A stretch of DNA of 64,000 nucleotides from a virus (IMGVR_UViG_2924880783_000005:1-64000), one strand, 5' to 3'; positions 1-64,000 are shown, numbered from the stretch's first letter. The notes: generated by a model not told the origin, from the sequence alone. Numbers and translations are program-made.

Positions 1-762
1 TCATTCTGTGGGTTCGGGCAGATAGCGCCCGCATATCAGATCCGTGATACTCGGATAGAAGGGATTGCCATATGTGCCGTACGGGCCGAAACGAGCCAGA
101 TAGTTGAAATAGAAATCTACCGGACGGCGACTGTTGGTCTGTATTTGGGTTTTCTGTAGGCGGTAGGCATATTCCCGTGAGGTTTCCACTTTGACCTTGC
201 GTCCGTTGAAATAGTAGTTCCCCTCTTCGTCTGAAGAGAACAGCACCTCTTCCTTTGCCGGACGCTCGCCGGCGACTACCCGGAAGAGCTCCCCGAGGGA
301 GCGACAGTCCTGATATTCTATCGGGATCGCGTCGCCCTCTTTCAGTTTCCTGTCGAGCTTGTCGAGCAGCGCCTTGATGGCGGGCGTGTAGATGTTCTCC
401 GATTGGAAACACCCCGTGCCGCGCCAGTGTTTCTCAAAAAGCTTGCTGATTTCAAGGAGCAGGGAGAGGGTCTCGCGGGCGGTTTGTGGCTTGTCTGTCA
501 GGTATGGAATATGTTCAGTTGCCAGTATGAAGAGCGACAGATAATCTTCCGGTTGCAGTTCACTCTTTTGATGCAGGTTGTAGTGCCGTTCGAGAAGCCC
601 GTCAATGCCAGTCTCCTGTAAGTTCTCGTCCGCCCATGCCAGACAGCCCTCTTTCTTGCAGGCGGGACATTTATCCGCTCCATACGGCAAGAGCATCACT
701 TTGCCGCAATCGGAGCAAGTGACGAAATCGCCACGTTCCGTATAAACATTTACCGTTTCCAT
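1..762 (-). CDS. Hypothetical protein with N-terminal Zn-ribbon (CSDC...CPAC)
   Basis: ORF track 1..786; more plausible ATG at 762 just downstream of the small ORF ending at 765. Confidence 0.75.
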   Translation of the reverse strand: METVNVYTERGDFVTCSDCGKVMLLPYGADKCPACKKEGCLAWADENLQETGIDGLLERHYNLHQKSELQPEDYLSLFILATEHIPYLTDKPQTARETLSLLLEISKLFEKHWRGTGCFQSENIYTPAIKALLDKLDRKLKEGDAIPIEYQDCRSLGELFRVVAGERPAKEEVLFSSDEEGNYYFNGRKVKVETSREYAYRLQKTQIQTNSRRPVDFYFNYLARFGPYGTYGNPFYPSITDLICGRYLPEPTE

Positions 763-764
763 CC

Positions 765-887
765 TCAATCCTCCACGTAAGGCCATTCGAGATGGCAGTC
801 ATTACAAATCGCCACGCCCTCGTCGTCCAGAATATCTATGTCGGTACTCCCGCATTCAGGGCATACCAATGTTTCTCTTTCCTTCAT
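765..887 (-). CDS. 40-aa Zn-ribbon protein (MKERETLVCPECGSTDIDILDDEGVAICNDCHLEWPYVED), below ORF-track cutoff
   Basis: Translated by hand; CxxC-x16-CxxC; fills the gap between two co-oriented genes. Confidence 0.7.
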   Translation of the reverse strand: MKERETLVCPECGSTDIDILDDEGVAICNDCHLEWPYVED

Positions 888-911
888 TGTCGGTATTTTT
901 AGGTTTTACAT

Positions 912-1571
912 TTACTTAATCAGTGATAGCGGAACCCAATAGGCCGAAGAACCGAATTCTTGCAATGCATCTTCATCCTGAATGAGTTCGCAACCTTTTG
1001 TATCCATGTATTTCTGGGAATCCGGCCAACAGACGGCCCGATAGCACTTGTCTCGGGAGGGGGATTTACCGTTGTGGCGGATATACTCTTCTTCGGACAC
1101 GTAAAGCGCCCCGTTGTCCTCGCTGTTCCACGACAGGTAACCGGTTTTCTCAAAAGACGAGGTATCTTCGGGAAATTCGACCAGCACGTATATTTTGTCG
1201 TCCCATGTTTGGGTACATGCGTCGCAATGGGACTGGTTTTCATGGATGTCGTATCTGATGTTTTCCGATTCACACTTGGGGCAGACGGGGTTCTTTTTCT
1301 TCGGAAAACCCAGTATCTCGGCGATGATTTCCATGCTTTCCCAAAACAATTGCTCGCAATAATCATTGGCCATCTTGTCGGCCAGTTCCTTCATGTCATC
1401 ATCGGAAATCCTCTCCATGTCGAACCCTGCACCCTGCAGGTCGTCCCGATGTACGGATGTGATCGGGAAATATCCTTCGGAGAGCCGTTGCTTCAATTGT
1501 TGTTCCTCCTCTGTGGGATTTGCTTTGGCATCGAAGTATGCCTTTATGTCGTCAAGAAGTGTTTGAATCAT
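912..1571 (-). CDS. Hypothetical protein with internal Zn-ribbon (CPKC...CDAC)
   Basis: ORF 219 aa, co-directional packing. Confidence 0.75.
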   Translation of the reverse strand: MIQTLLDDIKAYFDAKANPTEEEQQLKQRLSEGYFPITSVHRDDLQGAGFDMERISDDDMKELADKMANDYCEQLFWESMEIIAEILGFPKKKNPVCPKCESENIRYDIHENQSHCDACTQTWDDKIYVLVEFPEDTSSFEKTGYLSWNSEDNGALYVSEEEYIRHNGKSPSRDKCYRAVCWPDSQKYMDTKGCELIQDEDALQEFGSSAYWVPLSLIK

Positions 1572-1583
1572 ATTTTTACGGTT

Positions 1584-2096
1584 TTATAAGTTTGATATTT
1601 TTTCTTCGTAAAATCTGTCAATGATAAGGAAATAATCTTCCTCGTGCCAGTCAGTGCCGGCGTATTTTGTCTCGAATTCACCGGCCCACGCAATGATGTC
1701 CGATACCACGGTGCGGGAGTCTCTGTCTTTCCAAAGATTGTCCGCCCCGGCGTTGTAGGCAAGGTCCACGAGTGTTTCCAGCAATTTCCGGTTGCCGTTG
1801 CACTCCTTGCCAAGAGACGAGAGCCACAACTGCACGTCCACGGCATCCTCCTCGACGGTATCGTTGTGCAGGCATGAGCATTGCCCCTGACCGTCATGGC
1901 AGACCAATACCGGATGTCCGGTAGCCGGGCAGATGCGCACCAGTACCTCGTTAGGGGCAAGCAGCTCCACGTCCCTGTCCTTGCGCGTATTCGACAAGGC
2001 AAGTTTTATTCTGCCGAGCATTTCTTGTTCTTCTGCCGTTCCGGATGTTTTCGATTCCAGTTGTCGGCGGATGTCATTCAGTAAATTGTATATCAT
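1584..2096 (-). CDS. Hypothetical protein (N-terminus MIYNLLNDIR resembles MIQTLLDDIK of the adjacent gene)
   Basis: ORF track 1584..2186; ATG at 2096 preferred to avoid overlap. Confidence 0.7.
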   Translation of the reverse strand: MIYNLLNDIRRQLESKTSGTAEEQEMLGRIKLALSNTRKDRDVELLAPNEVLVRICPATGHPVLVCHDGQGQCSCLHNDTVEEDAVDVQLWLSSLGKECNGNRKLLETLVDLAYNAGADNLWKDRDSRTVVSDIIAWAGEFETKYAGTDWHEEDYFLIIDRFYEEKISNL

Positions 2097-2106
2097 GTTG
2101 TAACGT

Positions 2107-2325
2107 TTATTTTTGTTGATGATCGGTTTTACTTCGTTCGTATATCGGGCATCGTGTCCGGTATCTGCATTGACCTCTGGCGGCATTGAGGTGTTCCCCG
2201 TGCCATTTATCCCAGTCCGTTACGCCGTCTTCCGTGAGGAATACAATCAGTTTCATGCAGCAGAACCCCCGTTCCCGGCGGTTCGTGTCATGGAGGTTGG
2301 CCAGCCCGTTGTCCTTGAATCTCAT
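2107..2325 (-). CDS. Small hypothetical protein
   Basis: 72-aa ORF overlapping the upstream stop by 4 nt. Confidence 0.6.
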   Translation of the reverse strand: MRFKDNGLANLHDTNRRERGFCCMKLIVFLTEDGVTDWDKWHGEHLNAARGQCRYRTRCPIYERSKTDHQQK

Positions 2326-3257
2326 TTCAAGGTCACTTTTGGGTGGATTTGCCGCCTCATAAGAAGCAATACCGCCTCGATACCGCGAATACTCTCCTCG
2401 TTCTCCTTCAGTTTGTAATAATAGGCGTTCGCCTCGTTGTAGTCCTCCTGCGCCTTGCGCAATCTGGGCTCCTTAACGTCACAGACCTGCTCGTACGACA
2501 GGTCATACCCGATGAAGTCGTCCATGAAGTAGGACATGGCGGGACCGTCTTTGCTGTAGCGGGTCTCCACCACGGCGTTGCTGATGTCATCGCACCGCCT
2601 GCCGAGCGTACGGAGAATGTCGCTGATGTGGCGGTCGCGGAACTCGTAGGCGAAGAAACGGACATAACCTTCGTGTTCCCTGCGTTTTGTCTTTCCGGCG
2701 TAATATTCATACCATCGGGCATCGCACTTTGTATGTCTTTGGGTGACTCTATAGATGGCGTATTCCTCACCGATCCACGTGAAACGCGAGAGCACCTCAC
2801 TTGTCTCCTCCTCGTAGTAGCAATCGCTCCAGTTCAGAGCCTCAGTCTGGTTCAGCGGGAGGAATGATTGCTTGGTAATCCATTCCCTGAAGCCACAGCG
2901 TGTGACGTGAGGAAGTCCGTTCACGAGCTTGCTCCATGCGTCGTTGCAGGCTTCGTCCAGTGAAGGAAAACTTTCGGGGAAGCGTTCCCTGTCCATACCG
3001 TCCCGAAGCACCTCGTTCCACGCTTTATCGCAGATGACAAGCGTGATGTCTTCCTTTACGTGGCAGTCGCGCTCGCAATAGCCGTAAGGGGCATCGCAGA
3101 GCGTGTACCACTCCTTCGGCCCGAAACCGTCATCACGTCCCAGATAGCGGGCTGGCTTGCCGTCCTCGACCTGCACTTCCCACACTTCCGTGCAGTTGCC
3201 TCTGTCGATATGGTGCAGGCGGACTTTGATTTCCTTGTTATTCCGTTTTTCTTCCAT
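2322..3257 (-). CDS. Hypothetical protein
   Basis: ORF track 2322..3356; ATG at 3257 (MEEKRN) follows the upstream stop. Confidence 0.75.
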   Translation of the reverse strand: MEEKRNNKEIKVRLHHIDRGNCTEVWEVQVEDGKPARYLGRDDGFGPKEWYTLCDAPYGYCERDCHVKEDITLVICDKAWNEVLRDGMDRERFPESFPSLDEACNDAWSKLVNGLPHVTRCGFREWITKQSFLPLNQTEALNWSDCYYEEETSEVLSRFTWIGEEYAIYRVTQRHTKCDARWYEYYAGKTKRREHEGYVRFFAYEFRDRHISDILRTLGRRCDDISNAVVETRYSKDGPAMSYFMDDFIGYDLSYEQVCDVKEPRLRKAQEDYNEANAYYYKLKENEESIRGIEAVLLLMRRQIHPKVTLK

Positions 3258-3268
3258 GTCATCCGTTT

Positions 3269-3850
3269 TTATGCCGCCTTGTTCAGGCCGTCGATGATGT
3301 GCCGGCATTCGGCCTCCATCTCTTTCAGGCATTCCGTGCCGTAGAAGCCCCAGCAACTTTCGAGTTCGTTGCCGTTGTCTCCTTCCGGCGTGATGCGGTA
3401 CCCGAAGACTTTCCCGGTGTAATAGTTGTCGAGGGTTTCGATTTCGCTTTGCAGGTATTTCTCAATCTGTTTCCTGCGCTTGGCCGTGATGTGTTTCCAG
3501 CCGTATTCTTCGCGTACCTTGCCCAACGATACCGCGATGATGCCGAAAAAGCCGGAATCCCACGGACAACTGAACGGCGAGGTGGAAATGGTGATGCCGC
3601 TATGGTCGTAGAGATAGACCGGCAGGGCGACGTATCCTTTCAGGAAGGATCTCCGGAAATGTCCGATACGGCCATCGAAAACCTTGTCGATATCGAAGTG
3701 GTCATCGAATTCCTTCTCCGGGCAGTAACGGCGATGCGCCGTATACAGCGTGCCGAGATTATCATACGCCTCACGCGGGCTTTGGGTATCATCATCGTAG
3801 TAAATGCCGATGTGATATCCGTTATATTCAATTTGGTCATATAGGTTCAT
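3269..3850 (-). CDS. Hypothetical phage/MGE early protein
   Basis: 193-aa ORF, operon packing. Confidence 0.75.
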   Translation of the reverse strand: MNLYDQIEYNGYHIGIYYDDDTQSPREAYDNLGTLYTAHRRYCPEKEFDDHFDIDKVFDGRIGHFRRSFLKGYVALPVYLYDHSGITISTSPFSCPWDSGFFGIIAVSLGKVREEYGWKHITAKRRKQIEKYLQSEIETLDNYYTGKVFGYRITPEGDNGNELESCWGFYGTECLKEMEAECRHIIDGLNKAA

Positions 3851-3861
3851 TCGCTTGGATG

Positions 3862-4587
3862 TTATGTTCTGTTACAAAGTCTTACAAATTCTTCTGTCAG
3901 CTCGGCCCGCTCGAACTCGTCGCAGTTCAGGTCGAAGAATATGCCCGAGGCGGCAAGTATGTCGCGGGCTTCCTCATGGGTGATGTCGTTCCTGTGACGG
4001 TATTTGTCCATCATGTCCCGATGCTCGGACTCCGCCCTCTCGTGTCGTTCTTTCTTGTACCGGCTGTACCACGTGGGGAATTTTTCCTTTGGAATCATGT
4101 GTTCCATCTGCAGGTCACGGTATCTGCCCGGTGCCAGCAGGATATGCCTGTCGATGTAGGCTTTCGCCTCCTCCATGACGCCCTCCTTGGTGAAAGGCCG
4201 GTGGGAACGTGCCGTGAAATATATCCAACCCTCGTGCAGGGGGTGCTCGATTGCGATTTGTACGCCATGTTCCCTGACATGTACCACGACATAGACGGTA
4301 GAGTGCGGGAACATCTCGTCTTTCAGGCTCGCTTCCCGGCAGTCCCGGGTATCAAGATGGATATAGTAGTCCTGCCTCACGCCTCCGAGAAACCTTTCAA
4401 GCTGCCGCATCGACTGGCAATAGATAAAGGTTCCCAGACGGCACTGGCCGCCCCGAAGGTTCCCGTAATAATATTGCCTTGTCCCGCGGTCGGTAATATG
4501 GAGCTCGTCCGGAGCCTGGAAATAAGTCCGGTAGGTATCGTCCGTGCGGCAGAAGTCGTAGATTTCCTGAAAGGTTCTTGTTTTCAT
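3862..4587 (-). CDS. Hypothetical protein
   Basis: 241-aa ORF, operon packing. Confidence 0.75.
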   Translation of the reverse strand: MKTRTFQEIYDFCRTDDTYRTYFQAPDELHITDRGTRQYYYGNLRGGQCRLGTFIYCQSMRQLERFLGGVRQDYYIHLDTRDCREASLKDEMFPHSTVYVVVHVREHGVQIAIEHPLHEGWIYFTARSHRPFTKEGVMEEAKAYIDRHILLAPGRYRDLQMEHMIPKEKFPTWYSRYKKERHERAESEHRDMMDKYRHRNDITHEEARDILAASGIFFDLNCDEFERAELTEEFVRLCNRT

Positions 4588-4605
4588 ATCCGTACTTCTT
4601 ATTTT

Positions 4606-4896
4606 TTATTGTTGCTGTTCACCGTCCGGAAGTGGAAATTCCCCCGTGCGGTAAAATATCTCTCCGAGACGGTCTGCCTGTTTCGCCAGACCTCTCTCCT
4701 GAACTGCAGCCACGGCCTGACGTGCCGCTCTCTCGTACATGCCCAGCAGCACCGGTTCGGGCAGGCGTTTCGTTAGCCATACTTCCTGTGCCGTGGCAAG
4801 CATTTCCACCTCACAGCCCAAGTGGTGCGCTGTAAGGATGATGACGGCATAGCCGATAAAATTCGGTACGCGTTCTTCCTGCTTTTCGTTTTCCAT
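4606..4896 (-). CDS. Hypothetical protein
   Basis: 96-aa ORF. Confidence 0.65.
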   Translation of the reverse strand: MENEKQEERVPNFIGYAVIILTAHHLGCEVEMLATAQEVWLTKRLPEPVLLGMYERAARQAVAAVQERGLAKQADRLGEIFYRTGEFPLPDGEQQQ

Positions 4897-4898
4897 GT

Positions 4899-5051
4899 TC
4901 AATCCGGCTCAAACTCGTCTTCGTAGACTTCAATCTCTTTTCCGCTCTCGCAGATTCGTACCAGCCACGTGTACTGGAGCCGTTCCACCAGCTCTATGCG
5001 GCGGTATCCCTTGTATGGGACTTTCAGTGTGGCGATGTCTCCGGGTTGCAT
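4899..5051 (-). CDS. 50-aa hypothetical protein (MQPGDIATLKVPYKGYRRIELVERLQYTWLVRICESGKEIEVYEDEFEPD), not in ORF track
   Basis: Translated by hand; fills the gap between 4896 and 5053 with 1-2 nt spacing. Confidence 0.65.
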   Translation of the reverse strand: MQPGDIATLKVPYKGYRRIELVERLQYTWLVRICESGKEIEVYEDEFEPD

Positions 5052-5052
5052 G

Positions 5053-5238
5053 TCAGGACACGATTTCGAATTGGACATGGAAATGGAACTCGCTCATCAG
5101 CTGAGTGATGTTCGGCACTGATTTCGGGTCTTCGCCGTAAGGATAGAAGATTGTGAACTGACGGGTCAGGCACCGGATACCTTGTTTGCGCAATCGGTGC
5201 AGCAGGTACGCCCTGCGTCGTAGTTGTTTTTTGCTCAT
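5053..5238 (-). CDS. Small basic hypothetical protein
   Basis: 61-aa ORF with AT-rich leader. Confidence 0.65.
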   Translation of the reverse strand: MSKKQLRRRAYLLHRLRKQGIRCLTRQFTIFYPYGEDPKSVPNITQLMSEFHFHVQFEIVS

Positions 5239-5294
5239 TGTATAAAAGGTTATGTCATTATAAATAGAATAGAGGTGTGATTGCCTTCACGGGG

Positions 5295-5625
5295 TATTTC
5301 TCTATCGTTTGTGATGTAGCCACTTCGGGAAAGAAGCTCATCTCGCGTTAGCGGAGATGAGCTTCATGTTTCGAGGTGAGTGCTGATTTCTCAGGCCCCT
5401 CACACCTGTCGCCTGCCAAGCGTTGGAAAGAAACACTATTCTTCGTTTTTTGACTGGTGTTGTTGGTTGTAATAAATAATGATGCGACTACCGATGCGGG
5501 GCATGGCTTTATCCGTTCGATGTATGGTCTTCCGGAAGGAGCCGGAGACTGGCGGGTAACCAAAGTCTCCGGCTTCTATCAAGGAAGACGAGCTGAATGT
5601 CTCGGTCCGTCGCATCGAGCCTGCC
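5295..5625 (-). ncRNA. Second (distal) RT-associated hairpin array, 2 units
   Basis: Motif catggctttatccgttcgatgt at 5502-5523 with hairpin arms 5540-5550/5564-5574 and 5527-5533/5583-5589; degenerate motif ctctatcgtttgtgatgt near 5300-5317 with hairpin arms 5333-5344/5354-5365. Confidence 0.65.
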
Positions 5626-5638
5626 AGACGGCAACTAA

Positions 5639-6727
5639 TTACTTCTTACGCCATTCGGCCATCTTTTTCCGGATGTCGATATTGTTGTCCGCCAGCATTT
5701 TTTTCAGTGCGGCCAGCAAACGCCAGCCGTCCCCGTCCTTGTATGCTTCGGCCTTGGCCGTAAGGTACGCGAGGGACTGGTATTTGTCCAGATACCTGTT
5801 GTTGTCATCGACCGCCGTACAACCATGGAAGCGGATAAGGTTCTGCATGGTGAAATACGCCCCGGCACCCTTGTAGGCATTGACCCATGCCTTGCATTGA
5901 GGAATGTCGTGAGGCATCTTGATGCGTACCCAGTTGAACCCGATGGTGGCCTGGTATAGTTGGACAGCATTCTTTGCCCGCTTGATTTCGGATAATGACT
6001 TTTGCAGCGGATGGTAAATCTTGGCGTCCAGGTCGGACACGAAAATGTTATGGCTGCCGATACGTTTGTAGGGAATGCCCTTGCATTTTCTGGCTTTCAA
6101 GGAATCGATATGTTCTTTAAGCCGCTTCACGTAGTCCTCGGCCATCTGCGTTACCACCTTGACATTGAACCAGCGGTTGCGGTCGATAAAGTTCTCCACG
6201 TCCCGTCCCTCCATCTTCATCTGGGCGTGCAGCTCTTTCAGGAGCATCTTCCACTGGTACTCGTAGCCTAGACGATGAATCATCTCCGTTACGCCTATCG
6301 GCTCGCCGAAGCGGTGGTCTGCGCTGGCCATCATACGGAACATTTGTGCCATGACCCAACGACGGAACAGGCGGCGGTTAGGGATGTCGCCCTGTCCGAT
6401 AATCGCCTTGAAAATCGGGTCGTCGTCATCCAGGATGGCAAGCCGGCCACCCTTGTTGGAGGCGACATATTCGCCGCCGTTGGCGCCCTGCATGGCGAAA
6501 AGGTTGCTCACGTCCACGCCGACGGCACGGAGCGCCTCGATGCGTTTCTGCGCTGTTTTGGGCAGGTTTCCCGTTTGAGGTGGCGTGTCCTGTCCGGTGA
6601 CCGCCGGATATACGATGCCTAACCCTGAATCTTTCCCGATAATCGTTGCCATCACTGTTTCCTGTTTCTCCGGGATGGCGAACTCCGTCCCACATCGGGG
6701 ACATAAAACTTTTGTCTTTTTCTTCAT
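5639..6727 (-). CDS. RT-module accessory protein 2 (362 aa, unknown function; N-terminal CPRC)
   Basis: ATG overlaps the upstream stop (ATGA at 6724-6727); sits between the two arrays. Confidence 0.8.
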   Translation of the reverse strand: MKKKTKVLCPRCGTEFAIPEKQETVMATIIGKDSGLGIVYPAVTGQDTPPQTGNLPKTAQKRIEALRAVGVDVSNLFAMQGANGGEYVASNKGGRLAILDDDDPIFKAIIGQGDIPNRRLFRRWVMAQMFRMMASADHRFGEPIGVTEMIHRLGYEYQWKMLLKELHAQMKMEGRDVENFIDRNRWFNVKVVTQMAEDYVKRLKEHIDSLKARKCKGIPYKRIGSHNIFVSDLDAKIYHPLQKSLSEIKRAKNAVQLYQATIGFNWVRIKMPHDIPQCKAWVNAYKGAGAYFTMQNLIRFHGCTAVDDNNRYLDKYQSLAYLTAKAEAYKDGDGWRLLAALKKMLADNNIDIRKKMAEWRKK

Positions 6728-7203
6728 ACGATTTTTATTTGTTGCTTGTTGTCTTGAGGTTCCACCCATTCCCTGAGTATCACCAGATCCTTATCATTTT
6801 TGCTCTGCCAGAACCAATTGCCCATCGTTTCGGCGTTCCATTCCAGACCGAGAATGATATTGCCGAGAAGGTACAGTTCCAATGCGATTTGAGCCACGTC
6901 ACGGGGCTCGCCGTACAGCATGTCGTCGTCATCAAGGTCTTTCTCCGGCAGAGCCCTGAAATACTGGCGCGACTTGCTCTCGCTGCGTTCCGAAGGCACG
7001 GAGTGTTTGTAACGGCGGTACAGTTCCTCCATGTTCGCAAGGAACTCCTCCACGCTACAGGGCTTTATGCCCAATCCGCCTTCGAACTTGCCGTCCCGTA
7101 TGATGTATTTCTCATCTATTTTCAGGCTGCGGTGCCGGTAATCCACCTTGAATCCGGCACCGTCCCTGACGGCAAGGAGAGCCTCCTGATAAATATTTTC
7201 CAT
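6724..7203 (-). CDS. RT-module accessory protein 1 (159 aa, unknown function)
   Basis: True start MENIYQ at 7203; the ORF-track extension to 7281 overlaps array unit 5. Confidence 0.75.
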   Translation of the reverse strand: MENIYQEALLAVRDGAGFKVDYRHRSLKIDEKYIIRDGKFEGGLGIKPCSVEEFLANMEELYRRYKHSVPSERSESKSRQYFRALPEKDLDDDDMLYGEPRDVAQIALELYLLGNIILGLEWNAETMGNWFWQSKNDKDLVILREWVEPQDNKQQIKIV

Positions 7204-7239
7204 ACTACTTCTAATTTTTCGGTTAATGCACTCGAACCG

Positions 7240-8060
7240 TCGGCGCATGACTTTATCGTTCTGATAAATACAGTGGTTCAATGGTCCTGAACCAGGTAGT
7301 CGCCTGGTTCAGGAGCCATGTTGAAGACTGTATGTTAAATCCGGTTCCTCGTGCAACATTCGGTTGCGCTGCCGTTTCCGGTCCCATCCGGGGAGGGCAC
7401 ATGGCTTTACTTGTCCGATATGGGCAGCTCTTGCCGCTGGCCCGTGACTCCGCCGGCCGATAGGCTGGCGGAAGGAACTGGCCGCAGGTTATAGAGCTGC
7501 GCGGTTGAAACCCCGGCCTCGACCGGCCATACCCTGTGCTTGGGTGATGCATGATTCTCATAATGACGGCACATGGCTTTAAGTCTTTGATGTCTCCCGT
7601 GGCGGAAGCCTAAGTGGCGTCGTCGTATGACGTTAGGGATACGACGACGCGACGGAGGCTGATTGGACACGGGACGCTGAATGTCATTCCTTGAACCACG
7701 CTCCTGTGCTGGAAAGAAAGTTCTCATAATATCGACACATGGCTTTATCTTTTCGATGTTGCCCGCGTGCGTGTCTTCTGCGGAGTCCGAAGGCGGTGGT
7801 CAGCCGCCTTCAGACTCGGAAAGAAGACGTTAGGCACGCGGGATACTCAAGTCTATTCCTCGAACTTTCCCGATGTGTTTCGTCTTTGTGACGGATGTCT
7901 GGCTGGTGACACATGACTTTACTTTCCCGATATTTACAGGTAGGAACCAGAACGGGATGGGATTCACCGGTTGATAGACCGGTGAATACTGAATGGTTCT
8001 GGTATGTCTACCTGTAACATTGAAACTCCGCCCTTCATCCATCGGCCGTGTGCTCGGCCG
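7240..8060 (-). ncRNA. RT-associated array of five structured ncRNA units (long variable hairpin + conserved motif)
   Basis: CATGRCTTTA at 7246, 7400, 7572, 7738, 7912 (spacing 154, 172, 166, 174), each flanked on the high-coordinate side by a 60-85 nt imperfect inverted repeat. Confidence 0.8.
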
Positions 8061-8063
8061 TTT

Positions 8064-9329
8064 CTATAATGATTGCACCAGCGTGTTGTACGCGGCACGG
8101 CTTGTCCGCATCGCGTTCTGCATACAGCCGATGGTCAGGTATCCGGGTATGTTACAGCCGGTCTTGGCGCAGTTGGCCTTCACGTTTCGACCCTGACCCC
8201 GAACGATGCAGCCGTCGGGCTTGTCCCTTACGTATCCCAGTCCGCCGATTTTGCGTCTGCCGGTCTGCACGGCGCGGAGACAATCCATCACGAATTTGTT
8301 CAACTCGTCAAGGTCTTTCCGCACGTTGCATACGGGTAATATCTGGGTTGCCCAACTGAACTCACCGGTGCCTTTATACAGGTAACGGTTCACCGCGTTG
8401 ACAGCTTTTGCCAGTGTCGTATCCGGTTTTCGGATGGTTCGTGCCTCGATTTCTCTTTGGAAAGTCTTGATGCGGGATGAAGAGAGCGAAACCATCTCTC
8501 CCTTGATGCTGAAGCCTAAGAACTTGAACCACTGTTCGGGTGTCAGGTACTCGACTTTCTTCGGGTTGAGTTTCATGGATTTCTCCTCCAACCGGCTTTG
8601 AAGCATTTCCATTGCCTTTTCATGATCCTTGCCGATAAACAGCATATCATCCGAATAACGGACATAGTAGCCGTCCATCTCGGACAGTTCCTCGTCAAGG
8701 TCATACAGCAACACGTCGGCCAGCCAGCTCGCCACGGCGCAGCCCTGTTTCAGGGACTGGTACTGCCGGCAAAGGTTGTTCTCCCCGTTAAAGTACAGGT
8801 CGCTATGGTAATATTTCCTGAGCACGTCAATCAGGGCGGAATGCCCGTGTCGCACCTCTACCTTGTCAAAAGCCTCATCAATGAACTGAATCGGTACGCT
8901 GTCGAAATACTTGCTCAAATCGGCTTTCCAACCCAGATACCCGTTGTCTGCACCACCTGTCATCCTGTGGCTGACCTCGGTAACGACTCTGCCGCAGCCG
9001 ATGCCCTTCTGATAGGACTTGCACGAGCCATGCAGCATTTCGGGCATCAACTCGAACAGCAGGTCATTGGCGATACCCAGCACCACACGGTCCATCGGCT
9101 CGTTCACGTAAACGGTTCTGAACTCTCCGTTATCTTTTGGTATCTGCGCCGTATGGGGCGGTGATATTTCATACTTGCCCTGCATCATGGCTTCGGCCAT
9201 GGCGAGACGTGTATCTTCATTGGCCAGCCGGATAAGCTGGTCCTTGCGGATGTCCTTGTCCACGCCCTTTTCAATCGCTTTCGTCCATCTGTCGATGTCG
9301 AAAAACATCTCTAAAATCTTGTCTGCCAT
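8064..9329 (-). CDS. Reverse transcriptase, stand-alone (UG/Abi-like; not group II intron or DGR by context)
   Basis: RT motifs KADLSKYFDSV, LKQG, YVRYSDD, FKFLGF; 421 aa; no recognisable endonuclease domain. Confidence 0.93.
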   Translation of the reverse strand: MADKILEMFFDIDRWTKAIEKGVDKDIRKDQLIRLANEDTRLAMAEAMMQGKYEISPPHTAQIPKDNGEFRTVYVNEPMDRVVLGIANDLLFELMPEMLHGSCKSYQKGIGCGRVVTEVSHRMTGGADNGYLGWKADLSKYFDSVPIQFIDEAFDKVEVRHGHSALIDVLRKYYHSDLYFNGENNLCRQYQSLKQGCAVASWLADVLLYDLDEELSEMDGYYVRYSDDMLFIGKDHEKAMEMLQSRLEEKSMKLNPKKVEYLTPEQWFKFLGFSIKGEMVSLSSSRIKTFQREIEARTIRKPDTTLAKAVNAVNRYLYKGTGEFSWATQILPVCNVRKDLDELNKFVMDCLRAVQTGRRKIGGLGYVRDKPDGCIVRGQGRNVKANCAKTGCNIPGYLTIGCMQNAMRTSRAAYNTLVQSL

Positions 9330-9350
9330 AGTCTATTATGCTTGTGTCGG

Positions 9351-9689
9351 TTATTGCTCATCTGCCCAAATGCAGGAGTTGTAAGTACAACCCTCACTAT
9401 CCGTGTATACTCCGGACACAACAGTTGCTTTTGAAAAATCTTCGCACTGCTCCCTGTACAGTCTGATAACGGTTTTTTCACCCAATGTCTTAACATGACG
9501 TCTCGCATATTGTCCGAACTCTCCGGTTTTCGGATTATAGAAATCATAATTAGCAGAGCCATAAATAAGACAGCTGTTAATCATACTTCTGCAATCAAGT
9601 TCTTCATATTGTCTACGTTGCGCTGCGGTCATGCCATTGAAATAGAATGGCAACTGTTTCTTTGCCGCTTCAATCTGTGTTCCTGTCAT
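9351..9689 (-). CDS. Hypothetical protein immediately upstream of the RT (possible module member)
   Basis: 112-aa ORF ending 21 nt before the RT start. Confidence 0.7.
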   Translation of the reverse strand: MTGTQIEAAKKQLPFYFNGMTAAQRRQYEELDCRSMINSCLIYGSANYDFYNPKTGEFGQYARRHVKTLGEKTVIRLYREQCEDFSKATVVSGVYTDSEGCTYNSCIWADEQ

Positions 9690-9693
9690 AATC

Positions 9694-10173
9694 TTAAATG
9701 TGCGGTAGTGAATATTTATTTACTGTATCGATAAGAACCTTACACATTTCATATGAGGCTCTGTTTCGGTCATCAATACGTCCGCTATCAACTTTCGCCA
9801 TATAGCAGATACAACTTTTTATCAACCGAAAAATGCTCTGCTGCAATGTCCGGTGCATATAAGGAATAGCCTCAGCAAAGCGGTCGGGGTTGAAAGAATA
9901 GTTATTTACCGCATGTTCCAGTTTCTTCGCAATCTTGTACTCGCAACTCTCTGACAATGGAATAGGCACATCGCCATATATTGCAATATCCAACTTCGTT
10001 TCGAAAACTTGGATTATGGTATCCAGCAGCGGCTTGATAAATTCGGGGTTCTTCTCCACCCCGTAACAGTGCCCGGGTGTGGTGAATGTGATTGTTGTTA
10101 CGTTGCTCTCATCACGCAGTTTCTTGTAGGTCTCGATATGCTCTCGGAGCATCTTGATATTCTCTTTGTCCAT
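9694..10173 (-). CDS. Hypothetical protein
   Basis: 159-aa ORF, operon packing. Confidence 0.7.
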   Translation of the reverse strand: MDKENIKMLREHIETYKKLRDESNVTTITFTTPGHCYGVEKNPEFIKPLLDTIIQVFETKLDIAIYGDVPIPLSESCEYKIAKKLEHAVNNYSFNPDRFAEAIPYMHRTLQQSIFRLIKSCICYMAKVDSGRIDDRNRASYEMCKVLIDTVNKYSLPHI

Positions 10174-10176
10174 AGT

Positions 10177-10449
10177 CTATCGTATTAGTTCGTTTTCACA
10201 CAGGAGTACATCGCCTACGATGTAGTCGAAGGTGGAGAAGTGGCGATGGAAGATGTCATCTGCCACCTCGTTATATTCAAGGTCGAGCATCTTGCCCTCC
10301 TCGTTGAGTATCATTGACTGTTTGTCGTCGAGTTCGATAATCTCGACAAGTCCGCCTACAGCAGCCTGCATCTCTTCGAGGGTAAAATACTCTCCGTTTG
10401 CAGGGACTGTGGTGTGGCGTGTTCCGTCTGTTTTGATGATTTCTGCCAT
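10177..10449 (-). CDS. DUF3846-like small protein
   Basis: Pattern TLEEMQAAVGGLVE...LNEEGK...IVGDVL typical of this MGE family (recognition only). Confidence 0.65.
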   Translation of the reverse strand: MAEIIKTDGTRHTTVPANGEYFTLEEMQAAVGGLVEIIELDDKQSMILNEEGKMLDLEYNEVADDIFHRHFSTFDYIVGDVLLCENELIR

Positions 10450-10450
10450 A

Positions 10451-10693
10451 CTATTTCTTGGGGTTATGTTCGTTGCACAATTCGATGAAGTATCTGCGCT
10501 TGGCTAGGAGCCCGTCGTACTTTTCGGAGTTCTCCTCACGACGCATATCGGGGTTGCCTGCTGCAAAGTGTTCAACAAGCACACAGCCACAGGTGTGGGT
10601 AATCTTTATCGAGGTGCTCATCGCCTCAATCTTTGCACCCTCTTTGGGCACTGCATCACTCTCGATAATGCGTAGTTTCTCTATCATTTCCAT
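10451..10693 (-). CDS. Hypothetical protein with C/H metal-binding pattern (HTCGC...C)
   Basis: 80-aa ORF. Confidence 0.6.
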   Translation of the reverse strand: MEMIEKLRIIESDAVPKEGAKIEAMSTSIKITHTCGCVLVEHFAAGNPDMRREENSEKYDGLLAKRRYFIELCNEHNPKK

Positions 10694-11556
10694 AGTTGAT
10701 GTCGTTTGATGCGGCGTAGTTGCCCTATGATATTAGTAAAGAGTTCTCGTGAGTAGATGCGGTAGTGAAAGGCTGCGGAGTATTCCAGAACATTGCCACT
10801 GAAATCGACATAACTTCTGTCGTTGGCGAAACTGAACAGTCGTCCGTGCACCTCCAATGTGTAGTGGTTATCACGCAACCATTTGAAGAACTCGAAGATG
10901 TTGCTGATGTGGGAGTAGAAGGTCAGATAGCCGTAGCGGTTTCGACGCAACTCAAGCAGTCTATATGCCATTTCGCGGCGGTGTCGCTTGTCGTCCATAT
11001 CACGACCGGTCTCGGAGCATAGGCTGTATATGAAACACTGTTTTCCGTCTCGCTCAAAGAAGTATGGCGTATAGGCAACTGTGGTGTTGTACCAACTGAC
11101 ATACTGCCTTACTGTATTACCCTTGATGAGTGCAGGACGGAATGATAATCGATTGGCAAACTCGCTAATCATAGCCTCGATAGAACTATCCGAGGCGGTC
11201 AATGGTCGCAGTGCCTTGAAGTATCGCCCCGCCAGCCGAAAGCAAAGGTCATACAGATTGCCGGAGTATGCCTCACCCACGAAGAACCAATTGTAGTGCT
11301 GTCGCTTTGGTGGCACACAGCCCAGCAGATCGTAGTAGCGTTCGGCGGTTATCTCATGGAATGGTTCCTGCATAACCCTTTCGTGCTGAGCAATCAGGTG
11401 CATAATCCTCTCAGGCGTGATGGAGATAAGATGAGGATTTCGCTCTCGTGCCCGCATCTCTTCGAGTGTTTCTCCTCCATAATCCGAGTGCATATCATCA
11501 CGCATAGAGGTGATGACAACGCCATCAAAGTAGCGAGAATCTATGATGAAGCGCAT
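10684..11556 (-). CDS. Hypothetical protein
   Basis: 290-aa ORF. Confidence 0.7.
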   Translation of the reverse strand: MRFIIDSRYFDGVVITSMRDDMHSDYGGETLEEMRARERNPHLISITPERIMHLIAQHERVMQEPFHEITAERYYDLLGCVPPKRQHYNWFFVGEAYSGNLYDLCFRLAGRYFKALRPLTASDSSIEAMISEFANRLSFRPALIKGNTVRQYVSWYNTTVAYTPYFFERDGKQCFIYSLCSETGRDMDDKRHRREMAYRLLELRRNRYGYLTFYSHISNIFEFFKWLRDNHYTLEVHGRLFSFANDRSYVDFSGNVLEYSAAFHYRIYSRELFTNIIGQLRRIKRHQLWK

Positions 11557-11560
11557 ACCC

Positions 11561-12658
11561 TTAAAGTGTTATGTTCAACACTCGGCAGGCAGCCCTCACG
11601 GCATTCGATGTGAGTTGTCGTTGCCACGCTTGGTTGCGAGGTGACCACTTGAAGGCCTCTCGCTTGAGCTTGGTTCGCATATCACTGTCAGGAACCGCGC
11701 CGAAGAGGAGTTGCAGTCGGTCTTCCTCGAAGTTGTAGACCACCTTGCCGCCGTTGAAGGGAATCTCACGATTTTCACGGCTTGCCCGTTCCTGCTGCTT
11801 TTCCTGTACCTTGCGGGCAAGTTCCGGGTATTTGAAGATCGAATGGCGTGCAGTGACGATGGGTTTCTTGATTTTGGCGTTCCATTCGCGCAGATAAGCG
11901 ATGGCGCGGTCGATGATTTCCACGTTGCCATGATTGACATAGGTGGAGAGCCGCCCAGCGAGGTTGCTGACGAAAAGGGCCCGGCTATAGCCCCGTACCG
12001 TACCCGTGTCGATACCGTGAATGGTCGAGGCGGCATCGTCGATAAGGGCTTTGACCTTCCGCCACTCCTCCTCGAGACGCTGCTCCTCGGGCTTGGCCGC
12101 TTCGGCAGCCTTGCGAATCGCTTCGAGTGCGCGTTCTCGCCATTCCCGGAACGCAGTGACGCTCTTGGCGTGGCTGTTGCAGGCCTTTTCATTACGGGCG
12201 GTATTGAAGCGTGCGGGTCCCGTGATCATCGCGCTGGCACAGCGGCTGTTCGCGGCAATCATCGCCAAGAAATACCGCTTGTAGTTCTCCGTGTAACGCT
12301 CCCTCTGTTCTTCGGGCATCGCCATCAGGTCCTCGTGCAGTTCCTTTTCGTGGGTGGCGATGTCCGTTTCGCCGCGCTCTTCGGGCGAGAAGGAGGTGAG
12401 GTTGTAGGAGTCGCACGCTTGTTTGAAGTACACTTCCAGATAGCCCGGGTGCGCTGTCTCCACGACTTCCCAGTCCTTGAAATCCGCCGGGGCGAGGATT
12501 TCTTCCCTGCCTGGTTCTCCGACAAGATGGGAGAAGTTGCAGTAGCCGTATCTCTTCCCTCTATAATGAAATGCCACCGGCTCGCTTCCCGGGGTATCCT
12601 TGCGCCGCACCGCCGTTACACGGTGGGCATTCTCTCGCGTTAAAATAATTGTTTCCAT
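11561..12658 (-). CDS. MGE protein with ASAMITGPARF and RLQLLF...FKWSPRNQAWQR motifs (seen in plasmid/phage early or polyvalent proteins)
   Basis: Motif recognition; 365 aa. Confidence 0.65.
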   Translation of the reverse strand: METIILTRENAHRVTAVRRKDTPGSEPVAFHYRGKRYGYCNFSHLVGEPGREEILAPADFKDWEVVETAHPGYLEVYFKQACDSYNLTSFSPEERGETDIATHEKELHEDLMAMPEEQRERYTENYKRYFLAMIAANSRCASAMITGPARFNTARNEKACNSHAKSVTAFREWRERALEAIRKAAEAAKPEEQRLEEEWRKVKALIDDAASTIHGIDTGTVRGYSRALFVSNLAGRLSTYVNHGNVEIIDRAIAYLREWNAKIKKPIVTARHSIFKYPELARKVQEKQQERASRENREIPFNGGKVVYNFEEDRLQLLFGAVPDSDMRTKLKREAFKWSPRNQAWQRQLTSNAVRAACRVLNITL

Positions 12659-12688
12659 TTTATCCGATTTGATTGTCAATATTCATTA

Positions 12689-13204
12689 TCATTTACTTGC
12701 TTCATAAGCCATAGCCTGAGCATAGCCGACTTCGATGCCCACCGGGTAGCCGCCGGCAATCGTTTCCTCAAGGAATTTGTCATCCTCAATCATTGCTTCC
12801 GAACCATCGCCATACAGTCGGTACAGGGCGAATGTGCCCGCTTCCCACTGGTCACGTATCTTGTCCGGTGGCACTATTAACCAGACAAACCCGTCATGGA
12901 GCACTTTCGTGCCTACCGACGAGTGACGGGAGAAACGTTCCTCCTTGATAGCCGTCGCTGCTATCCACACGATATACATGAGCGCGTCATGGCGGCTGCG
13001 TATGTCGGGCATGTCGCACAGGCTGCTTACGGCCTCTTTGAGCGTCTGGAAGGAATCCGCCCGGAACTGCTCCGCGACGTATGTCTTTTCCGCTATGGCG
13101 GCACAGGCGTCGTCCGCCCGTCCGCTTTCCGGCACCGCCTGTATGTCATCCTCTTCGAGAAAAATTTCACGGTGCAGGTAGTCCAGGTAATAATAAGTCC
13201 TCAT
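12689..13204 (-). CDS. Hypothetical protein
   Basis: ATG overlapping the upstream stop (ATGA 13201-13204). Confidence 0.65.
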   Translation of the reverse strand: MRTYYYLDYLHREIFLEEDDIQAVPESGRADDACAAIAEKTYVAEQFRADSFQTLKEAVSSLCDMPDIRSRHDALMYIVWIAATAIKEERFSRHSSVGTKVLHDGFVWLIVPPDKIRDQWEAGTFALYRLYGDGSEAMIEDDKFLEETIAGGYPVGIEVGYAQAMAYEASK

Positions 13205-13455
13205 TCCGTTTTCCCTTGCCAAGTGAATGTTATTTTCGTTTGTCCGTCATATCCGAACCGCGCTTTCAGTCCGAAGGCTTCGGCATCGCTCGATATGCAG
13301 CAGATGTCCCAAATCTCCAACTCTCCGGCGCAGGTTATGACGGTATTGCTTTCAGAGATTTGCGGAGACTTGTCTCTCAACGCGACACCGTTACAGATGC
13401 CGCGCAGGACCACGCCGCGCTGGTGAGTGGTAAGTTCTGTCTTTTCCATTGTCAT
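13201..13455 (-). CDS. Hypothetical protein
   Basis: ORF track 13201..13569; ATG at 13455 preferred. Confidence 0.6.
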   Translation of the reverse strand: MTMEKTELTTHQRGVVLRGICNGVALRDKSPQISESNTVITCAGELEIWDICCISSDAEAFGLKARFGYDGQTKITFTWQGKTE

Positions 13456-13516
13456 ATATTTTCGTTTCGTCCGGTCGATGGGTATGGTCTCGCGGTCGCA
13501 GCAGGCCATCGTGTGC

Positions 13517-13729
13517 CTATCCTTTCGCTTTGACACCGAACATGCTCGACATCGTGCTGGCGAGGGCATCCTCGAAGCCGCCGCTCACACCCCAATATTC
13601 CAGCAATTCATTGGCGATGGCCTGCATTTGCCCGTCGGTCGGCATGTCGCCGTCGTACCCATACTCTTCGAGCAGGATACGGCTGACGATGATACCTTTT
13701 GCCTCGTTGACCTTATGCTCCTTTTCCAT
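13517..13729 (-). CDS. Small acidic hypothetical protein
   Basis: 70-aa ORF. Confidence 0.6.
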   Translation of the reverse strand: MEKEHKVNEAKGIIVSRILLEEYGYDGDMPTDGQMQAIANELLEYWGVSGGFEDALASTMSSMFGVKAKG

Positions 13730-13738
13730 AGCGTGTAA

Positions 13739-13993
13739 TCAATACATCTTTACCCGTAGACCGAAATAGTAACCGCGACGCTCATGACGGGCGTCACTGA
13801 CATGGAATCCCGCATTGGTGATCCTTACTTTCAGGGCGGAATGGGAGCTTTGGGGATAGATCAAATGGAACGGGTTATCGACAGAGGGGGCGTCTACATC
13901 CTGTTCCGGACAGCATATAACGACAGCGTAGCCATAGGCTGCTATCTGGGCATTTATACCCTCAAAAAGTTTGTCTTTTTCCGTATTATTCAT
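13739..13993 (-). CDS. Hypothetical protein
   Basis: ORF track 13739..14029; ATG at 13993. Confidence 0.6.
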   Translation of the reverse strand: MNNTEKDKLFEGINAQIAAYGYAVVICCPEQDVDAPSVDNPFHLIYPQSSHSALKVRITNAGFHVSDARHERRGYYFGLRVKMY

Positions 13994-14012
13994 ATTGTCT
14001 TTTTTTACTCGG

Positions 14013-14891
14013 TTAGATATGGCAGTCATAAAAAGATATCAGCGTGTTATCGGGCAGGGCATTGACCATCTTCCAAACCCTGTCGTTCCATTCCTCCTCG
14101 GAGCATTCGTTGGTCGAGACACCCCACCAGCCCATTTCTCCTCGTCCGTACCATTTGTAGTCGCATACCACCGCATAAGGTACGAACGCGCTAATGGCAC
14201 GACGCTTGGCATACTCATCCTCGGTGCATTGAAAGTCTTCGATTTCAGGACCAATGAAGGGAACATCATACCCCGCGGCATCCCAAATCTTGATAGCTTC
14301 CTGCGCATGATATATTGTGCGCTTCTCCTCGATGGTAAGTCCGGCATATTTATCGTCATGCAACAGGGTGTCCCAGAAAATTAAGGGACGGGGAATCGTA
14401 CCGCCACATTTCGCGGCAATATCCTTGTAACATTTGCGGCCCCGCTCTTCACCCTCGCGGCGTATCGCCTCGAAGTCGATATCTCCTTTCAAGGCCGCGT
14501 CCCAGCCCGTCTCGTTCTCGAATACACCCGGCTCCCCCTTGATACCGCTTGTCGCACCCTCTTTCAGGCGGATATAGGCACCGCTCCAACGACCGCCCAG
14601 CACGTACCAGTCCCATTTGGAATCCGGGTTGTAGGTTGAGAATTCGCACCAGATGCCGTATTCGTCCTTGCGCCATCTGTTACCGTTCCAGTCCTTGCCG
14701 TAACGCTTATAGCAGTTCTCGAAATTGCGGAACCGTGATTTATGTTCTCTTTTGTAGTACTCCAGCATCTGTTGCTTGTCTTCCTCCGAGACTTCGCCGG
14801 TGCAGTACTCTTCCACTTGCTCGTTCTCGTCGAACGGGGCTAATTGCCCTTCGGGGTCATCGCCGATGACCATTACTGTAAAATGACTCAT
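14013..14891 (-). CDS. Conserved phage hypothetical protein (MSHFTVMV...NPDSKWDWYVLGGRW)
   Basis: Trp-rich pattern common in phage early proteins; 292 aa. Confidence 0.75.
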   Translation of the reverse strand: MSHFTVMVIGDDPEGQLAPFDENEQVEEYCTGEVSEEDKQQMLEYYKREHKSRFRNFENCYKRYGKDWNGNRWRKDEYGIWCEFSTYNPDSKWDWYVLGGRWSGAYIRLKEGATSGIKGEPGVFENETGWDAALKGDIDFEAIRREGEERGRKCYKDIAAKCGGTIPRPLIFWDTLLHDDKYAGLTIEEKRTIYHAQEAIKIWDAAGYDVPFIGPEIEDFQCTEDEYAKRRAISAFVPYAVVCDYKWYGRGEMGWWGVSTNECSEEEWNDRVWKMVNALPDNTLISFYDCHI

Positions 14892-14914
14892 AATCTGTAT
14901 GTTTATGTTTCGGT

Positions 14915-15493
14915 TTATTCTTCCACTGTCTTGAACTCGTTGAAGTATATACAGTTCTCGGGGTGCTCCTTGTTGTAGGCTTTGGTGGCGGCACACAACT
15001 CCCCGTACGAGGAGACGCATACTCCCGTTATTCCGGTAACGTGTTCATAGACCTCCTCCCATGTCTCGAAATACTCGTCGCCGTCCTCCCTGTGATCGAC
15101 CTTGATGCGTTCGGGGAAGTATTCACCGTCCCCGTCGTTGGTTTCGTAGATGGCCATGCCCGGTTCCTCACTCTGGAAATAGATGTTCAGCGACGGGTAT
15201 TTGCTTTGCAGGAACTGCCGGACATCCTTCAACTCCGCCCACGCCGATTCCGTGTCAAAGCGCAAGGCTCCGTCGTCGCAGTCCTTGCGCAGGTTACTCC
15301 ACCAGCCACGGCAGAACACTTTTTCCCAACTGCCGCCCAACAAGGTCACGAGGTTACCGAGCCAGGTCCTGCCAAAGGCATTCTTGACAAGCGACCCATC
15401 GCGTTCTTCCAGCGATTTCATCTTCTCGTATAGGTCGCACACTTCTTTTTTCTCTCCCGTCACGACGTAGGAGGTAAAAGCCCAATTCGGCAT
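14915..15493 (-). CDS. DUF1281/YubB ferredoxin-like fold protein
   Basis: MPNW N-terminus, FDTESAW and YFQSEEPG motifs. Confidence 0.6.
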   Translation of the reverse strand: MPNWAFTSYVVTGEKKEVCDLYEKMKSLEERDGSLVKNAFGRTWLGNLVTLLGGSWEKVFCRGWWSNLRKDCDDGALRFDTESAWAELKDVRQFLQSKYPSLNIYFQSEEPGMAIYETNDGDGEYFPERIKVDHREDGDEYFETWEEVYEHVTGITGVCVSSYGELCAATKAYNKEHPENCIYFNEFKTVEE

Positions 15494-15555
15494 AATCGTA
15501 TGTTCTTTTTGAAAGTGTAGGTGCTTTTGCGCCGTACGGTTGATATTAGTTGCTA

Positions 15556-15948
15556 TTATTTCACATAAATCCGGCATCGGCGGTTGCACCGTCTCAAGCT
15601 GTCCGCCGAGAGCGGGTAGCTACGGTTCAGGTGGTCGGGAAAACCCTCGCGGAACATCAGCTCCGCCGTGGCGTACTCCTTGCACCATTTACGGCGACGC
15701 CTTGCATGGGCAGGTTTCAGCTCAGAAACACGCTTTTTCTGCACTTTCGGCACACGCCATTTTCCGCGGGCAAACACGGCCTCATACTCACGCTGCAACA
15801 CCCCGTTGCGGTACACCGACACGCTGACAGCGGGCACTCTTCCGAGCTGTCCCGCTACGGCAAGGCTGTCAAGCGTGTCCGTGGCAGCCTTGAAACTGGC
15901 GAAGCACCCGTAACTGCGGGTACGTTTCGCGTTGAATACTTCTATCAT
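15556..15948 (-). CDS. Basic hypothetical protein, possible NUMOD1-like DNA-binding N-terminus
   Basis: 130-aa ORF. Confidence 0.5.
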   Translation of the reverse strand: MIEVFNAKRTRSYGCFASFKAATDTLDSLAVAGQLGRVPAVSVSVYRNGVLQREYEAVFARGKWRVPKVQKKRVSELKPAHARRRRKWCKEYATAELMFREGFPDHLNRSYPLSADSLRRCNRRCRIYVK

Positions 15949-16230
15949 ATATCGTCCTGTTTATTTCTGGCAATCCGTTTCCCCGCTTCCTCTCACGGAT
16001 AACAGCGGAAGCGCGGCAGGTTGTTCCGCTGAACGCCTGACCGCGCTTAACCGTGTTATGTACAAGGAGGGCACAACGCCTCACGGCGTGAAGAAGTAAG
16101 TTGGGAATTGAATTTTGAAAAGTGCGGGCATTCCGGGGTGCAGTCCCGGCATAGTGTATATCAATGCCCTGTCCGGTAATAATGCGCATGCGGCTTCCGG
16201 CTTTTTCGGCAGCCCCACGCGCATTACCGT

Positions 16231-16548
16231 TTACTCGTCGTCATCGCCATTGCCGATTCCCGCAGTGATATTGCAGATCTCCTGCAATGCCGACTCTATC
16301 TGCACCAAATCGTCAATGTCGAATTTTACGGCGTCGCTGTCTCGTTCCCACACTCTGCGGGCAATGAAAACAGCCTCATGCAATGACCGCTCGGATTCCT
16401 CGAGAGCGGTTCTCAGGTCGTCAGCGGTGTACTCCGTGTCCTGCTCGGGCACACCTCCGGCAGCATTTTCCGCCGGAATTTTCTCTTCACCTATCACGTT
16501 ACGATACCCTTTCGCCAGAAACGGAAAGGGCGCATTTCCGGCATACAA
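16231..16548 (-). CDS. Small acidic hypothetical protein (start uncertain)
   Basis: ORF track; the N-terminal part overlaps hairpins, so the true start may be internal. Confidence 0.5.
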   Translation of the reverse strand: MYAGNAPFPFLAKGYRNVIGEEKIPAENAAGGVPEQDTEYTADDLRTALEESERSLHEAVFIARRVWERDSDAVKFDIDDLVQIESALQEICNITAGIGNGDDDE

Positions 16549-16662
16549 CGGATATGCGCCCTTTGTCGGCAGATACGAAATAGGCAGGCAAAGACCGATT
16601 TACGGCACTATGCCTGCCCGTGTCCGCCTGTTTCCGGCAGATTGTCTACTCCGTTCGTGGTA

Positions 16663-17229
16663 TTATGCCGCCTCTTTTACCGTTTCGGTGGTTGTGGCGG
16701 TTGCCACGCCTTCAGCCTTGCCTGCGTTTTTCTTGGCAGGTTTTTCGGCTTTCTCGAGGCTTGCGAGGTTCGGGGCGAAATTCATGGCGTCGCGGATAGC
16801 CTTTGCCGCTGCGTGGATGGTCTTGGCAAAGTCGCGGTTCGACTTCTCGAGGTCTACTTTGGTCGGCACAAGTCCGATGCGTGCCCACACGCTGTCCGTC
16901 AGGTCGTAGTGCTTGATGCGGTTGTGCGACTTGTCGCAGATGATGATTTCCGCCGGAGTGGTGGCACGGAATTTCGACCGGATGCCGTCGGCATCGGCTC
17001 GGAGTTTCTTTTCCTCAGCGATTGTGTGCCACATGGTCGCGACCACGTTTTTAATCACACGGAAAATCTCGTTGTCCGTTTTGTCGGCAGGCTCGAAATC
17101 CTTGCCGAAAAAGTGCTGTGCGGTTTGTACCGTCACACCGTCGCGGTTGGTCGAGCTGTAAACCAGCATTACACCTGCAAACGCACTGAGATTTGCGTAC
17201 TGTTCCTTGTTCAATTTAGAAGTTGCCAT
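16663..17229 (-). CDS. First gene of the early arm, hypothetical with Lys/Ala-rich tail
   Basis: ATG 17229 (MATSKLNK) with AT-rich leader. Confidence 0.75.
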   Translation of the reverse strand: MATSKLNKEQYANLSAFAGVMLVYSSTNRDGVTVQTAQHFFGKDFEPADKTDNEIFRVIKNVVATMWHTIAEEKKLRADADGIRSKFRATTPAEIIICDKSHNRIKHYDLTDSVWARIGLVPTKVDLEKSNRDFAKTIHAAAKAIRDAMNFAPNLASLEKAEKPAKKNAGKAEGVATATTTETVKEAA

Positions 17230-17271
17230 AATGATTTGAATTAAAGAATTACTGCGTAAAATCACGCATTG

Positions 17272-17341
17272 CGGGCACTCGGGGAATCGAACCCCGAACC
17301 CTGCACGATAGCGCAAAGTGTGGCATTCCTGCCACGTGCCC
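17272..17341 (-). ncRNA. tRNA-like cloverleaf, non-canonical, no encoded CCA
   Basis: Minus strand GGGCACG-TGGCA GGAA TGCCA-CA-CTTTGCGC TATC GTGCAGGG-TT-CGGGG TTCGATT CCCCG-AGTGCCC-G; canonical T-arm, 6-bp acceptor stem. Confidence 0.65.
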
Positions 17342-17381
17342 AAAAAATTGCCGTGCATTTCACCCTGCACGGCAAATTTTT
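17342..17381. terminator. Bidirectional intrinsic-terminator-like hairpin abutting the tRNA-like element
   Basis: 10-bp stem 17348-17357/17366-17375 with T-tracts on both strands. Confidence 0.6.
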
Positions 17382-17899
17382 CGTAACTTTGTCGCACCTT
17401 ATAACGTACCCCATAGCAGGCTATCCAAATGAGCGTATTTTCGGCATATCGTGTATCGGCTTACTCACGTTTCATTCGTGTCGTGGCACTGCGCTGCTTT
17501 ACTCCAATTTCGGCAAGACGCTTCTCTGGCACGTCCCGGATCTTTCCCAATCCGGCAGCTAACTTTAAGGTGAGGCATTTAGGCGTTGCCGCCGAGCTGG
17601 GTATTGGGTATAGCATTGGCATATACATTTACCAGCGTCCTCTATGCGGATAGTTTTTACCGCTCGTGCATTTTATTCCGAGCGCACAAGGGCGCAATTA
17701 TGGCATTATTCTTACACGTCCTTTTTCCATACAACTCTCGCACTCCCAAAATTTAGCGTGCTTTGTGTATGCGGACTAAAAACACGTTTTTAGCCGTTCC
17801 AACTTGCTACATTGGTTTGTAGTCTTGCTCGGTGTGGTTATTTAACACCCTATTTAATCGCTCCAAAGCGAACAAGCGAATTTTTGATTTTCCAAGCCT

Positions 17900-17907
17900 C
17901 AAAAATA
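17900..17907 (-). promoter_or_regulatory. Candidate Bacteroidota -7 element (TATTTTTG) for the early leftward operon
   Basis: Matches TAnnTTTG; no clear -33 element. Confidence 0.35.
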
Positions 17908-18975
17908 GGTTTCCCACAAAAAGGGCTTTTTGTTTCTCGCTCTCGGCGGACTGTTTTTTCTGTTTCTTAAATCTGTTTTTTAGTTATCTATTTTTTTGTT
18001 CGTTTTTCTCCGTACTTGTTTGCCGTTTGTTTGGCTTTCGAGTACATGACTATTATAAAACCGTTTTTCCAATCTCCAAAACTTTTTGCAAAAAAAATTT
18101 TTGAGGTTTCCCAAAACAGCCCTTTTGCGAATATGGAACGCCCGCGCGCGAGGAGGCTTTGTAAACGATTGAATAACAGCCGTTTATAAAAAGTTGAAAA
18201 AAATTTTTTCTTTGCAAAAATCAAAAAAGCCCCGATTCAAAGCGTATAACAAAATGAAAGTTTGCATAAATAGCTATTTATCAGATAATTATAATTGATA
18301 TAAACCTGAATATAAAAGCGAAATGCAAAAAACACTTTTTTATGCTTTCAATTTGTAAGATAACAAAGATAAAAAAGGCATTTTAGGTTTACTTTTCAAT
18401 AAAGTAAACCATATAATATATTGATATTCAACAAAGTGATAAAATTAAAAAGAATGTGGAGGGTGCGCTTGCGGGTGCGGATTCGGTATCTGTCCTCGGG
18501 CCGTTTTTCCAAGTCCGACTTTTGAAATCGGGATGAAATGCCTTCCAGATGCAAAAATTATAAGTATGGCGCGGAATATATATGGATTTACTCGGATGAA
18601 ACGCGGCATATCTGTTTGTGCTGTTTATATCTGACATTTTTTCTATATATATAGACTTTTCTGCATTTTTTCCTTTTACTGCTGTCTTGGGTTTCGTGAC
18701 GGCTTGCATTTATATACGGGGTTTCTTAAGATTCGGAATCCGGTGGGATGATACGCCATTTTCGGCGGTTGTTATGGTGTCGGGTTGATTATCAAGAATA
18801 AACGGATTGAGTTCAGATTATTCCTATTACATAGAAATCTGTGTTTTAGCAATATATATGATATATAGGGTGAGAGACATCGTTAATATCTGACTTATTT
18901 GTACAGTTTTTGCTTTTTTATATTAAAAGCCGGAGTTTTGGGGTTTAGGTTCCCGATTCTTTGCTGAATAATATA

Positions 18976-18983
18976 TATATTTG
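18976..18983 (+). promoter_or_regulatory. Bacteroidota -7 element TATATTTG upstream of the 19004 ORF
   Basis: TAnnTTTG match 20 nt before ATG. Confidence 0.5.
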
Positions 18984-19003
18984 CAGTATAGTCCAGTTCA
19001 TAT

Positions 19004-19888
19004 ATGGCCACTGGGACACCCCTAACCGCTGAAATGAACCGATACATGAATATGAAGTCAAAAAAAAGCAAGCATATATTATCCCAGGATTCGAATACAC
19101 CCGCTGACGGTGGCATCCGTAAAGGGAGCGTCGTCGTAAACTCCCTGACTGCGGAGATAGGCATAGCGAGCAACATTGATGAAGAGTGCGCGGCCATAGC
19201 AGTGCGACGTACGGCTGAGGGCAAGCTGTGTGATGAGGAGGTCGTGGTGTATCTGAGGGATTGCCGCTCCGCCACACGGAAAGAACAGAGAACGTTGCAG
19301 CATTTGTTGAACGATCGGCAGTTGCTATGGGATACGCGTCATTGTCGGCTCAAAAAAAACACTTATACGCCTCAAAACGGTGCCCGCGTACAGCTCAGTA
19401 CGCTTGGCAGAGAGGTTATCATCGGAGTGTTCAAGGAGTTTGATAGCGAAGGCCGCATCATCATGTACTGTATGATGCAGCCGGAAAAACGTCCCACCTA
19501 TTCGATGCATGAGGTGGCTGGCAAGGCCGGTGATTTCCAGATACAGCCCGTGGGTTCTACCGCCCGTATGAAGCTGGATCGGGCGCTTGCGGCCGAAGGT
19601 CTTGTCTGGAACGGGCACCTGCGTTGCATGGAGACCGTCGGCAAACGTCAGTTGCGGGGGCAGGTCTATTACTATCTTAACGAGTTGTATGAGATCTGCG
19701 AGGTGAGAGATACGTACAAGCTACGCGACCGCAAACGCATGGCCGTAGGGAATCGTTTTGCCACACGCGAGGCGGCGGAGAGCGTGCGGGAGTGCCTCGT
19801 GTCGATCCTGCGCATGCGGCACAGCGCGGAGGCGGAAGGCCGGCGTATCGCAAGGGACGACATCGATGGGGGAAATAAGAAGAAATAG
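19004..19888 (+). CDS. Hypothetical protein with two internal similar segments (LLNDRQLLWD / LAAEGLVWN)
   Basis: 294-aa ORF. Confidence 0.7.
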   Translation: MATGTPLTAEMNRYMNMKSKKSKHILSQDSNTPADGGIRKGSVVVNSLTAEIGIASNIDEECAAIAVRRTAEGKLCDEEVVVYLRDCRSATRKEQRTLQHLLNDRQLLWDTRHCRLKKNTYTPQNGARVQLSTLGREVIIGVFKEFDSEGRIIMYCMMQPEKRPTYSMHEVAGKAGDFQIQPVGSTARMKLDRALAAEGLVWNGHLRCMETVGKRQLRGQVYYYLNELYEICEVRDTYKLRDRKRMAVGNRFATREAAESVRECLVSILRMRHSAEAEGRRIARDDIDGGNKKK

Positions 19889-20409
19889 TGTTTATTCGTT
19901 TTTGTTTGTTTCTCTGGAAGGAAAAGTATCTATCCGTTCCTCTGTCCGATAATAAACGGTTTCATCAGAAAACAAAAAATTAACAGACGGCGCCTGCCGT
20001 CTGCCATATCTTGTTTCTTTTTTGGTATCTTTTTTCTTTGCTTCAAAGAAAAAAGTACATTACAGTTCTTTATCTTACTTCTTATATCTATATATCTTAT
20101 ATTGCTTGTACTTTTGTACAAGCCTCCGGGCGGGGCATTTGTACATTCGGCCATCTCTTTTGTACGTTTGTACACGCCCCCCGTATTTTTACGGTCAGAG
20201 AACTTTTCATCCAGATAAAATATCAAAAAAACAGACAGAAATACATTGTCTCCTTAATTTTGCAACAATATTTTCCAAAACAAAATATTGAACCGGATAG
20301 TCGTCACATGCACAAGACCGCGAAACACGAGGGAAAAGAGGCGGTCTGTGCGATGATTTCAGGTGAGATCACGGATGATACAGTGTAGGAGCATGCTTCG
20401 TATAAAATA

Positions 20410-20437
20410 AAAAGCCGCTGAATGTTCGGCGGCTTTT
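20410..20437. terminator. Bidirectional intrinsic terminator
   Basis: aaaagccgctga-atgt-tcggcggctttt. Confidence 0.65.
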
Positions 20438-20459
20438 CTGGTTTTGTGGCAACCGGTTG

Positions 20460-20870
20460 TCAGTCCTCTTCCAACCGGAGTTTCTCGTCATCGGTTATGG
20501 ACAGCACCCTCCGTCCTTGCGTTTCGAATACTTCTTTACAGAACGCGCGCAGCCTGACCGGATTCGGTGTCGTCGAGAGAATTTCGACCAGCCTGAGATA
20601 CGCCGTCATATCCCAGATATAGTCGTACTTGCCGTCGACGGGGACCCTTTCGAGCAGCCCCATGCGCATGCTTCTGCCTACATACCGCTCGAAGGTACGC
20701 CGTCCCATTCCCGTTGCCGCCAGATGTGTTTTCAGGCTGCAAACGGTGACGTGTCCCCGGTTTCTGCGTTCGGCGAGATTGGCCATGTAAGCCATAAAGG
20801 CGGCTTCGGACATTCCGAAACCCATCACAAGCCCTTTGTACACTTTGTAGAAATAGGCCTGTCCTTTCAT
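20460..20870 (-). CDS. Putative winged-helix DNA-binding protein
   Basis: 136 aa; helix pattern SLKTHLAATGMGRRTFERYV. Confidence 0.55.
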   Translation of the reverse strand: MKGQAYFYKVYKGLVMGFGMSEAAFMAYMANLAERRNRGHVTVCSLKTHLAATGMGRRTFERYVGRSMRMGLLERVPVDGKYDYIWDMTAYLRLVEILSTTPNPVRLRAFCKEVFETQGRRVLSITDDEKLRLEED

Positions 20871-21088
20871 ATGGCCTCCATAGGTTTTTGTTCGACATTT
20901 TCCGTCTCATCCTGTATTGCTTCATTGAGATAGCAATGCTGGATTTTCCGGTTAATCATCGGTTTGTAGACAGTGTATCCCAGTTTCCTGGCATATCGGC
21001 CCACGGTCACCCTGTTGGCCACCCTGCCCGTGTTCTCGATGAGATGTCTCGCCATCTCGTCGAAAGTCATTCGCTTTTTTAATTTCAT
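20867..21088 (-). CDS. Small basic DNA-binding-like protein
   Basis: 73 aa, stop overlaps the downstream ATG. Confidence 0.55.
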   Translation of the reverse strand: MKLKKRMTFDEMARHLIENTGRVANRVTVGRYARKLGYTVYKPMINRKIQHCYLNEAIQDETENVEQKPMEAI

Positions 21089-21242
21089 ACTGCTTTGTTC
21101 AAATGGTTCTTTGGATAAGGTTAGCGCCTATCCGTGTGAATTGTTTGCAACCAGTATGAATTAAAACCGGAACCGGAAAGCAAATGTATTGTGAGGAACT
21201 AACGGGTTATCATATAACTCATTTGCCATCCGGTCCACTCTC

Positions 21243-21680
21243 TTATCCCGTCATCAGGCGGACTATTTCCCCGATAACCGTATCGTTTCTTTCGTCCAGC
21301 CACTCCCGTGCGACATTCCACGAAAGCGAAGAGCTGAATATCAGGTTTTCCCGGGTTATGATGTGGTGCGACAGCCTGCCCTCCGTCGGTTTCAGCCCGG
21401 CGTCATGCAGTTCGCACAGCCCGTCATGGAAGAATATGCAATATCCGTTTTCCTGTCGTGCCTGAATCATCGGAACGACGTACGGTATGCGTCCCAGTAC
21501 CAGTCCCACGCCCCACAGCGTGGGTGCGAGCCGTTCCTTGTAGCCGGCTTTCAGGAGGCGCAGGATATCCTCGGGCGTGCCGAGGCAGGGAGTACGGCAT
21601 TGCTCCCTGCACCGGGCGCACCGGCATTCCACGGGCTTGCGTCCCGTCTCGCGGATGATGCGTTGCAGTGCCGTTTCCAT
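21243..21680 (-). CDS. YkgJ/CxxCxxC-type Cys-cluster (Zn or Fe-S chelating) protein
   Basis: CRCARCREQC...C...CIFFHDGLCELH...KPTEGR. Confidence 0.6.
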   Translation of the reverse strand: METALQRIIRETGRKPVECRCARCREQCRTPCLGTPEDILRLLKAGYKERLAPTLWGVGLVLGRIPYVVPMIQARQENGYCIFFHDGLCELHDAGLKPTEGRLSHHIITRENLIFSSSLSWNVAREWLDERNDTVIGEIVRLMTG

Positions 21681-21682
21681 AC

Positions 21683-22807
21683 TCAACGGTATTCGGGGTG
21701 TCTCTTCCACCACAGTTCGATAATGCATTCCCTGCCGACGGGGGTCCAGCGTTTGCGGGACCCGAACGTGAAAACCTTTCCGCGGTCGTTCTCCCACGTG
21801 TAGGGGACGTCACATTGCCAGGAACGGTACGCGGGCAGCACGACCCATTGTTGCTTGCTGTACATGCAGACGCCCTCTTCCTGCAGGAAACGGTGCAGAT
21901 CCCGTGACGAGGTGTTGAGTTCATCGGCGATGCGCGTGCTCCTGAACCACTCCCGCTTCTCTACAAACTCATCGTAAAAGGCGGCTTTGCGCGAGAAGTC
22001 GCGCACGACGCCGCGGAGTTCGTCGATCATGCCCAGCGCACTCTCCATATCTGTCGGGACCGGCCTGCCCAGGCAGGGCAACTCGGCGGCTCCCGCATCG
22101 CGCGGCAACATCTTGCGCCGGGCGTGTCTTGCCGTCAACGTCCCGAGCAACTCTTCGCACCACTCGGGCAGTCCGGAATCCGGCGCGATCCAACGTGCCA
22201 TCGGAACCAGCAACGGCGACTCTATCCATGTGGCGCCGTTGCCCCGTCCCCGTGTGGTAAAAATCTGGAACTCGTAGCGGTCCGTCTGTCCGGTTCGTGC
22301 CAGCTCGCGCCGCAGGTGGTCTGTGGCGGCGATACGGAGCCATTCGGAGGGTATTTTCCCGTAACGCATCGTTATCTGTGTGGCATTGACCATCAGTTTG
22401 TCCCCGACGCGTCGGAGGGTCACCGGAAAATCATCTGCGAAATGATAGACGTTGTCCGGCTGCCGTTGGGCATGAAGATTTCCCGCTTCCAGTTCGAAAA
22501 GCTGGTTGCCCCATGCTTCCAGCTCGTCAAACAGGTCCCGGGGTAGAATACTCTCCTTGCGCACGGACTGTAAAAGCCGCCTCATGTCCGACGGCCGGAA
22601 GGCCCACTGCTCACGTCCGCCCTTGCGCAGCGGCATTCTGATGGAGGACGGGCATATCTCCGCGATGCCGCCGTTCTTTAACAACTCGTCTCGTTTAAGG
22701 ATCCCGCACACGTCGTCGGCCGAGATGTGCAGCATCCCGTCATGGTTCCGCGATACACGGATGGTCGTATCGCGGAACGGAACATTTCTGTTTTCTTTCA
22801 TAATCAT
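21683..22807 (-). CDS. Antirepressor-like protein: BRO-N-like + KilA-N + ANT C-terminal domains
   Basis: ISADDVCGIL (BRO-like), VNATQI...PSEWLR (KilA-N), KAAFYD...STRIADEL (ANT). Confidence 0.75.
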   Translation of the reverse strand: MIMKENRNVPFRDTTIRVSRNHDGMLHISADDVCGILKRDELLKNGGIAEICPSSIRMPLRKGGREQWAFRPSDMRRLLQSVRKESILPRDLFDELEAWGNQLFELEAGNLHAQRQPDNVYHFADDFPVTLRRVGDKLMVNATQITMRYGKIPSEWLRIAATDHLRRELARTGQTDRYEFQIFTTRGRGNGATWIESPLLVPMARWIAPDSGLPEWCEELLGTLTARHARRKMLPRDAGAAELPCLGRPVPTDMESALGMIDELRGVVRDFSRKAAFYDEFVEKREWFRSTRIADELNTSSRDLHRFLQEEGVCMYSKQQWVVLPAYRSWQCDVPYTWENDRGKVFTFGSRKRWTPVGRECIIELWWKRHPEYR

Positions 22808-23157
22808 AATCTTGTCTCTTTTTCATCATTATCATCCTTCTTTTTATGGCGCAACACACGTTTGTGCGCCATCTGCCGTACCGAATAGTAGGCGCGTTTC
22901 TCTCCGCACAGTGCGTCGTAGTCCTGCAACCGCAATACGCCGAGTTCGGCCACCTCGATTTCGACATCCGGGTGCAGGTGCCGGAAATAGAAACCGCCGC
23001 TGCAAATGTATTTGCCTGTACAGCAGAATGAAATGGCCTGCAAGTTGCCTTTGGTCAGCTCCGCCGCGCTGTGGAGCGATCGGGTGACGGCGATGAGGAC
23101 CTGTGCCCCGTTGAAGATGAGCACCATTTTCGGGCGCTTAAAACTGCTTCGTCTCAT
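22804..23157 (-). CDS. NUMOD1-like DNA-binding protein
   Basis: VLIFN...RSLHSAAELT pattern. Confidence 0.5.
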   Translation of the reverse strand: MRRSSFKRPKMVLIFNGAQVLIAVTRSLHSAAELTKGNLQAISFCCTGKYICSGGFYFRHLHPDVEIEVAELGVLRLQDYDALCGEKRAYYSVRQMAHKRVLRHKKKDDNDEKETRL

Positions 23158-23590
23158 GATGTTCTAAAATTTGTGTTAATTCCTCACGCGTAAATCTAAG
23201 ACTGACAGCCCTTATCAGCCAAGTGTCCGAAACAGTGAGACCGTCGGTCAGCATCTCCGAGAGGCGTTCTAGCATGTAGGCGCCGAAAGCGGGTTCGATG
23301 TAAACGACGAACAGCAGTGCCAGACATTCATCAATTAACAGGTGTCCCGACGCTTCGTCCCGGACGACCAGATTGTCCGTGTCTATTCCGTAAGCCTCGG
23401 AGAGTGCCGCAATCCAATGGTGGAAGGCTATGCGGAACTCCCGGACATTGTGCCGCCGCTCGTCACTCCGGCTGCGGATGAAGTGCGTGGCGTCGAAATA
23501 GTACGGACCGTCGTCCTTTGACGTTCCGAAAAGCAGATCGGGGAATTCCTTGTACCGGATCATCCGGCAAGGAATCGAAACGGTTTTCAT
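23138..23590 (-). CDS. KilA-N-like DNA-binding protein
   Basis: YFDATHF motif; 150 aa. Confidence 0.55.
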   Translation of the reverse strand: MKTVSIPCRMIRYKEFPDLLFGTSKDDGPYYFDATHFIRSRSDERRHNVREFRIAFHHWIAALSEAYGIDTDNLVVRDEASGHLLIDECLALLFVVYIEPAFGAYMLERLSEMLTDGLTVSDTWLIRAVSLRFTREELTQILEHHETKQF

Positions 23591-23630
23591 TTTCTCTTTT
23601 TCATGTCGCTAATTTGTTAAAAATGGAATG

Positions 23631-23638
23631 CAAAGATA
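23631..23638 (-). promoter_or_regulatory. Bacteroidota -7 element TATCTTTG driving the 23590-20460 regulatory operon
   Basis: TAnnTTTG match 40 nt upstream of ATG 23590. Confidence 0.6.
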
Positions 23639-23822
23639 TATATTCCGACCATAAAAATAGTAATAAAATAGCGTATATTTTCAGTTTTAGACTAAATTAT
23701 TATCGTTGATAATTAGATGATTAGAGCGTATTTGATACGTAAAATCTATATATTTACGCCGGACTTTTTTATCTGAAATCCAAACCATAAAAGGTGTCCG
23801 CTCCATATACTTTTTTTCGGGC

Positions 23823-23853
23823 AAACTTTAGCCGGGAAACGTCTCTACTCTTT
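23823..23853 (+). promoter_or_regulatory. Putative late promoter AAACT-N17-CTACTCTTT (portal)
   Basis: Recurrent bipartite motif; ATG 27 nt after CTAC. Confidence 0.6.
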
Positions 23854-23871
23854 AGGTAAAATCAAGCGTAA

Positions 23872-25197
23872 ATGACGACATCCGACCATTCATTCAACGG
23901 CGAGCTTCTGGAGAGCATCTTTCGGACCTCGAAAAAGACCATCCAGGAATATGTCCGCGAGATCGAGCGCAACAACCGTTACCGATCCTCGCGTCAGGAT
24001 GTGATGCTGGGCTGTATTCTCGACGACCGGGCGCGGCTCATCGACCTGTACGACGCCTGCCTCCAGCAGGACGCGCATATCCGTGCCGTCATCGAGACCT
24101 TGGAGAGCCAGATTCTCGGGGACCGCTATATGCTCGCTCGCATGAACGAGAAAGGGAAATATATCAAAGACGTGGCACATTCCCGGAAGATTCAGGGTTC
24201 GCAATTCGATAAGATAATCAAAGGCATCGTGGAATCCAAACTTTACGGCTACACCCTGTTGGAGATTATGCCCACCCTTGATCCGAAGACGGGCAAACTG
24301 GCCGAGGTGAACAACATCGAGCGGCGCAACGTGCTGGCCGACCAGCGCATCGTCCTCAAACGTCAGGGGCTTTGGGAGCCGCACTGGGATTTGCGTCACG
24401 CGGCCTACGCGAGGAACTACATCCTGATCAACTCCGGGGACCTGGGGTTATTCTCGGCCACGACACCGTTGATTCTGGCCAAGAAATTCACCGTCGCCAA
24501 CTACGTCAACTTCTCGCATACCTACGGCCAGCCCATCATCCACGGCAAGACCGTCTCGGAAAGCAACGCCGACCGCAAGCGTCTGGCCAATGAAATCGCC
24601 AACGCCGCGCAGAACAAAGTGGTCGTAACGGGCATCGAGGACGAGGTGGACATCAAGACCTTCATGATGTCCAATTCGGAAAAAATCTACACGGGGCTTA
24701 TCGACTTCGTGAACAAGGAGGTCTCGAACCTGGTGCTTGGGTCCGAGTCTATGGCCGGCGGCATGCAGTCGTACGTGGGATCCACGAAAGCCCATCAGGA
24801 CATTTTCCGCGATAGGATTGAGGTTTATCGCCGGTATATCGAGAACATCATGAACGAGGAGGTCGTGCCCCGTCTGGTGGCCATGGGATACATCCCTGCC
24901 GGTCTGGAGTTCAAATACTCGAACCGCATTGAGATGAATAACGAGGACCGCATCAAACTCTACTCGCTCATCACGGACAAGTACGAGGTCGCGGCGGACG
25001 AAATCGAGAAAGAGTTCGGCATCAACGTCGGCAAACAGCTCAATGTGTTTCCGGAGGGTGCCTACGGCGGCGCGGGCGGAGTGTCTGTCGGCGGCAGCGG
25101 CAATGACCGCCATATCATGTCCGACGAGGAATATTACAAGCGGTACGGGCATCCGCGAGGGGTGCAGGTCGCAAATTTTCTGCGGGGAGCGAAGTGA
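23872..25197 (+). CDS. Portal protein, Mu gp29/DUF935-like
   Basis: LYD...QDAHIRAV, YGYTLLEI, YGQP, LVLG motifs; first gene of the head module. Confidence 0.8.
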   Translation: MTTSDHSFNGELLESIFRTSKKTIQEYVREIERNNRYRSSRQDVMLGCILDDRARLIDLYDACLQQDAHIRAVIETLESQILGDRYMLARMNEKGKYIKDVAHSRKIQGSQFDKIIKGIVESKLYGYTLLEIMPTLDPKTGKLAEVNNIERRNVLADQRIVLKRQGLWEPHWDLRHAAYARNYILINSGDLGLFSATTPLILAKKFTVANYVNFSHTYGQPIIHGKTVSESNADRKRLANEIANAAQNKVVVTGIEDEVDIKTFMMSNSEKIYTGLIDFVNKEVSNLVLGSESMAGGMQSYVGSTKAHQDIFRDRIEVYRRYIENIMNEEVVPRLVAMGYIPAGLEFKYSNRIEMNNEDRIKLYSLITDKYEVAADEIEKEFGINVGKQLNVFPEGAYGGAGGVSVGGSGNDRHIMSDEEYYKRYGHPRGVQVANFLRGAK

Positions 25198-26042
25198 GTG
25201 CCCGGCTTCCGCTCCCCGACATACTTGCGGCACGGGCCGAAAGGACAGATGCACGGAAAGAGTACGAAACGATACGCGAGGCATTCCGCCGGCTGATATC
25301 AGGTTGGGAGAACGACGCCGAGCGTAAGGATATTATCGGGGACATCATCACGCTTCGTTGCTCGTTCCTTATAGACAGGGCTTTGAAAGGTCTTCGAATT
25401 GATCTCGAACAGGCTTTGAACATCCTTCGAAACCATAATGACTTCACCACGGAGCATGAACGCCGGCAGCGGGACGTCCTTCTGGCCGCCATTGACAACC
25501 TGGTGGACTTCGCCGCCGCCGAAGAATTTGCCTTGTTGGAAGAGTTGCCCGAACAGCCGCAGGTGGAAAAGATTACTGAATACGAGGCCTTGTGCGAGCG
25601 TTACAATCTGGTCTACGCCTCCAGGGAGAACGACCAGGTGCTGTTTGCCGCCTCCATCGCGGCGTGGTGGCTGACGGTGGATGCCGGTACAATCGTCACC
25701 TTCATGACACAGGGCGACGAGCGTGTGCGGGCGTGGCATCTCTCGCTTGAGGGCCTCTCTTTCCGCAAATCGGAATTTCCTCCTGAATTGATTCCTCCCA
25801 TCGAATGGGGTTGCCGCTGCTTTCTTGTGGCGGACGGCTTCGCTTCGGTATACGGGTCACTTCCTGCTGCCGATGCGTATCGCCGGAATGTCGACCCCGT
25901 CTTTCGGGAAAGTCTGGCTACGGGAGGCAGAATCTTCTCGCCGGCACACGCCTATTTCTCCAGGCCATTGCCGGAATATGTACAACAGATCGTGAAACGC
26001 ATAAAGGAAAAGTTCAGCTATGCCGAAGATAACGCTCGATGA
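25194..26042 (+). CDS. Head morphogenesis protein (Mu gpF / SPP1 gp7 domain)
   Basis: TQGDERVRAWH...PPIEWGCRC. Confidence 0.85.
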   Translation: MSARLPLPDILAARAERTDARKEYETIREAFRRLISGWENDAERKDIIGDIITLRCSFLIDRALKGLRIDLEQALNILRNHNDFTTEHERRQRDVLLAAIDNLVDFAAAEEFALLEELPEQPQVEKITEYEALCERYNLVYASRENDQVLFAASIAAWWLTVDAGTIVTFMTQGDERVRAWHLSLEGLSFRKSEFPPELIPPIEWGCRCFLVADGFASVYGSLPAADAYRRNVDPVFRESLATGGRIFSPAHAYFSRPLPEYVQQIVKRIKEKFSYAEDNAR

Positions 26043-26592
26043 GTTTTGCCGCCAGTGGGTTCCCGGAAACTGGACGACGGTCATGGCCAGCCGTCTCGAG
26101 AACAATGTCTTTAACTTCGCGACCGTAGCCGGAGACTACGCCAGGCAGCAGTTTCAGGCGTCTTTCTCCGCCGGCGGTTTTTGCGGTCGTCAGTGGGCTC
26201 CGCGAACTTCCCGATGGGGCAAGAAATTCACCCATCCGGTGATGAACGATACGGGAACGCTGTCAAAGAGCATCGAAAAGGAAGCGAAGCGTATCGACAT
26301 TGTCGGACGGCGCAGCAACAATACGCGTATCTTCCGAAAAGGGGCCTATTATTGGATTTACACCACCGAGAAGAGCGTGCCCACCAAAGGGAAACGGGGC
26401 CGGAAAACAGATCGGTATAAGAACTATGCCGCCGTGCATAATACCGACCCGAAATTTGGGCTTTACACCGTGAACCAGTATTCATCACGGCGTCCCGTAC
26501 ACCGGCCTTTCATCGGTTTCTCCCCGAAGATAGACGAACACATCGCCGCCCATTTTATCGATAAGATATTCGAAGGATTTCCCCAGACATGA
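26020..26592 (+). CDS. Virion morphogenesis protein (Mu gpG-like)
   Basis: WAPR...MNDTGTL...YAAVHN...RPFIGFS. Confidence 0.75.
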   Translation: MPKITLDEFCRQWVPGNWTTVMASRLENNVFNFATVAGDYARQQFQASFSAGGFCGRQWAPRTSRWGKKFTHPVMNDTGTLSKSIEKEAKRIDIVGRRSNNTRIFRKGAYYWIYTTEKSVPTKGKRGRKTDRYKNYAAVHNTDPKFGLYTVNQYSSRRPVHRPFIGFSPKIDEHIAAHFIDKIFEGFPQT

Positions 26593-27338
26593 TCAAGGAC
26601 AAGCATCCCATAGCACAACCGCAGCCGTCGGCTCAGTTACCGGATCCCCAGCCGGAAGAGGTCATTGAAAACCCCTTTGTAAGCGTGTACCAGGCCGTGC
26701 GGCGTGCCATACTCACCGTGCGCGAGGACCCCGACGATCCGCTCTCGCCGCCCCTGTTCAAGACCGTCGCCATCGACAACGGGCAGTTCTCCCGTATCGT
26801 CCGCAGCGAAAACACGGAGTACGAGACGGCCTTTCCCGCCGTGTTCATCCACTTCATCAATATCCGCTATCTGGTACAGCAGCAGCGCATCGGCGAGGGG
26901 CGTGCCACGATGCGCGTGCGGTTTATCCTCGACACGCTCAACAACTCCGACCCCGAGCACGAGTGCGACCCGTTCATTGTCTTCCAGCGTCTGAACATCG
27001 CTATACAGGATGCCAAGGACAGGGAGCCGGCTTTAAGCGAGCGATGCAACCTGACCTATTTCGATATGCCGCAGACAACGAACATGCTGCAAGCCTATTG
27101 GATAGATTACGAGATCTGGTTCCGCGAATCGTCCGCATGGAAATACAGGGGTTGGGTGGAGCGTTACCTCGTGATGCCTCCGTTCACGCAGCACAGCGAC
27201 GCCTCGCAACATGACAGCGAGGGGCACGGGCATCATTCCGTCCCGCCATACGAGGAGGTTACCGGTTTCGAACCGTCGGTGGAGGTGGAAGAGCCGGGGC
27301 AAGACGAGGGCGAGGAGAACAACGGGGAAGAACCTTAG
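26589..27338 (+). CDS. Probable tail terminator/neck protein (Mu gp37-like position)
   Basis: FPAVFIHF motif; synteny. Confidence 0.5.
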   Translation: MIKDKHPIAQPQPSAQLPDPQPEEVIENPFVSVYQAVRRAILTVREDPDDPLSPPLFKTVAIDNGQFSRIVRSENTEYETAFPAVFIHFINIRYLVQQQRIGEGRATMRVRFILDTLNNSDPEHECDPFIVFQRLNIAIQDAKDREPALSERCNLTYFDMPQTTNMLQAYWIDYEIWFRESSAWKYRGWVERYLVMPPFTQHSDASQHDSEGHGHHSVPPYEEVTGFEPSVEVEEPGQDEGEENNGEEP

Positions 27339-27354
27339 AAAGTCTGTCCGGCCG

Positions 27355-27385
27355 CAACCCTTTTCATGAACTGCTCCCTACGCTT
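27355..27385 (+). promoter_or_regulatory. Putative late promoter CAACC-N18-CTACGCTT
   Basis: Variant of the recurrent motif. Confidence 0.45.
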
Positions 27386-27413
27386 GAATAAAGACATTCA
27401 AAGACAGGAAAGG

Positions 27414-28184
27414 ATGAAAACGACATGGCAAACATTCCATTACAACGACCAGCCGGTAACCTTTGAAATCGGAGACCGGCAGGTGATGGTCAACGCCTCA
27501 CAGATGGCCAGACCGTTCCGCAAGCAGCCGAGCGACTGGACGCGGTTAAAACAGACGGGGGATTTTATCGCCTCATTGTCAGCCGTTCGGGGAATCCCCC
27601 GAACGCGACTTGTACGGGTCGTGCGCGGCGGTAACGGCATTCAGGGTACATTCTTCCACGAGGACGTGGCCCTGGAGTTTGCCCGCTGGCTCTCGCCGCT
27701 TTTCGCCATCTGGTGCAACGACCGCATCAAGGAACTTCTGCAAGGCGTCATGCCGTCGGCCTCCGACCCCCGATTCGTGCTGGAGGTGCTCGACCGCTTG
27801 CGTGACGGCTATGCGGAGGGGCTTGTCCTGCGGGAAGAAAACGACCGGTTGCTCGACACATTGGAGGGACAGACTCACAAAGTCGAGTTTTACGACAACG
27901 TACACCGCAGTCGTAAGCCGGAGGACAAACGCATCTATCGTATCTCGCAAATCGCTGCGGAGCTCGGCATGACGGGTGCGGAACTCAATCGCGTGTTGTA
28001 CGAGAAAGGTATCCAGCGCCGTCGCGGACATATCTGGGTTCCGATGCCAGAATACGACGGCAAGGGATATACTCTCAAGCGCACATTCCAGAACGGATTC
28101 GACGCCTCGGGCGAACCGCTCTACTGCACCTTCACGGTCTGGACGCCCAAAGGACGGGATTTCATTCTGGGGCTGTTTGAATAA
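27414..28184 (+). CDS. KilA-N + ANT antirepressor-like protein
   Basis: VNASQMARPFRKQPSDW, GTFFHEDVALEFARWLSP, KVEFYD...ISQIAAEL. Confidence 0.85.
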   Translation: MKTTWQTFHYNDQPVTFEIGDRQVMVNASQMARPFRKQPSDWTRLKQTGDFIASLSAVRGIPRTRLVRVVRGGNGIQGTFFHEDVALEFARWLSPLFAIWCNDRIKELLQGVMPSASDPRFVLEVLDRLRDGYAEGLVLREENDRLLDTLEGQTHKVEFYDNVHRSRKPEDKRIYRISQIAAELGMTGAELNRVLYEKGIQRRRGHIWVPMPEYDGKGYTLKRTFQNGFDASGEPLYCTFTVWTPKGRDFILGLFE

Positions 28185-28230
28185 AGGACAGAGGCGGGAC
28201 GGGAGGCAAATGCTTCCCGTCTGTCGTTTA

Positions 28231-28260
28231 CAACCTTTTGCGTCTTCTTCGGCTACTCTT
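28231..28260 (+). promoter_or_regulatory. Putative late promoter CAACC-N17-CTACTCTT (protease-capsid)
   Basis: Recurrent motif; ATG 27 nt after CTAC. Confidence 0.6.
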
Positions 28261-28279
28261 ATCCAAAGAACTGTTCGAC

Positions 28280-29524
28280 ATGGACATAAACTCACTTCAA
28301 TATGTTGTCGGGGAGGTGCGGGAGAACGAGGCGGCCACCATCCGTTTCTTCGGTCGCGTGACGGAGGAGACCACCACCCGTTTCAACGACGAATTCGATT
28401 TTCTGGAAAACGTCATCCGTCCATCGTGTATCCGCGTACTGATCAACTCCGAGGGCGGCAGCGTACTTTACGGCATGTCCACCTATTCGACCATCGCCAA
28501 CTCGAATGTCGATACGGAGTGCGTCATCGAGGGTGTCGCGGCGTCGATGGCCTCGATTATCTGGGCGGCCGGGCGGCGCTCCCTGATGCGCGACTACGCC
28601 ATACTGATGATTCACAACCCCATGTTGCCCGGTGAGGATCCGGATAGCGGCGTGTCCGATATGGTGCAGGCTTTCACCCGGCAGATAGAGACCATTTACC
28701 GCAAGCGTTTCGGGTTGAAAGCGGAACACGTCCGCGCTATCATGGACGGCGATGCGGGCAAGGACGGCACTTACTTCGATGCCCAGGCCGCCGTCAAGGC
28801 GGGCATCATTCCGGCCGGGAACATCATCCGCACGTCGAAACAGTTGTGCGAGCGGGTACATGACCAGGTGGCCGGCATGACCGATACGGCCTCCATACAG
28901 GAACTGATGAACAGGGTCTCGGCCGGGAATCAACTTTTTGACGCGGGAGGGGCTACTCTTAATCAAACGGAAAACGATATGGCAAACGAAAACAAGACAC
29001 AAGGTTTCGAGTATGGCGCGATTGCCGCCTCGCTCGGCATGAAAGATAAGGAGGTCAAGGACGTCATGGCCCGCATCTCGGAGCTGGCGGCGCTGGAACC
29101 CAAGTACAAGGAGCTGGAAAAATCGCTCAGTGATGCCCAGACGGTCATCGCCGGTAAGGAAGCCACGATACAGAACCTCCAGAAGGATCTCTCGGCGGCC
29201 ACAGCGCAACTCTCCGCCTACCAGAAGAAAGAGCGGGAGGAGCAGACGTCCCGCATCGAGACGCTCGTCGAGAACGCCATCACCGAGGGCAAGATCGACC
29301 GGGAATCAAAAGCCCAGTGGGTCGAGATGGCGACTGCCAACATCACCTTGGCGGAAAGCACGCTGGCATCGATTCCCGCGCGCGAGAAAATCTCGGCGGA
29401 GATTGCCAAAGACCCCGGGAACGTCCAGGCGGCAACCGAGGCGGCCAAGACCGCCGAGCAACTGATGGCCGAGAAAGTCACGGAGGTCGTGGGACGGAAC
29501 TTCGAGTTCCGCAAGCTCAAATAG
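28280..29524 (+). CDS. ClpP-type head maturation protease fused to coiled-coil scaffold
   Basis: INSEGGSV, AASMAS, MIHNP; coiled-coil C-terminal half. Confidence 0.88.
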   Translation: MDINSLQYVVGEVRENEAATIRFFGRVTEETTTRFNDEFDFLENVIRPSCIRVLINSEGGSVLYGMSTYSTIANSNVDTECVIEGVAASMASIIWAAGRRSLMRDYAILMIHNPMLPGEDPDSGVSDMVQAFTRQIETIYRKRFGLKAEHVRAIMDGDAGKDGTYFDAQAAVKAGIIPAGNIIRTSKQLCERVHDQVAGMTDTASIQELMNRVSAGNQLFDAGGATLNQTENDMANENKTQGFEYGAIAASLGMKDKEVKDVMARISELAALEPKYKELEKSLSDAQTVIAGKEATIQNLQKDLSAATAQLSAYQKKEREEQTSRIETLVENAITEGKIDRESKAQWVEMATANITLAESTLASIPAREKISAEIAKDPGNVQAATEAAKTAEQLMAEKVTEVVGRNFEFRKLK

Positions 29525-29646
29525 GCTGTCTCCCGGGAAATACCCCGACTTTGTAAACTGACATGCCGGAGACTCCGGGTCTCGTGCGGAAAGGTATCCG
29601 CCCGTCGGCTGAGATTCATTCGTAACCAAGTAAACTCATTCGACAA

Positions 29647-30696
29647 ATGGCAGATACTGTAAACTTTCTTCAGAACGGCTACTCCGGCGAGGTGCTGGAA
29701 GACCTCCTGACCTATACGGCGCAGGGCAACGACACCTTCCGCGAGGGGCTGGTACATATTAAGAGCGGCATCCAGCACAAATACACGTTACCCGCCATCA
29801 AGCTCGGCGACATTATTCAGGATAATGTCCCCACGCCAACCTCGACGCACGGCGCAAAAGGGGCGAACGGCGAGAACGAGTATACGCTTACGGAGCGTTA
29901 CCTCGAACCGCAGGACTTTATGGTTTATCTCGAGTTCAATCCGCGGGACTACGAGAAGTATTGGAAGTTCGCACAGCCGGACGGCAATCTTGTTTTCCGC
30001 GAGCTCGACCCGAAGATCCAGGCCACGATGCTGCGCCTGTTGATGGACAAGAAAAACGAGTACATCGGCAATGCCATCTGGACGGCGGCAAAGGGCGGCG
30101 AGGCATCCGCGAAAATCACGGCACCCTCGGGCGGCGTGAAAATCGGCGCGGGCAAGGAGAAGTATTTTGATGGTGTCATTAAGCGTATCATAGACAATGT
30201 GAGCGCCACCGATGCCGAGACCATCGCGGGCGGACAGTGCGTCGTCTCCGGTAACACGGAACTCACGGACGGAGCCGCCGTTGAAGCTGCTCTATACGCC
30301 ATGTGGAAAAAGTGCCCGAAGCAGATCCGCAAGAAAGCGTCGCTCTCGTTCATCATCGGTTGGGACGCGTGGGACGCCTACGACCAGTACATCTCGGACA
30401 AGCAGGTCAAATACTCGGAGAACACCGAGGTGAACCGATACCGTTTCAAGGGCAAGAAGATTATCCCTATCGTCGGCATCCCCGAGCATACCATCGTGCT
30501 GGGCGAGTTCTCCACGGGTATGGACTCGAACCTCTGGATGGGTGTGGACTACGCCAACGATACCGAGGTGCTGAAGGTTGACCGTCTGCAGGCCAACTCC
30601 GAGCTCTTCTTCTTCCAGATGAGAATGAAGATGGACGTGAACATCGTCCGTCCGGGCGAGATCGTCGTGCATACCGCCTACAAGAAAACCGAATAA
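29647..30696 (+). CDS. Major capsid protein
   Basis: 349 aa directly after the protease/scaffold; synteny and size. Confidence 0.75.
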   Translation: MADTVNFLQNGYSGEVLEDLLTYTAQGNDTFREGLVHIKSGIQHKYTLPAIKLGDIIQDNVPTPTSTHGAKGANGENEYTLTERYLEPQDFMVYLEFNPRDYEKYWKFAQPDGNLVFRELDPKIQATMLRLLMDKKNEYIGNAIWTAAKGGEASAKITAPSGGVKIGAGKEKYFDGVIKRIIDNVSATDAETIAGGQCVVSGNTELTDGAAVEAALYAMWKKCPKQIRKKASLSFIIGWDAWDAYDQYISDKQVKYSENTEVNRYRFKGKKIIPIVGIPEHTIVLGEFSTGMDSNLWMGVDYANDTEVLKVDRLQANSELFFFQMRMKMDVNIVRPGEIVVHTAYKKTE

Positions 30697-30780
30697 AGAT
30701 ATTCCACCTTTCATCTGATTTGAATGTCTCACCCGGGGAGCGGAGTCGAAACCCCGCTCCCCAAATTTTACCCGACAATC

Positions 30781-31143
30781 ATGGCAAAGAAAATCAATAC
30801 GGAGGAAACACCTCAAACCGTAACGGATGACACCTTACGGCAAGAAGCTGTCGGTACGACCGGCGCGCCGGCTGAAACGGTTGCCGAACATCCCGCACCC
30901 GCGCAGACCCGTACCGAACCGGAAACCGCGGCAAAGCCGGAGAAGCCGGCGGAAGAGAATCATCCGGGAGCGCAGACACCTGCACCCCATGTCCTCGAAC
31001 TGCTGAAAAAGTTCCCCGCCTATCCTTCGCTGTACATCGACGTTCACGGCGGAACTTTCACACCGGACACGGCCGCCGCCATCCGCGGCAAGGCGGTGCT
31101 GTACCGGAATCCTTTTTATAACGAATCCAAAAACAGATCATAA
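30781..31143 (+). CDS. Hypothetical structural protein (Pro/Ala/Glu-rich N-terminus)
   Basis: 120 aa between capsid and sheath. Confidence 0.65.
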   Translation: MAKKINTEETPQTVTDDTLRQEAVGTTGAPAETVAEHPAPAQTRTEPETAAKPEKPAEENHPGAQTPAPHVLELLKKFPAYPSLYIDVHGGTFTPDTAAAIRGKAVLYRNPFYNESKNRS

Positions 31144-31146
31144 CCT

Positions 31147-32493
31147 ATGGCACTCGGCAATGTATTCATCAAGGACGTGGACGGCAACATCCCGTATGAC
31201 ACGGGGTCATCCAACGAAAAGGTAACGGGACTTCTGTTCGACGTGTCGTTGCAGCCGACGCTCTTTACCGAAGGGTACGGCAAGACAAACGAGCCGAAGC
31301 TCCGTTTGGGCGACGTCATCTGCATCACCTCCCTCAAGTCCGCTGTCAGCGACTTCGGTATCCTCGAGCGTGTCACGGCCACCGAGGAAGAAGAGACTAA
31401 CGTCAACTTCCTGCACGGCATACCGGCCTATCACATCCGTGAGTTTTTCCGCATGTCGGGCAGCGTGAACGGTACGGGCAAGCTATACGTGATGTTCGCC
31501 GACTGTTCCGTCTCGTGGAATGCCATCGAGGTGATGCAGCGGGCCGCGGGAGGCATGATCAACCAGATGGGCATCTGGACCGAGCAGCCGCTCTGGAAAG
31601 CGAACGGTGCGGCGGAAAAGTACAGCCTGAATCTCGTAAAAGGGTTGAATGACATCGCCGTAAGTCTGGCGGGGCAGAACCAGCCCCTGTCGCTCGTCCT
31701 CTCGGCCAACCCCTCGAATACGGGAAGCGATACCACCGAGGGACGTCAGGTCGACCTAAACCGTGTGCCTTCGTGTATTTGCGAAGCAAGCCGCATCAGT
31801 TGCATCTTCGGGCAGGCGCATCACGAGACCGTCACGCTCATGCAGATGCGCAATGCGAACCACACGCCCGTGGGATTCCTCGGGGCCGTGATGGGCGCTC
31901 TCGCCAGGGCAAGCGTACACGAGTCGATTGCATGGGTCAAGCAGTTCAACCTCTTCACGGACCATTTTCAGGAAATCGAGCTGGGATTCGGCGACATCAA
32001 CCTCGACGAGGCGGAGGAGAATTTCCTGAGCCTGAACCGTTACGAATCGTTGTCGCCCTCCCTGCTGGACGAACTCGACGACAAGGGATACATCTTTCCC
32101 ATCAAGTATGCCGGACGCGAGAATGGTATCTACATTTCGAAAGACCAGACCTGTTCCACGGGAGACTACCGCACCATCGCCCGCAACCGTACCATCAACA
32201 AGAGCCGCCGCGCCGTGCGTGCCGCCTTGCTGCCCTATGTGAATTCGCCGCTGATGGTCAATCCCTCGACCGGATTCCTCGCGCCGTCGAAAATCACGGC
32301 CTTCAAGACGCTGGTCGGCGACATCCTCGCCAAGATGCAGGCCGCGCAGGAAATTTCAGGTTACGCAGTGACTATCGACCCCGGCCAAAATGTACTGGTA
32401 GACGACACGTTACGGATTTCATACGTCATCGTGCCGGTCGGCGTTGCCGTAAAGATTTATGTCGAGGAGGGGCTTTCATTAACCGCTAAATAA
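31147..32493 (+). CDS. Tail sheath protein (DUF2586-like)
   Basis: DY..IARNRTINK..RAVR, IVPVGVAVKIYV C-terminus typical of sheaths; synteny. Confidence 0.8.
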   Translation: MALGNVFIKDVDGNIPYDTGSSNEKVTGLLFDVSLQPTLFTEGYGKTNEPKLRLGDVICITSLKSAVSDFGILERVTATEEEETNVNFLHGIPAYHIREFFRMSGSVNGTGKLYVMFADCSVSWNAIEVMQRAAGGMINQMGIWTEQPLWKANGAAEKYSLNLVKGLNDIAVSLAGQNQPLSLVLSANPSNTGSDTTEGRQVDLNRVPSCICEASRISCIFGQAHHETVTLMQMRNANHTPVGFLGAVMGALARASVHESIAWVKQFNLFTDHFQEIELGFGDINLDEAEENFLSLNRYESLSPSLLDELDDKGYIFPIKYAGRENGIYISKDQTCSTGDYRTIARNRTINKSRRAVRAALLPYVNSPLMVNPSTGFLAPSKITAFKTLVGDILAKMQAAQEISGYAVTIDPGQNVLVDDTLRISYVIVPVGVAVKIYVEEGLSLTAK

Positions 32494-32501
32494 TCGAAAA
32501 T

Positions 32502-32957
32502 ATGGCAATTATAAACAATGTCGCATATAGCTGGTCGATGATTACCCTTGCCTCGACGGCACTGGGCATCGACGAGGGTTCCACCACGCTCGAGGGCGTG
32601 TCCGCCATCAAGTGGTCGAAGAAGCGCAAGGTGGAAAGCAACTACGGGATGGGAGGCAAACCCGTTTCCAGAGGTTTCGGAAACATCACCTACACGGCTT
32701 CCATAACGATGGACTATGCCACACAACAGTTGTTGCGCTCGGTATACGGCTCGCTGCTCGAAATCGGGGAATTCGACCTGATCATCTCCTTCGCCAACCC
32801 CATGGCGTCGGACGACTGGACGACCACCACCGTGACGCTCAAGGGGTGCATCTTCACCGAGGACTGCCTCGAATCGCAGCAGGACGATACCAACATCACC
32901 CACGAATTCGATCTGAACCCGTTCGACATCCAAATCGGTTCAGGGGATACTATTTAG
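32502..32957 (+). CDS. Tail tube protein
   Basis: INNVAYSW...NYGMGGKPVSRGFGN. Confidence 0.8.
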   Translation: MAIINNVAYSWSMITLASTALGIDEGSTTLEGVSAIKWSKKRKVESNYGMGGKPVSRGFGNITYTASITMDYATQQLLRSVYGSLLEIGEFDLIISFANPMASDDWTTTTVTLKGCIFTEDCLESQQDDTNITHEFDLNPFDIQIGSGDTI

Positions 32958-32962
32958 GCCGT

Positions 32963-33445
32963 ATGGATGTAACCTTTGAAGGCAAGTCCTCGACAGGAAA
33001 AAACGAATGGCTCACGCCGCCACATATCCTGAGGCGGCTGGGGGCGTTCGATTTGGACCCCTGCGCTCCCGTGTCCCGTCCGTGGAATACAGCGGTGCGT
33101 CATTATACCATCGAGGATGACGGGCTCAAGCAACCGTGGTTCGGGCGCGTGTTCTGTAACCCGCCGTACGATACGGTACTCATAGCGCGTTTCATCCGTC
33201 GTTGTGTAGAACACCGCAACGCCATAGCGCTGACTTTCGCCCGGACGGACACGAGGCTGTTCCACGAGCTGGTGTTTCCGAATGCGGATTCCATACTGTT
33301 TATCAAGGGACGGCTGAGTTTCTGTCACGTTACGGGCGAGCCGGGAGGCACGGCCGGCGCCCCGTCCTGCCTGATCGCCTTCGACAAAGAAAATACCGCA
33401 ACGTTGGAGCGATGCGGTATAGAGGGGAAGCTGGTAAAATTATAA
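32963..33445 (+). CDS. Phage DNA N6-adenine methyltransferase (Dam-like)
   Basis: EWLTPP, FDLDPCA, DGLKQPW, CNPPY. Confidence 0.85.
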   Translation: MDVTFEGKSSTGKNEWLTPPHILRRLGAFDLDPCAPVSRPWNTAVRHYTIEDDGLKQPWFGRVFCNPPYDTVLIARFIRRCVEHRNAIALTFARTDTRLFHELVFPNADSILFIKGRLSFCHVTGEPGGTAGAPSCLIAFDKENTATLERCGIEGKLVKL

Positions 33446-34204
33446 TTCTATATATCTGGCCCTGTCAAAGGTGTGATGCTCGTTGGCAAACACATAGCCT
33501 AACTGATTGCTCACGCATTTCGTGTTCCCGATAGTCTTGTCTACGTTTCGGTGCGAGTGTCCATATATCCAATACTCGACCGGGCTTTGAGCGATAAAAT
33601 CTTCCATCTCGACGACAAAGGCACCATTCAGCGGACTGCCCTTAAACTCGTCGGAAAGCAATTCGAAGGAGGGCACATGGTGGGTGGCGACAAGGATATG
33701 TTCCGCTTTGCTCCGGCAGACGCTCTCTTTCAGAAATTTGGCGCAGCGGAGATGCTCATCGTTAAAGCGATTCCAGTCAAGCGGCTCACTGCCGTAACGT
33801 ATCCTTTTGAAATCACTGATGGCATTCTCCGTGCGAAAGGCATCCTGAAGCTTAATGGCCGACCATAGCGTGGTCGCTATGAGGTCTATGTCTTTTGCCA
33901 ATGGGATTACAGCATTGTATATACAAGTTACATTATGCCTGATTTCGATTTTCCAGCCATTATACAGTTTGTCAATATCGAAAAGCTTGTAGAACTCATG
34001 GTTGCCGGGAATGACAATGACCTGCCTATAGTTTTCGGATGCCCAGTCCCAAAAAGGGTGTTTCGAATAATTGTTATCTCCGATATATCCGATGTCTCCG
34101 GCCAACACAAGAATATCACCCACCGCTTCCAGCGGATATTCTTTTAGGAATCTGCTGTTATCTGCAAATTCCAGATGCAGGTCGCTGGCGTATTGTATCT
34201 TCAT
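33440..34204 (-). CDS. Calcineurin-like metallophosphoesterase
   Basis: SDLH, AGDIG, GNHE, THH, GHSH. Confidence 0.88.
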   Translation of the reverse strand: MKIQYASDLHLEFADNSRFLKEYPLEAVGDILVLAGDIGYIGDNNYSKHPFWDWASENYRQVIVIPGNHEFYKLFDIDKLYNGWKIEIRHNVTCIYNAVIPLAKDIDLIATTLWSAIKLQDAFRTENAISDFKRIRYGSEPLDWNRFNDEHLRCAKFLKESVCRSKAEHILVATHHVPSFELLSDEFKGSPLNGAFVVEMEDFIAQSPVEYWIYGHSHRNVDKTIGNTKCVSNQLGYVFANEHHTFDRARYIEL

Positions 34205-34205
34205 C

Positions 34206-34988
34206 TCATTCTTCTATAATAAATGCGGCATCCAACAGTTCAAGGAAAACTTCTATGTCATCCGATGTGCGGTTAAGCGCCGCTTCCAGGGACTGGCTGG
34301 GAAGCGTTTTCCTTATGCCTTCAGAAAATTCCCTGATACATTCATATATGGACTCCGTTACTTTCACTGGTTCGGGAACGGAGGTTGTGGCAATCAGTTT
34401 CAATACATCCGAGCGATGCTTCTTGATATGTTTGGTATTGACGTGCTTTCCTTCCTCTTTTTCTGCCATGAGGTTCAGATATGCGCGTGCCTTCAATGCC
34501 ATCAGCGCAACCGGATGGGCAATCCTCAATCCGCCATCCACGAAACTGTTCCGGATCGTAAAATGATAATAGTCATCGTCCATGATAATGGCTGACAAAC
34601 TGGACAACTCGTCCCCCACGGGTATAGGTTCGATGACAAATCCGGAAGGTTCACCCAAGATGTCCGGATGTCTGGACAGCAACTCTATTTGAACGGGATA
34701 CCCGTCATCGGGATTGTCAAAACGGTACAAGGTATATACCGATTCATCGGAATTTTCCCGGCTGCGTTTTGCCGGATGATATCCGCCTTCACGGACAAAC
34801 GTCCAAAACGCGGCGGCAAATTCGGGCGTCATCCTTTCGACAATGATAATCATGTCTATGTCACTGGTTGCGCGGGGGCGCATGTCTGTTCCCTGAAGGA
34901 CAATATCACAAGCCGTTCCCCCGATGATAACGTAATTGTCGGCATATTGTGCAAATGCCTCTTTGAATTTATCGATACCTGTTACCAT
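34206..34988 (-). CDS. AbiEii/AbiGii-like nucleotidyltransferase (type IV toxin)
   Basis: IIGGTA...RATSDID signature. Confidence 0.75.
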   Translation of the reverse strand: MVTGIDKFKEAFAQYADNYVIIGGTACDIVLQGTDMRPRATSDIDMIIIVERMTPEFAAAFWTFVREGGYHPAKRSRENSDESVYTLYRFDNPDDGYPVQIELLSRHPDILGEPSGFVIEPIPVGDELSSLSAIIMDDDYYHFTIRNSFVDGGLRIAHPVALMALKARAYLNLMAEKEEGKHVNTKHIKKHRSDVLKLIATTSVPEPVKVTESIYECIREFSEGIRKTLPSQSLEAALNRTSDDIEVFLELLDAAFIIEE

Positions 34989-35935
34989 AAGTTTTTAACC
35001 ATTATTTCAAGTTCATTTTCAACGCGCGAGTCATTATCTTTCCTCAATGTCAGATATAAGGACAGTTTATCCACCGTGTTGCCTGCCGTTACGGGAGGAT
35101 AATCCCAAAGTTCGATCATCACATCTCCGTCTATGTCATTGGCTCCGATAAATGTACCGGTCTTTTCCATATCCTTGAACATGGAGGCGTCGAGCGCGTA
35201 CATCCGTTTCTCGTCAGGATTCAGGTTTGAATAGCGCGATAATGCGTTATAGCTACAGGTATACATATTATCCACGCAGCTTACGGCATCACAGTAAAAG
35301 GTCTTTTTTATCGGATTCCTCAGAAACGGCAGAGCGTTCCGCCATAATTCTTTTCCTTCCGATGAAAAATGTACAGTCAAGGCATTGTCCTGATTCCGGA
35401 GAGTCTCACACAGGTTAAACTGTCCGAGCAATTTGACAGCCCGTGTCAACGTAATATATTTGAAAGGGACGATATTTTCCAGCTCTCTGAATGTCAACCC
35501 TTCAATGCTTTTCATTTGAAGGTGGTACAGCAGCAGGTATTGTGCGACCGCGGACAGGGAGTTTTTTGTATTGCCCTCCGCCGTTCGGGCATTGATAATC
35601 ATAAACGGCAGGAATGCGTATTTGTCCGATACGATAAAATAAGCGCCCTGCTTTATCATCCGGTCCCGCTCATAATTGACCAGGTCGTCAAAAAGGAATA
35701 CGACCGGCCCGTTCAGGATGGTGGCCAGCCTACGTGCTGTATTTCCATATTGCATGGGAGTATACCGTTTGCCTTTTTTATGTGTCAGCAAAATAAAGGA
35801 ATGGCCTTGGAAGGTCGTAAGGTAGAACTCAAAACTGACCAGAGCATCGGCATACACGCCTCTCAATTCCGCTTTTTCCATCTTGCGAAGTTCCAGCTTT
35901 TCTCCCGCGGCTATTATATTCATTTGTTTTTTCAT
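34982..35935 (-). CDS. AbiEi-like antitoxin / HTH regulator partner
   Basis: Upstream of and overlapping the NTase; central HTH-like region; C-terminal VDKLSLYLTL...RVE. Confidence 0.6.
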   Translation of the reverse strand: MKKQMNIIAAGEKLELRKMEKAELRGVYADALVSFEFYLTTFQGHSFILLTHKKGKRYTPMQYGNTARRLATILNGPVVFLFDDLVNYERDRMIKQGAYFIVSDKYAFLPFMIINARTAEGNTKNSLSAVAQYLLLYHLQMKSIEGLTFRELENIVPFKYITLTRAVKLLGQFNLCETLRNQDNALTVHFSSEGKELWRNALPFLRNPIKKTFYCDAVSCVDNMYTCSYNALSRYSNLNPDEKRMYALDASMFKDMEKTGTFIGANDIDGDVMIELWDYPPVTAGNTVDKLSLYLTLRKDNDSRVENELEIMVKNLW

Positions 35936-35972
35936 ACTGCTTGCTCAAATTTCATTCGCTGTGAAAACTGTG

Positions 35973-35980
35973 CAAATATA
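35973..35980 (-). promoter_or_regulatory. Bacteroidota -7 element TATATTTG for the antisense cargo operon
   Basis: TAnnTTTG match 37 nt upstream of ATG 35935. Confidence 0.6.
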
Positions 35981-36231
35981 GTGATAAAACATGATATTAC
36001 AATTATTTAATCATCTATTTATTTTCTATCATATATATTACAACGTCAATAACAAAGTCAAATATAAGACTTTATACTCCTTTGCCCTATATATAATTTT
36101 CCGCTCCCTGACATACCCCTTATTTGCCTTTTACAAAAAGGGCCGAGACAATGCAATGCTTGGGTAATAATGGCAGATGTAACACACCTGTCCATGACTC
36201 TTGAAATCTCTTGATAAAATCCCCCAACCTG

Positions 36232-36263
36232 TAACCCGTCCCGGAAGAATCCACCTACACTTT
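36232..36263 (+). promoter_or_regulatory. Putative late promoter TAACC-N18-CTACACTTT
   Basis: Recurrent motif placed where late transcription must restart after the antisense insertion. Confidence 0.55.
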
Positions 36264-36286
36264 AAGTGAATCAAAAACCTATCGAT

Positions 36287-36640
36287 ATGGATGAAAAGAT
36301 GCTTACATTGAAACAAGAGTCTGAAATCAAGGAGAAGGCTCTCAAATTGAAGGAGGAGAAGAAATTGCGCAAAGTCTACCCGATGGCAGTCTTCGGCGAT
36401 ACGGACTGCGGAGAAAAGGAGGTATACGTCGCCTACATGGGCGAGCCGACATTCCCGCAGTTCTCGAAGTTCATGGCCGCCTCGAAGAAAGACGAGGTCA
36501 TGGCCATGCGCACGCTTGCCCGCGACTGCTTCCTCGACGGGGACCGTGAACTCGTGGATAACGACTCGCTGTTCCTCTTCGGTCTGATGGGCCAGCTCTC
36601 CGAGCTGATCACCACGCGCCAGAGCGTACTGGTAAACTGA
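36287..36640 (+). CDS. Tail assembly chaperone (gpG-like)
   Basis: 117 aa, upstream of the tape measure. Confidence 0.7.
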   Translation: MDEKMLTLKQESEIKEKALKLKEEKKLRKVYPMAVFGDTDCGEKEVYVAYMGEPTFPQFSKFMAASKKDEVMAMRTLARDCFLDGDRELVDNDSLFLFGLMGQLSELITTRQSVLVN

Positions 36641-36852
36641 TTGACCGGTGGCGCATTACGGACGAGCAGCGCATCCGCCAGCGGACGATCTACATACGCC
36701 ACTACTTCCCCGGCGTGAATCTCGACACCGTTACGGACGAGGAGTTCGCGATGCTGTCCGAGGATGCGCTGTGGCTGCATGAGCAGATGCTCGCCAGCCG
36801 TATGCCGATACCGGTCACCCTGCCCGAAAAAACTTCCCGACAACCGCCGTAA
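36631..36852 (+). CDS. Chaperone extension (gpT-like) in the -1 frame, not in ORF track
   Basis: Open frame GKLIDRWRITDEQRIRQRTIYIRHYFPG...; no early ATG; overlaps G GTA AAC TGA. Confidence 0.65.
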   Translation, partial: GKLIDRWRITDEQRIRQRTIYIRHYFPGVNLDTVTDEEFAMLSEDALWLHEQMLASRMPIPVTLPEKTSRQPP

Positions 36853-36879
36853 GCCCCCGCGACTTACGGCGGTCGTCTT

Positions 36880-36911
36880 TAACCTCCGGTCATAAGGAAA
36901 CACTAATCTTT
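36880..36911 (+). promoter_or_regulatory. Putative late promoter TAACC-N18-CTAATCTTT (tape measure)
   Basis: Variant of the recurrent motif. Confidence 0.45.
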
Positions 36912-36933
36912 TACTGCGGAATACCATCAGACT

Positions 36934-39900
36934 ATGGCTCAGGAACAAAACTATCAAGTCAATTACAACATCAACGTCGATGCCTCGCAGGGGACCAAGC
37001 AGGTCATGGCCTTCGGCGAGGCTGTGGGCAAGCTGGTACAGGCCAAAGCCTCGCTGACGCCGGCTGTCAACAACATCAAAAACATGATGGAGGAGGTAGA
37101 CCGCGTGTTCCGCACCAAGAACGGTAAAAAGCGCAGTTTCGACTACCGCCTGACCATCGACACGAAAAACAGCGAACAAAAACTGGAGCGTGTCAAGGCT
37201 CTTCTAAGTGACATCTCGACGTTATCCAAAGGCATCAGCCTGACCATCAATGCCGGTCAGGTACTCGACACGAAAAAGGTCAAGTCTGCCACCAAAAGCC
37301 TATATGAGAAAAAAGCCGCCGAGATGCGGAAGGCGGACATCGAGAAGAACGCCGCCTCGTCCGTCACGACGATGGCCGATGCCCAGAAACGCATTACCAA
37401 GGCCATCGGCAAAATCAACTCGGCATTGGTTTCCGTTTCGCAAGGTCGTGAGCTCAATCTCAAGACCGACGTGGCCGAGCGGCGGCTGCAAACGGTTCTT
37501 TCCCTGCTCAAGCAACTCAAAAGTGCCTCCACATTCACCCTAAATATCCGTGACGGGCTTCCCGTTACGAGTGCCTCCACACCGTTCCCGTATATGCCGG
37601 ATGTTCCCGTGCCGTTTGCTCCGCAGCCTTTCGTCATGCCCGAAAAATCGCGGCAAAAACTGATGGAGAAGCTCTATACCGGCCAGCAGATGCACCGGCA
37701 GCGCATGGCGCAGGAGGCGGAGCGGTACGAGGCACAACAGGCCCGGAACAGCCGTCGCAAGGCGGAGCAGGACGCAGACTGGAGGCGTCGCAATGCCGCC
37801 CGCGAAGCGGAGCGTCTGCAACGTCAGGCGGAAGCTGCCCGGCGCAAAGAGGCCGCATCGGCGCGGCGGGCGGAGGAGAGGCGCCACAAGGCGGAAATCG
37901 CCGAGCAGCAACGGGCGGAGAAAGCCGCCCGGCAGCGTGAGCAACGTACCGCCATGCAGTCCGTGCGGCTGATGCAACGAGAACACACAGCCGCCGGAAC
38001 GCTCTACCGCAGCAAGCGCCGCGCAGCCATCAACCGCATCCAGTATTCGAAAGCGCCGTCATTCAGAGATTTGCCCTTCGCCTCGATGCTCAACGCCTAC
38101 ATGGGTTACAGTCTCGTGCGCTCGGAGCTGACGAAAGCCATCGACTACTCCAACATCATGGAGTCGGCACACTCCATTTTGCGGGTGGCGGATGCCGATC
38201 TGAAGACCTTCGAGAAGCGTTTCGACGAGATGGCACGGCATATCCGCAAAATCGGAATCGACACGAAGTTCACCGCCGTGGAGATTGCCGGGGCGGTGAA
38301 GTACCTCTCGATGGCGGGTATGAATATCGAGACCATACACAAGTCCATCCGTCCGATCACGAACCTCGCGCTCATCGGCGACAACGACGTGTCGTACATT
38401 GCCGACCTGGCGACCAATATCATGGCGGGGTACGACATCAATAACGACAGCATGGACAGCGTGGCGGACATCATCGCCTCCACCATCTCGCGCTCGAACG
38501 TCAATATCGTCGAAGTGGCCGAATCCTACAAGATGGCAGCCGGTTACCTGCGCATGGCGGGCGTGGACTTCACGGAATCGACCGCCGCCATCGGCCTGTT
38601 GGGTAACATGGGTCTGAAAGGCACGCTGGCCGGTACGTCACTCCGTGCCATGGCTACACGCTTCGCCAAGCCGACCAAGGAATCCCGGAAAGTACTCGAC
38701 CGTTTAGGCGTAAAATTCACCGAGATGCGTGACGTCGAGGGCGTCATGGTCGAGAGGCTGCGCCCTATCGCCGACATCTTCGAGGAACTGAACAAGAAAG
38801 GCGCGTCGATGGCCGACATGCAGGCCATATTCGGCAAGATCGGCGGTAATGCCGCCATGATGCTGGTGCGCAACTACGAACAGTTGCGCTCCCTGACGAC
38901 CCACAACCGGGGATCGCAGGGCATCTCCTCGGAACTGGCACTCGTAAAACAGAACACCACCAAAGGCCTGTGGGCACAGGTCACCTCGCAGCTTACCGAA
39001 GGGTTCATGCAGGCGTACCAGGTGCTTGAACCTTCCATTCGGGGCGTGCTGCGTTCCCTGCTTGCGAAGTTCAAGGCTCCGGAATTCACGCGGGGACTGG
39101 TCGCCATCGGCAACGCCCTGCTCGATGTCTTCACGGTTATCGGCAATATCGGCGCGTGGGTCACGCGCAACTTCCATTGGATAGAGCCCATGCTGTTCAC
39201 CGGGGTGGTCGCCGCCAAGCTGTTCAAGATTGCCGGCGCCCTGACCAACATCGGCATCGCTGTCGGTTTCATCGGCAAGCAGTCCGCCGCTGCGGGAACA
39301 ATCGATGCCGTCCGCAATCTTGTGGGCATGGGCGGTGCAGGCCGACTTTCCTTCGCCCAGAGGCGAGCCATCGTCTCGACCATGCAGGCTGCTGGTGTTG
39401 CGGGTCGCGGGGCCATGGCACAGGCATTGTTAGCCGGCGGCGGCACTATCGGCGCAAAAAACATCCTGCAATCTCTTTTTGCTACTCAAGTAGCTACCGG
39501 AACCGGTCTGACGGGGGCCGCCGCATCGCTCAGTGCCATAGGCACGGGAGCCGTAGCCGCCACGGCAGGTATCACCGCCTTAGTCGGGGCATTGGGATGG
39601 GTGGCATACAAAACTTGGAAGGTCAAGGAAGCGAAGGATGCCGTGCTTGAAGAGATCGGGCAGAACCGCAAATATCGCTATCCCTCCATCGAGGCGCTCT
39701 ATACCTCGCTCGGCGAGACCTACAGCATGGCCCTGAAAACCAAGCGGGCGGTGGACGAGGTCGTTGCCGGCAAGACCATCGAGCAGGCGTCCGGACATAA
39801 GATCGGGGCCTTCACGCGCAACTGGTGGAGCGGCTGGCTCGGGGAATTCGCCATAGGCGCGTCTGAAGGCATGGTCTCGCGTGACAACGTGTACAATATG

Positions 39901-40806
39901 GACGATGCCCGCCAGGATGATATCCGGGAAGCCCTTGTCACGTTGGCCCAACGCGACAGCCAGACCCGTATCAATGCCGCCTACGCCGAGTTCGGAAAGT
40001 TAGGAAACGTGTTGGAGGTGAACGCCTTCCTGAAAACGGTCCGGGAGAAGTTCGGGCAGCAGGATACGGACCTAGACAAGAGCCTGTGGCGCGTGGTGAA
40101 CGGGGAAATCGTCTACAACCGGGACATCGGTGACAAGCCGGAGGCGGTCGCCGCACAGACGTACGACTACGCCCGGTACATGAACGAGACCACCGTTCCG
40201 GAAATCATCCGTGCGGCGACGCTTTATCGTGACGCCATCTCCAGCCCCGCCAATGCACAGGAGCTGATGCGCAGGGGCGGCTTCGACTTCGCGCAACTTG
40301 CCAATTGGGGCTTCTCGCAGGACAAGGACGGGCGGTGGGTACAGCGTGTCCTGGGGAAAGACGCCACCGATACACAACGGATAGACAATATCGCGGACCG
40401 TAAGCTGGCACATAACGCCCTCGTGAAATTCTTCGCCTCGTTGCGACGTACCTTCGGCGGCTCTGCCGAGGCGGCGGAGAACATCATGCGCATGGCCGGA
40501 TTCACCCCCGACCAGTACAGCAACGAGCCGGATTCCAACGATGCCCGTCCGTTCGCCACCAACCCGATAACCAACTCGCATTTAGACGACGGCGGTGCGG
40601 GCGGCAACTACTCCGGCACGGGCAAGCTCTCATCGGCGGCTCCCAAGCAGGTCATCGTCAACATCGACAGCCTGCTGAGCGTGAAGACCATCGACCTGAT
40701 GAAATCCAAAGAGGGACAGAGCGAAGAGATACAGAACTTGAAACAACAACTCGCCGAGGCGCTGATCGATGTCGTACATGACTTCGACGCCTCCTGGAAC
40801 GCATAA
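36934..40806 (+). CDS. Tape measure protein (TP901-family core)
   Basis: 1290 aa, TKFTAVEIAGAVKYLSMAG, GTLAGTSLR; Ala/Gly-rich hydrophobic segment. Confidence 0.92.
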   Translation: MAQEQNYQVNYNINVDASQGTKQVMAFGEAVGKLVQAKASLTPAVNNIKNMMEEVDRVFRTKNGKKRSFDYRLTIDTKNSEQKLERVKALLSDISTLSKGISLTINAGQVLDTKKVKSATKSLYEKKAAEMRKADIEKNAASSVTTMADAQKRITKAIGKINSALVSVSQGRELNLKTDVAERRLQTVLSLLKQLKSASTFTLNIRDGLPVTSASTPFPYMPDVPVPFAPQPFVMPEKSRQKLMEKLYTGQQMHRQRMAQEAERYEAQQARNSRRKAEQDADWRRRNAAREAERLQRQAEAARRKEAASARRAEERRHKAEIAEQQRAEKAARQREQRTAMQSVRLMQREHTAAGTLYRSKRRAAINRIQYSKAPSFRDLPFASMLNAYMGYSLVRSELTKAIDYSNIMESAHSILRVADADLKTFEKRFDEMARHIRKIGIDTKFTAVEIAGAVKYLSMAGMNIETIHKSIRPITNLALIGDNDVSYIADLATNIMAGYDINNDSMDSVADIIASTISRSNVNIVEVAESYKMAAGYLRMAGVDFTESTAAIGLLGNMGLKGTLAGTSLRAMATRFAKPTKESRKVLDRLGVKFTEMRDVEGVMVERLRPIADIFEELNKKGASMADMQAIFGKIGGNAAMMLVRNYEQLRSLTTHNRGSQGISSELALVKQNTTKGLWAQVTSQLTEGFMQAYQVLEPSIRGVLRSLLAKFKAPEFTRGLVAIGNALLDVFTVIGNIGAWVTRNFHWIEPMLFTGVVAAKLFKIAGALTNIGIAVGFIGKQSAAAGTIDAVRNLVGMGGAGRLSFAQRRAIVSTMQAAGVAGRGAMAQALLAGGGTIGAKNILQSLFATQVATGTGLTGAAASLSAIGTGAVAATAGITALVGALGWVAYKTWKVKEAKDAVLEEIGQNRKYRYPSIEALYTSLGETYSMALKTKRAVDEVVAGKTIEQASGHKIGAFTRNWWSGWLGEFAIGASEGMVSRDNVYNMDDARQDDIREALVTLAQRDSQTRINAAYAEFGKLGNVLEVNAFLKTVREKFGQQDTDLDKSLWRVVNGEIVYNRDIGDKPEAVAAQTYDYARYMNETTVPEIIRAATLYRDAISSPANAQELMRRGGFDFAQLANWGFSQDKDGRWVQRVLGKDATDTQRIDNIADRKLAHNALVKFFASLRRTFGGSAEAAENIMRMAGFTPDQYSNEPDSNDARPFATNPITNSHLDDGGAGGNYSGTGKLSSAAPKQVIVNIDSLLSVKTIDLMKSKEGQSEEIQNLKQQLAEALIDVVHDFDASWNA

Positions 40807-40811
40807 CACCT

Positions 40812-41783
40812 ATGTCACGATTACTGAAAATAGCGGCATCGACCCTGCTGAGCGGCGGTATACTCAACCACGGCTCGCTCGGTGGATACATCAGCAACGC
40901 CACACGTCTGGCATTGGGTATGGGGCTGGCCGAACTGCAGGACGGGCAAGTCCATTATTTCTCCAAACACCACGACCTGCTCAAACGCGCGGTCGTGCAG
41001 ATCGCCTCGCAGACGGCTTACGGTATGTTACGCTCCTATCCCCGCTACCTGAAATATTGGGAGCAGCGTGTCAGGGACAAATACCTCGAGACACAGTCGC
41101 AGTCCAGCCTCGCCAACAAGACAGGACAATACTACCAGCTTATCAGCGAGCAGCAGGCTGTGGCCCAAAAGAAAAATTATACCGATACCATCGTCGGCCG
41201 CACTGTCGCGGACTATCTGGAGCTCTCCATTCCCAAAGAGGGCAAATACTACGACAACAAGGAGTGCAAGGCGGAGTCCAACAGCAAATACGGTCTTGTG
41301 ACGTTCGTCGATTTGGGACCGCAGGTACAGGTGTCGAGCCGCAACAACATTCTGCTCACGCAGGTGCAAGGCAGGGATTATACCCGTAAGGAATTCATCT
41401 CGGGCGGCGATTTGGAGATTACGATAAACGGTAAGATTACTTCCAAATATCCTGACGTGTATCCCGAAGCCGAGGTGTCGAAATTCATCAAGCTGGTACA
41501 GTTCAAAGGTGTCGTCGATTGCGACAATACCATTTTGCGGCAGTTCAATATCCGTCAGCTCATCATTCAGGGCTACACGTTCCAGCCCACGGATTGCCGC
41601 AACGTGCAGCCTTATTCGCTCACGTGCGTCGCCGTGGAGCCTTCGGAGGCCGTGGAGCTGAAACTCGCCGATGCCGAAGTCGTCGATACGGCCATCAAGC
41701 ATACCAACAAATGGATCAAATGGGTGAAGTTCGGGACCGAGGTCATCGACCCTGCATCGCTCCTAAAATTCACATGGCTATGA
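40812..41783 (+). CDS. Tail/baseplate tube-initiator-like protein (DUF6046-like C-terminus)
   Basis: VQGRDYTRKEFISGGD motif; position after the tape measure. Confidence 0.6.
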   Translation: MSRLLKIAASTLLSGGILNHGSLGGYISNATRLALGMGLAELQDGQVHYFSKHHDLLKRAVVQIASQTAYGMLRSYPRYLKYWEQRVRDKYLETQSQSSLANKTGQYYQLISEQQAVAQKKNYTDTIVGRTVADYLELSIPKEGKYYDNKECKAESNSKYGLVTFVDLGPQVQVSSRNNILLTQVQGRDYTRKEFISGGDLEITINGKITSKYPDVYPEAEVSKFIKLVQFKGVVDCDNTILRQFNIRQLIIQGYTFQPTDCRNVQPYSLTCVAVEPSEAVELKLADAEVVDTAIKHTNKWIKWVKFGTEVIDPASLLKFTWL

Positions 41784-43093
41784 TGGACGTGCTTTGTTGT
41801 AGGATTACCATCGGCGACGCCGACCCGTCGAATCCCATGAAGATTACGGACAGCGTGGAAATTACGGAGGTCCACACGCTGGAGATCAACGAGAGCTACA
41901 AGAAACTCATCGGGACGGCAAAGGTGACCTTCCCCAAGGGAACGGTCTGCCGCTCGACCATTATCGGTAGCGTAACGCTGGAAGGCAAGGACGCCTCGCG
42001 CCTGACGACGGAGGTCATGCAGGACGGGGTCATCATCGAGAAACGGAGTACACAACGGTTAGTCGACGAGACGACCTTCAAAGTCGGCCAGCGCATCAAC
42101 ATCAAACTGGGATACAACGGGATATTGAAGAACATGTTCGACGGCTACATCACCGGCTACAATTCGGACAGTATGATGCAAATACAATGCGAGAACATGG
42201 CTTACAAACTCAAACTCAAGCAGGCCCCGCATTTCGAGACACCGGTCAAGGGGACGACCGTGAACGACGTACTGGAAGGCAAATACAATATCCTGAAAGA
42301 TACGGGCTTCAAAATTCACTCCGACACGAAGAAATGCGAGATCCATATCGGCAAGGTCAAGGTGACGGACAACTTTACGGTGGCCGACATCCTCTCCGAG
42401 TGGTCGAAATACAAGGTCTATTGTTTCCTGAAATATGACGCTGAAGACGGGAGCGCGATGCCGGCGGTTGCCATCGGCCGGCCCTATTCATCGAGCAAGG
42501 CGCAACCGGTCTTTCCCGAGGACGAATCGATGGGACCTTATAGGATTCAATTCAACGAGCACGTCGCGCAGAGCAATCTGAAGATTGTCAAGACCGACCC
42601 GAAATTCCTTGCCGTCACGGGAAAGGCACTCGGTACGGACGAGAAATTTTTCGAAGTGACCATCCGTCTGAATCCCGAGTACGACCCGACTGTTGCCGGC
42701 AGCAAGCAGTACCAGACGGTGAACGCCACGCAAATCTCCAAGAAGACGCACAAGGTCACGGGCAACACGACAGCGACGGGGGCTGCGACGAAGACGAAGG
42801 TGGACTTATCGACGTATACCATCGTGCCGTACATGTCGCCGCACATCGGCATCACCTCCGACCAACTTGTGGAGGAGACGACGGAGTATTTCCGGAATTA
42901 CAACCTGAACGGCATCACGGGCAGTATCACCCTCTTCGGGGATTTCGGGCTGCAGCCCGCCGTGCAGGTGGAACTTATCGACAATCGCAATCCGTCGAAG
43001 AACGGCGTCTATCTCGTCGAGGAGGTGACGACCACATTCGGGGTCGGAGGATACAGACAACAGTTGAGTATTCCGTATAAAATAAAGAAATAG
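41780..43093 (+). CDS. Baseplate hub / late control D-like protein
   Basis: INIKLGY...FDGYI, GSITLFG, GVYLVEEVTTTFG. Confidence 0.75.
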   Translation: MMDVLCCRITIGDADPSNPMKITDSVEITEVHTLEINESYKKLIGTAKVTFPKGTVCRSTIIGSVTLEGKDASRLTTEVMQDGVIIEKRSTQRLVDETTFKVGQRINIKLGYNGILKNMFDGYITGYNSDSMMQIQCENMAYKLKLKQAPHFETPVKGTTVNDVLEGKYNILKDTGFKIHSDTKKCEIHIGKVKVTDNFTVADILSEWSKYKVYCFLKYDAEDGSAMPAVAIGRPYSSSKAQPVFPEDESMGPYRIQFNEHVAQSNLKIVKTDPKFLAVTGKALGTDEKFFEVTIRLNPEYDPTVAGSKQYQTVNATQISKKTHKVTGNTTATGAATKTKVDLSTYTIVPYMSPHIGITSDQLVEETTEYFRNYNLNGITGSITLFGDFGLQPAVQVELIDNRNPSKNGVYLVEEVTTTFGVGGYRQQLSIPYKIKK

Positions 43094-43105
43094 TTATAAA
43101 GGACG

Positions 43106-43942
43106 TTATGATATATCCGATTGGGGATTTTCTGCAGCTTTCTGTTTTTCTGACGGATGGTGTTTTGACTTGTATTTCCATAAGTCGAAATCTTCTATTG
43201 AGGCATAATGTCCCAATTGACAGGCAGTATACTTTTCATAGGTATCCTTGTCCACCGGATAGCCGTTCTGGAAATATTTGACACGGGGCTCATTATACAG
43301 GTCTATATACTCAATCATCACCATTGTATTTTTTTCGAAATCTATTTTGGGAATATCATGAGCATCCGGCAGACTATATGAATAGGCTAATAAGCTGCCA
43401 TACTTGGCCAAATTTCTTCTCGTTTTAGAATTCTTTGTCTTGAAAATCAAATCATTGTCGGATATACGTTGCGCATTACCCCAATAATCAAAGAGATGGA
43501 TGTTATCAACAAAATGCTGGTTTGGATGATTGTACGTCCAGACCAAAAATGTTTTTACTATAATGTTCTTAATCAGAAATGAGCGTGTGCCATAGTTGTA
43601 AATTTCCAGTTCTTCGTATGATGAATCTTTCCCCTCCTCGTCATGTCCCGGATATTCCACATTTTTAATTATAAAGTTGGGTTGATGCTCCATTTTTTGG
43701 TATTCCAGGAGCTGGTCCTGCATTTTCTGCTGATCGAACATGATCCAAATGGTTATCAAACCAACGACAATGGAGGCTATCGCGGTACATACTGTGGCAA
43801 TTCCGACCCATCTGTCCATCTGGCTGTCTTCCGATGGAGTTGTCTCAAGTTGAAACCCTATAAAAAATACTGCCAGTGTGGTAATGAGTACACATACGAG
43901 CACTATCATGCGCGATAATAAAAAATTTTTGTTATTTGCCAT
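43106..43942 (-). CDS. Antisense cargo membrane protein (two N-terminal TM helices + soluble domain)
   Basis: Hydrophobic aa ~12-30 and ~45-68; visibly AT-richer than flanks. Confidence 0.75.
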   Translation of the reverse strand: MANNKNFLLSRMIVLVCVLITTLAVFFIGFQLETTPSEDSQMDRWVGIATVCTAIASIVVGLITIWIMFDQQKMQDQLLEYQKMEHQPNFIIKNVEYPGHDEEGKDSSYEELEIYNYGTRSFLIKNIIVKTFLVWTYNHPNQHFVDNIHLFDYWGNAQRISDNDLIFKTKNSKTRRNLAKYGSLLAYSYSLPDAHDIPKIDFEKNTMVMIEYIDLYNEPRVKYFQNGYPVDKDTYEKYTACQLGHYASIEDFDLWKYKSKHHPSEKQKAAENPQSDIS

Positions 43943-43944
43943 AT

Positions 43945-44136
43945 TCAGTCCCAGTCGTTGAAATTATCGGGGTCCATTTCGAGACAGGGCAGCTTCGGGC
44001 AGGGAATTTCATGCTGCCGGCAATAGCATCCGCATTTCTCACTTTCTTCTTGACAACAACATTCCTCCTCATGGCAATGACAGGTATGGATGTCATTGTC
44101 CGTTTCCTTTATATAATCTTCTGACTCTGTTTTCAT
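43945..44136 (-). CDS. 63-aa Cys/His/acidic-rich small protein
   Basis: HTCHCHEEECCCQ...CGCYC...CPKLPC; 2 nt from the next ATG. Confidence 0.5.
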   Translation of the reverse strand: MKTESEDYIKETDNDIHTCHCHEEECCCQEESEKCGCYCRQHEIPCPKLPCLEMDPDNFNDWD

Positions 44137-44203
44137 GTCTTAATTTCATAAGCGACTGCAAAATTATAATATTCTCGCCATATAGACGAATGAAAATCAA
44201 AAT

Positions 44204-44233
44204 AAACCAGGCCTCAAACCATCAGCTACTCTT
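44204..44233 (+). promoter_or_regulatory. Putative late promoter AAACC-N17-CTACTCTT
   Basis: Recurrent motif at the restart after the second antisense insertion. Confidence 0.6.
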
Positions 44234-44244
44234 AAAAAAACATC

Positions 44245-45150
44245 ATGTCTGAAATATCCAACCATACAACCGACAACAGTCGCTACCTTATCTGCGAAGC
44301 TATCCGCAAGATTGCTTTGGGACGCAGTATGGAGCGTATCAGTATGGCTCCGGGCGGAATGTCGGGTGTGGGCACGGCCCGCATGGTCCACGGCTATGTG
44401 GCCAAGATTCACGACGACCCTTCGGACGAGGAGTTCGCGGAATACGGCGGCACCGTTGACGTGGGCGAATATCCCGACGAGACCGCCTCGGCGGAACCTG
44501 TCATCCACAAGGGCGTACTGCTCACGGCCGCCACCGAAAACGGGAACGGCTTCCTGCTCGTTCCCACGCTGTTCTCCGACGTCACTATCTTCATGGATGC
44601 CGCCACACGCTATGCCTACGTGGTGAACTTCTCTCATGTAGATATTATTCGGATGAATGCACACAAAGAAACGACTATCGGTGTTACCGAAACAGAGGCA
44701 CTGGATGCGGACTCCGATTCCTCGCCGGACTACGACGAGTTGGAACCGACGGGAAACGAGGCGCACACGACCTATTCCGCCAAGGGAATCACGGCGAGGG
44801 TGAAAAACGACGGCGGCAAAGAGTCGTCGGTCATGCAAGAGGCGGAACGTATCACCCATACTGTAGATAAATCCGAGGTCATGCAAACTACGGACAAGGT
44901 GGTGCAAAAAGTGAACTCCACGACCATCGCCGTTGCGGACAACAAGGTGACACTCGGAGACGAACAGGCGACAGAGCCGCTGGTATTGGGTAACGAACTG
45001 GCGCAGCTCATGCTGGACTTTCTGACGGAGTGCTCGAAAATCATGACGCCGACGCTGATGGGGACCATGCAACCTCTGAACTTTCCCAACTTCCTGCCCC
45101 TGACCTCACGTATCCAGAAATTCCTTTCCAAGACCAGTTACACCAAATGA
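44245..45150 (+). CDS. Baseplate spike (gpV/gp5-like)
   Basis: OB-fold-like N-terminus, short beta-repeat C-terminus, EPLVLGNEL motif. Confidence 0.65.
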   Translation: MSEISNHTTDNSRYLICEAIRKIALGRSMERISMAPGGMSGVGTARMVHGYVAKIHDDPSDEEFAEYGGTVDVGEYPDETASAEPVIHKGVLLTAATENGNGFLLVPTLFSDVTIFMDAATRYAYVVNFSHVDIIRMNAHKETTIGVTETEALDADSDSSPDYDELEPTGNEAHTTYSAKGITARVKNDGGKESSVMQEAERITHTVDKSEVMQTTDKVVQKVNSTTIAVADNKVTLGDEQATEPLVLGNELAQLMLDFLTECSKIMTPTLMGTMQPLNFPNFLPLTSRIQKFLSKTSYTK

Positions 45151-46835
45151 GCGTACACCTTCATCCCGACATCGAGCAGTTGGACCGGTCGAGCCTTTGC
45201 TATCTGGTCTACATGCAATTGTACCATACCTTTTTCAATGCCCAGGAACGCAAAAGTGCGGAGAACCCTTACGGTATCGAGGAGGGTGACGAAACGAGCA
45301 TACGTCTGAAAAATACTGCTTACGGGTTCGCCTCCGTCATTGCGGGGGCGGTTTCCATCGGCGGTGGCAGCGGTTCCGACGGCGGCCTGTTGCTGGATTA
45401 CCTTAAAAAGTCCGGCGGTGACATGACGGGGACGTTGCATGCCGGTTACGGATTCGCGGCCGGTGTGGGCAATACCCGTATTCTGGAAACCTACCGGGAG
45501 GAACAGACCGATGCGGAAGGTATCGTAACCGGTGTGGAGTACGGCATACGCGTTGTCGGCCGCTTGCAGCTCGGGGGCGGCGGGCTTTATTTAGGAGGCA
45601 GGCAAGTGCTGCGCTATGACGCCGATATGGCAACCGCCACGCTCGACGCGTCGCATCTCGACGTGCATGCCGGAGAGGTCCGCTCTTCCGGCGAATGGCT
45701 GTTCGGGGACAGGGAAAGCGGTGTCTTTATCTCGCCTACGCTGTTGCGGGTTGCAGGGCATGACGTGTACCACCGTGGCAACGCGAACCTTCCGGCGGTA
45801 GACTGGACGATGCACGACGGCTCGGTTCTGGGGAATCTCACCGTTGCGGGAGAGGTCGTTTTGAACGGGGCCTTGTCGGCATTACAGGGCGTACGGTTGG
45901 GGGATAAAGGGAAAACCCTGTTGAGCTTTTCCGGCGAAGACGTTGCATTGAGCGGTTACCTCTCTTTCGGTGAAGGGTTCGGCATCCGCATCGGCGGGTG
46001 GAACGTCCTGGTACGGGAGAGCGGGAACCGGATACGGTTAGGCGGCATCGGCGGCGACTTGCTCCTGGGCAGCGGCGACACGCCCAAGATACGGCTCTTC
46101 TCCGGGCTTTCGGACATCGACGGCGACTGCCTGCTCATCTCGCCGTACGGTCGTGCCTGTTTCCCCGGGTCGCTGACCGTCAGGCACGACTACGGCGCCG
46201 ACCTGCTCTCGACCTATCGGGTAGACGCCACGGATGAAGGCATCATTCTCCACAAGAGGTTGCGTATGGGCAGCGCCGACGGATTCCTGGTTAGGGGCGA
46301 CAAAGAGACTTTATCCATGACCGCGAGCGTGGCATACATTGAAGACGGCATGCGGACACTCGTTCCGCATACGACCCGTATAAGGTATAGCGCCTCGACC
46401 AGCCGGTACGCACCGCAGCACCGCAAGTCCGAGTCGCTCGCCCTTACTACCGATGCCGACTTTATTGTGGCGGGTGTACCGCTGGAGGCTGCCGGTCATA
46501 TCGGCATCGACGGCTCCGCAACCCGTTTGGCGGATGGCGTGCTATACTTTACCGAGGAGTTGCGCCTGCAAGCCGTCGCCGGGGGTGTCAAGCATCACGG
46601 CGACAGCCTGTTTACGGGTTCGCTCTCTTCCGAGCTCTTCTCTTCGGGTTTGGCGGGTAGCGGCTGGGCTATCCTTAGAAACCGCACGACGGGCAGCGTC
46701 ACCGCCACCTTCGACGAGGTGGTGGCACGCCGCCGGTTTCGCGCCTACGAGTTCGAGGTGAAGAAAACTTCCGCCACCAACGGCTCCTTTTGGGTGAGCG
46801 ACAGTTGTTCCGGCGACACCGTAGAAAAATTATAA
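45147..46835 (+). CDS. Gly-rich tail/baseplate structural protein
   Basis: 562 aa, ATGA-coupled to the spike; beta-rich. Confidence 0.65.
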   Translation: MSVHLHPDIEQLDRSSLCYLVYMQLYHTFFNAQERKSAENPYGIEEGDETSIRLKNTAYGFASVIAGAVSIGGGSGSDGGLLLDYLKKSGGDMTGTLHAGYGFAAGVGNTRILETYREEQTDAEGIVTGVEYGIRVVGRLQLGGGGLYLGGRQVLRYDADMATATLDASHLDVHAGEVRSSGEWLFGDRESGVFISPTLLRVAGHDVYHRGNANLPAVDWTMHDGSVLGNLTVAGEVVLNGALSALQGVRLGDKGKTLLSFSGEDVALSGYLSFGEGFGIRIGGWNVLVRESGNRIRLGGIGGDLLLGSGDTPKIRLFSGLSDIDGDCLLISPYGRACFPGSLTVRHDYGADLLSTYRVDATDEGIILHKRLRMGSADGFLVRGDKETLSMTASVAYIEDGMRTLVPHTTRIRYSASTSRYAPQHRKSESLALTTDADFIVAGVPLEAAGHIGIDGSATRLADGVLYFTEELRLQAVAGGVKHHGDSLFTGSLSSELFSSGLAGSGWAILRNRTTGSVTATFDEVVARRRFRAYEFEVKKTSATNGSFWVSDSCSGDTVEKL

Positions 46836-46839
46836 TGCC

Positions 46840-49107
46840 ATGTCCGTATTCCGTTATTCGACATATAAAATCCGCATCGACCCCGATTCGGGCAAGACAC
46901 AGGGCTTGCAGGCGGGGGACATCATCCGCCGTCAATATGCAGAGAGGAGCCGCGCCGTCTACTCCCTGATGGCCGTCCTGGAAACGGGCGCGGAAACCAT
47001 CGGCGGCAAGGAGGCTCCATACTTTATCGGGGCGCTTTTAGACGGCGACGAGCCGCAGAACGGCGAGCTGCTGGATTTCGTGCGTGTCACCAACCTCTTC
47101 GATACCTCCCGCAGCGGCGCCCTTTACCTGACGGCCTCGGACAGCGAGGCTCCCTACCTGGATGTCATCGACGGCATGGCGAGGGAGCGGTCGCTCTGCT
47201 ATCCCGAAATGGCGGGAGGCGTGGCCGACCTCCCCGACAAATCCAAATATACCGTTTGCGGGAATTGCCTGTCTGCGGATTACCGTATGGCGGACGCCGG
47301 GGCGTCGCGTATCGTCAGGCTGACACGCACGGCGGCATCCTCCGACGGCACACCTTCCGGCCTGAAACAGACTCTTGAAGAGCCCGTCGAACACCCCGAA
47401 CGGTTGTTGGTATCATTCAAAGTCCGCGCGTCGAAAGCATTGCCGGCCGTACCTTTGTCTTTCGGTTACACGACCGGTGAGAAGACGGACGCAGGGGATA
47501 CGACCGACGTATCGACCCAGTGGGAATACAAACTGTGGGTGCTGACGGTCGAATACCCCCAACGGTACAACCGCAGTCTGGTAATAGACCTCGTCGGGCA
47601 TCTGACGGCGCCCGGCGACTGGTGCGAGGTAGCCGACCTGAATATCGTCCGGCTTCCGTCGGTCGCTTCCTACACCGGGGCGTCAAAAGCACGTGTCGGC
47701 AAGGTTTCGGGTATCATCGACCCCGTATTCGGCGTGTTGGACGGATATGGGGCTTATTTCCAGAATCTCTATGCCACACGCAACGTCAATATCGCGGGAA
47801 CGCTGACCGCCGGGGATGAAAACGGGTTCGCCTCGACCTTCTATGTAGGCAAGATCCACAAAAATGTCATACCTGACAGCCTTGCCTGCGCGTTCGACGG
47901 AGCGACGGTTGTAGAAACGGCAACCCCCGTCGGCATCGGAAAGTGCGTACGGATTACGGCGGACAGCCGTCTTACGCTGCAGAGTGCCGACTGGCGAAAG
48001 GCACATGCCGGCAGCTATTACTGTCTCTCCGTCTGGATAAAATCCGACGAGACGGGAACTGTTCAGCTATACCAGGACGGGCATCTTGTCGGGGCGGTTC
48101 CCGTTCCGGGCAACGGTGAATGGCGTCGCCATAAGGTCGCCTTCCCCGTGCGGGATTCCGTCGCGCCGGCCATGTCCCTGGACATTGCGACCGCCATACC
48201 GCTTCTGCTGACAGCCCCGCAGCTCGAAGCCGGACGGACGGCGACACCTTACCAGGCGACGGACGAGGTGCTCTCCTACACGGAGGATTACGGGGCCTGG
48301 TTCTCGAAGGGCGGTATCGGCGGTACCATCCAGCACCCGTTGCTCATATTGAACGGGGACGGCTCCATCAGTTCGCGTGACGGCTCCTTCGTCATCCACC
48401 CCGACGGCACGGGACATTTCGCGGGCGGACGCCTCAAATGGTCGCGGGACACCATCGAACTGCGTGGTGTGACGATTCGTTGGGAAGACCTCGACGAGCA
48501 GGCACAGGAACAGCTAAAACCCCGCTCCGTCACCCTGGCCGGCGGCACGGTGTTTCATCTCGGAGGCTCTCGACCACCTACCGTAGAACCTGCCGTCATC
48601 GACATCACCGCCACGGAGCATCATTTCTCGCCGACATCACGCCGCTGGGACTATCTGGCTGCCGACGGGACGTGGAAAGACGCCGGATGTTCCGATGCGC
48701 GTTTCCGACTTCTGCCCGATTTCCCCGGCTGGGGCGGACGCGATGTGCTGACACTCCGTTACACGGCCTCATGCGGCGACGCGGCATATACGGCGACGCA
48801 TACCGTTCTCAAGCTTACCGACGGGGCAGACGCCTACATCGTACACATTGAGTCGGAAAACGGCACGACATTCCGCAGCGGGCCGGTCTCGACCGTGCTC
48901 CGCGCCCGTGTTTATAAAGGAGACGAGGAGATTACGGGCCAAATTCCCGACAGTTCTTTCCGGTGGTATCGAAGCGGCGCGGATCAAGGGCGGGACGAGC
49001 AATGGAACGCCGCACAGCACCAAGGGCGGGAAATCGCCATTACCGGCGAGGATATATCCGACAGGACCGTATTCGACTGCGAGGTGGAAATAACCAAAGA
49101 TATATGA
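46840..49107 (+). CDS. Tail protein with probable carbohydrate-binding-like beta-sandwich domains
   Basis: 755 aa; YCLSVWIKS, APQLEAGRTATPYQ patterns. Confidence 0.65.
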   Translation: MSVFRYSTYKIRIDPDSGKTQGLQAGDIIRRQYAERSRAVYSLMAVLETGAETIGGKEAPYFIGALLDGDEPQNGELLDFVRVTNLFDTSRSGALYLTASDSEAPYLDVIDGMARERSLCYPEMAGGVADLPDKSKYTVCGNCLSADYRMADAGASRIVRLTRTAASSDGTPSGLKQTLEEPVEHPERLLVSFKVRASKALPAVPLSFGYTTGEKTDAGDTTDVSTQWEYKLWVLTVEYPQRYNRSLVIDLVGHLTAPGDWCEVADLNIVRLPSVASYTGASKARVGKVSGIIDPVFGVLDGYGAYFQNLYATRNVNIAGTLTAGDENGFASTFYVGKIHKNVIPDSLACAFDGATVVETATPVGIGKCVRITADSRLTLQSADWRKAHAGSYYCLSVWIKSDETGTVQLYQDGHLVGAVPVPGNGEWRRHKVAFPVRDSVAPAMSLDIATAIPLLLTAPQLEAGRTATPYQATDEVLSYTEDYGAWFSKGGIGGTIQHPLLILNGDGSISSRDGSFVIHPDGTGHFAGGRLKWSRDTIELRGVTIRWEDLDEQAQEQLKPRSVTLAGGTVFHLGGSRPPTVEPAVIDITATEHHFSPTSRRWDYLAADGTWKDAGCSDARFRLLPDFPGWGGRDVLTLRYTASCGDAAYTATHTVLKLTDGADAYIVHIESENGTTFRSGPVSTVLRARVYKGDEEITGQIPDSSFRWYRSGADQGRDEQWNAAQHQGREIAITGEDISDRTVFDCEVEITKDI

Positions 49108-49146
49108 TCGCGCCAGGATATTTGCCCTTTTTATTATCGGTTTGAC

Positions 49147-49155
49147 CTACTCTTT
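49147..49155 (+). promoter_or_regulatory. CTACTCTTT late-promoter -10-like box (upstream box not conserved)
   Basis: Exact core motif 19 nt before the tail-fibre ATG. Confidence 0.5.
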
Positions 49156-49165
49156 ATAAAAAAGA

Positions 49166-52100
49166 ATGTCCCGAACATTGGTTGTCCATGGTCAAACTAC
49201 GATTTCCGTACTGAAAGACCCGTATACGATTACCCAGTCCCTGAACGAATATGTTTTTCCTACGGATGCGTCGGGGAAGATTCTCTCGGCAGTCACCTTA
49301 ACCTCTACTGTCAGGGTGGCTTGCGGCGACAGAGACTTTACGGCATTCTCCATCGGGGCGGTGGGCAGGCCTGCCGGATTCTCGTCCGTTACGGTAGACA
49401 ATGTCGCGAAGACCGTCACCTACGCCATTGCAGCCGGCACGACCACTCTTGCCGACCACGGAAGGGTGGATATTCCCGTCACGATTTCAGGTGTCGTATA
49501 CCATCTGTCATTTGTGTGGTCGAAAGCCAAGGCCGGCGTTCAGGGCACGGCGGGTGTGGACGCCAACCTGCTGGACTGGGTACGGGAGTGGAACACGAAT
49601 AAAACGTTCATCGGCAGCCACACCGTCGTCACCCCCAAGCTCTTTGCCGGTACCAAGAACAGCGACGGAACCGTTTCGGGCGTGGCCATCGGTTCGTTTG
49701 CCCTCAGCGCGAAAAGCGCTTCCGGGACCCTCACCACCGAGACTGTCAATGGTATCTGCGGATTCAAAAACGGGTACAAGACCTTCTATGTGGATAACGG
49801 CGGCAACGCGCAACTGGGCAACGGCGACCAGTATATCAGGTACAATGCGGCGACAGGCAAGGTGGAATTCGGAGCCGGTGTCAGCCTGAACTGGGCCGGC
49901 GCGACCTATATCGATAAAAACGGCATCTTCACCGGCAGGCTCTCGGCCGACACGGTAAGGGCGATTGCGCTCGATGCGTCGCAGATTACTGCCGGCACCA
50001 TCTCGGCAAACCGTATCGACACGGCGGCACTGAAAGCCGCGCTTATCACCGCCGGGAATATCGAGGCGCTGACACTGAATGTCACCAAAGGAAAAATCGG
50101 CGGCTGGTCGGTGGACGGCGATTCGCTTTACAGGGGTACGAAAAACAATACTGCCGGAGGCTATACTTCCGCCACCGGAAGCATTACCGTAGGCTCCAAC
50201 GGCATCCGTGGTTATAAATGGCGGCTGGACGCCTCGGGAGCCGGGGCCGTCGCGGGCGGCAACATCGCATGGGATGCCGCGGGCAACGTCTCGTTCGCCT
50301 CCTCAGTCAGCGCGCAATGGACGGCTCCCATCGGTTCCATCACCACGGCTCTGGGAGGTAACAGCTACCCAAAACTGACCAAGATTACTGCCGAGGGAAT
50401 CTATACCGGAAGCATCACCGCTGCCCAGATTACCGCCGGCACCCTCTCGTCCGACCGTATCGCGGCAGGCAGCATCAACGCCTCGAAGCTCGACGCGGCC
50501 AGCATCCGGTCGTCCATCATCAACACCGACTACATCAACGGTCTGAATTGCACGTTTACCAAGGGTAAAATCGGCGGCTGGGCCATCGGTGCCACCACGC
50601 TGTCCAACAGTCATATCCTCTTGGACAGTGCCAACAAACGGGTGGTCGTTTACGGGGCGAACTCGGGGGCGACAAGTGGCAAGCGAGTACAACTCTTCTA
50701 CAATTCCGACACGGATTTCGGCTTTTTCACTTCGGACGCCGCCGGCAACTGCATTGCCCATTTCGGCTCCACCAACCAGATTGCCGGATGGAACATCGAC
50801 ACGTCCCGTATCTACAAAAACAACATCGCTCTGGGTGCAGACGGCTCCATTACCAACGGTACTAAATGGAAGCTGAACAACGACGGGTCGGGACGGATCG
50901 CTTCGGGTAACATTGCGTGGGACGCGGCCGGCAATGTCACATTCGGCGCATCCGTTTCCCTACAATGGAAGAACGACATCGAAGCCGCCAAAAGTGTCAA
51001 CTTCGGCTACCGCTATTATAAAAGAATCGTCATCAACGGCGATGCCGCGACCTATTATCCCGTCATCCTTAAGGGTGGCGAGCAGACCGCGAAACGCGAC
51101 ATCCTCATTCGTCGCGGGTACTCGGAGCAGGCTCCCGACAGTTGGAATAACACCACCCATAAAGGAGGCTTGATCGTTCTCATCAAGGCCAACTTCGGCG
51201 GTTGGGGCGGCATCGGTTACTCGTGGGACATATACGAACTGTCTGAAATGTACTGCCGCATGTTTGCCGGTGCCGCGCACTGCGGGAACTACTGTATGTT
51301 CGCCGTCTTCCTGCGCGGTGGCGGCACGACAGGAGCCGTCTACCATCTCTACTCCGACCAGCCGATAGAGAGCAGCGCTTACAGTCCGGCACCAATCCCT
51401 GCCGCCCCTCAGATTGCTTATTCCTCCGACTTGATTTTCCAGAGCGGATCCACCAAGGCCAACGCACCGGCTCCCCGGTCCCTCACTACGGCTGTCGAGG
51501 AGGAAATCCGCCGTCACCGGTTCATCGCTCTGGCCCAGAGTTCCGACAGCACCCTCGCCGCGCATCCGCTAACCTATATCGGTTCGACGGGTATCTATAC
51601 GGGAACGCTGACTGCTGCGCAGGTCAATGCCGTTTCCATCAACGCTTCGAGCATCAAGGCGGGGACGCTCTCCGCCGACCGTATCGCTGCCGGCAGTATC
51701 AACTCGTCGAAGCTCGACGCCGCCAGCATCAAAGCCAACATCATCAACACGGACTACATCAACGGCCTGAGCTGTACGTTCGTGCGTGGCAAAATCGGCG
51801 GGTTCACTATCGGCGGCGACAACATGACGGTCGGGGCAGTCGGAACGGCAGGGAGCACGCCGCTCCAGATCCGTTCCGCGTCTTCGGGGAGCGGATACTG
51901 GTACACGGGGGCTTACAAGCCTTTCGGGGTCTGCCTGACGTGGCACCAGAGCAGTAACGCCGGGCATATCGTCTTCGGTCAGGTGGCAGGTTCGGGCAAC
52001 AGTGTCAAAACCGGCTTTATCGGCATACAAATGATGTCGTGGGACCACCTTGAGTATTTCTGCCTCTCGGCCAACTATACCAAAAGCGGCGGCAAGGAGG

Positions 52101-53932
52101 TCTACAACCGCATCGCCGGCTGGGCGTTCGACCATAACCATATCTGGAAGAACAACATCTCGCTCGGCAGCGACGGGTCGATTACCAATTCCACCAAATG
52201 GAGGCTGAACAATGACGGCAGCGGTCAGATTGCCGGGGGCAATATCTCATGGAACGCTTCGGGGGCGGTCACTTTTGCCTCCTCGGTATCCGCCCAATGG
52301 ACGACCGGCATCACGACGGCCCAGGAGCTGGCCTCGGCGATGGCTTTCGGAAAAATGCTCTACCGGGACCCGACTTTCTGGAACGGCAACAACGGTGTGG
52401 CGGTATACAACAACTCCGGCAACGGCATGGTGACCATCACACGACAGCAGGACTCCACGGCTCCTAACGACAGCAAGCAGGTGCTCAAGATACAGACCAA
52501 CGGTGCGGCTTCCCCGAATAACGGCGGTTTTTATTTCGGCACCACGTGCGGCTATCGCAAGGTGCTCGTCGCCCGCATCATCGCCAAGATCCCCGTCGGG
52601 CGGAAGCTGTGCTGGGCGACGAACAGCATAGGGACCAACGGTTCGAGCCGCTGGCTCACGTCGAACGCCGGTACGGGGGACTGGAAAGAATACGTCTATA
52701 AAGTCGTCTGCGGTACAGCAAACTTTTCCAGCACCCATTTCTTTTATCTGGATGGTACACAGGGCACTTCCTCTGCGCCTGTCGTCTGGTACGTGGCATA
52801 CGCCACCGTCTTCGACCTGACCTCCACGGAAAAGTACACGACAACCATAGACGCCAACGGTATTTACACCGGTACCGTGCGTGCCAACCAGATTATCGTG
52901 GACAGCACCCTGATAGTCGGCGGCAGTAGCTATAACGGCAGCATCTCCGTCCGGGATGCGGGCAACAACGTCAAGGTGACACTAGACCGCTCCGGCATCA
53001 CTGCCGTCGGCGGCAAAATCGGCGGCTGGATACTCGGGGCCAGTGCCCTGACCGCTTCGGCTCCGGCTTCGGGACACCGCATCGTCATGGGGGCTTCGGG
53101 AAACATCTACCATGACAACCCCTCCACCTCGGTCAACTACTGGGCGTTGAATACGGACGGCTCCGCCACGTTCGGATGCGGTAAGATTTCCTTTGCCAAC
53201 GACGGTTCGGGATACCTCGCCAATCAGAATATCAAGTGGGATGCCTCCGGAAACGTCACCATGACGGGCACTATCAACGCCAATGCCGGTACCATCGGAG
53301 GCTTTGTCATCGGTCAGGGGCGTATCGGTTCGACAGCGACCGGTAGCGGGTCCGGAGGAGGGCTTGCCATTTATGATGACCTGTTCCGGGTGGGCAACAC
53401 CACCTCTTACATTCTGCTCGGAGCCAACACGTTTCCTGCCACGTCCGGCGGAACCTGTGCCACGGGGCGTATCGTCAACGGCAAATCGAACAGCTACCAG
53501 AACAATTACGGGTTATATATAGATGTCAAGAACGGATACCGCAACTACGGGATATGGAGCAATGCCGCGCTTGTAACTCCGGCCTGTATCGGCAACAAAA
53601 TCAAGAACATATACTTCACCGGTAGCGGCTACACGATGGATTTTTCACAGCATAACATTTTCTTCGTCTATGCGAATCAGAAGTATAGCGTGACCCTGCC
53701 GTCGGCCTCTTCCGTGGCGTCAATGTTCGGGTATTCGTCCCTGCCGTCGGACTTCGCCTGCATATTCACCCTGATTTACAACTACAACTGGGGGAACAGC
53801 CTCGTGTTCAACAACATCCGCAACCACAACGGGGACCTTGTCAACTACACGATAGCCAAGGGGGATTCCCTCACGATATTGTGTGCCAATTACCCGTCGT
53901 TCCACTATCAGATATTAAATCACAGCTACTAA
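49166..53932 (+). CDS. Long modular tail fibre / receptor-binding protein
   Basis: 1588 aa; repeated GIYTG...ITAGT...GKIGGW and KWxL..GSG..GNIAW blocks. Confidence 0.8.
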   Translation: MSRTLVVHGQTTISVLKDPYTITQSLNEYVFPTDASGKILSAVTLTSTVRVACGDRDFTAFSIGAVGRPAGFSSVTVDNVAKTVTYAIAAGTTTLADHGRVDIPVTISGVVYHLSFVWSKAKAGVQGTAGVDANLLDWVREWNTNKTFIGSHTVVTPKLFAGTKNSDGTVSGVAIGSFALSAKSASGTLTTETVNGICGFKNGYKTFYVDNGGNAQLGNGDQYIRYNAATGKVEFGAGVSLNWAGATYIDKNGIFTGRLSADTVRAIALDASQITAGTISANRIDTAALKAALITAGNIEALTLNVTKGKIGGWSVDGDSLYRGTKNNTAGGYTSATGSITVGSNGIRGYKWRLDASGAGAVAGGNIAWDAAGNVSFASSVSAQWTAPIGSITTALGGNSYPKLTKITAEGIYTGSITAAQITAGTLSSDRIAAGSINASKLDAASIRSSIINTDYINGLNCTFTKGKIGGWAIGATTLSNSHILLDSANKRVVVYGANSGATSGKRVQLFYNSDTDFGFFTSDAAGNCIAHFGSTNQIAGWNIDTSRIYKNNIALGADGSITNGTKWKLNNDGSGRIASGNIAWDAAGNVTFGASVSLQWKNDIEAAKSVNFGYRYYKRIVINGDAATYYPVILKGGEQTAKRDILIRRGYSEQAPDSWNNTTHKGGLIVLIKANFGGWGGIGYSWDIYELSEMYCRMFAGAAHCGNYCMFAVFLRGGGTTGAVYHLYSDQPIESSAYSPAPIPAAPQIAYSSDLIFQSGSTKANAPAPRSLTTAVEEEIRRHRFIALAQSSDSTLAAHPLTYIGSTGIYTGTLTAAQVNAVSINASSIKAGTLSADRIAAGSINSSKLDAASIKANIINTDYINGLSCTFVRGKIGGFTIGGDNMTVGAVGTAGSTPLQIRSASSGSGYWYTGAYKPFGVCLTWHQSSNAGHIVFGQVAGSGNSVKTGFIGIQMMSWDHLEYFCLSANYTKSGGKEVYNRIAGWAFDHNHIWKNNISLGSDGSITNSTKWRLNNDGSGQIAGGNISWNASGAVTFASSVSAQWTTGITTAQELASAMAFGKMLYRDPTFWNGNNGVAVYNNSGNGMVTITRQQDSTAPNDSKQVLKIQTNGAASPNNGGFYFGTTCGYRKVLVARIIAKIPVGRKLCWATNSIGTNGSSRWLTSNAGTGDWKEYVYKVVCGTANFSSTHFFYLDGTQGTSSAPVVWYVAYATVFDLTSTEKYTTTIDANGIYTGTVRANQIIVDSTLIVGGSSYNGSISVRDAGNNVKVTLDRSGITAVGGKIGGWILGASALTASAPASGHRIVMGASGNIYHDNPSTSVNYWALNTDGSATFGCGKISFANDGSGYLANQNIKWDASGNVTMTGTINANAGTIGGFVIGQGRIGSTATGSGSGGGLAIYDDLFRVGNTTSYILLGANTFPATSGGTCATGRIVNGKSNSYQNNYGLYIDVKNGYRNYGIWSNAALVTPACIGNKIKNIYFTGSGYTMDFSQHNIFFVYANQKYSVTLPSASSVASMFGYSSLPSDFACIFTLIYNYNWGNSLVFNNIRNHNGDLVNYTIAKGDSLTILCANYPSFHYQILNHSY

Positions 53933-53963
53933 AAACAATCCCCGCAGTAACGTCCTACCCTTA
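53933..53963 (+). promoter_or_regulatory. Putative late promoter AAACA-N17-CTACCCTTA
   Basis: Variant of the recurrent motif. Confidence 0.45.
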
Positions 53964-53980
53964 ATAAAAACAGAGCGAAT

Positions 53981-54268
53981 ATGAACATCACCCACGTAAC
54001 GGTAACCAAGGTTGCCGAAGAGAGTACGGAGAACGCCGACTACCAGTTGGAATACTCCATCGTCAATGATAGGTTGACCCGCGTCCATGCCTCCATCCGG
54101 AAAAGGGATACTGACGGTTCGGGAAACACCCCTCAGATCGGTGTCATCTATATGGAGCAGGGCTCCGTTTCCTGCAGCATTCCCGAGGGAGAGCCCCTTG
54201 CGCCCCTGTTTCGGGACTTCGAGGCCATCATCGGTGAAATAAGAAAAAGTATCAATCAAACCGCATAA
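53981..54268 (+). CDS. Small hypothetical tail-associated protein
   Basis: 95 aa. Confidence 0.65.
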   Translation: MNITHVTVTKVAEESTENADYQLEYSIVNDRLTRVHASIRKRDTDGSGNTPQIGVIYMEQGSVSCSIPEGEPLAPLFRDFEAIIGEIRKSINQTA

Positions 54269-54273
54269 ACAGT

Positions 54274-54597
54274 ATGGAACTATCAGTCAAAGACCGCCTT
54301 TATCTGCCTACCTTCCTGCCGGCACGGGGCAACTTCAAGGATTTCAACCTCAAAAAAGAGATTCTGCGCAAAATAGCCATCAGCGACGAGGAGCGCAAAG
54401 AAATCGGCCTGCATGAAAACGCCGAGGACAAGCGTATCGAATGGGATGTGGACAAGGAAAAACCGCTTGCCGTGGAGTTTTCCGGGGAGGAGACGGAATA
54501 CCTGCAGAAAGCCTGCGAGAAGATTTCAGACGAGGAGCTCCCGGACGACATGTGGGCGACGGTTGCCCGTATCTACGATTTCGTGCAGGAACAATAA
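54274..54597 (+). CDS. Hypothetical protein (possible fibre chaperone)
   Basis: 107 aa. Confidence 0.65.
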   Translation: MELSVKDRLYLPTFLPARGNFKDFNLKKEILRKIAISDEERKEIGLHENAEDKRIEWDVDKEKPLAVEFSGEETEYLQKACEKISDEELPDDMWATVARIYDFVQEQ

Positions 54598-54626
54598 ACC
54601 ATCCTTTCTTTCTGCCGCTACTCTTT
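54596..54626 (+). promoter_or_regulatory. Putative late promoter AAACC-N17-CTACTCTTT overlapped by the palindrome CTCTTTTGAAAAGAG
   Basis: Recurrent motif; inverted repeat 54621-54635. Confidence 0.55.
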
Positions 54627-54683
54627 TGAAAAGAGTGCCCGGTTGTACTCTGACGGTACAACCGGTTTTTTTATTTCAAACGT

Positions 54684-55379
54684 ATGGCAAGACAGGACAT
54701 AATCATGGATGCCGAGTACGGTGAGGTGGAGACTTCCGGCAACGTGGCGGGCAAGAGTTTCTACGATTTCGGCCTGCTCGCTGCCGTCGCCGGTGCGGAC
54801 AACGATACGTTCCGCTACGGGGAGATCGCCGTGCCGGAAGGGTTTACGGGGTTAACCAACGGTCGCGGTGTCCATGTCCGTATTCCGTATACGCCCGACG
54901 TGCGTCGGTTGGCGGTCCGCTTCGTTGCCGGCAGCGGTTCAGGCGGTACGGGGTATCTGAAAAATCCCGCGACGGGCAAACCCTGGTTTCCCGTCATGGC
55001 GGATACGGAAACGGGCCTGTCGGACATCACTCTGGCCGCGCTCTTCGCCCTCAATGCGGACGGCCTTTACCGGCTGTTGCCGCAAGAAGGCTGCCTTGTC
55101 GTGTACAGCGGCGAAGACACCGATTTCGGGATCGGAACCGCCAAAGCCCAGAACGAGACCTTCCTGCTGAAAGCCTCCGCCGGCAACCTCTACCAGCACC
55201 CGACCACGGGCGTGGGACTTATCGACTACCTGCATTCGAGTCTGGAGAACAACGGTCTTGCCGCCAAGCTGCAGTCGGAGTTCTCCGCGGACAGGGTAAT
55301 CATCAAAAACGCCTATATGGATTCCGCGACGGGCGAGCTGTTGCTGGAAACCGTGGAAAAGGAGGACAATCGTGGGTAA
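54684..55379 (+). CDS. Baseplate wedge protein, gp25-like C-terminus
   Basis: GNLYQHPTTGVGL...LQSEFSAD. Confidence 0.6.
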   Translation: MARQDIIMDAEYGEVETSGNVAGKSFYDFGLLAAVAGADNDTFRYGEIAVPEGFTGLTNGRGVHVRIPYTPDVRRLAVRFVAGSGSGGTGYLKNPATGKPWFPVMADTETGLSDITLAALFALNADGLYRLLPQEGCLVVYSGEDTDFGIGTAKAQNETFLLKASAGNLYQHPTTGVGLIDYLHSSLENNGLAAKLQSEFSADRVIIKNAYMDSATGELLLETVEKEDNRG

Positions 55380-56304
55380 ATACAGCGTCATAGCCGGTCA
55401 GAACCTTTACGATGTCGCCCTGCACCTTTACGGCAGCATCGAAGGGGTCGTGGATTTGCTCGTCAGCAACCCCGATCTTTCCTTCGACACGATACTGTCA
55501 GCCGGTCGGGAGCTTATCTACACGGACGGTTTCGTTATCCGTGCCGACGTGGTCGCTTACAACGAGCTGCACGGTATTGTTCCCGCCAACGGGGAACGTC
55601 ATGTCTATCCCAAGACATTCACCCTGCCGCTCGCCGCCGTCATCACGCTCGACGCGGCGGTCATCACCGCGCGGTGCGGCGTGTCGGGCGTGGGATTACT
55701 GGAAATCGACTGGGGCGACAACAGCGACACGGAGGTCGTCTCCCTGACGGACACGCCGCAACTCCTTACCCATACCTTCGACAACAGAGTGCGGAAAAAG
55801 CGCACGATACGATGGTTTACTCAGGCCCGTTTCAAAACCATCGACTGGAGCGGACTCCGTCCGAAATCGTTGGCGCTGTTGCAGACGCTGCCCGTGGAGG
55901 AGCTGACGCTCACGGATGTCACGCTCTCCCTGGAAGGGCTGCGGCTGCTTTCCGACACCTGCCTGCTGAACCTCCGCGGCCTTGTCGCCGCCGACCTCAC
56001 ACCGCTTGTGGAAAGCCGTGGGCTGATGACGCTCGACCTTTCCGCCGCCCGTCTGAAACCGACGGTCATCGACCGCTACCTGACTGCCCTTGTCGAGCGG
56101 TACGGGAACCGTCGGAACTGTACGGTCATCCTGCCTTCGGCTCCGACAGGGCTTTATCGCGAGCCCGAACGGGAACCGGAAAGCGGCCGTTACCGCATCA
56201 CCTCGGGCATGGAGGCCATGTGGGTCATCCTGCACGAGGAGGCGTGGAACGAGGGCGGAGCGTGGAAATTCATTATTGACGATATAACCTACACCGTGGA
56301 ATGA
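55372..56304 (+). CDS. Baseplate protein with LysM/tail-X-like N-terminus
   Basis: YSVIAGQNLYDVALHLYGSIEG. Confidence 0.6.
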   Translation: MGKYSVIAGQNLYDVALHLYGSIEGVVDLLVSNPDLSFDTILSAGRELIYTDGFVIRADVVAYNELHGIVPANGERHVYPKTFTLPLAAVITLDAAVITARCGVSGVGLLEIDWGDNSDTEVVSLTDTPQLLTHTFDNRVRKKRTIRWFTQARFKTIDWSGLRPKSLALLQTLPVEELTLTDVTLSLEGLRLLSDTCLLNLRGLVAADLTPLVESRGLMTLDLSAARLKPTVIDRYLTALVERYGNRRNCTVILPSAPTGLYREPEREPESGRYRITSGMEAMWVILHEEAWNEGGAWKFIIDDITYTVE

Positions 56305-57194
56305 GCAGAACGATCAAGGAAATATATAACGAAGCCGTGCGGGAGCGCAACCGGCGGTTGGAGCTGACGGAGTTCGCCAGCGACTCGAAACTGTCCGTGA
56401 TGAACGGCATCCTGTGGGTCGCGGCAGCCCTGATTCACAGCTTCGAGACATTGCTGGACGTCTTTGCCATAGACATCTCCGAGGCCATCAACAGCCGGAT
56501 AAACGGCACCCCGAACTATTACGCCCACGCGCTGCTGCAATACCAGCAGGGGGACGAACTGATCGTCCGCGAGGACGGTCTCGCGTTCGGTTATGCCCAC
56601 GTGGACGAGACCAAGCGCATCATCACGCAGGTCTCCTACGTGGAGAGCACGGACGACAGCAACCTCGACAGCAAGCTGATCCTGAAAATCGCCACCGGCA
56701 CAAAAGGTCATCTGGAGGCTATTCCGGCTTCAGAGTTAGTGCCCGTCAACGCCTACATCGGCAAGTTGAAATTCGCCGGCACCCGTATCGAAGTCATCTC
56801 TACCAAGGGCGACGTGCTGGTCCCGCGCCTGACGGTCTTCTACGACGGCGCCGTCCCCGAGGCGGAGATGTACGATGCCGTCGAGGAGCGTATCCGCGGG
56901 TACATCACGGGCATCGACTTCGACGCCGCGGTCTATGTCTCGCGTCTTACGGACGCCATACGGGAGGCGGAACATGTCACCGACGTCTACATCGACGAGG
57001 GGGCCGTGCCCGAGCAGGGCGTGTTCATCGCCTGCCACGATGCCGACGGGCAGATACAGCCCCTGCAACGTGTCGGCCGCATGACCTACACCGCCTCGGG
57101 CTACCTGAAAGAGTCCTCGCGCAAGGACGAGGAGTCGGAACTGCCGACCTTTAGGGAAGCCATTACGCTCAGGATCGAAAACCATGAGATATAG
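56301..57194 (+). CDS. Baseplate J-like protein
   Basis: GTPNYYA, KFAGTRIEV motifs; synteny. Confidence 0.65.
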   Translation: MSRTIKEIYNEAVRERNRRLELTEFASDSKLSVMNGILWVAAALIHSFETLLDVFAIDISEAINSRINGTPNYYAHALLQYQQGDELIVREDGLAFGYAHVDETKRIITQVSYVESTDDSNLDSKLILKIATGTKGHLEAIPASELVPVNAYIGKLKFAGTRIEVISTKGDVLVPRLTVFYDGAVPEAEMYDAVEERIRGYITGIDFDAAVYVSRLTDAIREAEHVTDVYIDEGAVPEQGVFIACHDADGQIQPLQRVGRMTYTASGYLKESSRKDEESELPTFREAITLRIENHEI

Positions 57195-57744
57195 ACTTCC
57201 CATCGACCGTTTAGTGAACCAGCTCGTGCCGCATTACCTGTCGGGGAGGCGGTTCATCCTCTTCGTGCAGAGCGCGCTCTACCCGTTGCGGAGCCTGAAC
57301 GAGCGGTTCCGCGCCTTCGCCCGCGAGCGGCATATCGAGGCCCGCATGACCTCGCAGGTCATCTACTTCGAGTGGTACCTGAACTACCGCTTCGGCCAAT
57401 ACCTGCAAGACGGCAGGGACCGCATCTTCCTCCGGGAGAGCGAGAGCGTCGGCGTGGACCTCTACCACGAGCGCACCGAATACCGGCGACCCTGCACCAT
57501 CTGGTACAACGGGGAGGAAATCACGGCCACGGACGAGTCGGAACAGCCGCGCCCGTTTTACCGGCTCGTCGAGGAAAAGACGATAGGCAGGGTCAGCTTT
57601 ATGGTCTGCGTGCCGCCGGTAACGATTCCCGCGCAGGAGCTCGTCTATATGCTGTCGTTCGCGGTGAACCGCTACAGGATTGCGGGCAAGACCTACCTGA
57701 TCAAGATAGACAAAGAAGAGTACGAACCCAATTCCAACGCGTAG
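57184..57744 (+). CDS. Baseplate wedge (gpI-like position) protein
   Basis: SQVIYFEWYLN, YRIAGKTY; synteny. Confidence 0.6.
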   Translation: MRYRLPIDRLVNQLVPHYLSGRRFILFVQSALYPLRSLNERFRAFARERHIEARMTSQVIYFEWYLNYRFGQYLQDGRDRIFLRESESVGVDLYHERTEYRRPCTIWYNGEEITATDESEQPRPFYRLVEEKTIGRVSFMVCVPPVTIPAQELVYMLSFAVNRYRIAGKTYLIKIDKEEYEPNSNA

Positions 57745-57749
57745 AAGTA

Positions 57750-60332
57750 ATGAAAGAATATGTAGCAGAGCCCGGCGGACGATATACCTACTCGGACGAT
57801 ATCCTGAACCTGCAGGAGCTCGCCCTGAGCCTGAGCGCCATCTTCGACGGCTGCTCGGATTTCATCATATCGGGCTGCGAGCCGGACGGGGCGAACATCT
57901 CGCCCGGTTATGTCTGGCTCGGCGGCAAGGTGCGCCGTTTCGAGGGAGCCACGGATGCGGCCTATCCCTATTACATTTACGAGACGAACCGCCACGAGTC
58001 GGTGGTCTACGCCAACGATACGAACAAACGGGGGCGCACCTGCTACCTGTGTGCCGGCAGTGCGTCCGTTCCCGACACCGAGGATTCTGTCACGGGCAAG
58101 CTCCCCGCCTTCATCGAAATCCGGGAGGAGTATGCCCCGCGTTTCATCGACAAGTTCTTCGGCCGGTATGCCGTGCTGCTCGACACGCCTTTCGCGCGCC
58201 AGACCGTGAAGAAAGACCTCGTGCTGGCCGGAACCGTCACCGCCGAGAAAGAGTTCCGCTCGAAGACGGCGGTATCCGTCGCCGGGGAGAACGGCTACAT
58301 GCTCAGGGGAATCGTCAAGGCGGACGGCGACGCCTCGCTCGGCGCCTACCTTAGCGGGCTGCTCGTAAGCGAGATCGTGATCCGTACCGACGGGACCTTC
58401 TCGTTCATGAAACAGGGCAAGGAGCTGGCACGGATCACGGAGAACGGTATCTCGTACGGAGCCTCGCTCAGCGATACCGCCCGCATCGGTTCCCTGCGCA
58501 TCCAAGGCGCCGACCTCTTCAACACGGCGGACGCCACCGATGCGGGATGCGTACGTGTCAACCATTACGGTCTGAACGGCGGCGCCGCCAAATACCGGGA
58601 CTTCGCCGTTCATGACGGCAAGGCATGCGGCGTTCCGATTCTGAAAGTAGTCGGAAAAAACGCCACGGTCGAGGTCGGCGGGCGCCTTTCGGTGCGGAGT
58701 GCCGGTCGCGGCATCGAGCTTTGCAATACGTCCTACACGAAAGAAGACCCCAAACTGACCAATCTTCTCGCGTGGCGGGACAGCGCGGGGGCGGCCATCG
58801 CCGCCGTCGGTTACGACAGCACGGACAGTTTCCGGTTTGTCGTACGCAACACGCTCGGTGACATCGTCCTCGCGCCGTCTGGATGTGTCGATGTACTCGG
58901 GACACTGCGGGTGAACGGGAAGTCCGTTGCCGAGACCTATGTTACCGTTACGGCCTACACCCAGGGAATGAAGGGCAAGGTGGACAAGGTTACAGGCAAA
59001 CAGCTCTCCACTGAAGATTTTACCACCGAGTATAAAAATAAACTCGACGCCATCACCACAGGTACGATTGCCGGGGGCGGCACGGGTTACGTCACCTCGG
59101 GAGCCGTCGCCGAAGCCCTGAAAATGAAGCTTTCGGCCGATGGAAACCTGTCGGACGTGATGGACAAGGCGGCAGCGCGCCGGAATCTGGACGTCTACTC
59201 CAAGACGGACGCCGGGGGCGTGTTCCTGAAAATCTCGGAGGGGTTGCAGGAACTGGTGCGGCTCTCGGCCGAGGAGATCAATTCCCTCAGCGCGGAAGAG
59301 GCCGCGGCGTTGAAAGCAAGGAAACAAGCCGCCATCCGGGAGACGCTCGACGCCGAGAAGAAAGGCACGGGAGAGTCGAAACTTGCCAAGGCGTCGAACC
59401 TTTCCGATGTGGCGGACAAGGGCAAGGCCCGCAAGAATCTCGAGATATATTCCACCTCGGAGGTGGACCGGATGCTGGCGGGGAAACTCGGCACGGACTC
59501 CGCCTACGAGGGAGTGGTCTTCACGGCGGAACTGCGGGACAAACTGCTGGCTATAAAAACGGGCTCGTTCGCCTATACGGACGAGAACGGCAAATCCCAC
59601 GCGCAGGTCGAAGGCTACCTCCCCACGTCGCAGGTGGTGAAGCAGCTTAGACTGAAAGCCGACCGCCTGATGGCGGGCTACAACGCTTCGGAGCAGGATG
59701 CCATTGCCGCGAACCTGAACCTCTACACGAAAGGCGTGTCGGACAGCCGTTTCGCCAAGGTAGAGAGTCTCTTCCAGGATTACATCACTTACCTCGTGTC
59801 GCGGGGGAAGACCACGGCACAGGCCCAGCAGCTGCTGCGCGAGAGGCTGAACCTGCTTTCCAGGGACGAGACGGTCCGCGACTACCTGCGCAAGGACGCC
59901 AGGCTGACCGACCTCGCGTTGGGCGGTACGGAGGCGCAGCGCCAGGTGTGCCGCACGTTAGGGGCAGCTTTCGCGGCGGACTACCAGCCCGTACTCGCGG
60001 ATACCGGCTGGCTGCAGATGGCGGGCAGCGGTTCGGGAACCGACACGCGGGGATTTTTCGTCCGTCAAATCGGCAATATCGTCTCCATCCAGGGGTACAT
60101 CAATACGGCCCGGCGCGACGGCAGTAACTGGGGCGGAATCGTGGCGCTTATCCCCAATACCATCCAGCCGCCCCGGTATAGTGTCCGTTGCACGGCCGCC
60201 GACTGGAACGACGACCATAAATACAATCGCGGCAGCTCCTTTGTCATATATGGCGGCTCCCGCAAGGTGCAGCTTTTCGAGAGAGGAATGTATAACGTGA
60301 ATGTAGAACTCAACTTTACCTATTTTATATGA
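57750..60332 (+). CDS. Baseplate-anchored tail fibre-like protein
   Basis: 860 aa; NLSDV..K..AR.NL repeats; C-terminal DTGW...RQIGNIVSIQG domain. Confidence 0.7.
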   Translation: MKEYVAEPGGRYTYSDDILNLQELALSLSAIFDGCSDFIISGCEPDGANISPGYVWLGGKVRRFEGATDAAYPYYIYETNRHESVVYANDTNKRGRTCYLCAGSASVPDTEDSVTGKLPAFIEIREEYAPRFIDKFFGRYAVLLDTPFARQTVKKDLVLAGTVTAEKEFRSKTAVSVAGENGYMLRGIVKADGDASLGAYLSGLLVSEIVIRTDGTFSFMKQGKELARITENGISYGASLSDTARIGSLRIQGADLFNTADATDAGCVRVNHYGLNGGAAKYRDFAVHDGKACGVPILKVVGKNATVEVGGRLSVRSAGRGIELCNTSYTKEDPKLTNLLAWRDSAGAAIAAVGYDSTDSFRFVVRNTLGDIVLAPSGCVDVLGTLRVNGKSVAETYVTVTAYTQGMKGKVDKVTGKQLSTEDFTTEYKNKLDAITTGTIAGGGTGYVTSGAVAEALKMKLSADGNLSDVMDKAAARRNLDVYSKTDAGGVFLKISEGLQELVRLSAEEINSLSAEEAAALKARKQAAIRETLDAEKKGTGESKLAKASNLSDVADKGKARKNLEIYSTSEVDRMLAGKLGTDSAYEGVVFTAELRDKLLAIKTGSFAYTDENGKSHAQVEGYLPTSQVVKQLRLKADRLMAGYNASEQDAIAANLNLYTKGVSDSRFAKVESLFQDYITYLVSRGKTTAQAQQLLRERLNLLSRDETVRDYLRKDARLTDLALGGTEAQRQVCRTLGAAFAADYQPVLADTGWLQMAGSGSGTDTRGFFVRQIGNIVSIQGYINTARRDGSNWGGIVALIPNTIQPPRYSVRCTAADWNDDHKYNRGSSFVIYGGSRKVQLFERGMYNVNVELNFTYFI

Positions 60333-60431
60333 TGAAACGAATCAACGTAACCGGAGACATTGAAAGCCGCCGGAGAATCGCCCAGAGGCATATCCCCTCC
60401 GCCGTACCACCGGTTATCATAACGGAACAAG

Positions 60432-60923
60432 ATGAAAACACCCAAGAAAAAGAACACGAGGCAGACCCGGGCGGTCCGACAGACGTCCCCCCGAAGCCGC
60501 GAAGACGGAAGGCCGAAAGGAACCCTTAAACGGTTCCCGTTCGATGAGACCCGTCTGGGCTTCATGCTCCGCTACGAGATGCCGGTGGTCTACTACCTTC
60601 TGCGGCGGCTCTGCCCCGGGCAGCAGCCTTTCGAGCCGGACTGGCGCGTCGTCGATTCCGTGGCCCGTGCCTCAAAAGACCCCTCGTACCGCAAGCCCAA
60701 GTTCCGTCGCTATCTGGAAGAGTACAGCCGGGACGGGCTCTGCTGCCGTCGTGCAAAACGGCTCACGCCCGGGCGCAAGGCCTACTACGAAGGCATCCGT
60801 CGCCGCAAGACGGACGCCTTCATCCGGCAGAACAGGGCGCGGCTCGAAAAGCGCAACCGGGAGGGTCCGGGCGGCGGCCCGATGCTGCACGATATTAAAC
60901 GCGTCGTTAAAAAGAAGTTGTAA
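60432..60923 (+). CDS. Arg/Lys-rich hypothetical protein
   Basis: 163-aa ORF. Confidence 0.55.
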   Translation: MKTPKKKNTRQTRAVRQTSPRSREDGRPKGTLKRFPFDETRLGFMLRYEMPVVYYLLRRLCPGQQPFEPDWRVVDSVARASKDPSYRKPKFRRYLEEYSRDGLCCRRAKRLTPGRKAYYEGIRRRKTDAFIRQNRARLEKRNREGPGGGPMLHDIKRVVKKKL

Positions 60924-60988
60924 TGCATTGTAAATAAACAGTCTGCAAAACATCTAATTGCATCTATTGCTCTTAGGGATTGTTTGTC

Positions 60989-60996
60989 TATTTTTG
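60989..60996 (+). promoter_or_regulatory. Bacteroidota -7 element TATTTTTG for the replication operon
   Basis: TAnnTTTG with TTG about 19 nt upstream. Confidence 0.55.
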
Positions 60997-61193
60997 TATC
61001 CGGTCGCTTCAAGACCCTCGTATATTGTCAACTGAGTATCCCGCGCACGGGATACGGTCAGCGAGAAAATCTCCCAATCTTATCAACTGAAACGGACGGT
61101 GCAACCGAACCCGTCCGCCCTGCATCCAGTTTCGGGTGGTGCGGTGTTGCCGTGTCATCCCTTCGGGCATTTTTAATCCATAACTATCAAATT

Positions 61194-62471
61194 ATGATGC
61201 AAGAAGATTTGGAAAAGACGGGCGGCGTGGAAGGCATGTCGGTCGAAGAGATGTTCCTCGGCATTCAGGAGTCCTACGAGGCGGCGCAGCAACGCGCGCA
61301 GGAGGAGAACCGTGCATTCGCCCGCACGGAGTTTTTCCGCATGGACAAACTGGGGGTATACCGGCTTCGAATACTGCCGCTGGCGCCCAACGCGGACGGC
61401 ACGGCCTCGCGTCCCGGCTACGAGGTCCCCGTGCACCAGCTCCTGCTGGAGCTGGAGAGGCCCACGACGGGGAACAAGCCCCAGAAGATGTATGTCACCG
61501 TCACCCGAGCCACGGATGCCGGCTACTCGGTGGACCCCATCGAGACCTACCGCAAGTTGGCCGTGGCACAGGCGAAAGAGCTGGGGGACGATAAGCTGGC
61601 CGAAAAAATCGATGGCGGCTCGTTCGGCGGTGGCCTGAAGTACAACTACGGGCACTGCCTTTACGTTTTCGACCTGAACGAGCGCGGCAAGGGCATCCAG
61701 ATGCTGACCCTCTCGCACGCCCAGTTCAAGGACCTGGACGAGCGCAAGTTCAAACTGTGGCAGAAGAAACTGCAAAAAAATCCGGCGTACCCGTGTCCGA
61801 TCTCGTCGGTGCATGACGCCTATCCCGTGGAGATCGAGAAGCGCAAGAACGGCTCGAAGACCGAGTATGTCATCTCCATCGACAACGAATCGGACCCCGT
61901 TTCCCTGACCCGCGAGGAGCTGACGGCACTGATGGGCGCGCCGCGCATTCCCGACATCATCTACCGCTACACCCGTTATCATCTGGGGGCGACTGTCGAG
62001 TTCCTCAAACAGTGCGACGCGCTCTACGGCATGTCGCTCATGCAGACCGACGACATGAAGGCGGTCATCGACACGCTGGAGGGCGAGCTGCCCAAGGAGG
62101 ACACCTCCGCCTTCTCCTTCGACCGCCGCTCTAAGGCGGGTAGGGAGAACGGACAGAACAGTAGCGGACGTATCTCGTACGACGACCTGAGCGACCGTTA
62201 CGAGGAGCTGAACAGCCGGTCGCTCGGTGACCGCACCGAAGAGGGGCAGGAACTGCGCTCCCTGATCCGCGCCTTCATCGAGCAGGAAGGCCTCACCGTC
62301 CGTGTCACCCGTTCGACCTCGAACAGCGAACTGCTGGACATGATCTACGACGAAATCATGGGTCCCGAACCGGAAAGCCACGAGGCGGCAGCTCCCGAAG
62401 AGGAGGATACGGAACAGGAAGACGAGCCGCAACCGGCGCAGCGCGCGGAGCGTCCCCGACGTCGCCGATAA
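61194..62471 (+). CDS. T4 gp32-like single-stranded DNA-binding protein
   Basis: YRLRILP motif, long acidic C-terminal tail, adjacent to SbcCD-like genes. Confidence 0.6.
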   Translation: MMQEDLEKTGGVEGMSVEEMFLGIQESYEAAQQRAQEENRAFARTEFFRMDKLGVYRLRILPLAPNADGTASRPGYEVPVHQLLLELERPTTGNKPQKMYVTVTRATDAGYSVDPIETYRKLAVAQAKELGDDKLAEKIDGGSFGGGLKYNYGHCLYVFDLNERGKGIQMLTLSHAQFKDLDERKFKLWQKKLQKNPAYPCPISSVHDAYPVEIEKRKNGSKTEYVISIDNESDPVSLTREELTALMGAPRIPDIIYRYTRYHLGATVEFLKQCDALYGMSLMQTDDMKAVIDTLEGELPKEDTSAFSFDRRSKAGRENGQNSSGRISYDDLSDRYEELNSRSLGDRTEEGQELRSLIRAFIEQEGLTVRVTRSTSNSELLDMIYDEIMGPEPESHEAAAPEEEDTEQEDEPQPAQRAERPRRRR

Positions 62472-62543
62472 CCTTTCATAAGCAACGAAAACAGTCATCC
62501 GACGGGAGGTCTTGTGCCTCCCGTCATTATCCTCACCATGCTT

Positions 62544-63614
62544 ATGAAAAAGAGTTATCCCTGCCTGCTGCTACTGAACGACATACACGTGTCGAAAGAC
62601 AATATCCCTGCATTTACGGCCAACTGGCAGGAGGCCATCGATATCTGCAGGGAGATGGATATCCGGGAGATCGCCGTCGGCGGCGACCTCTTCTTCTCGC
62701 GTGCCGCGCAGACGCTCGACGTGCTGCTGGCGGTACATGACGCCCTGCTCACCGCCGCCGAGCACGGCATTCATGTGACAATTGCCGAGGGTAACCACGA
62801 CAAGGTCAACCAAGAGGCCGTACGTGGCTACTGTCATGTTTTCGACCAGCACCCCAACGTCCTGGTATGCGATGAATACGTGTCGTTGCCTGTGGGCGAC
62901 GACTGCCGTTTCGTCCTTCACATGATGGGTTACTTTCCGGAGGACGGCTCATTCTGCACCCGTCTCGACCGCCTCAGGGAGGAGGCTCTCGACCCGAAAC
63001 GGCTCAACTTCCTTTATATCCATGAAGGCATCAACGGAGCCTTGGCGCAGCCTTCCGAAAAGGAGTTGCCTGCCAAGATTTTCGAGGCGTTCGACAAAGT
63101 CTTTGTAGGGCACTACCACAACCGCTGCATCATCCCCAAGACCCGCATCGAGTACATCGGCTCCTCGCGCCAGCACAACTTCGGCGAGGACGAGCAGAAG
63201 GGATACACCGTCATCTACACCGACGGCACGCACGAATTTATCAAAAATCGTGTGAACACGCGCTACAAAGTGCTGGATGTCCCCGTGGAACGTGCCGGGC
63301 TGCACCTCATGGACGAGCTCAGGGAGATGGATGCCGACGGCCGCTACAAGGTCAAGGTGCGTGTTCATGCGCTTCAGGCGGCCATAAAGTCTGTGGACAA
63401 GGCTGCGCTTTTGGAGGCGGGAGCCACGAAGGTGGAACTTGTCGCCGATGACGAGGAGATGCCTGAAGCCTCCTCCTCGTCACTCTTCGAGAAATTCGAC
63501 AGCCGACGCATCCGCGAGACCTACGAGGAGTTCTGCCGTGAGAAGCAGATAGAGGATGTGGCTGTCGGACTGGAATATTTATCTAAAATCGAAAACGGAC
63601 CATGTGGAAACTGA
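62544..63614 (+). CDS. SbcD/Mre11/gp47-like nuclease subunit
   Basis: DIH, GGDLF, GNHD, HEG, GHYH. Confidence 0.85.
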   Translation: MKKSYPCLLLLNDIHVSKDNIPAFTANWQEAIDICREMDIREIAVGGDLFFSRAAQTLDVLLAVHDALLTAAEHGIHVTIAEGNHDKVNQEAVRGYCHVFDQHPNVLVCDEYVSLPVGDDCRFVLHMMGYFPEDGSFCTRLDRLREEALDPKRLNFLYIHEGINGALAQPSEKELPAKIFEAFDKVFVGHYHNRCIIPKTRIEYIGSSRQHNFGEDEQKGYTVIYTDGTHEFIKNRVNTRYKVLDVPVERAGLHLMDELREMDADGRYKVKVRVHALQAAIKSVDKAALLEAGATKVELVADDEEMPEASSSSLFEKFDSRRIRETYEEFCREKQIEDVAVGLEYLSKIENGPCGN

Positions 63615-64000
63615 AAAACATAGAGGCGGAGAACCTGTGCGCTTTCCGCCACCTCTCGTACACCTTGCAGCAAGGGGTTACGACGCTCATCTTCGGCGAC
63701 AATCGTGATAACGAGTCCCAGCAGTCGAACGGAGCCGGCAAGTCTGCGCTTCTGGAATGCATCGCCGTGGGTATCACGGGCAGCCCGCTCAGGAAGATTC
63801 GCTCGGAGGAGATTATCAACGATGCCGCCGAGGAGTGCCGCATCGAACTGCGCCTGACAAACGATTTTTCGGGCGAGGAACTTTCCGTCGCCCGTCGCAT
63901 TCCCCGTAAAGGGGCCTCGACAGTCGCCTGCATGCTCTGGCGGGACGGCAAGGAAGCAGAGACGGACGAGGCGGTACAGCCTTCCGTCGACGCCTACAAC
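63602..64000 (+). CDS. SbcC/Rad50/gp46-like ATPase (5' part, runs off the window)
   Basis: Translated by hand: MWKLKNIEAENL...SNGAGKS (Walker A). Confidence 0.85.
   Translation, partial: MWKLKNIEAENLCAFRHLSYTLQQGVTTLIFGDNRDNESQQSNGAGKSALLECIAVGITGSPLRKIRSEEIINDAAEECRIELRLTNDFSGEELSVARRIPRKGASTVACMLWRDGKEAETDEAVQPSVDAYN

What the first reader, a model, noticed from the sequence alone, without database searches (positions are those of the whole stretch)
17272..17341. Non-canonical tRNA-like cloverleaf in the leader of the early operon
Seen (minus strand, 70 nt): acceptor GGGCAC/GTGCCC, a 5-bp arm capped by a GGAA tetraloop in place of the D-arm, an 8-bp arm with a 4-nt loop in place of the anticodon arm, and a perfect T-arm CGGGG-TTCGATT-CCCCG. 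There is no CCA. It lies 42 nt upstream of the first early gene and directly after a terminator-like hairpin. Inference: it cannot decode. It may be an RNase P/Z processing or stability element, a decoy for tRNA-targeting defences (anticodon nucleases, AbiE/MenT-type NTases), or part of an antiterminator.
Basis: partly seen in the sequence, partly recalled or inferred. Interest (0 to 1): 0.72.

Follow-up and report, generated by a model that had tools for sequence, protein, structure and literature searches.

The report
Non-decoding tRNA-shaped RNA in phage leader
A gut Bacteroidales phage keeps a tRNA-shaped RNA with no anticodon, flanked by two small hairpins, between a large folded leader RNA and its first early gene; it most likely serves as a cutting site for the host's tRNA-processing enzymes rather than as a tRNA.

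Summary
Bases 17341-17272 (minus strand) fold into a cloverleaf with a 6-bp acceptor, a D-like arm, a closed 9-bp arm in place of the anticodon arm and a canonical T-arm. There is no CCA.

The fold is kept through compensatory changes in every relative found (about 27 phage and prophage loci from Bacteroides, Alistipes and Paludibacteraceae). It always lies in the same module: hairpin with loop GGGUGAAA, U-rich spacer, tRNA-like element, N73-CAA, a second hairpin, then about 20 nt to the first early gene. It cannot decode, it is not a tRNA by the Rfam model, and it is not an att remnant.

The module always adjoins the Rfam motif Bacteroidales-2. Wobble-pair counts and a long-range helix suggest that this motif is read from the same strand as the tRNA-like element. 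That would make it part of a leader RNA of about 700 nt.

Best model (inferred, not shown): host RNase P and RNase Z cut the cloverleaf out. This leaves the leader RNA with a 3' hairpin and the early mRNA with a 5' hairpin, as for MALAT1/mascRNA and plant mitochondrial t-elements. No expression data could be obtained.

Earlier notes of this scan on other genomes had already recorded the tRNA look-alike beside Bacteroidales-2.

The parts
17272..17341 (-). tRNA-shaped RNA. It has a 6-bp acceptor, a D-like arm whose loop contains GG, a closed 9-bp arm with a UAUC loop and no anticodon loop, a 6-bp T-stem with the canonical loop UUCGAUU, and discriminator G. The four helices meet without linker bases.
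   Evidence: Covariation. Model R1 scores it at 85.8 bits on the minus strand and 31.1 bits on the plus strand.
17342..17375 (-). Hairpin 1: a 10-bp stem with conserved loop GGGUGAAA, followed by U6. It has the shape of an intrinsic terminator and lies 4-6 nt upstream of the predicted RNase P site.
   Evidence: One search finds it terminator-like on both strands. In one search all 10 stem pairs show compensatory changes, and the non-Watson-Crick cells are G-U on the minus strand with no A-C. The loop is conserved in all clades. The U-run is only UUAU in the L056/L066 clade.
17269..17271 (-). Invariant CAA directly after the discriminator. It is the 3' trailer, and no CCA is encoded.
   Evidence: N73-CAAU is invariant in all variants. 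Host tRNA genes are also mostly CCA-less, often with C74.
17253..17268 (-). Hairpin 2: a 5-6-bp stem that starts 3 nt after the discriminator.
   Evidence: Two pairs covary (UGCGU/ACGCA, UACGC/GCGUA, UAUGC/GCAUA). The position is fixed in all variants.
16663..17229 (-). First early gene: 188 aa, begins MATSKLN, no known family. It heads a leftward operon that includes a primase-like gene (11561-12679) and a reverse transcriptase (8064-9329).
   Evidence: It is present downstream of the element in all loci.
17376..17528 (-). Conserved structured spacer of constant length (181-187 nt from the Bacteroidales-2 model start to the tRNA-like element). It holds hairpin B, with loop CGAAAUUGGAGUAA, and the 3' strand (17401-17410) of a long-range helix whose 5' strand is at 17528-17535.
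17529..17935 (.). Match to Rfam Bacteroidales-2 (RF02943), which Rfam lists on the plus strand. My counts favour transcription on the minus strand, as part of the same leader RNA as the tRNA-like element.
   Evidence: 422.5 bits. It lies beside the tRNA-like element wherever the locus reached far enough: 21 model-confirmed loci and 10 BLAST-confirmed genome loci.
18003..18080 (-). Candidate start of the leader RNA. A conserved TTTG (18080-18077) is followed after 19 nt by a TATAAT / TAnnGTTG-like box (18057-18050), then by a covarying hairpin (about 18041-18003). Inferred only.
   Evidence: The Bacteroides promoter consensus is taken from PMC7366714.

Best explanation
The element is a maintained, non-decoding tRNA mimic that works as an RNA-processing cassette.

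It is transcribed on the minus strand as part of the leader of the early/replication operon. That leader is most likely about 700 nt long and includes the reverse complement of the Rfam Bacteroidales-2 motif.

The element keeps the parts of a tRNA that RNase P, RNase Z and the CCA-adding enzyme read. These are a 12-bp acceptor/T-arm stack (6+6 instead of 7+5), a canonical T-loop, and GG in the D-loop for the elbow. I therefore infer two cuts. Host RNase P cuts before G17341. RNase Z cuts after the discriminator at 17272.

The upstream RNA would then end in hairpin 1 plus a short U tail. This is the same 3' end that termination at that hairpin would give. The early mRNA would begin with CAA followed at once by hairpin 2, a 5'-terminal stem-loop of the kind that shields bacterial mRNAs from decay. 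A cloverleaf of about 70 nt would be released and probably receive CCA.

Shown here: the structure, its conservation, the fixed spacing of the three elements, and a host with RNase Z, RNase P RNA and mostly CCA-less tRNA genes. Inferred: transcription, both cleavages, the stabilising role of the hairpins, and the extent and strand of the leader RNA.
For: 1. The cloverleaf is conserved with compensatory changes, and all 20 distinct homologues fold to it on their own.
2. The T-arm is fully canonical, with the two loop-proximal G-C pairs invariant and the loop UUCGAnU. The D-loop keeps GG in nearly all variants. Acceptor plus T-stem make 12 stacked pairs. Position -1 is U in nearly all variants.
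3. Hairpin 1 always ends 4-6 nt before position +1, and hairpin 2 always starts 3 nt after N73. Both covary.
4. A lysogen, Bacteroides ndongoniae, has RNase Z (323.7 bits) and type-A RNase P RNA (219 bits). About 21 of the 25 distinct tRNA genes sampled there lack an encoded CCA and often start the trailer with C, like the element's N73-CAA.
5. The element separates cleanly from real tRNAs under model R1. Family members score 50-89 bits, with one degenerate member (L273) at 32.5 bits, and real tRNAs score <=35 bits.
6. Evidence that the same strand is read through the neighbouring conserved RNA:
- The long-range helix 17535-17528/17410-17401 has 25 G-U cells against 1 A-C cell, and a double compensatory change in L044.
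- Hairpin B has 3 G-U events against 1 A-C event.
- Interior wobbles in the Bacteroidales-2 core favour the minus strand by about 12 events to 4.
- The consensus fold is -66.4 on the minus strand and -48.0 on the plus strand.
7. tRNA-like structures used in just this way are established for MALAT1/MEN-beta and for plant mitochondrial t-elements, and RNase P processes phage regulatory RNAs (PMC4919922).
Against: - Neither transcription nor any cleavage is shown.
- The junction has no linker bases (no U8/N9, N26 or variable loop). An L-shape, and hence efficient RNase P/Z recognition, is therefore assumed.
- The near-invariant acceptor sequence and the invariant CAAU are more conserved than RNase P or RNase Z would need. 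Another sequence-specific reader may exist.
- RNase Z would leave a 5' monophosphate on the mRNA, which usually speeds decay.
- Rfam lists Bacteroidales-2 on the other strand. Three conserved helix-end G-U pairs and U-rich tracts after its last helix fit the Rfam strand. If Rfam is right, the element lies in a short leader divergent from that RNA. The processing model survives this, but the link to a large RNA does not.
Confidence: 0.48

Rival explanations
1. The cloverleaf is a working domain of the large leader RNA or of a ribonucleoprotein, not merely a cutting site. It would recruit a tRNA-binding partner such as a modification enzyme, the CCA-adding enzyme, EF-Tu, the ribosome or a phage protein, much as the tRNA-like domains of tmRNA or bacterial Y RNAs do.
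For: The element lies beside the Bacteroidales-2 region in every locus that reached far enough, at a fixed distance of 181-187 nt. The acceptor and CAAU are nearly invariant while the other stems covary freely. The GOLLD and ROOL phage RNAs are also typically found next to tRNAs (PMC5737381).
Against: No tmRNA, YrlA or other family matches. No partner protein was identified. The first gene has no family. No conserved pairing was found between the cloverleaf and the neighbouring RNA or its flanks.
Confidence: 0.17
2. The element is a decoy or sponge for enzymes that attack tRNA acceptor ends. These could be host toxins of the MenT/AbiEii or CapRel type, or the phage's own AbiEii-like nucleotidyltransferase. 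Made early in infection, it would protect real tRNAs.
For: The element would be made from the early operon leader. The acceptor helix and discriminator region are the most conserved parts. The phage carries a weak AbiEii-like gene at 34206-34988 (PF08843, E = 0.013, below the cut-off).
Against: The idea is purely circumstantial. One copy per transcript is a poor competitor for the cell's tRNA pool. The discriminator changes from G to U in one clade. The AbiEii match is below threshold, and I did not test whether that cassette co-occurs with the element.
Confidence: 0.1
3. Hairpin 1 and the cloverleaf together form a transcription attenuation or antitermination switch. A factor that binds the conserved loop GGGUGAAA, or the cloverleaf itself, decides whether polymerase passes the hairpin-1 terminator into the early genes.
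For: Hairpin 1 looks like an intrinsic terminator in most clades. Its loop sequence is conserved while the stem covaries. It lies between the only plausible promoter region and the early genes.
Against: The U-run is degenerate (UUAU) in the L056/L066 clade. The cloverleaf lies downstream of the terminator, so it cannot compete with it during transcription. No second copy of the loop motif occurs in non-coding DNA of the window. This model gives no role to a canonical T-arm or to hairpin 2.
Confidence: 0.1
4. The element is an immunity RNA of the P1 C4 / P4 CI type. RNase P would cut a cloverleaf out of the early leader, and the released RNA would then pair with its own operon's mRNA to block it.
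For: The position is the same as for these RNAs: the leader of an early or replication operon of a temperate phage. It is plausibly an RNase P substrate. Phage regulatory RNAs are known RNase P substrates (PMC4919922; the details of P4 CI are from memory).
Against: No match to the Rfam C4 family appears at E<=10. The loops are only 3-8 nt and vary without matching changes elsewhere. Duplex searches against the flanks and the start region gave no signal above shuffles.
Confidence: 0.06
5. The element is a decaying tRNA gene or a leftover of a tRNA attachment site, with no function.
For: ARAGORN reports it as a tRNA. Its acceptor and trailer resemble the host type, for example Bacteroides tRNA-Asn, which ends ...GCCCG followed by CAA.
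Against: Compensatory changes maintain all four helices across clades whose first gene is only 46-68% identical. The position is fixed and internal in integrated prophages. The flanking hairpins co-vary.
Confidence: 0.02

Closest known systems
MALAT1/MEN-beta tRNA-like structures (mascRNA, menRNA; Rfam RF01684)
   Same: A tRNA-shaped element with a shortened, closed anticodon arm lies directly after a long structured non-coding RNA. In that system RNase P cutting makes the long RNA's protected 3' end, and RNase Z releases a small tRNA-like RNA (PMC4919922). It is the best Rfam match to the element.
   Different: The score of 22.5 bits is below the cut-off of 42.5, so the element is not a member. 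That family is vertebrate and nuclear. Here the upstream 3' end would be a hairpin plus U-tail, not a triple helix. A protein-coding operon follows the element. The cleavages are not shown here.
Plant mitochondrial t-elements and the mitochondrial tRNA punctuation model
   Same: tRNA-like folds inside longer transcripts serve as RNase P/RNase Z sites that define mRNA ends (PMC4919922).
   Different: That is an organellar system using protein-only RNase P. There is no sequence relationship. Conserved protective hairpins on both sides, as seen here, are not part of that model as far as I know.
P1/P7 C4 antisense RNA and P4 CI RNA
   Same: These are cloverleaf-like RNAs cut by RNase P from the leader of a phage early operon (the C4 reference is cited in PMC4919922; P4 CI is from memory).
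   Different: Those RNAs act by base-pairing through their loops with targets in the same operon. No such complementarity was found here, and there is no match to the Rfam C4 model.
Bacteroidales-2 RNA (Rfam RF02943) and the large phage RNAs GOLLD and ROOL
   Same: The element is the constant neighbour of Bacteroidales-2. GOLLD and ROOL are likewise prophage RNAs commonly found beside tRNAs and are possibly co-transcribed with them (PMC5737381).
   Different: The tRNA-like element lies outside the Rfam model, and the main text of that paper does not mention it. The neighbour here is a tRNA mimic, not a real tRNA. My counts suggest that the strand and extent in Rfam need revision.
Canonical tRNA (Rfam RF00005)
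   Same: It shares the acceptor helix, T-arm, GG in the D-loop, a discriminator base, and a CCA-less trailer like the host's own tRNA genes.
   Different: It has no 7-nt anticodon loop, no linker or variable-loop bases, a 6+6 instead of a 7+5 stack, and no match to the tRNA model at E<=10.

Membership tests
Canonical tRNA (RF00005) | Scores at or above the family's gathering threshold (29 bits) | tested here: not met
   No RF00005 match at E<=10 in 16900-18100. All 64 tRNA matches in the genome of a lysogen score >=46 bits.
Canonical tRNA (RF00005) | 5-bp anticodon stem with a 7-nt loop carrying U33 and an anticodon | tested here: not met
   The arm is a closed 7-9-bp helix with variable loops of 3-8 nt in all variants. 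ARAGORN's anticodon calls are inconsistent.
Canonical tRNA (RF00005) | T-arm with G53-C61 and loop T54-Psi55-C56-R57-A58 | tested here: met
   The two loop-proximal G-C pairs are invariant, and the loop is UUCGAnU in 26 of 27 variants. L273 has UUUAACU.
Canonical tRNA (RF00005) | Linker bases U8/N9, N26 and a variable loop | tested here: not met
   The four helices abut without unpaired bases.
mascRNA-menRNA (RF01684) | Scores at or above the gathering threshold (42.5 bits) | tested here: not met
   22.5 bits, E = 0.087.
C4 antisense RNA / P4 CI type immunity RNA | Match to the Rfam C4 model | tested here: not met
   No match at E<=10 in the region scan of all Rfam families.
C4 antisense RNA / P4 CI type immunity RNA | Loops complementary to targets in the same operon | tested here: inconclusive
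   Duplex predictions against 70 nt upstream and 100 nt downstream gave z-scores from -2.7 to +1.9, with no conserved site. More distant targets were not searched.
Bacterial Y RNA (YrlA) / tmRNA tRNA-like domains | Match to the family model, with a closing helix that binds Ro60 (YrlA) or a tag reading frame (tmRNA) | tested here: not met
   No Rfam match. ARAGORN finds no tmRNA. No Ro60-like family appeared among the neighbours scanned.
RNase P / RNase Z substrate (functional class) | 12-bp acceptor/T-arm stack, T-loop/D-loop elbow, and no CCA at positions 74-76 (CCA blocks RNase Z) | tested here: met
   6+6 bp stack, canonical T-loop, GG in the D-loop, trailer CAA.
RNase P / RNase Z substrate (functional class) | Cleavage at +1 and after N73 in vivo or in vitro | not testable with these tools
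Only the presence of host RNase Z and RNase P RNA was shown.
Intrinsic terminator (hairpin 1) | GC-rich stem followed by a U-run | tested here: inconclusive
   Met in the window and most clades. The tail is only UUAU in the L056/L066 clade. The conserved loop suggests an additional role.
tRNA-derived attachment-site remnant | Lies at a prophage end or next to an integrase, and matches the 3' part of a host tRNA | tested here: not met
   The element is intact and internal in provirus records and in Bacteroides chromosomes, always between the same neighbours. Both acceptor strands are present and covariation is maintained.

The most novel reading that the evidence does not exclude
The element is the 3'-end maturation module of a phage non-coding RNA of about 700 nt. 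Transcription would start near 18045 on the minus strand and run through the reverse complement of Rfam's Bacteroidales-2. It would either stop at hairpin 1 or read through, in which case RNase P and RNase Z excise the cloverleaf. One promoter would then give a stable large RNA, a small tRNA mimic and a hairpin-capped early mRNA. This would be a bacterial-virus counterpart of MALAT1/mascRNA. It would also mean that the Rfam family is listed on the wrong strand and covers only about half of the real RNA.
Probability: 0.35. Interest if true: 0.78.

Novelty: new variant of a known kind. Interest (0 to 1): 0.62.

Why it matters
Non-decoding tRNA mimics used as processing signals are textbook for vertebrate long non-coding RNAs and for organelles, but they are hardly documented in phages.

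Here the anatomy is unusually explicit: a cloverleaf with a protective hairpin placed precisely on each side, at the head of the replication operon of a widespread group of human-gut Bacteroidales phages.

If the model holds, three things follow:
- It would show how a phage uses the host's tRNA-maturation enzymes to split one transcript into a large structured RNA and a stabilised mRNA.
- It would give a function-linked handle on the orphan Bacteroidales-2 RNA, including a probable correction of its strand and length.
- It would explain a class of 'odd tRNA' calls in phage annotation. ARAGORN labels this element tRNA-Arg.

The element may also be useful as a self-processing cassette for Bacteroides genetics.

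Tried and rejected
- Primer for the phage reverse transcriptase: no site complementary to the 3' 16 nt (with or without CCA) occurs in the window or in the whole 80.9-kb record beyond what the backwards-read control gives.
- Extra copies or nut-like repeats: model R1 finds a single copy in the window and in the whole record. No further GGGUGAAA-loop hairpins occur in non-coding DNA.
- Pairing between the Bacteroidales-2 region and the leader, or between the cloverleaf and its flanks: RNAduplex gave only full-length, non-specific duplexes, with z-scores scattered from -3.5 to +1.9. This was uninformative.
- First gene: no Pfam or PHROG family, and only 'hypothetical' clusters in the protein atlas. 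It gives no clue to a partner protein.
- Promoter placement: the sigma-70 scan is not valid for Bacteroides. A perfect -7 box TATTTTTG at 17907-17900 (minus strand) is absent in three clades and lies in the loop of a covarying helix. A TATATTTG on the plus strand near 17440 is absent in the L044 and L113 clades and overlaps a minus-strand hairpin. I rejected both as the universal promoter.
Members had to be sorted out with R1, so the host range given is a lower bound.
- Literature: no paper in the library names Bacteroidales-2 in this sense, or a tRNA-like leader in Bacteroides phages.

Full report
**What is there**

On the minus strand, 17341-17272 reads GGGCAC / GUGGCA-GGAA-UGCCAC / a 9-bp helix capped by UAUC / UCGGGG-UUCGAUU-CCCCGA / GUGCCC-G. 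The 71-mer's minimum-free-energy fold is exactly this four-way junction: -43.4 kcal/mol, z = -5.9, and no shuffle folds as well.

ARAGORN reports 'tRNA-Arg (gcg)' with the anticodon at position 28, which is not a normal tRNA geometry. On homologues it reports 'tRNA-???' or nothing. The Rfam tRNA model gives no match at E<=10. The best Rfam match is mascRNA-menRNA at 22.5 bits, below its cut-off.

This includes the missing CCA, the 42 nt to the ATG at 17229, and the hairpin plus T6 directly upstream.

**Context**

The window is part of an 80.9-kb provirus record. It is a myovirus-like Bacteroidales phage:
- Portal, protease, sheath, tape-measure and baseplate genes lie on the plus strand from about 23.9 kb.
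- A long leftward operon starts at 17229. It contains a primase-like gene and a reverse transcriptase.
- The only Rfam family above threshold in the window is Bacteroidales-2 (RF02943), at 17529-17935 on the plus strand with 422 bits.

**Conservation**

I collected relatives in four ways:
- A search with the first gene's protein gave 58 IMG/VR loci.
- A DNA pattern from the T-arm and 3' end gave 80 loci.
- A Bacteroidales-2 motif gave six more loci.
- A genome scan gave prophages in Bacteroides ndongoniae, B. gallinarum, Alistipes and Paludibacteraceae.

Every locus that reaches far enough has the same order: Bacteroidales-2 region, 181-187 nt, hairpin 1, the tRNA-like element, N73-CAAU, hairpin 2, about 20 nt, then the gene beginning MATSKLN or MAISKLN.

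All 20 distinct cloverleaf variants fold to the same shape on their own. On their alignment:
- 95.6% of cells pair, against 27-57% when the partners are slid.
- 11 of 26 pairs show double changes.
- The T-stem and the long arm covary freely.
- The acceptor changes only by wobble (G-U), which fits an RNA read from the minus strand.

A covariance model built from these sequences scores family members at 50-89 bits, with one degenerate member at 32.5 bits, and real tRNAs at 35 bits or less. It finds a single copy in the window and in the whole record, and it prefers the minus strand by 85.8 to 31.1 bits.

**The flanking hairpins belong to the module**

Hairpin 1 (17375-17348):
- All ten stem pairs are supported by compensatory changes.
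- The loop (G/A)GGUGAAA is conserved, or GGCGAAA in one clade.
- It is followed by 4-6 mostly U residues. One clade has only UUAU, so it is not simply a terminator everywhere.

Hairpin 2 (17268-17253):
- It starts exactly three bases (CAA) after the discriminator in every variant.
- Its stem covaries (UGCGU/ACGCA, UACGC/GCGUA, UAUGC/GCAUA).

**What the element keeps and what it has lost**

Kept:
- A stack of 12 base pairs, made of 6 acceptor plus 6 T-stem pairs.
- The invariant loop-proximal G-C pairs and the loop UUCGAnU.
- GG in the D-loop.
- U at position -1 and a discriminator base.

Lost:
- The anticodon loop.
- All linker and variable-loop bases.

The kept parts are the ones read by RNase P, RNase Z and the CCA-adding enzyme (established knowledge). 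They are not the parts read by the ribosome or by most synthetases.

A lysogen's genome encodes RNase Z (323.7 bits) and type-A RNase P RNA. About 21 of the 25 distinct tRNA genes sampled there lack an encoded CCA. Many start the trailer with C, and a Bacteroides tRNA-Asn even ends ...GCCCG followed by CAA. So the host must mature nearly all of its tRNAs by the route that this element imitates.

**Strand and extent of the neighbouring RNA**

Two earlier notes of this scan, made on another genome, disagreed about the strand of Bacteroidales-2, so I tested it.

Evidence for the minus strand:
- In helices predicted in both orientations and filtered only on Watson-Crick pairs, A-C cells outnumber G-U cells 23 to 8 in the Rfam orientation. 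That is about 12 independent events to 4, although base composition would favour the reverse.
- The first bases of the Rfam model, read on the minus strand as GACGUGCC (17535-17528), pair with GGGYACGUU (17410-17401). This helix has 25 G-U cells and 1 A-C cell, and a double compensatory change in L044.
- The hairpin with loop CGAAAUUGGAGUAA in the 'spacer' covaries strongly. It has 3 G-U events against 1 A-C event.
- Consensus folding of the whole region of about 710 nt gives -66.4 on the minus strand and -48.0 on the plus strand.
- Conservation continues on the minus strand to about 18230. It includes a conserved TTTG-N19-TATAAT/TAnnGTTG box at 18080-18050, followed by a covarying hairpin. 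The Bacteroides promoter consensus is taken from PMC7366714.

Evidence for the Rfam strand:
- Three conserved G-U pairs at helix ends.
- U-rich tracts after the last helix.

I put the minus-strand reading at roughly 70%. Under it, the tRNA-like element lies at the 3' boundary of a structured leader RNA of about 700 nt.

**Mechanism**

The model that explains all three conserved elements and their exact spacing is a processing cassette:
- RNase P cuts before G17341. The upstream RNA then ends in hairpin 1 plus a short U tail, the same end that termination would give.
- RNase Z cuts after 17272. The early mRNA then starts with CAA plus hairpin 2. A 5'-terminal stem-loop with only a few unpaired bases stabilises bacterial mRNAs (established knowledge).
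- The cloverleaf of about 70 nt is released.

tRNA-like structures work this way in MALAT1/MEN-beta and in plant mitochondrial t-elements, and RNase P also matures phage regulatory RNAs (PMC4919922). Nothing of this is shown here. No RNA data could be obtained.

Three points weigh against the model:
- The junction has no linker bases.
- The acceptor and CAAU are conserved beyond what these enzymes need.
- The mRNA would carry a 5' monophosphate.

I give the model about 0.48.

**Rival explanations**

- A working domain of the large RNA or of a ribonucleoprotein: 0.17.
- A decoy for acceptor-targeting enzymes: 0.10. The phage has a sub-threshold AbiEii-like gene.
- An attenuation or antitermination switch with hairpin 1: 0.10.
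- A C4/CI-like antisense immunity RNA: 0.06. There is no family match and no conserved target.
- A dead tRNA or att remnant: 0.02. This is contradicted by the covariation and by the internal position in integrated prophages.
- A primer role for the reverse transcriptase found no complementary site.

**Novelty**

The element is absent from Rfam, and no paper in the library describes it. The main text of the paper that introduced the 224 motifs does not mention it, and that paper's supplements are not held.

Other notes of this scan report non-decoding tRNA-shaped RNAs in the leaders of unrelated phages, and one had noticed this look-alike beside Bacteroidales-2. Those notes are unchecked leads, not evidence.

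I class the element as a new variant of a known kind: a tRNA-like processing element, here in a phage, with paired protective hairpins and tied to a large structured RNA.

Noticed in passing
window 17529-17935, and 17230-18230 as a whole: Rfam Bacteroidales-2 may be listed on the wrong strand and may cover only part of the conserved RNA. Wobble-pair counts, a long-range helix reaching outside the model, and consensus folding all favour the minus strand. Conservation and covarying hairpins extend about 190 nt beyond one end of the model and at least 110 nt beyond the other.
   Followed up: partly
window 18050-18230 (minus strand): Conserved blocks lie upstream of the putative leader start in all clades. 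There is a near-palindrome, TTGATATTCAA in most relatives and TGTTATTCAA in the window at about 18169-18178. There is also a GC-rich island, CCTCGCGCGCGGGCGTTCCAT, at about 18133-18153. These are candidate operator or regulator sites of the early promoter.
   Followed up: no
window 17271-17341: ARAGORN labels the element tRNA-Arg (GCG). On homologues it gives 'tRNA-???' or nothing. Automatic annotation of these phages will therefore carry a spurious tRNA-Arg.
   Followed up: yes
L178, L219, L144, L148, L203, L206 (genome contigs): Contigs, mostly short, that carry this Bacteroidales-phage module are binned into MAGs labelled Lactobacillus johnsonii, Acutalibacteraceae, Faecalimonas and Clostridiales. 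This is probably mis-binning of phage DNA.
   Followed up: no
window 33440-35935 (minus strand): An antisense cassette lies inside the tail module. It has a metallophosphoesterase (PF00149, E = 7e-14) next to a 260-aa protein with only a sub-threshold AbiEii match (PF08843, E = 0.013). The third gene has no Pfam match.
   Followed up: partly
window 8064-9329 and 21683-22807 (minus strand): The phage encodes a reverse transcriptase (PF00078, E = 6e-22) in the early operon. A KilA-N/ANT antirepressor-like protein lies in a second leftward gene block.
   Followed up: no
window 17342-17381: Hairpin 1 is flanked by an A-run upstream and a U-run downstream. It therefore scores as a terminator on both strands, and the U tail could pair with the A-run and hide the 3' end.
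   Followed up: no
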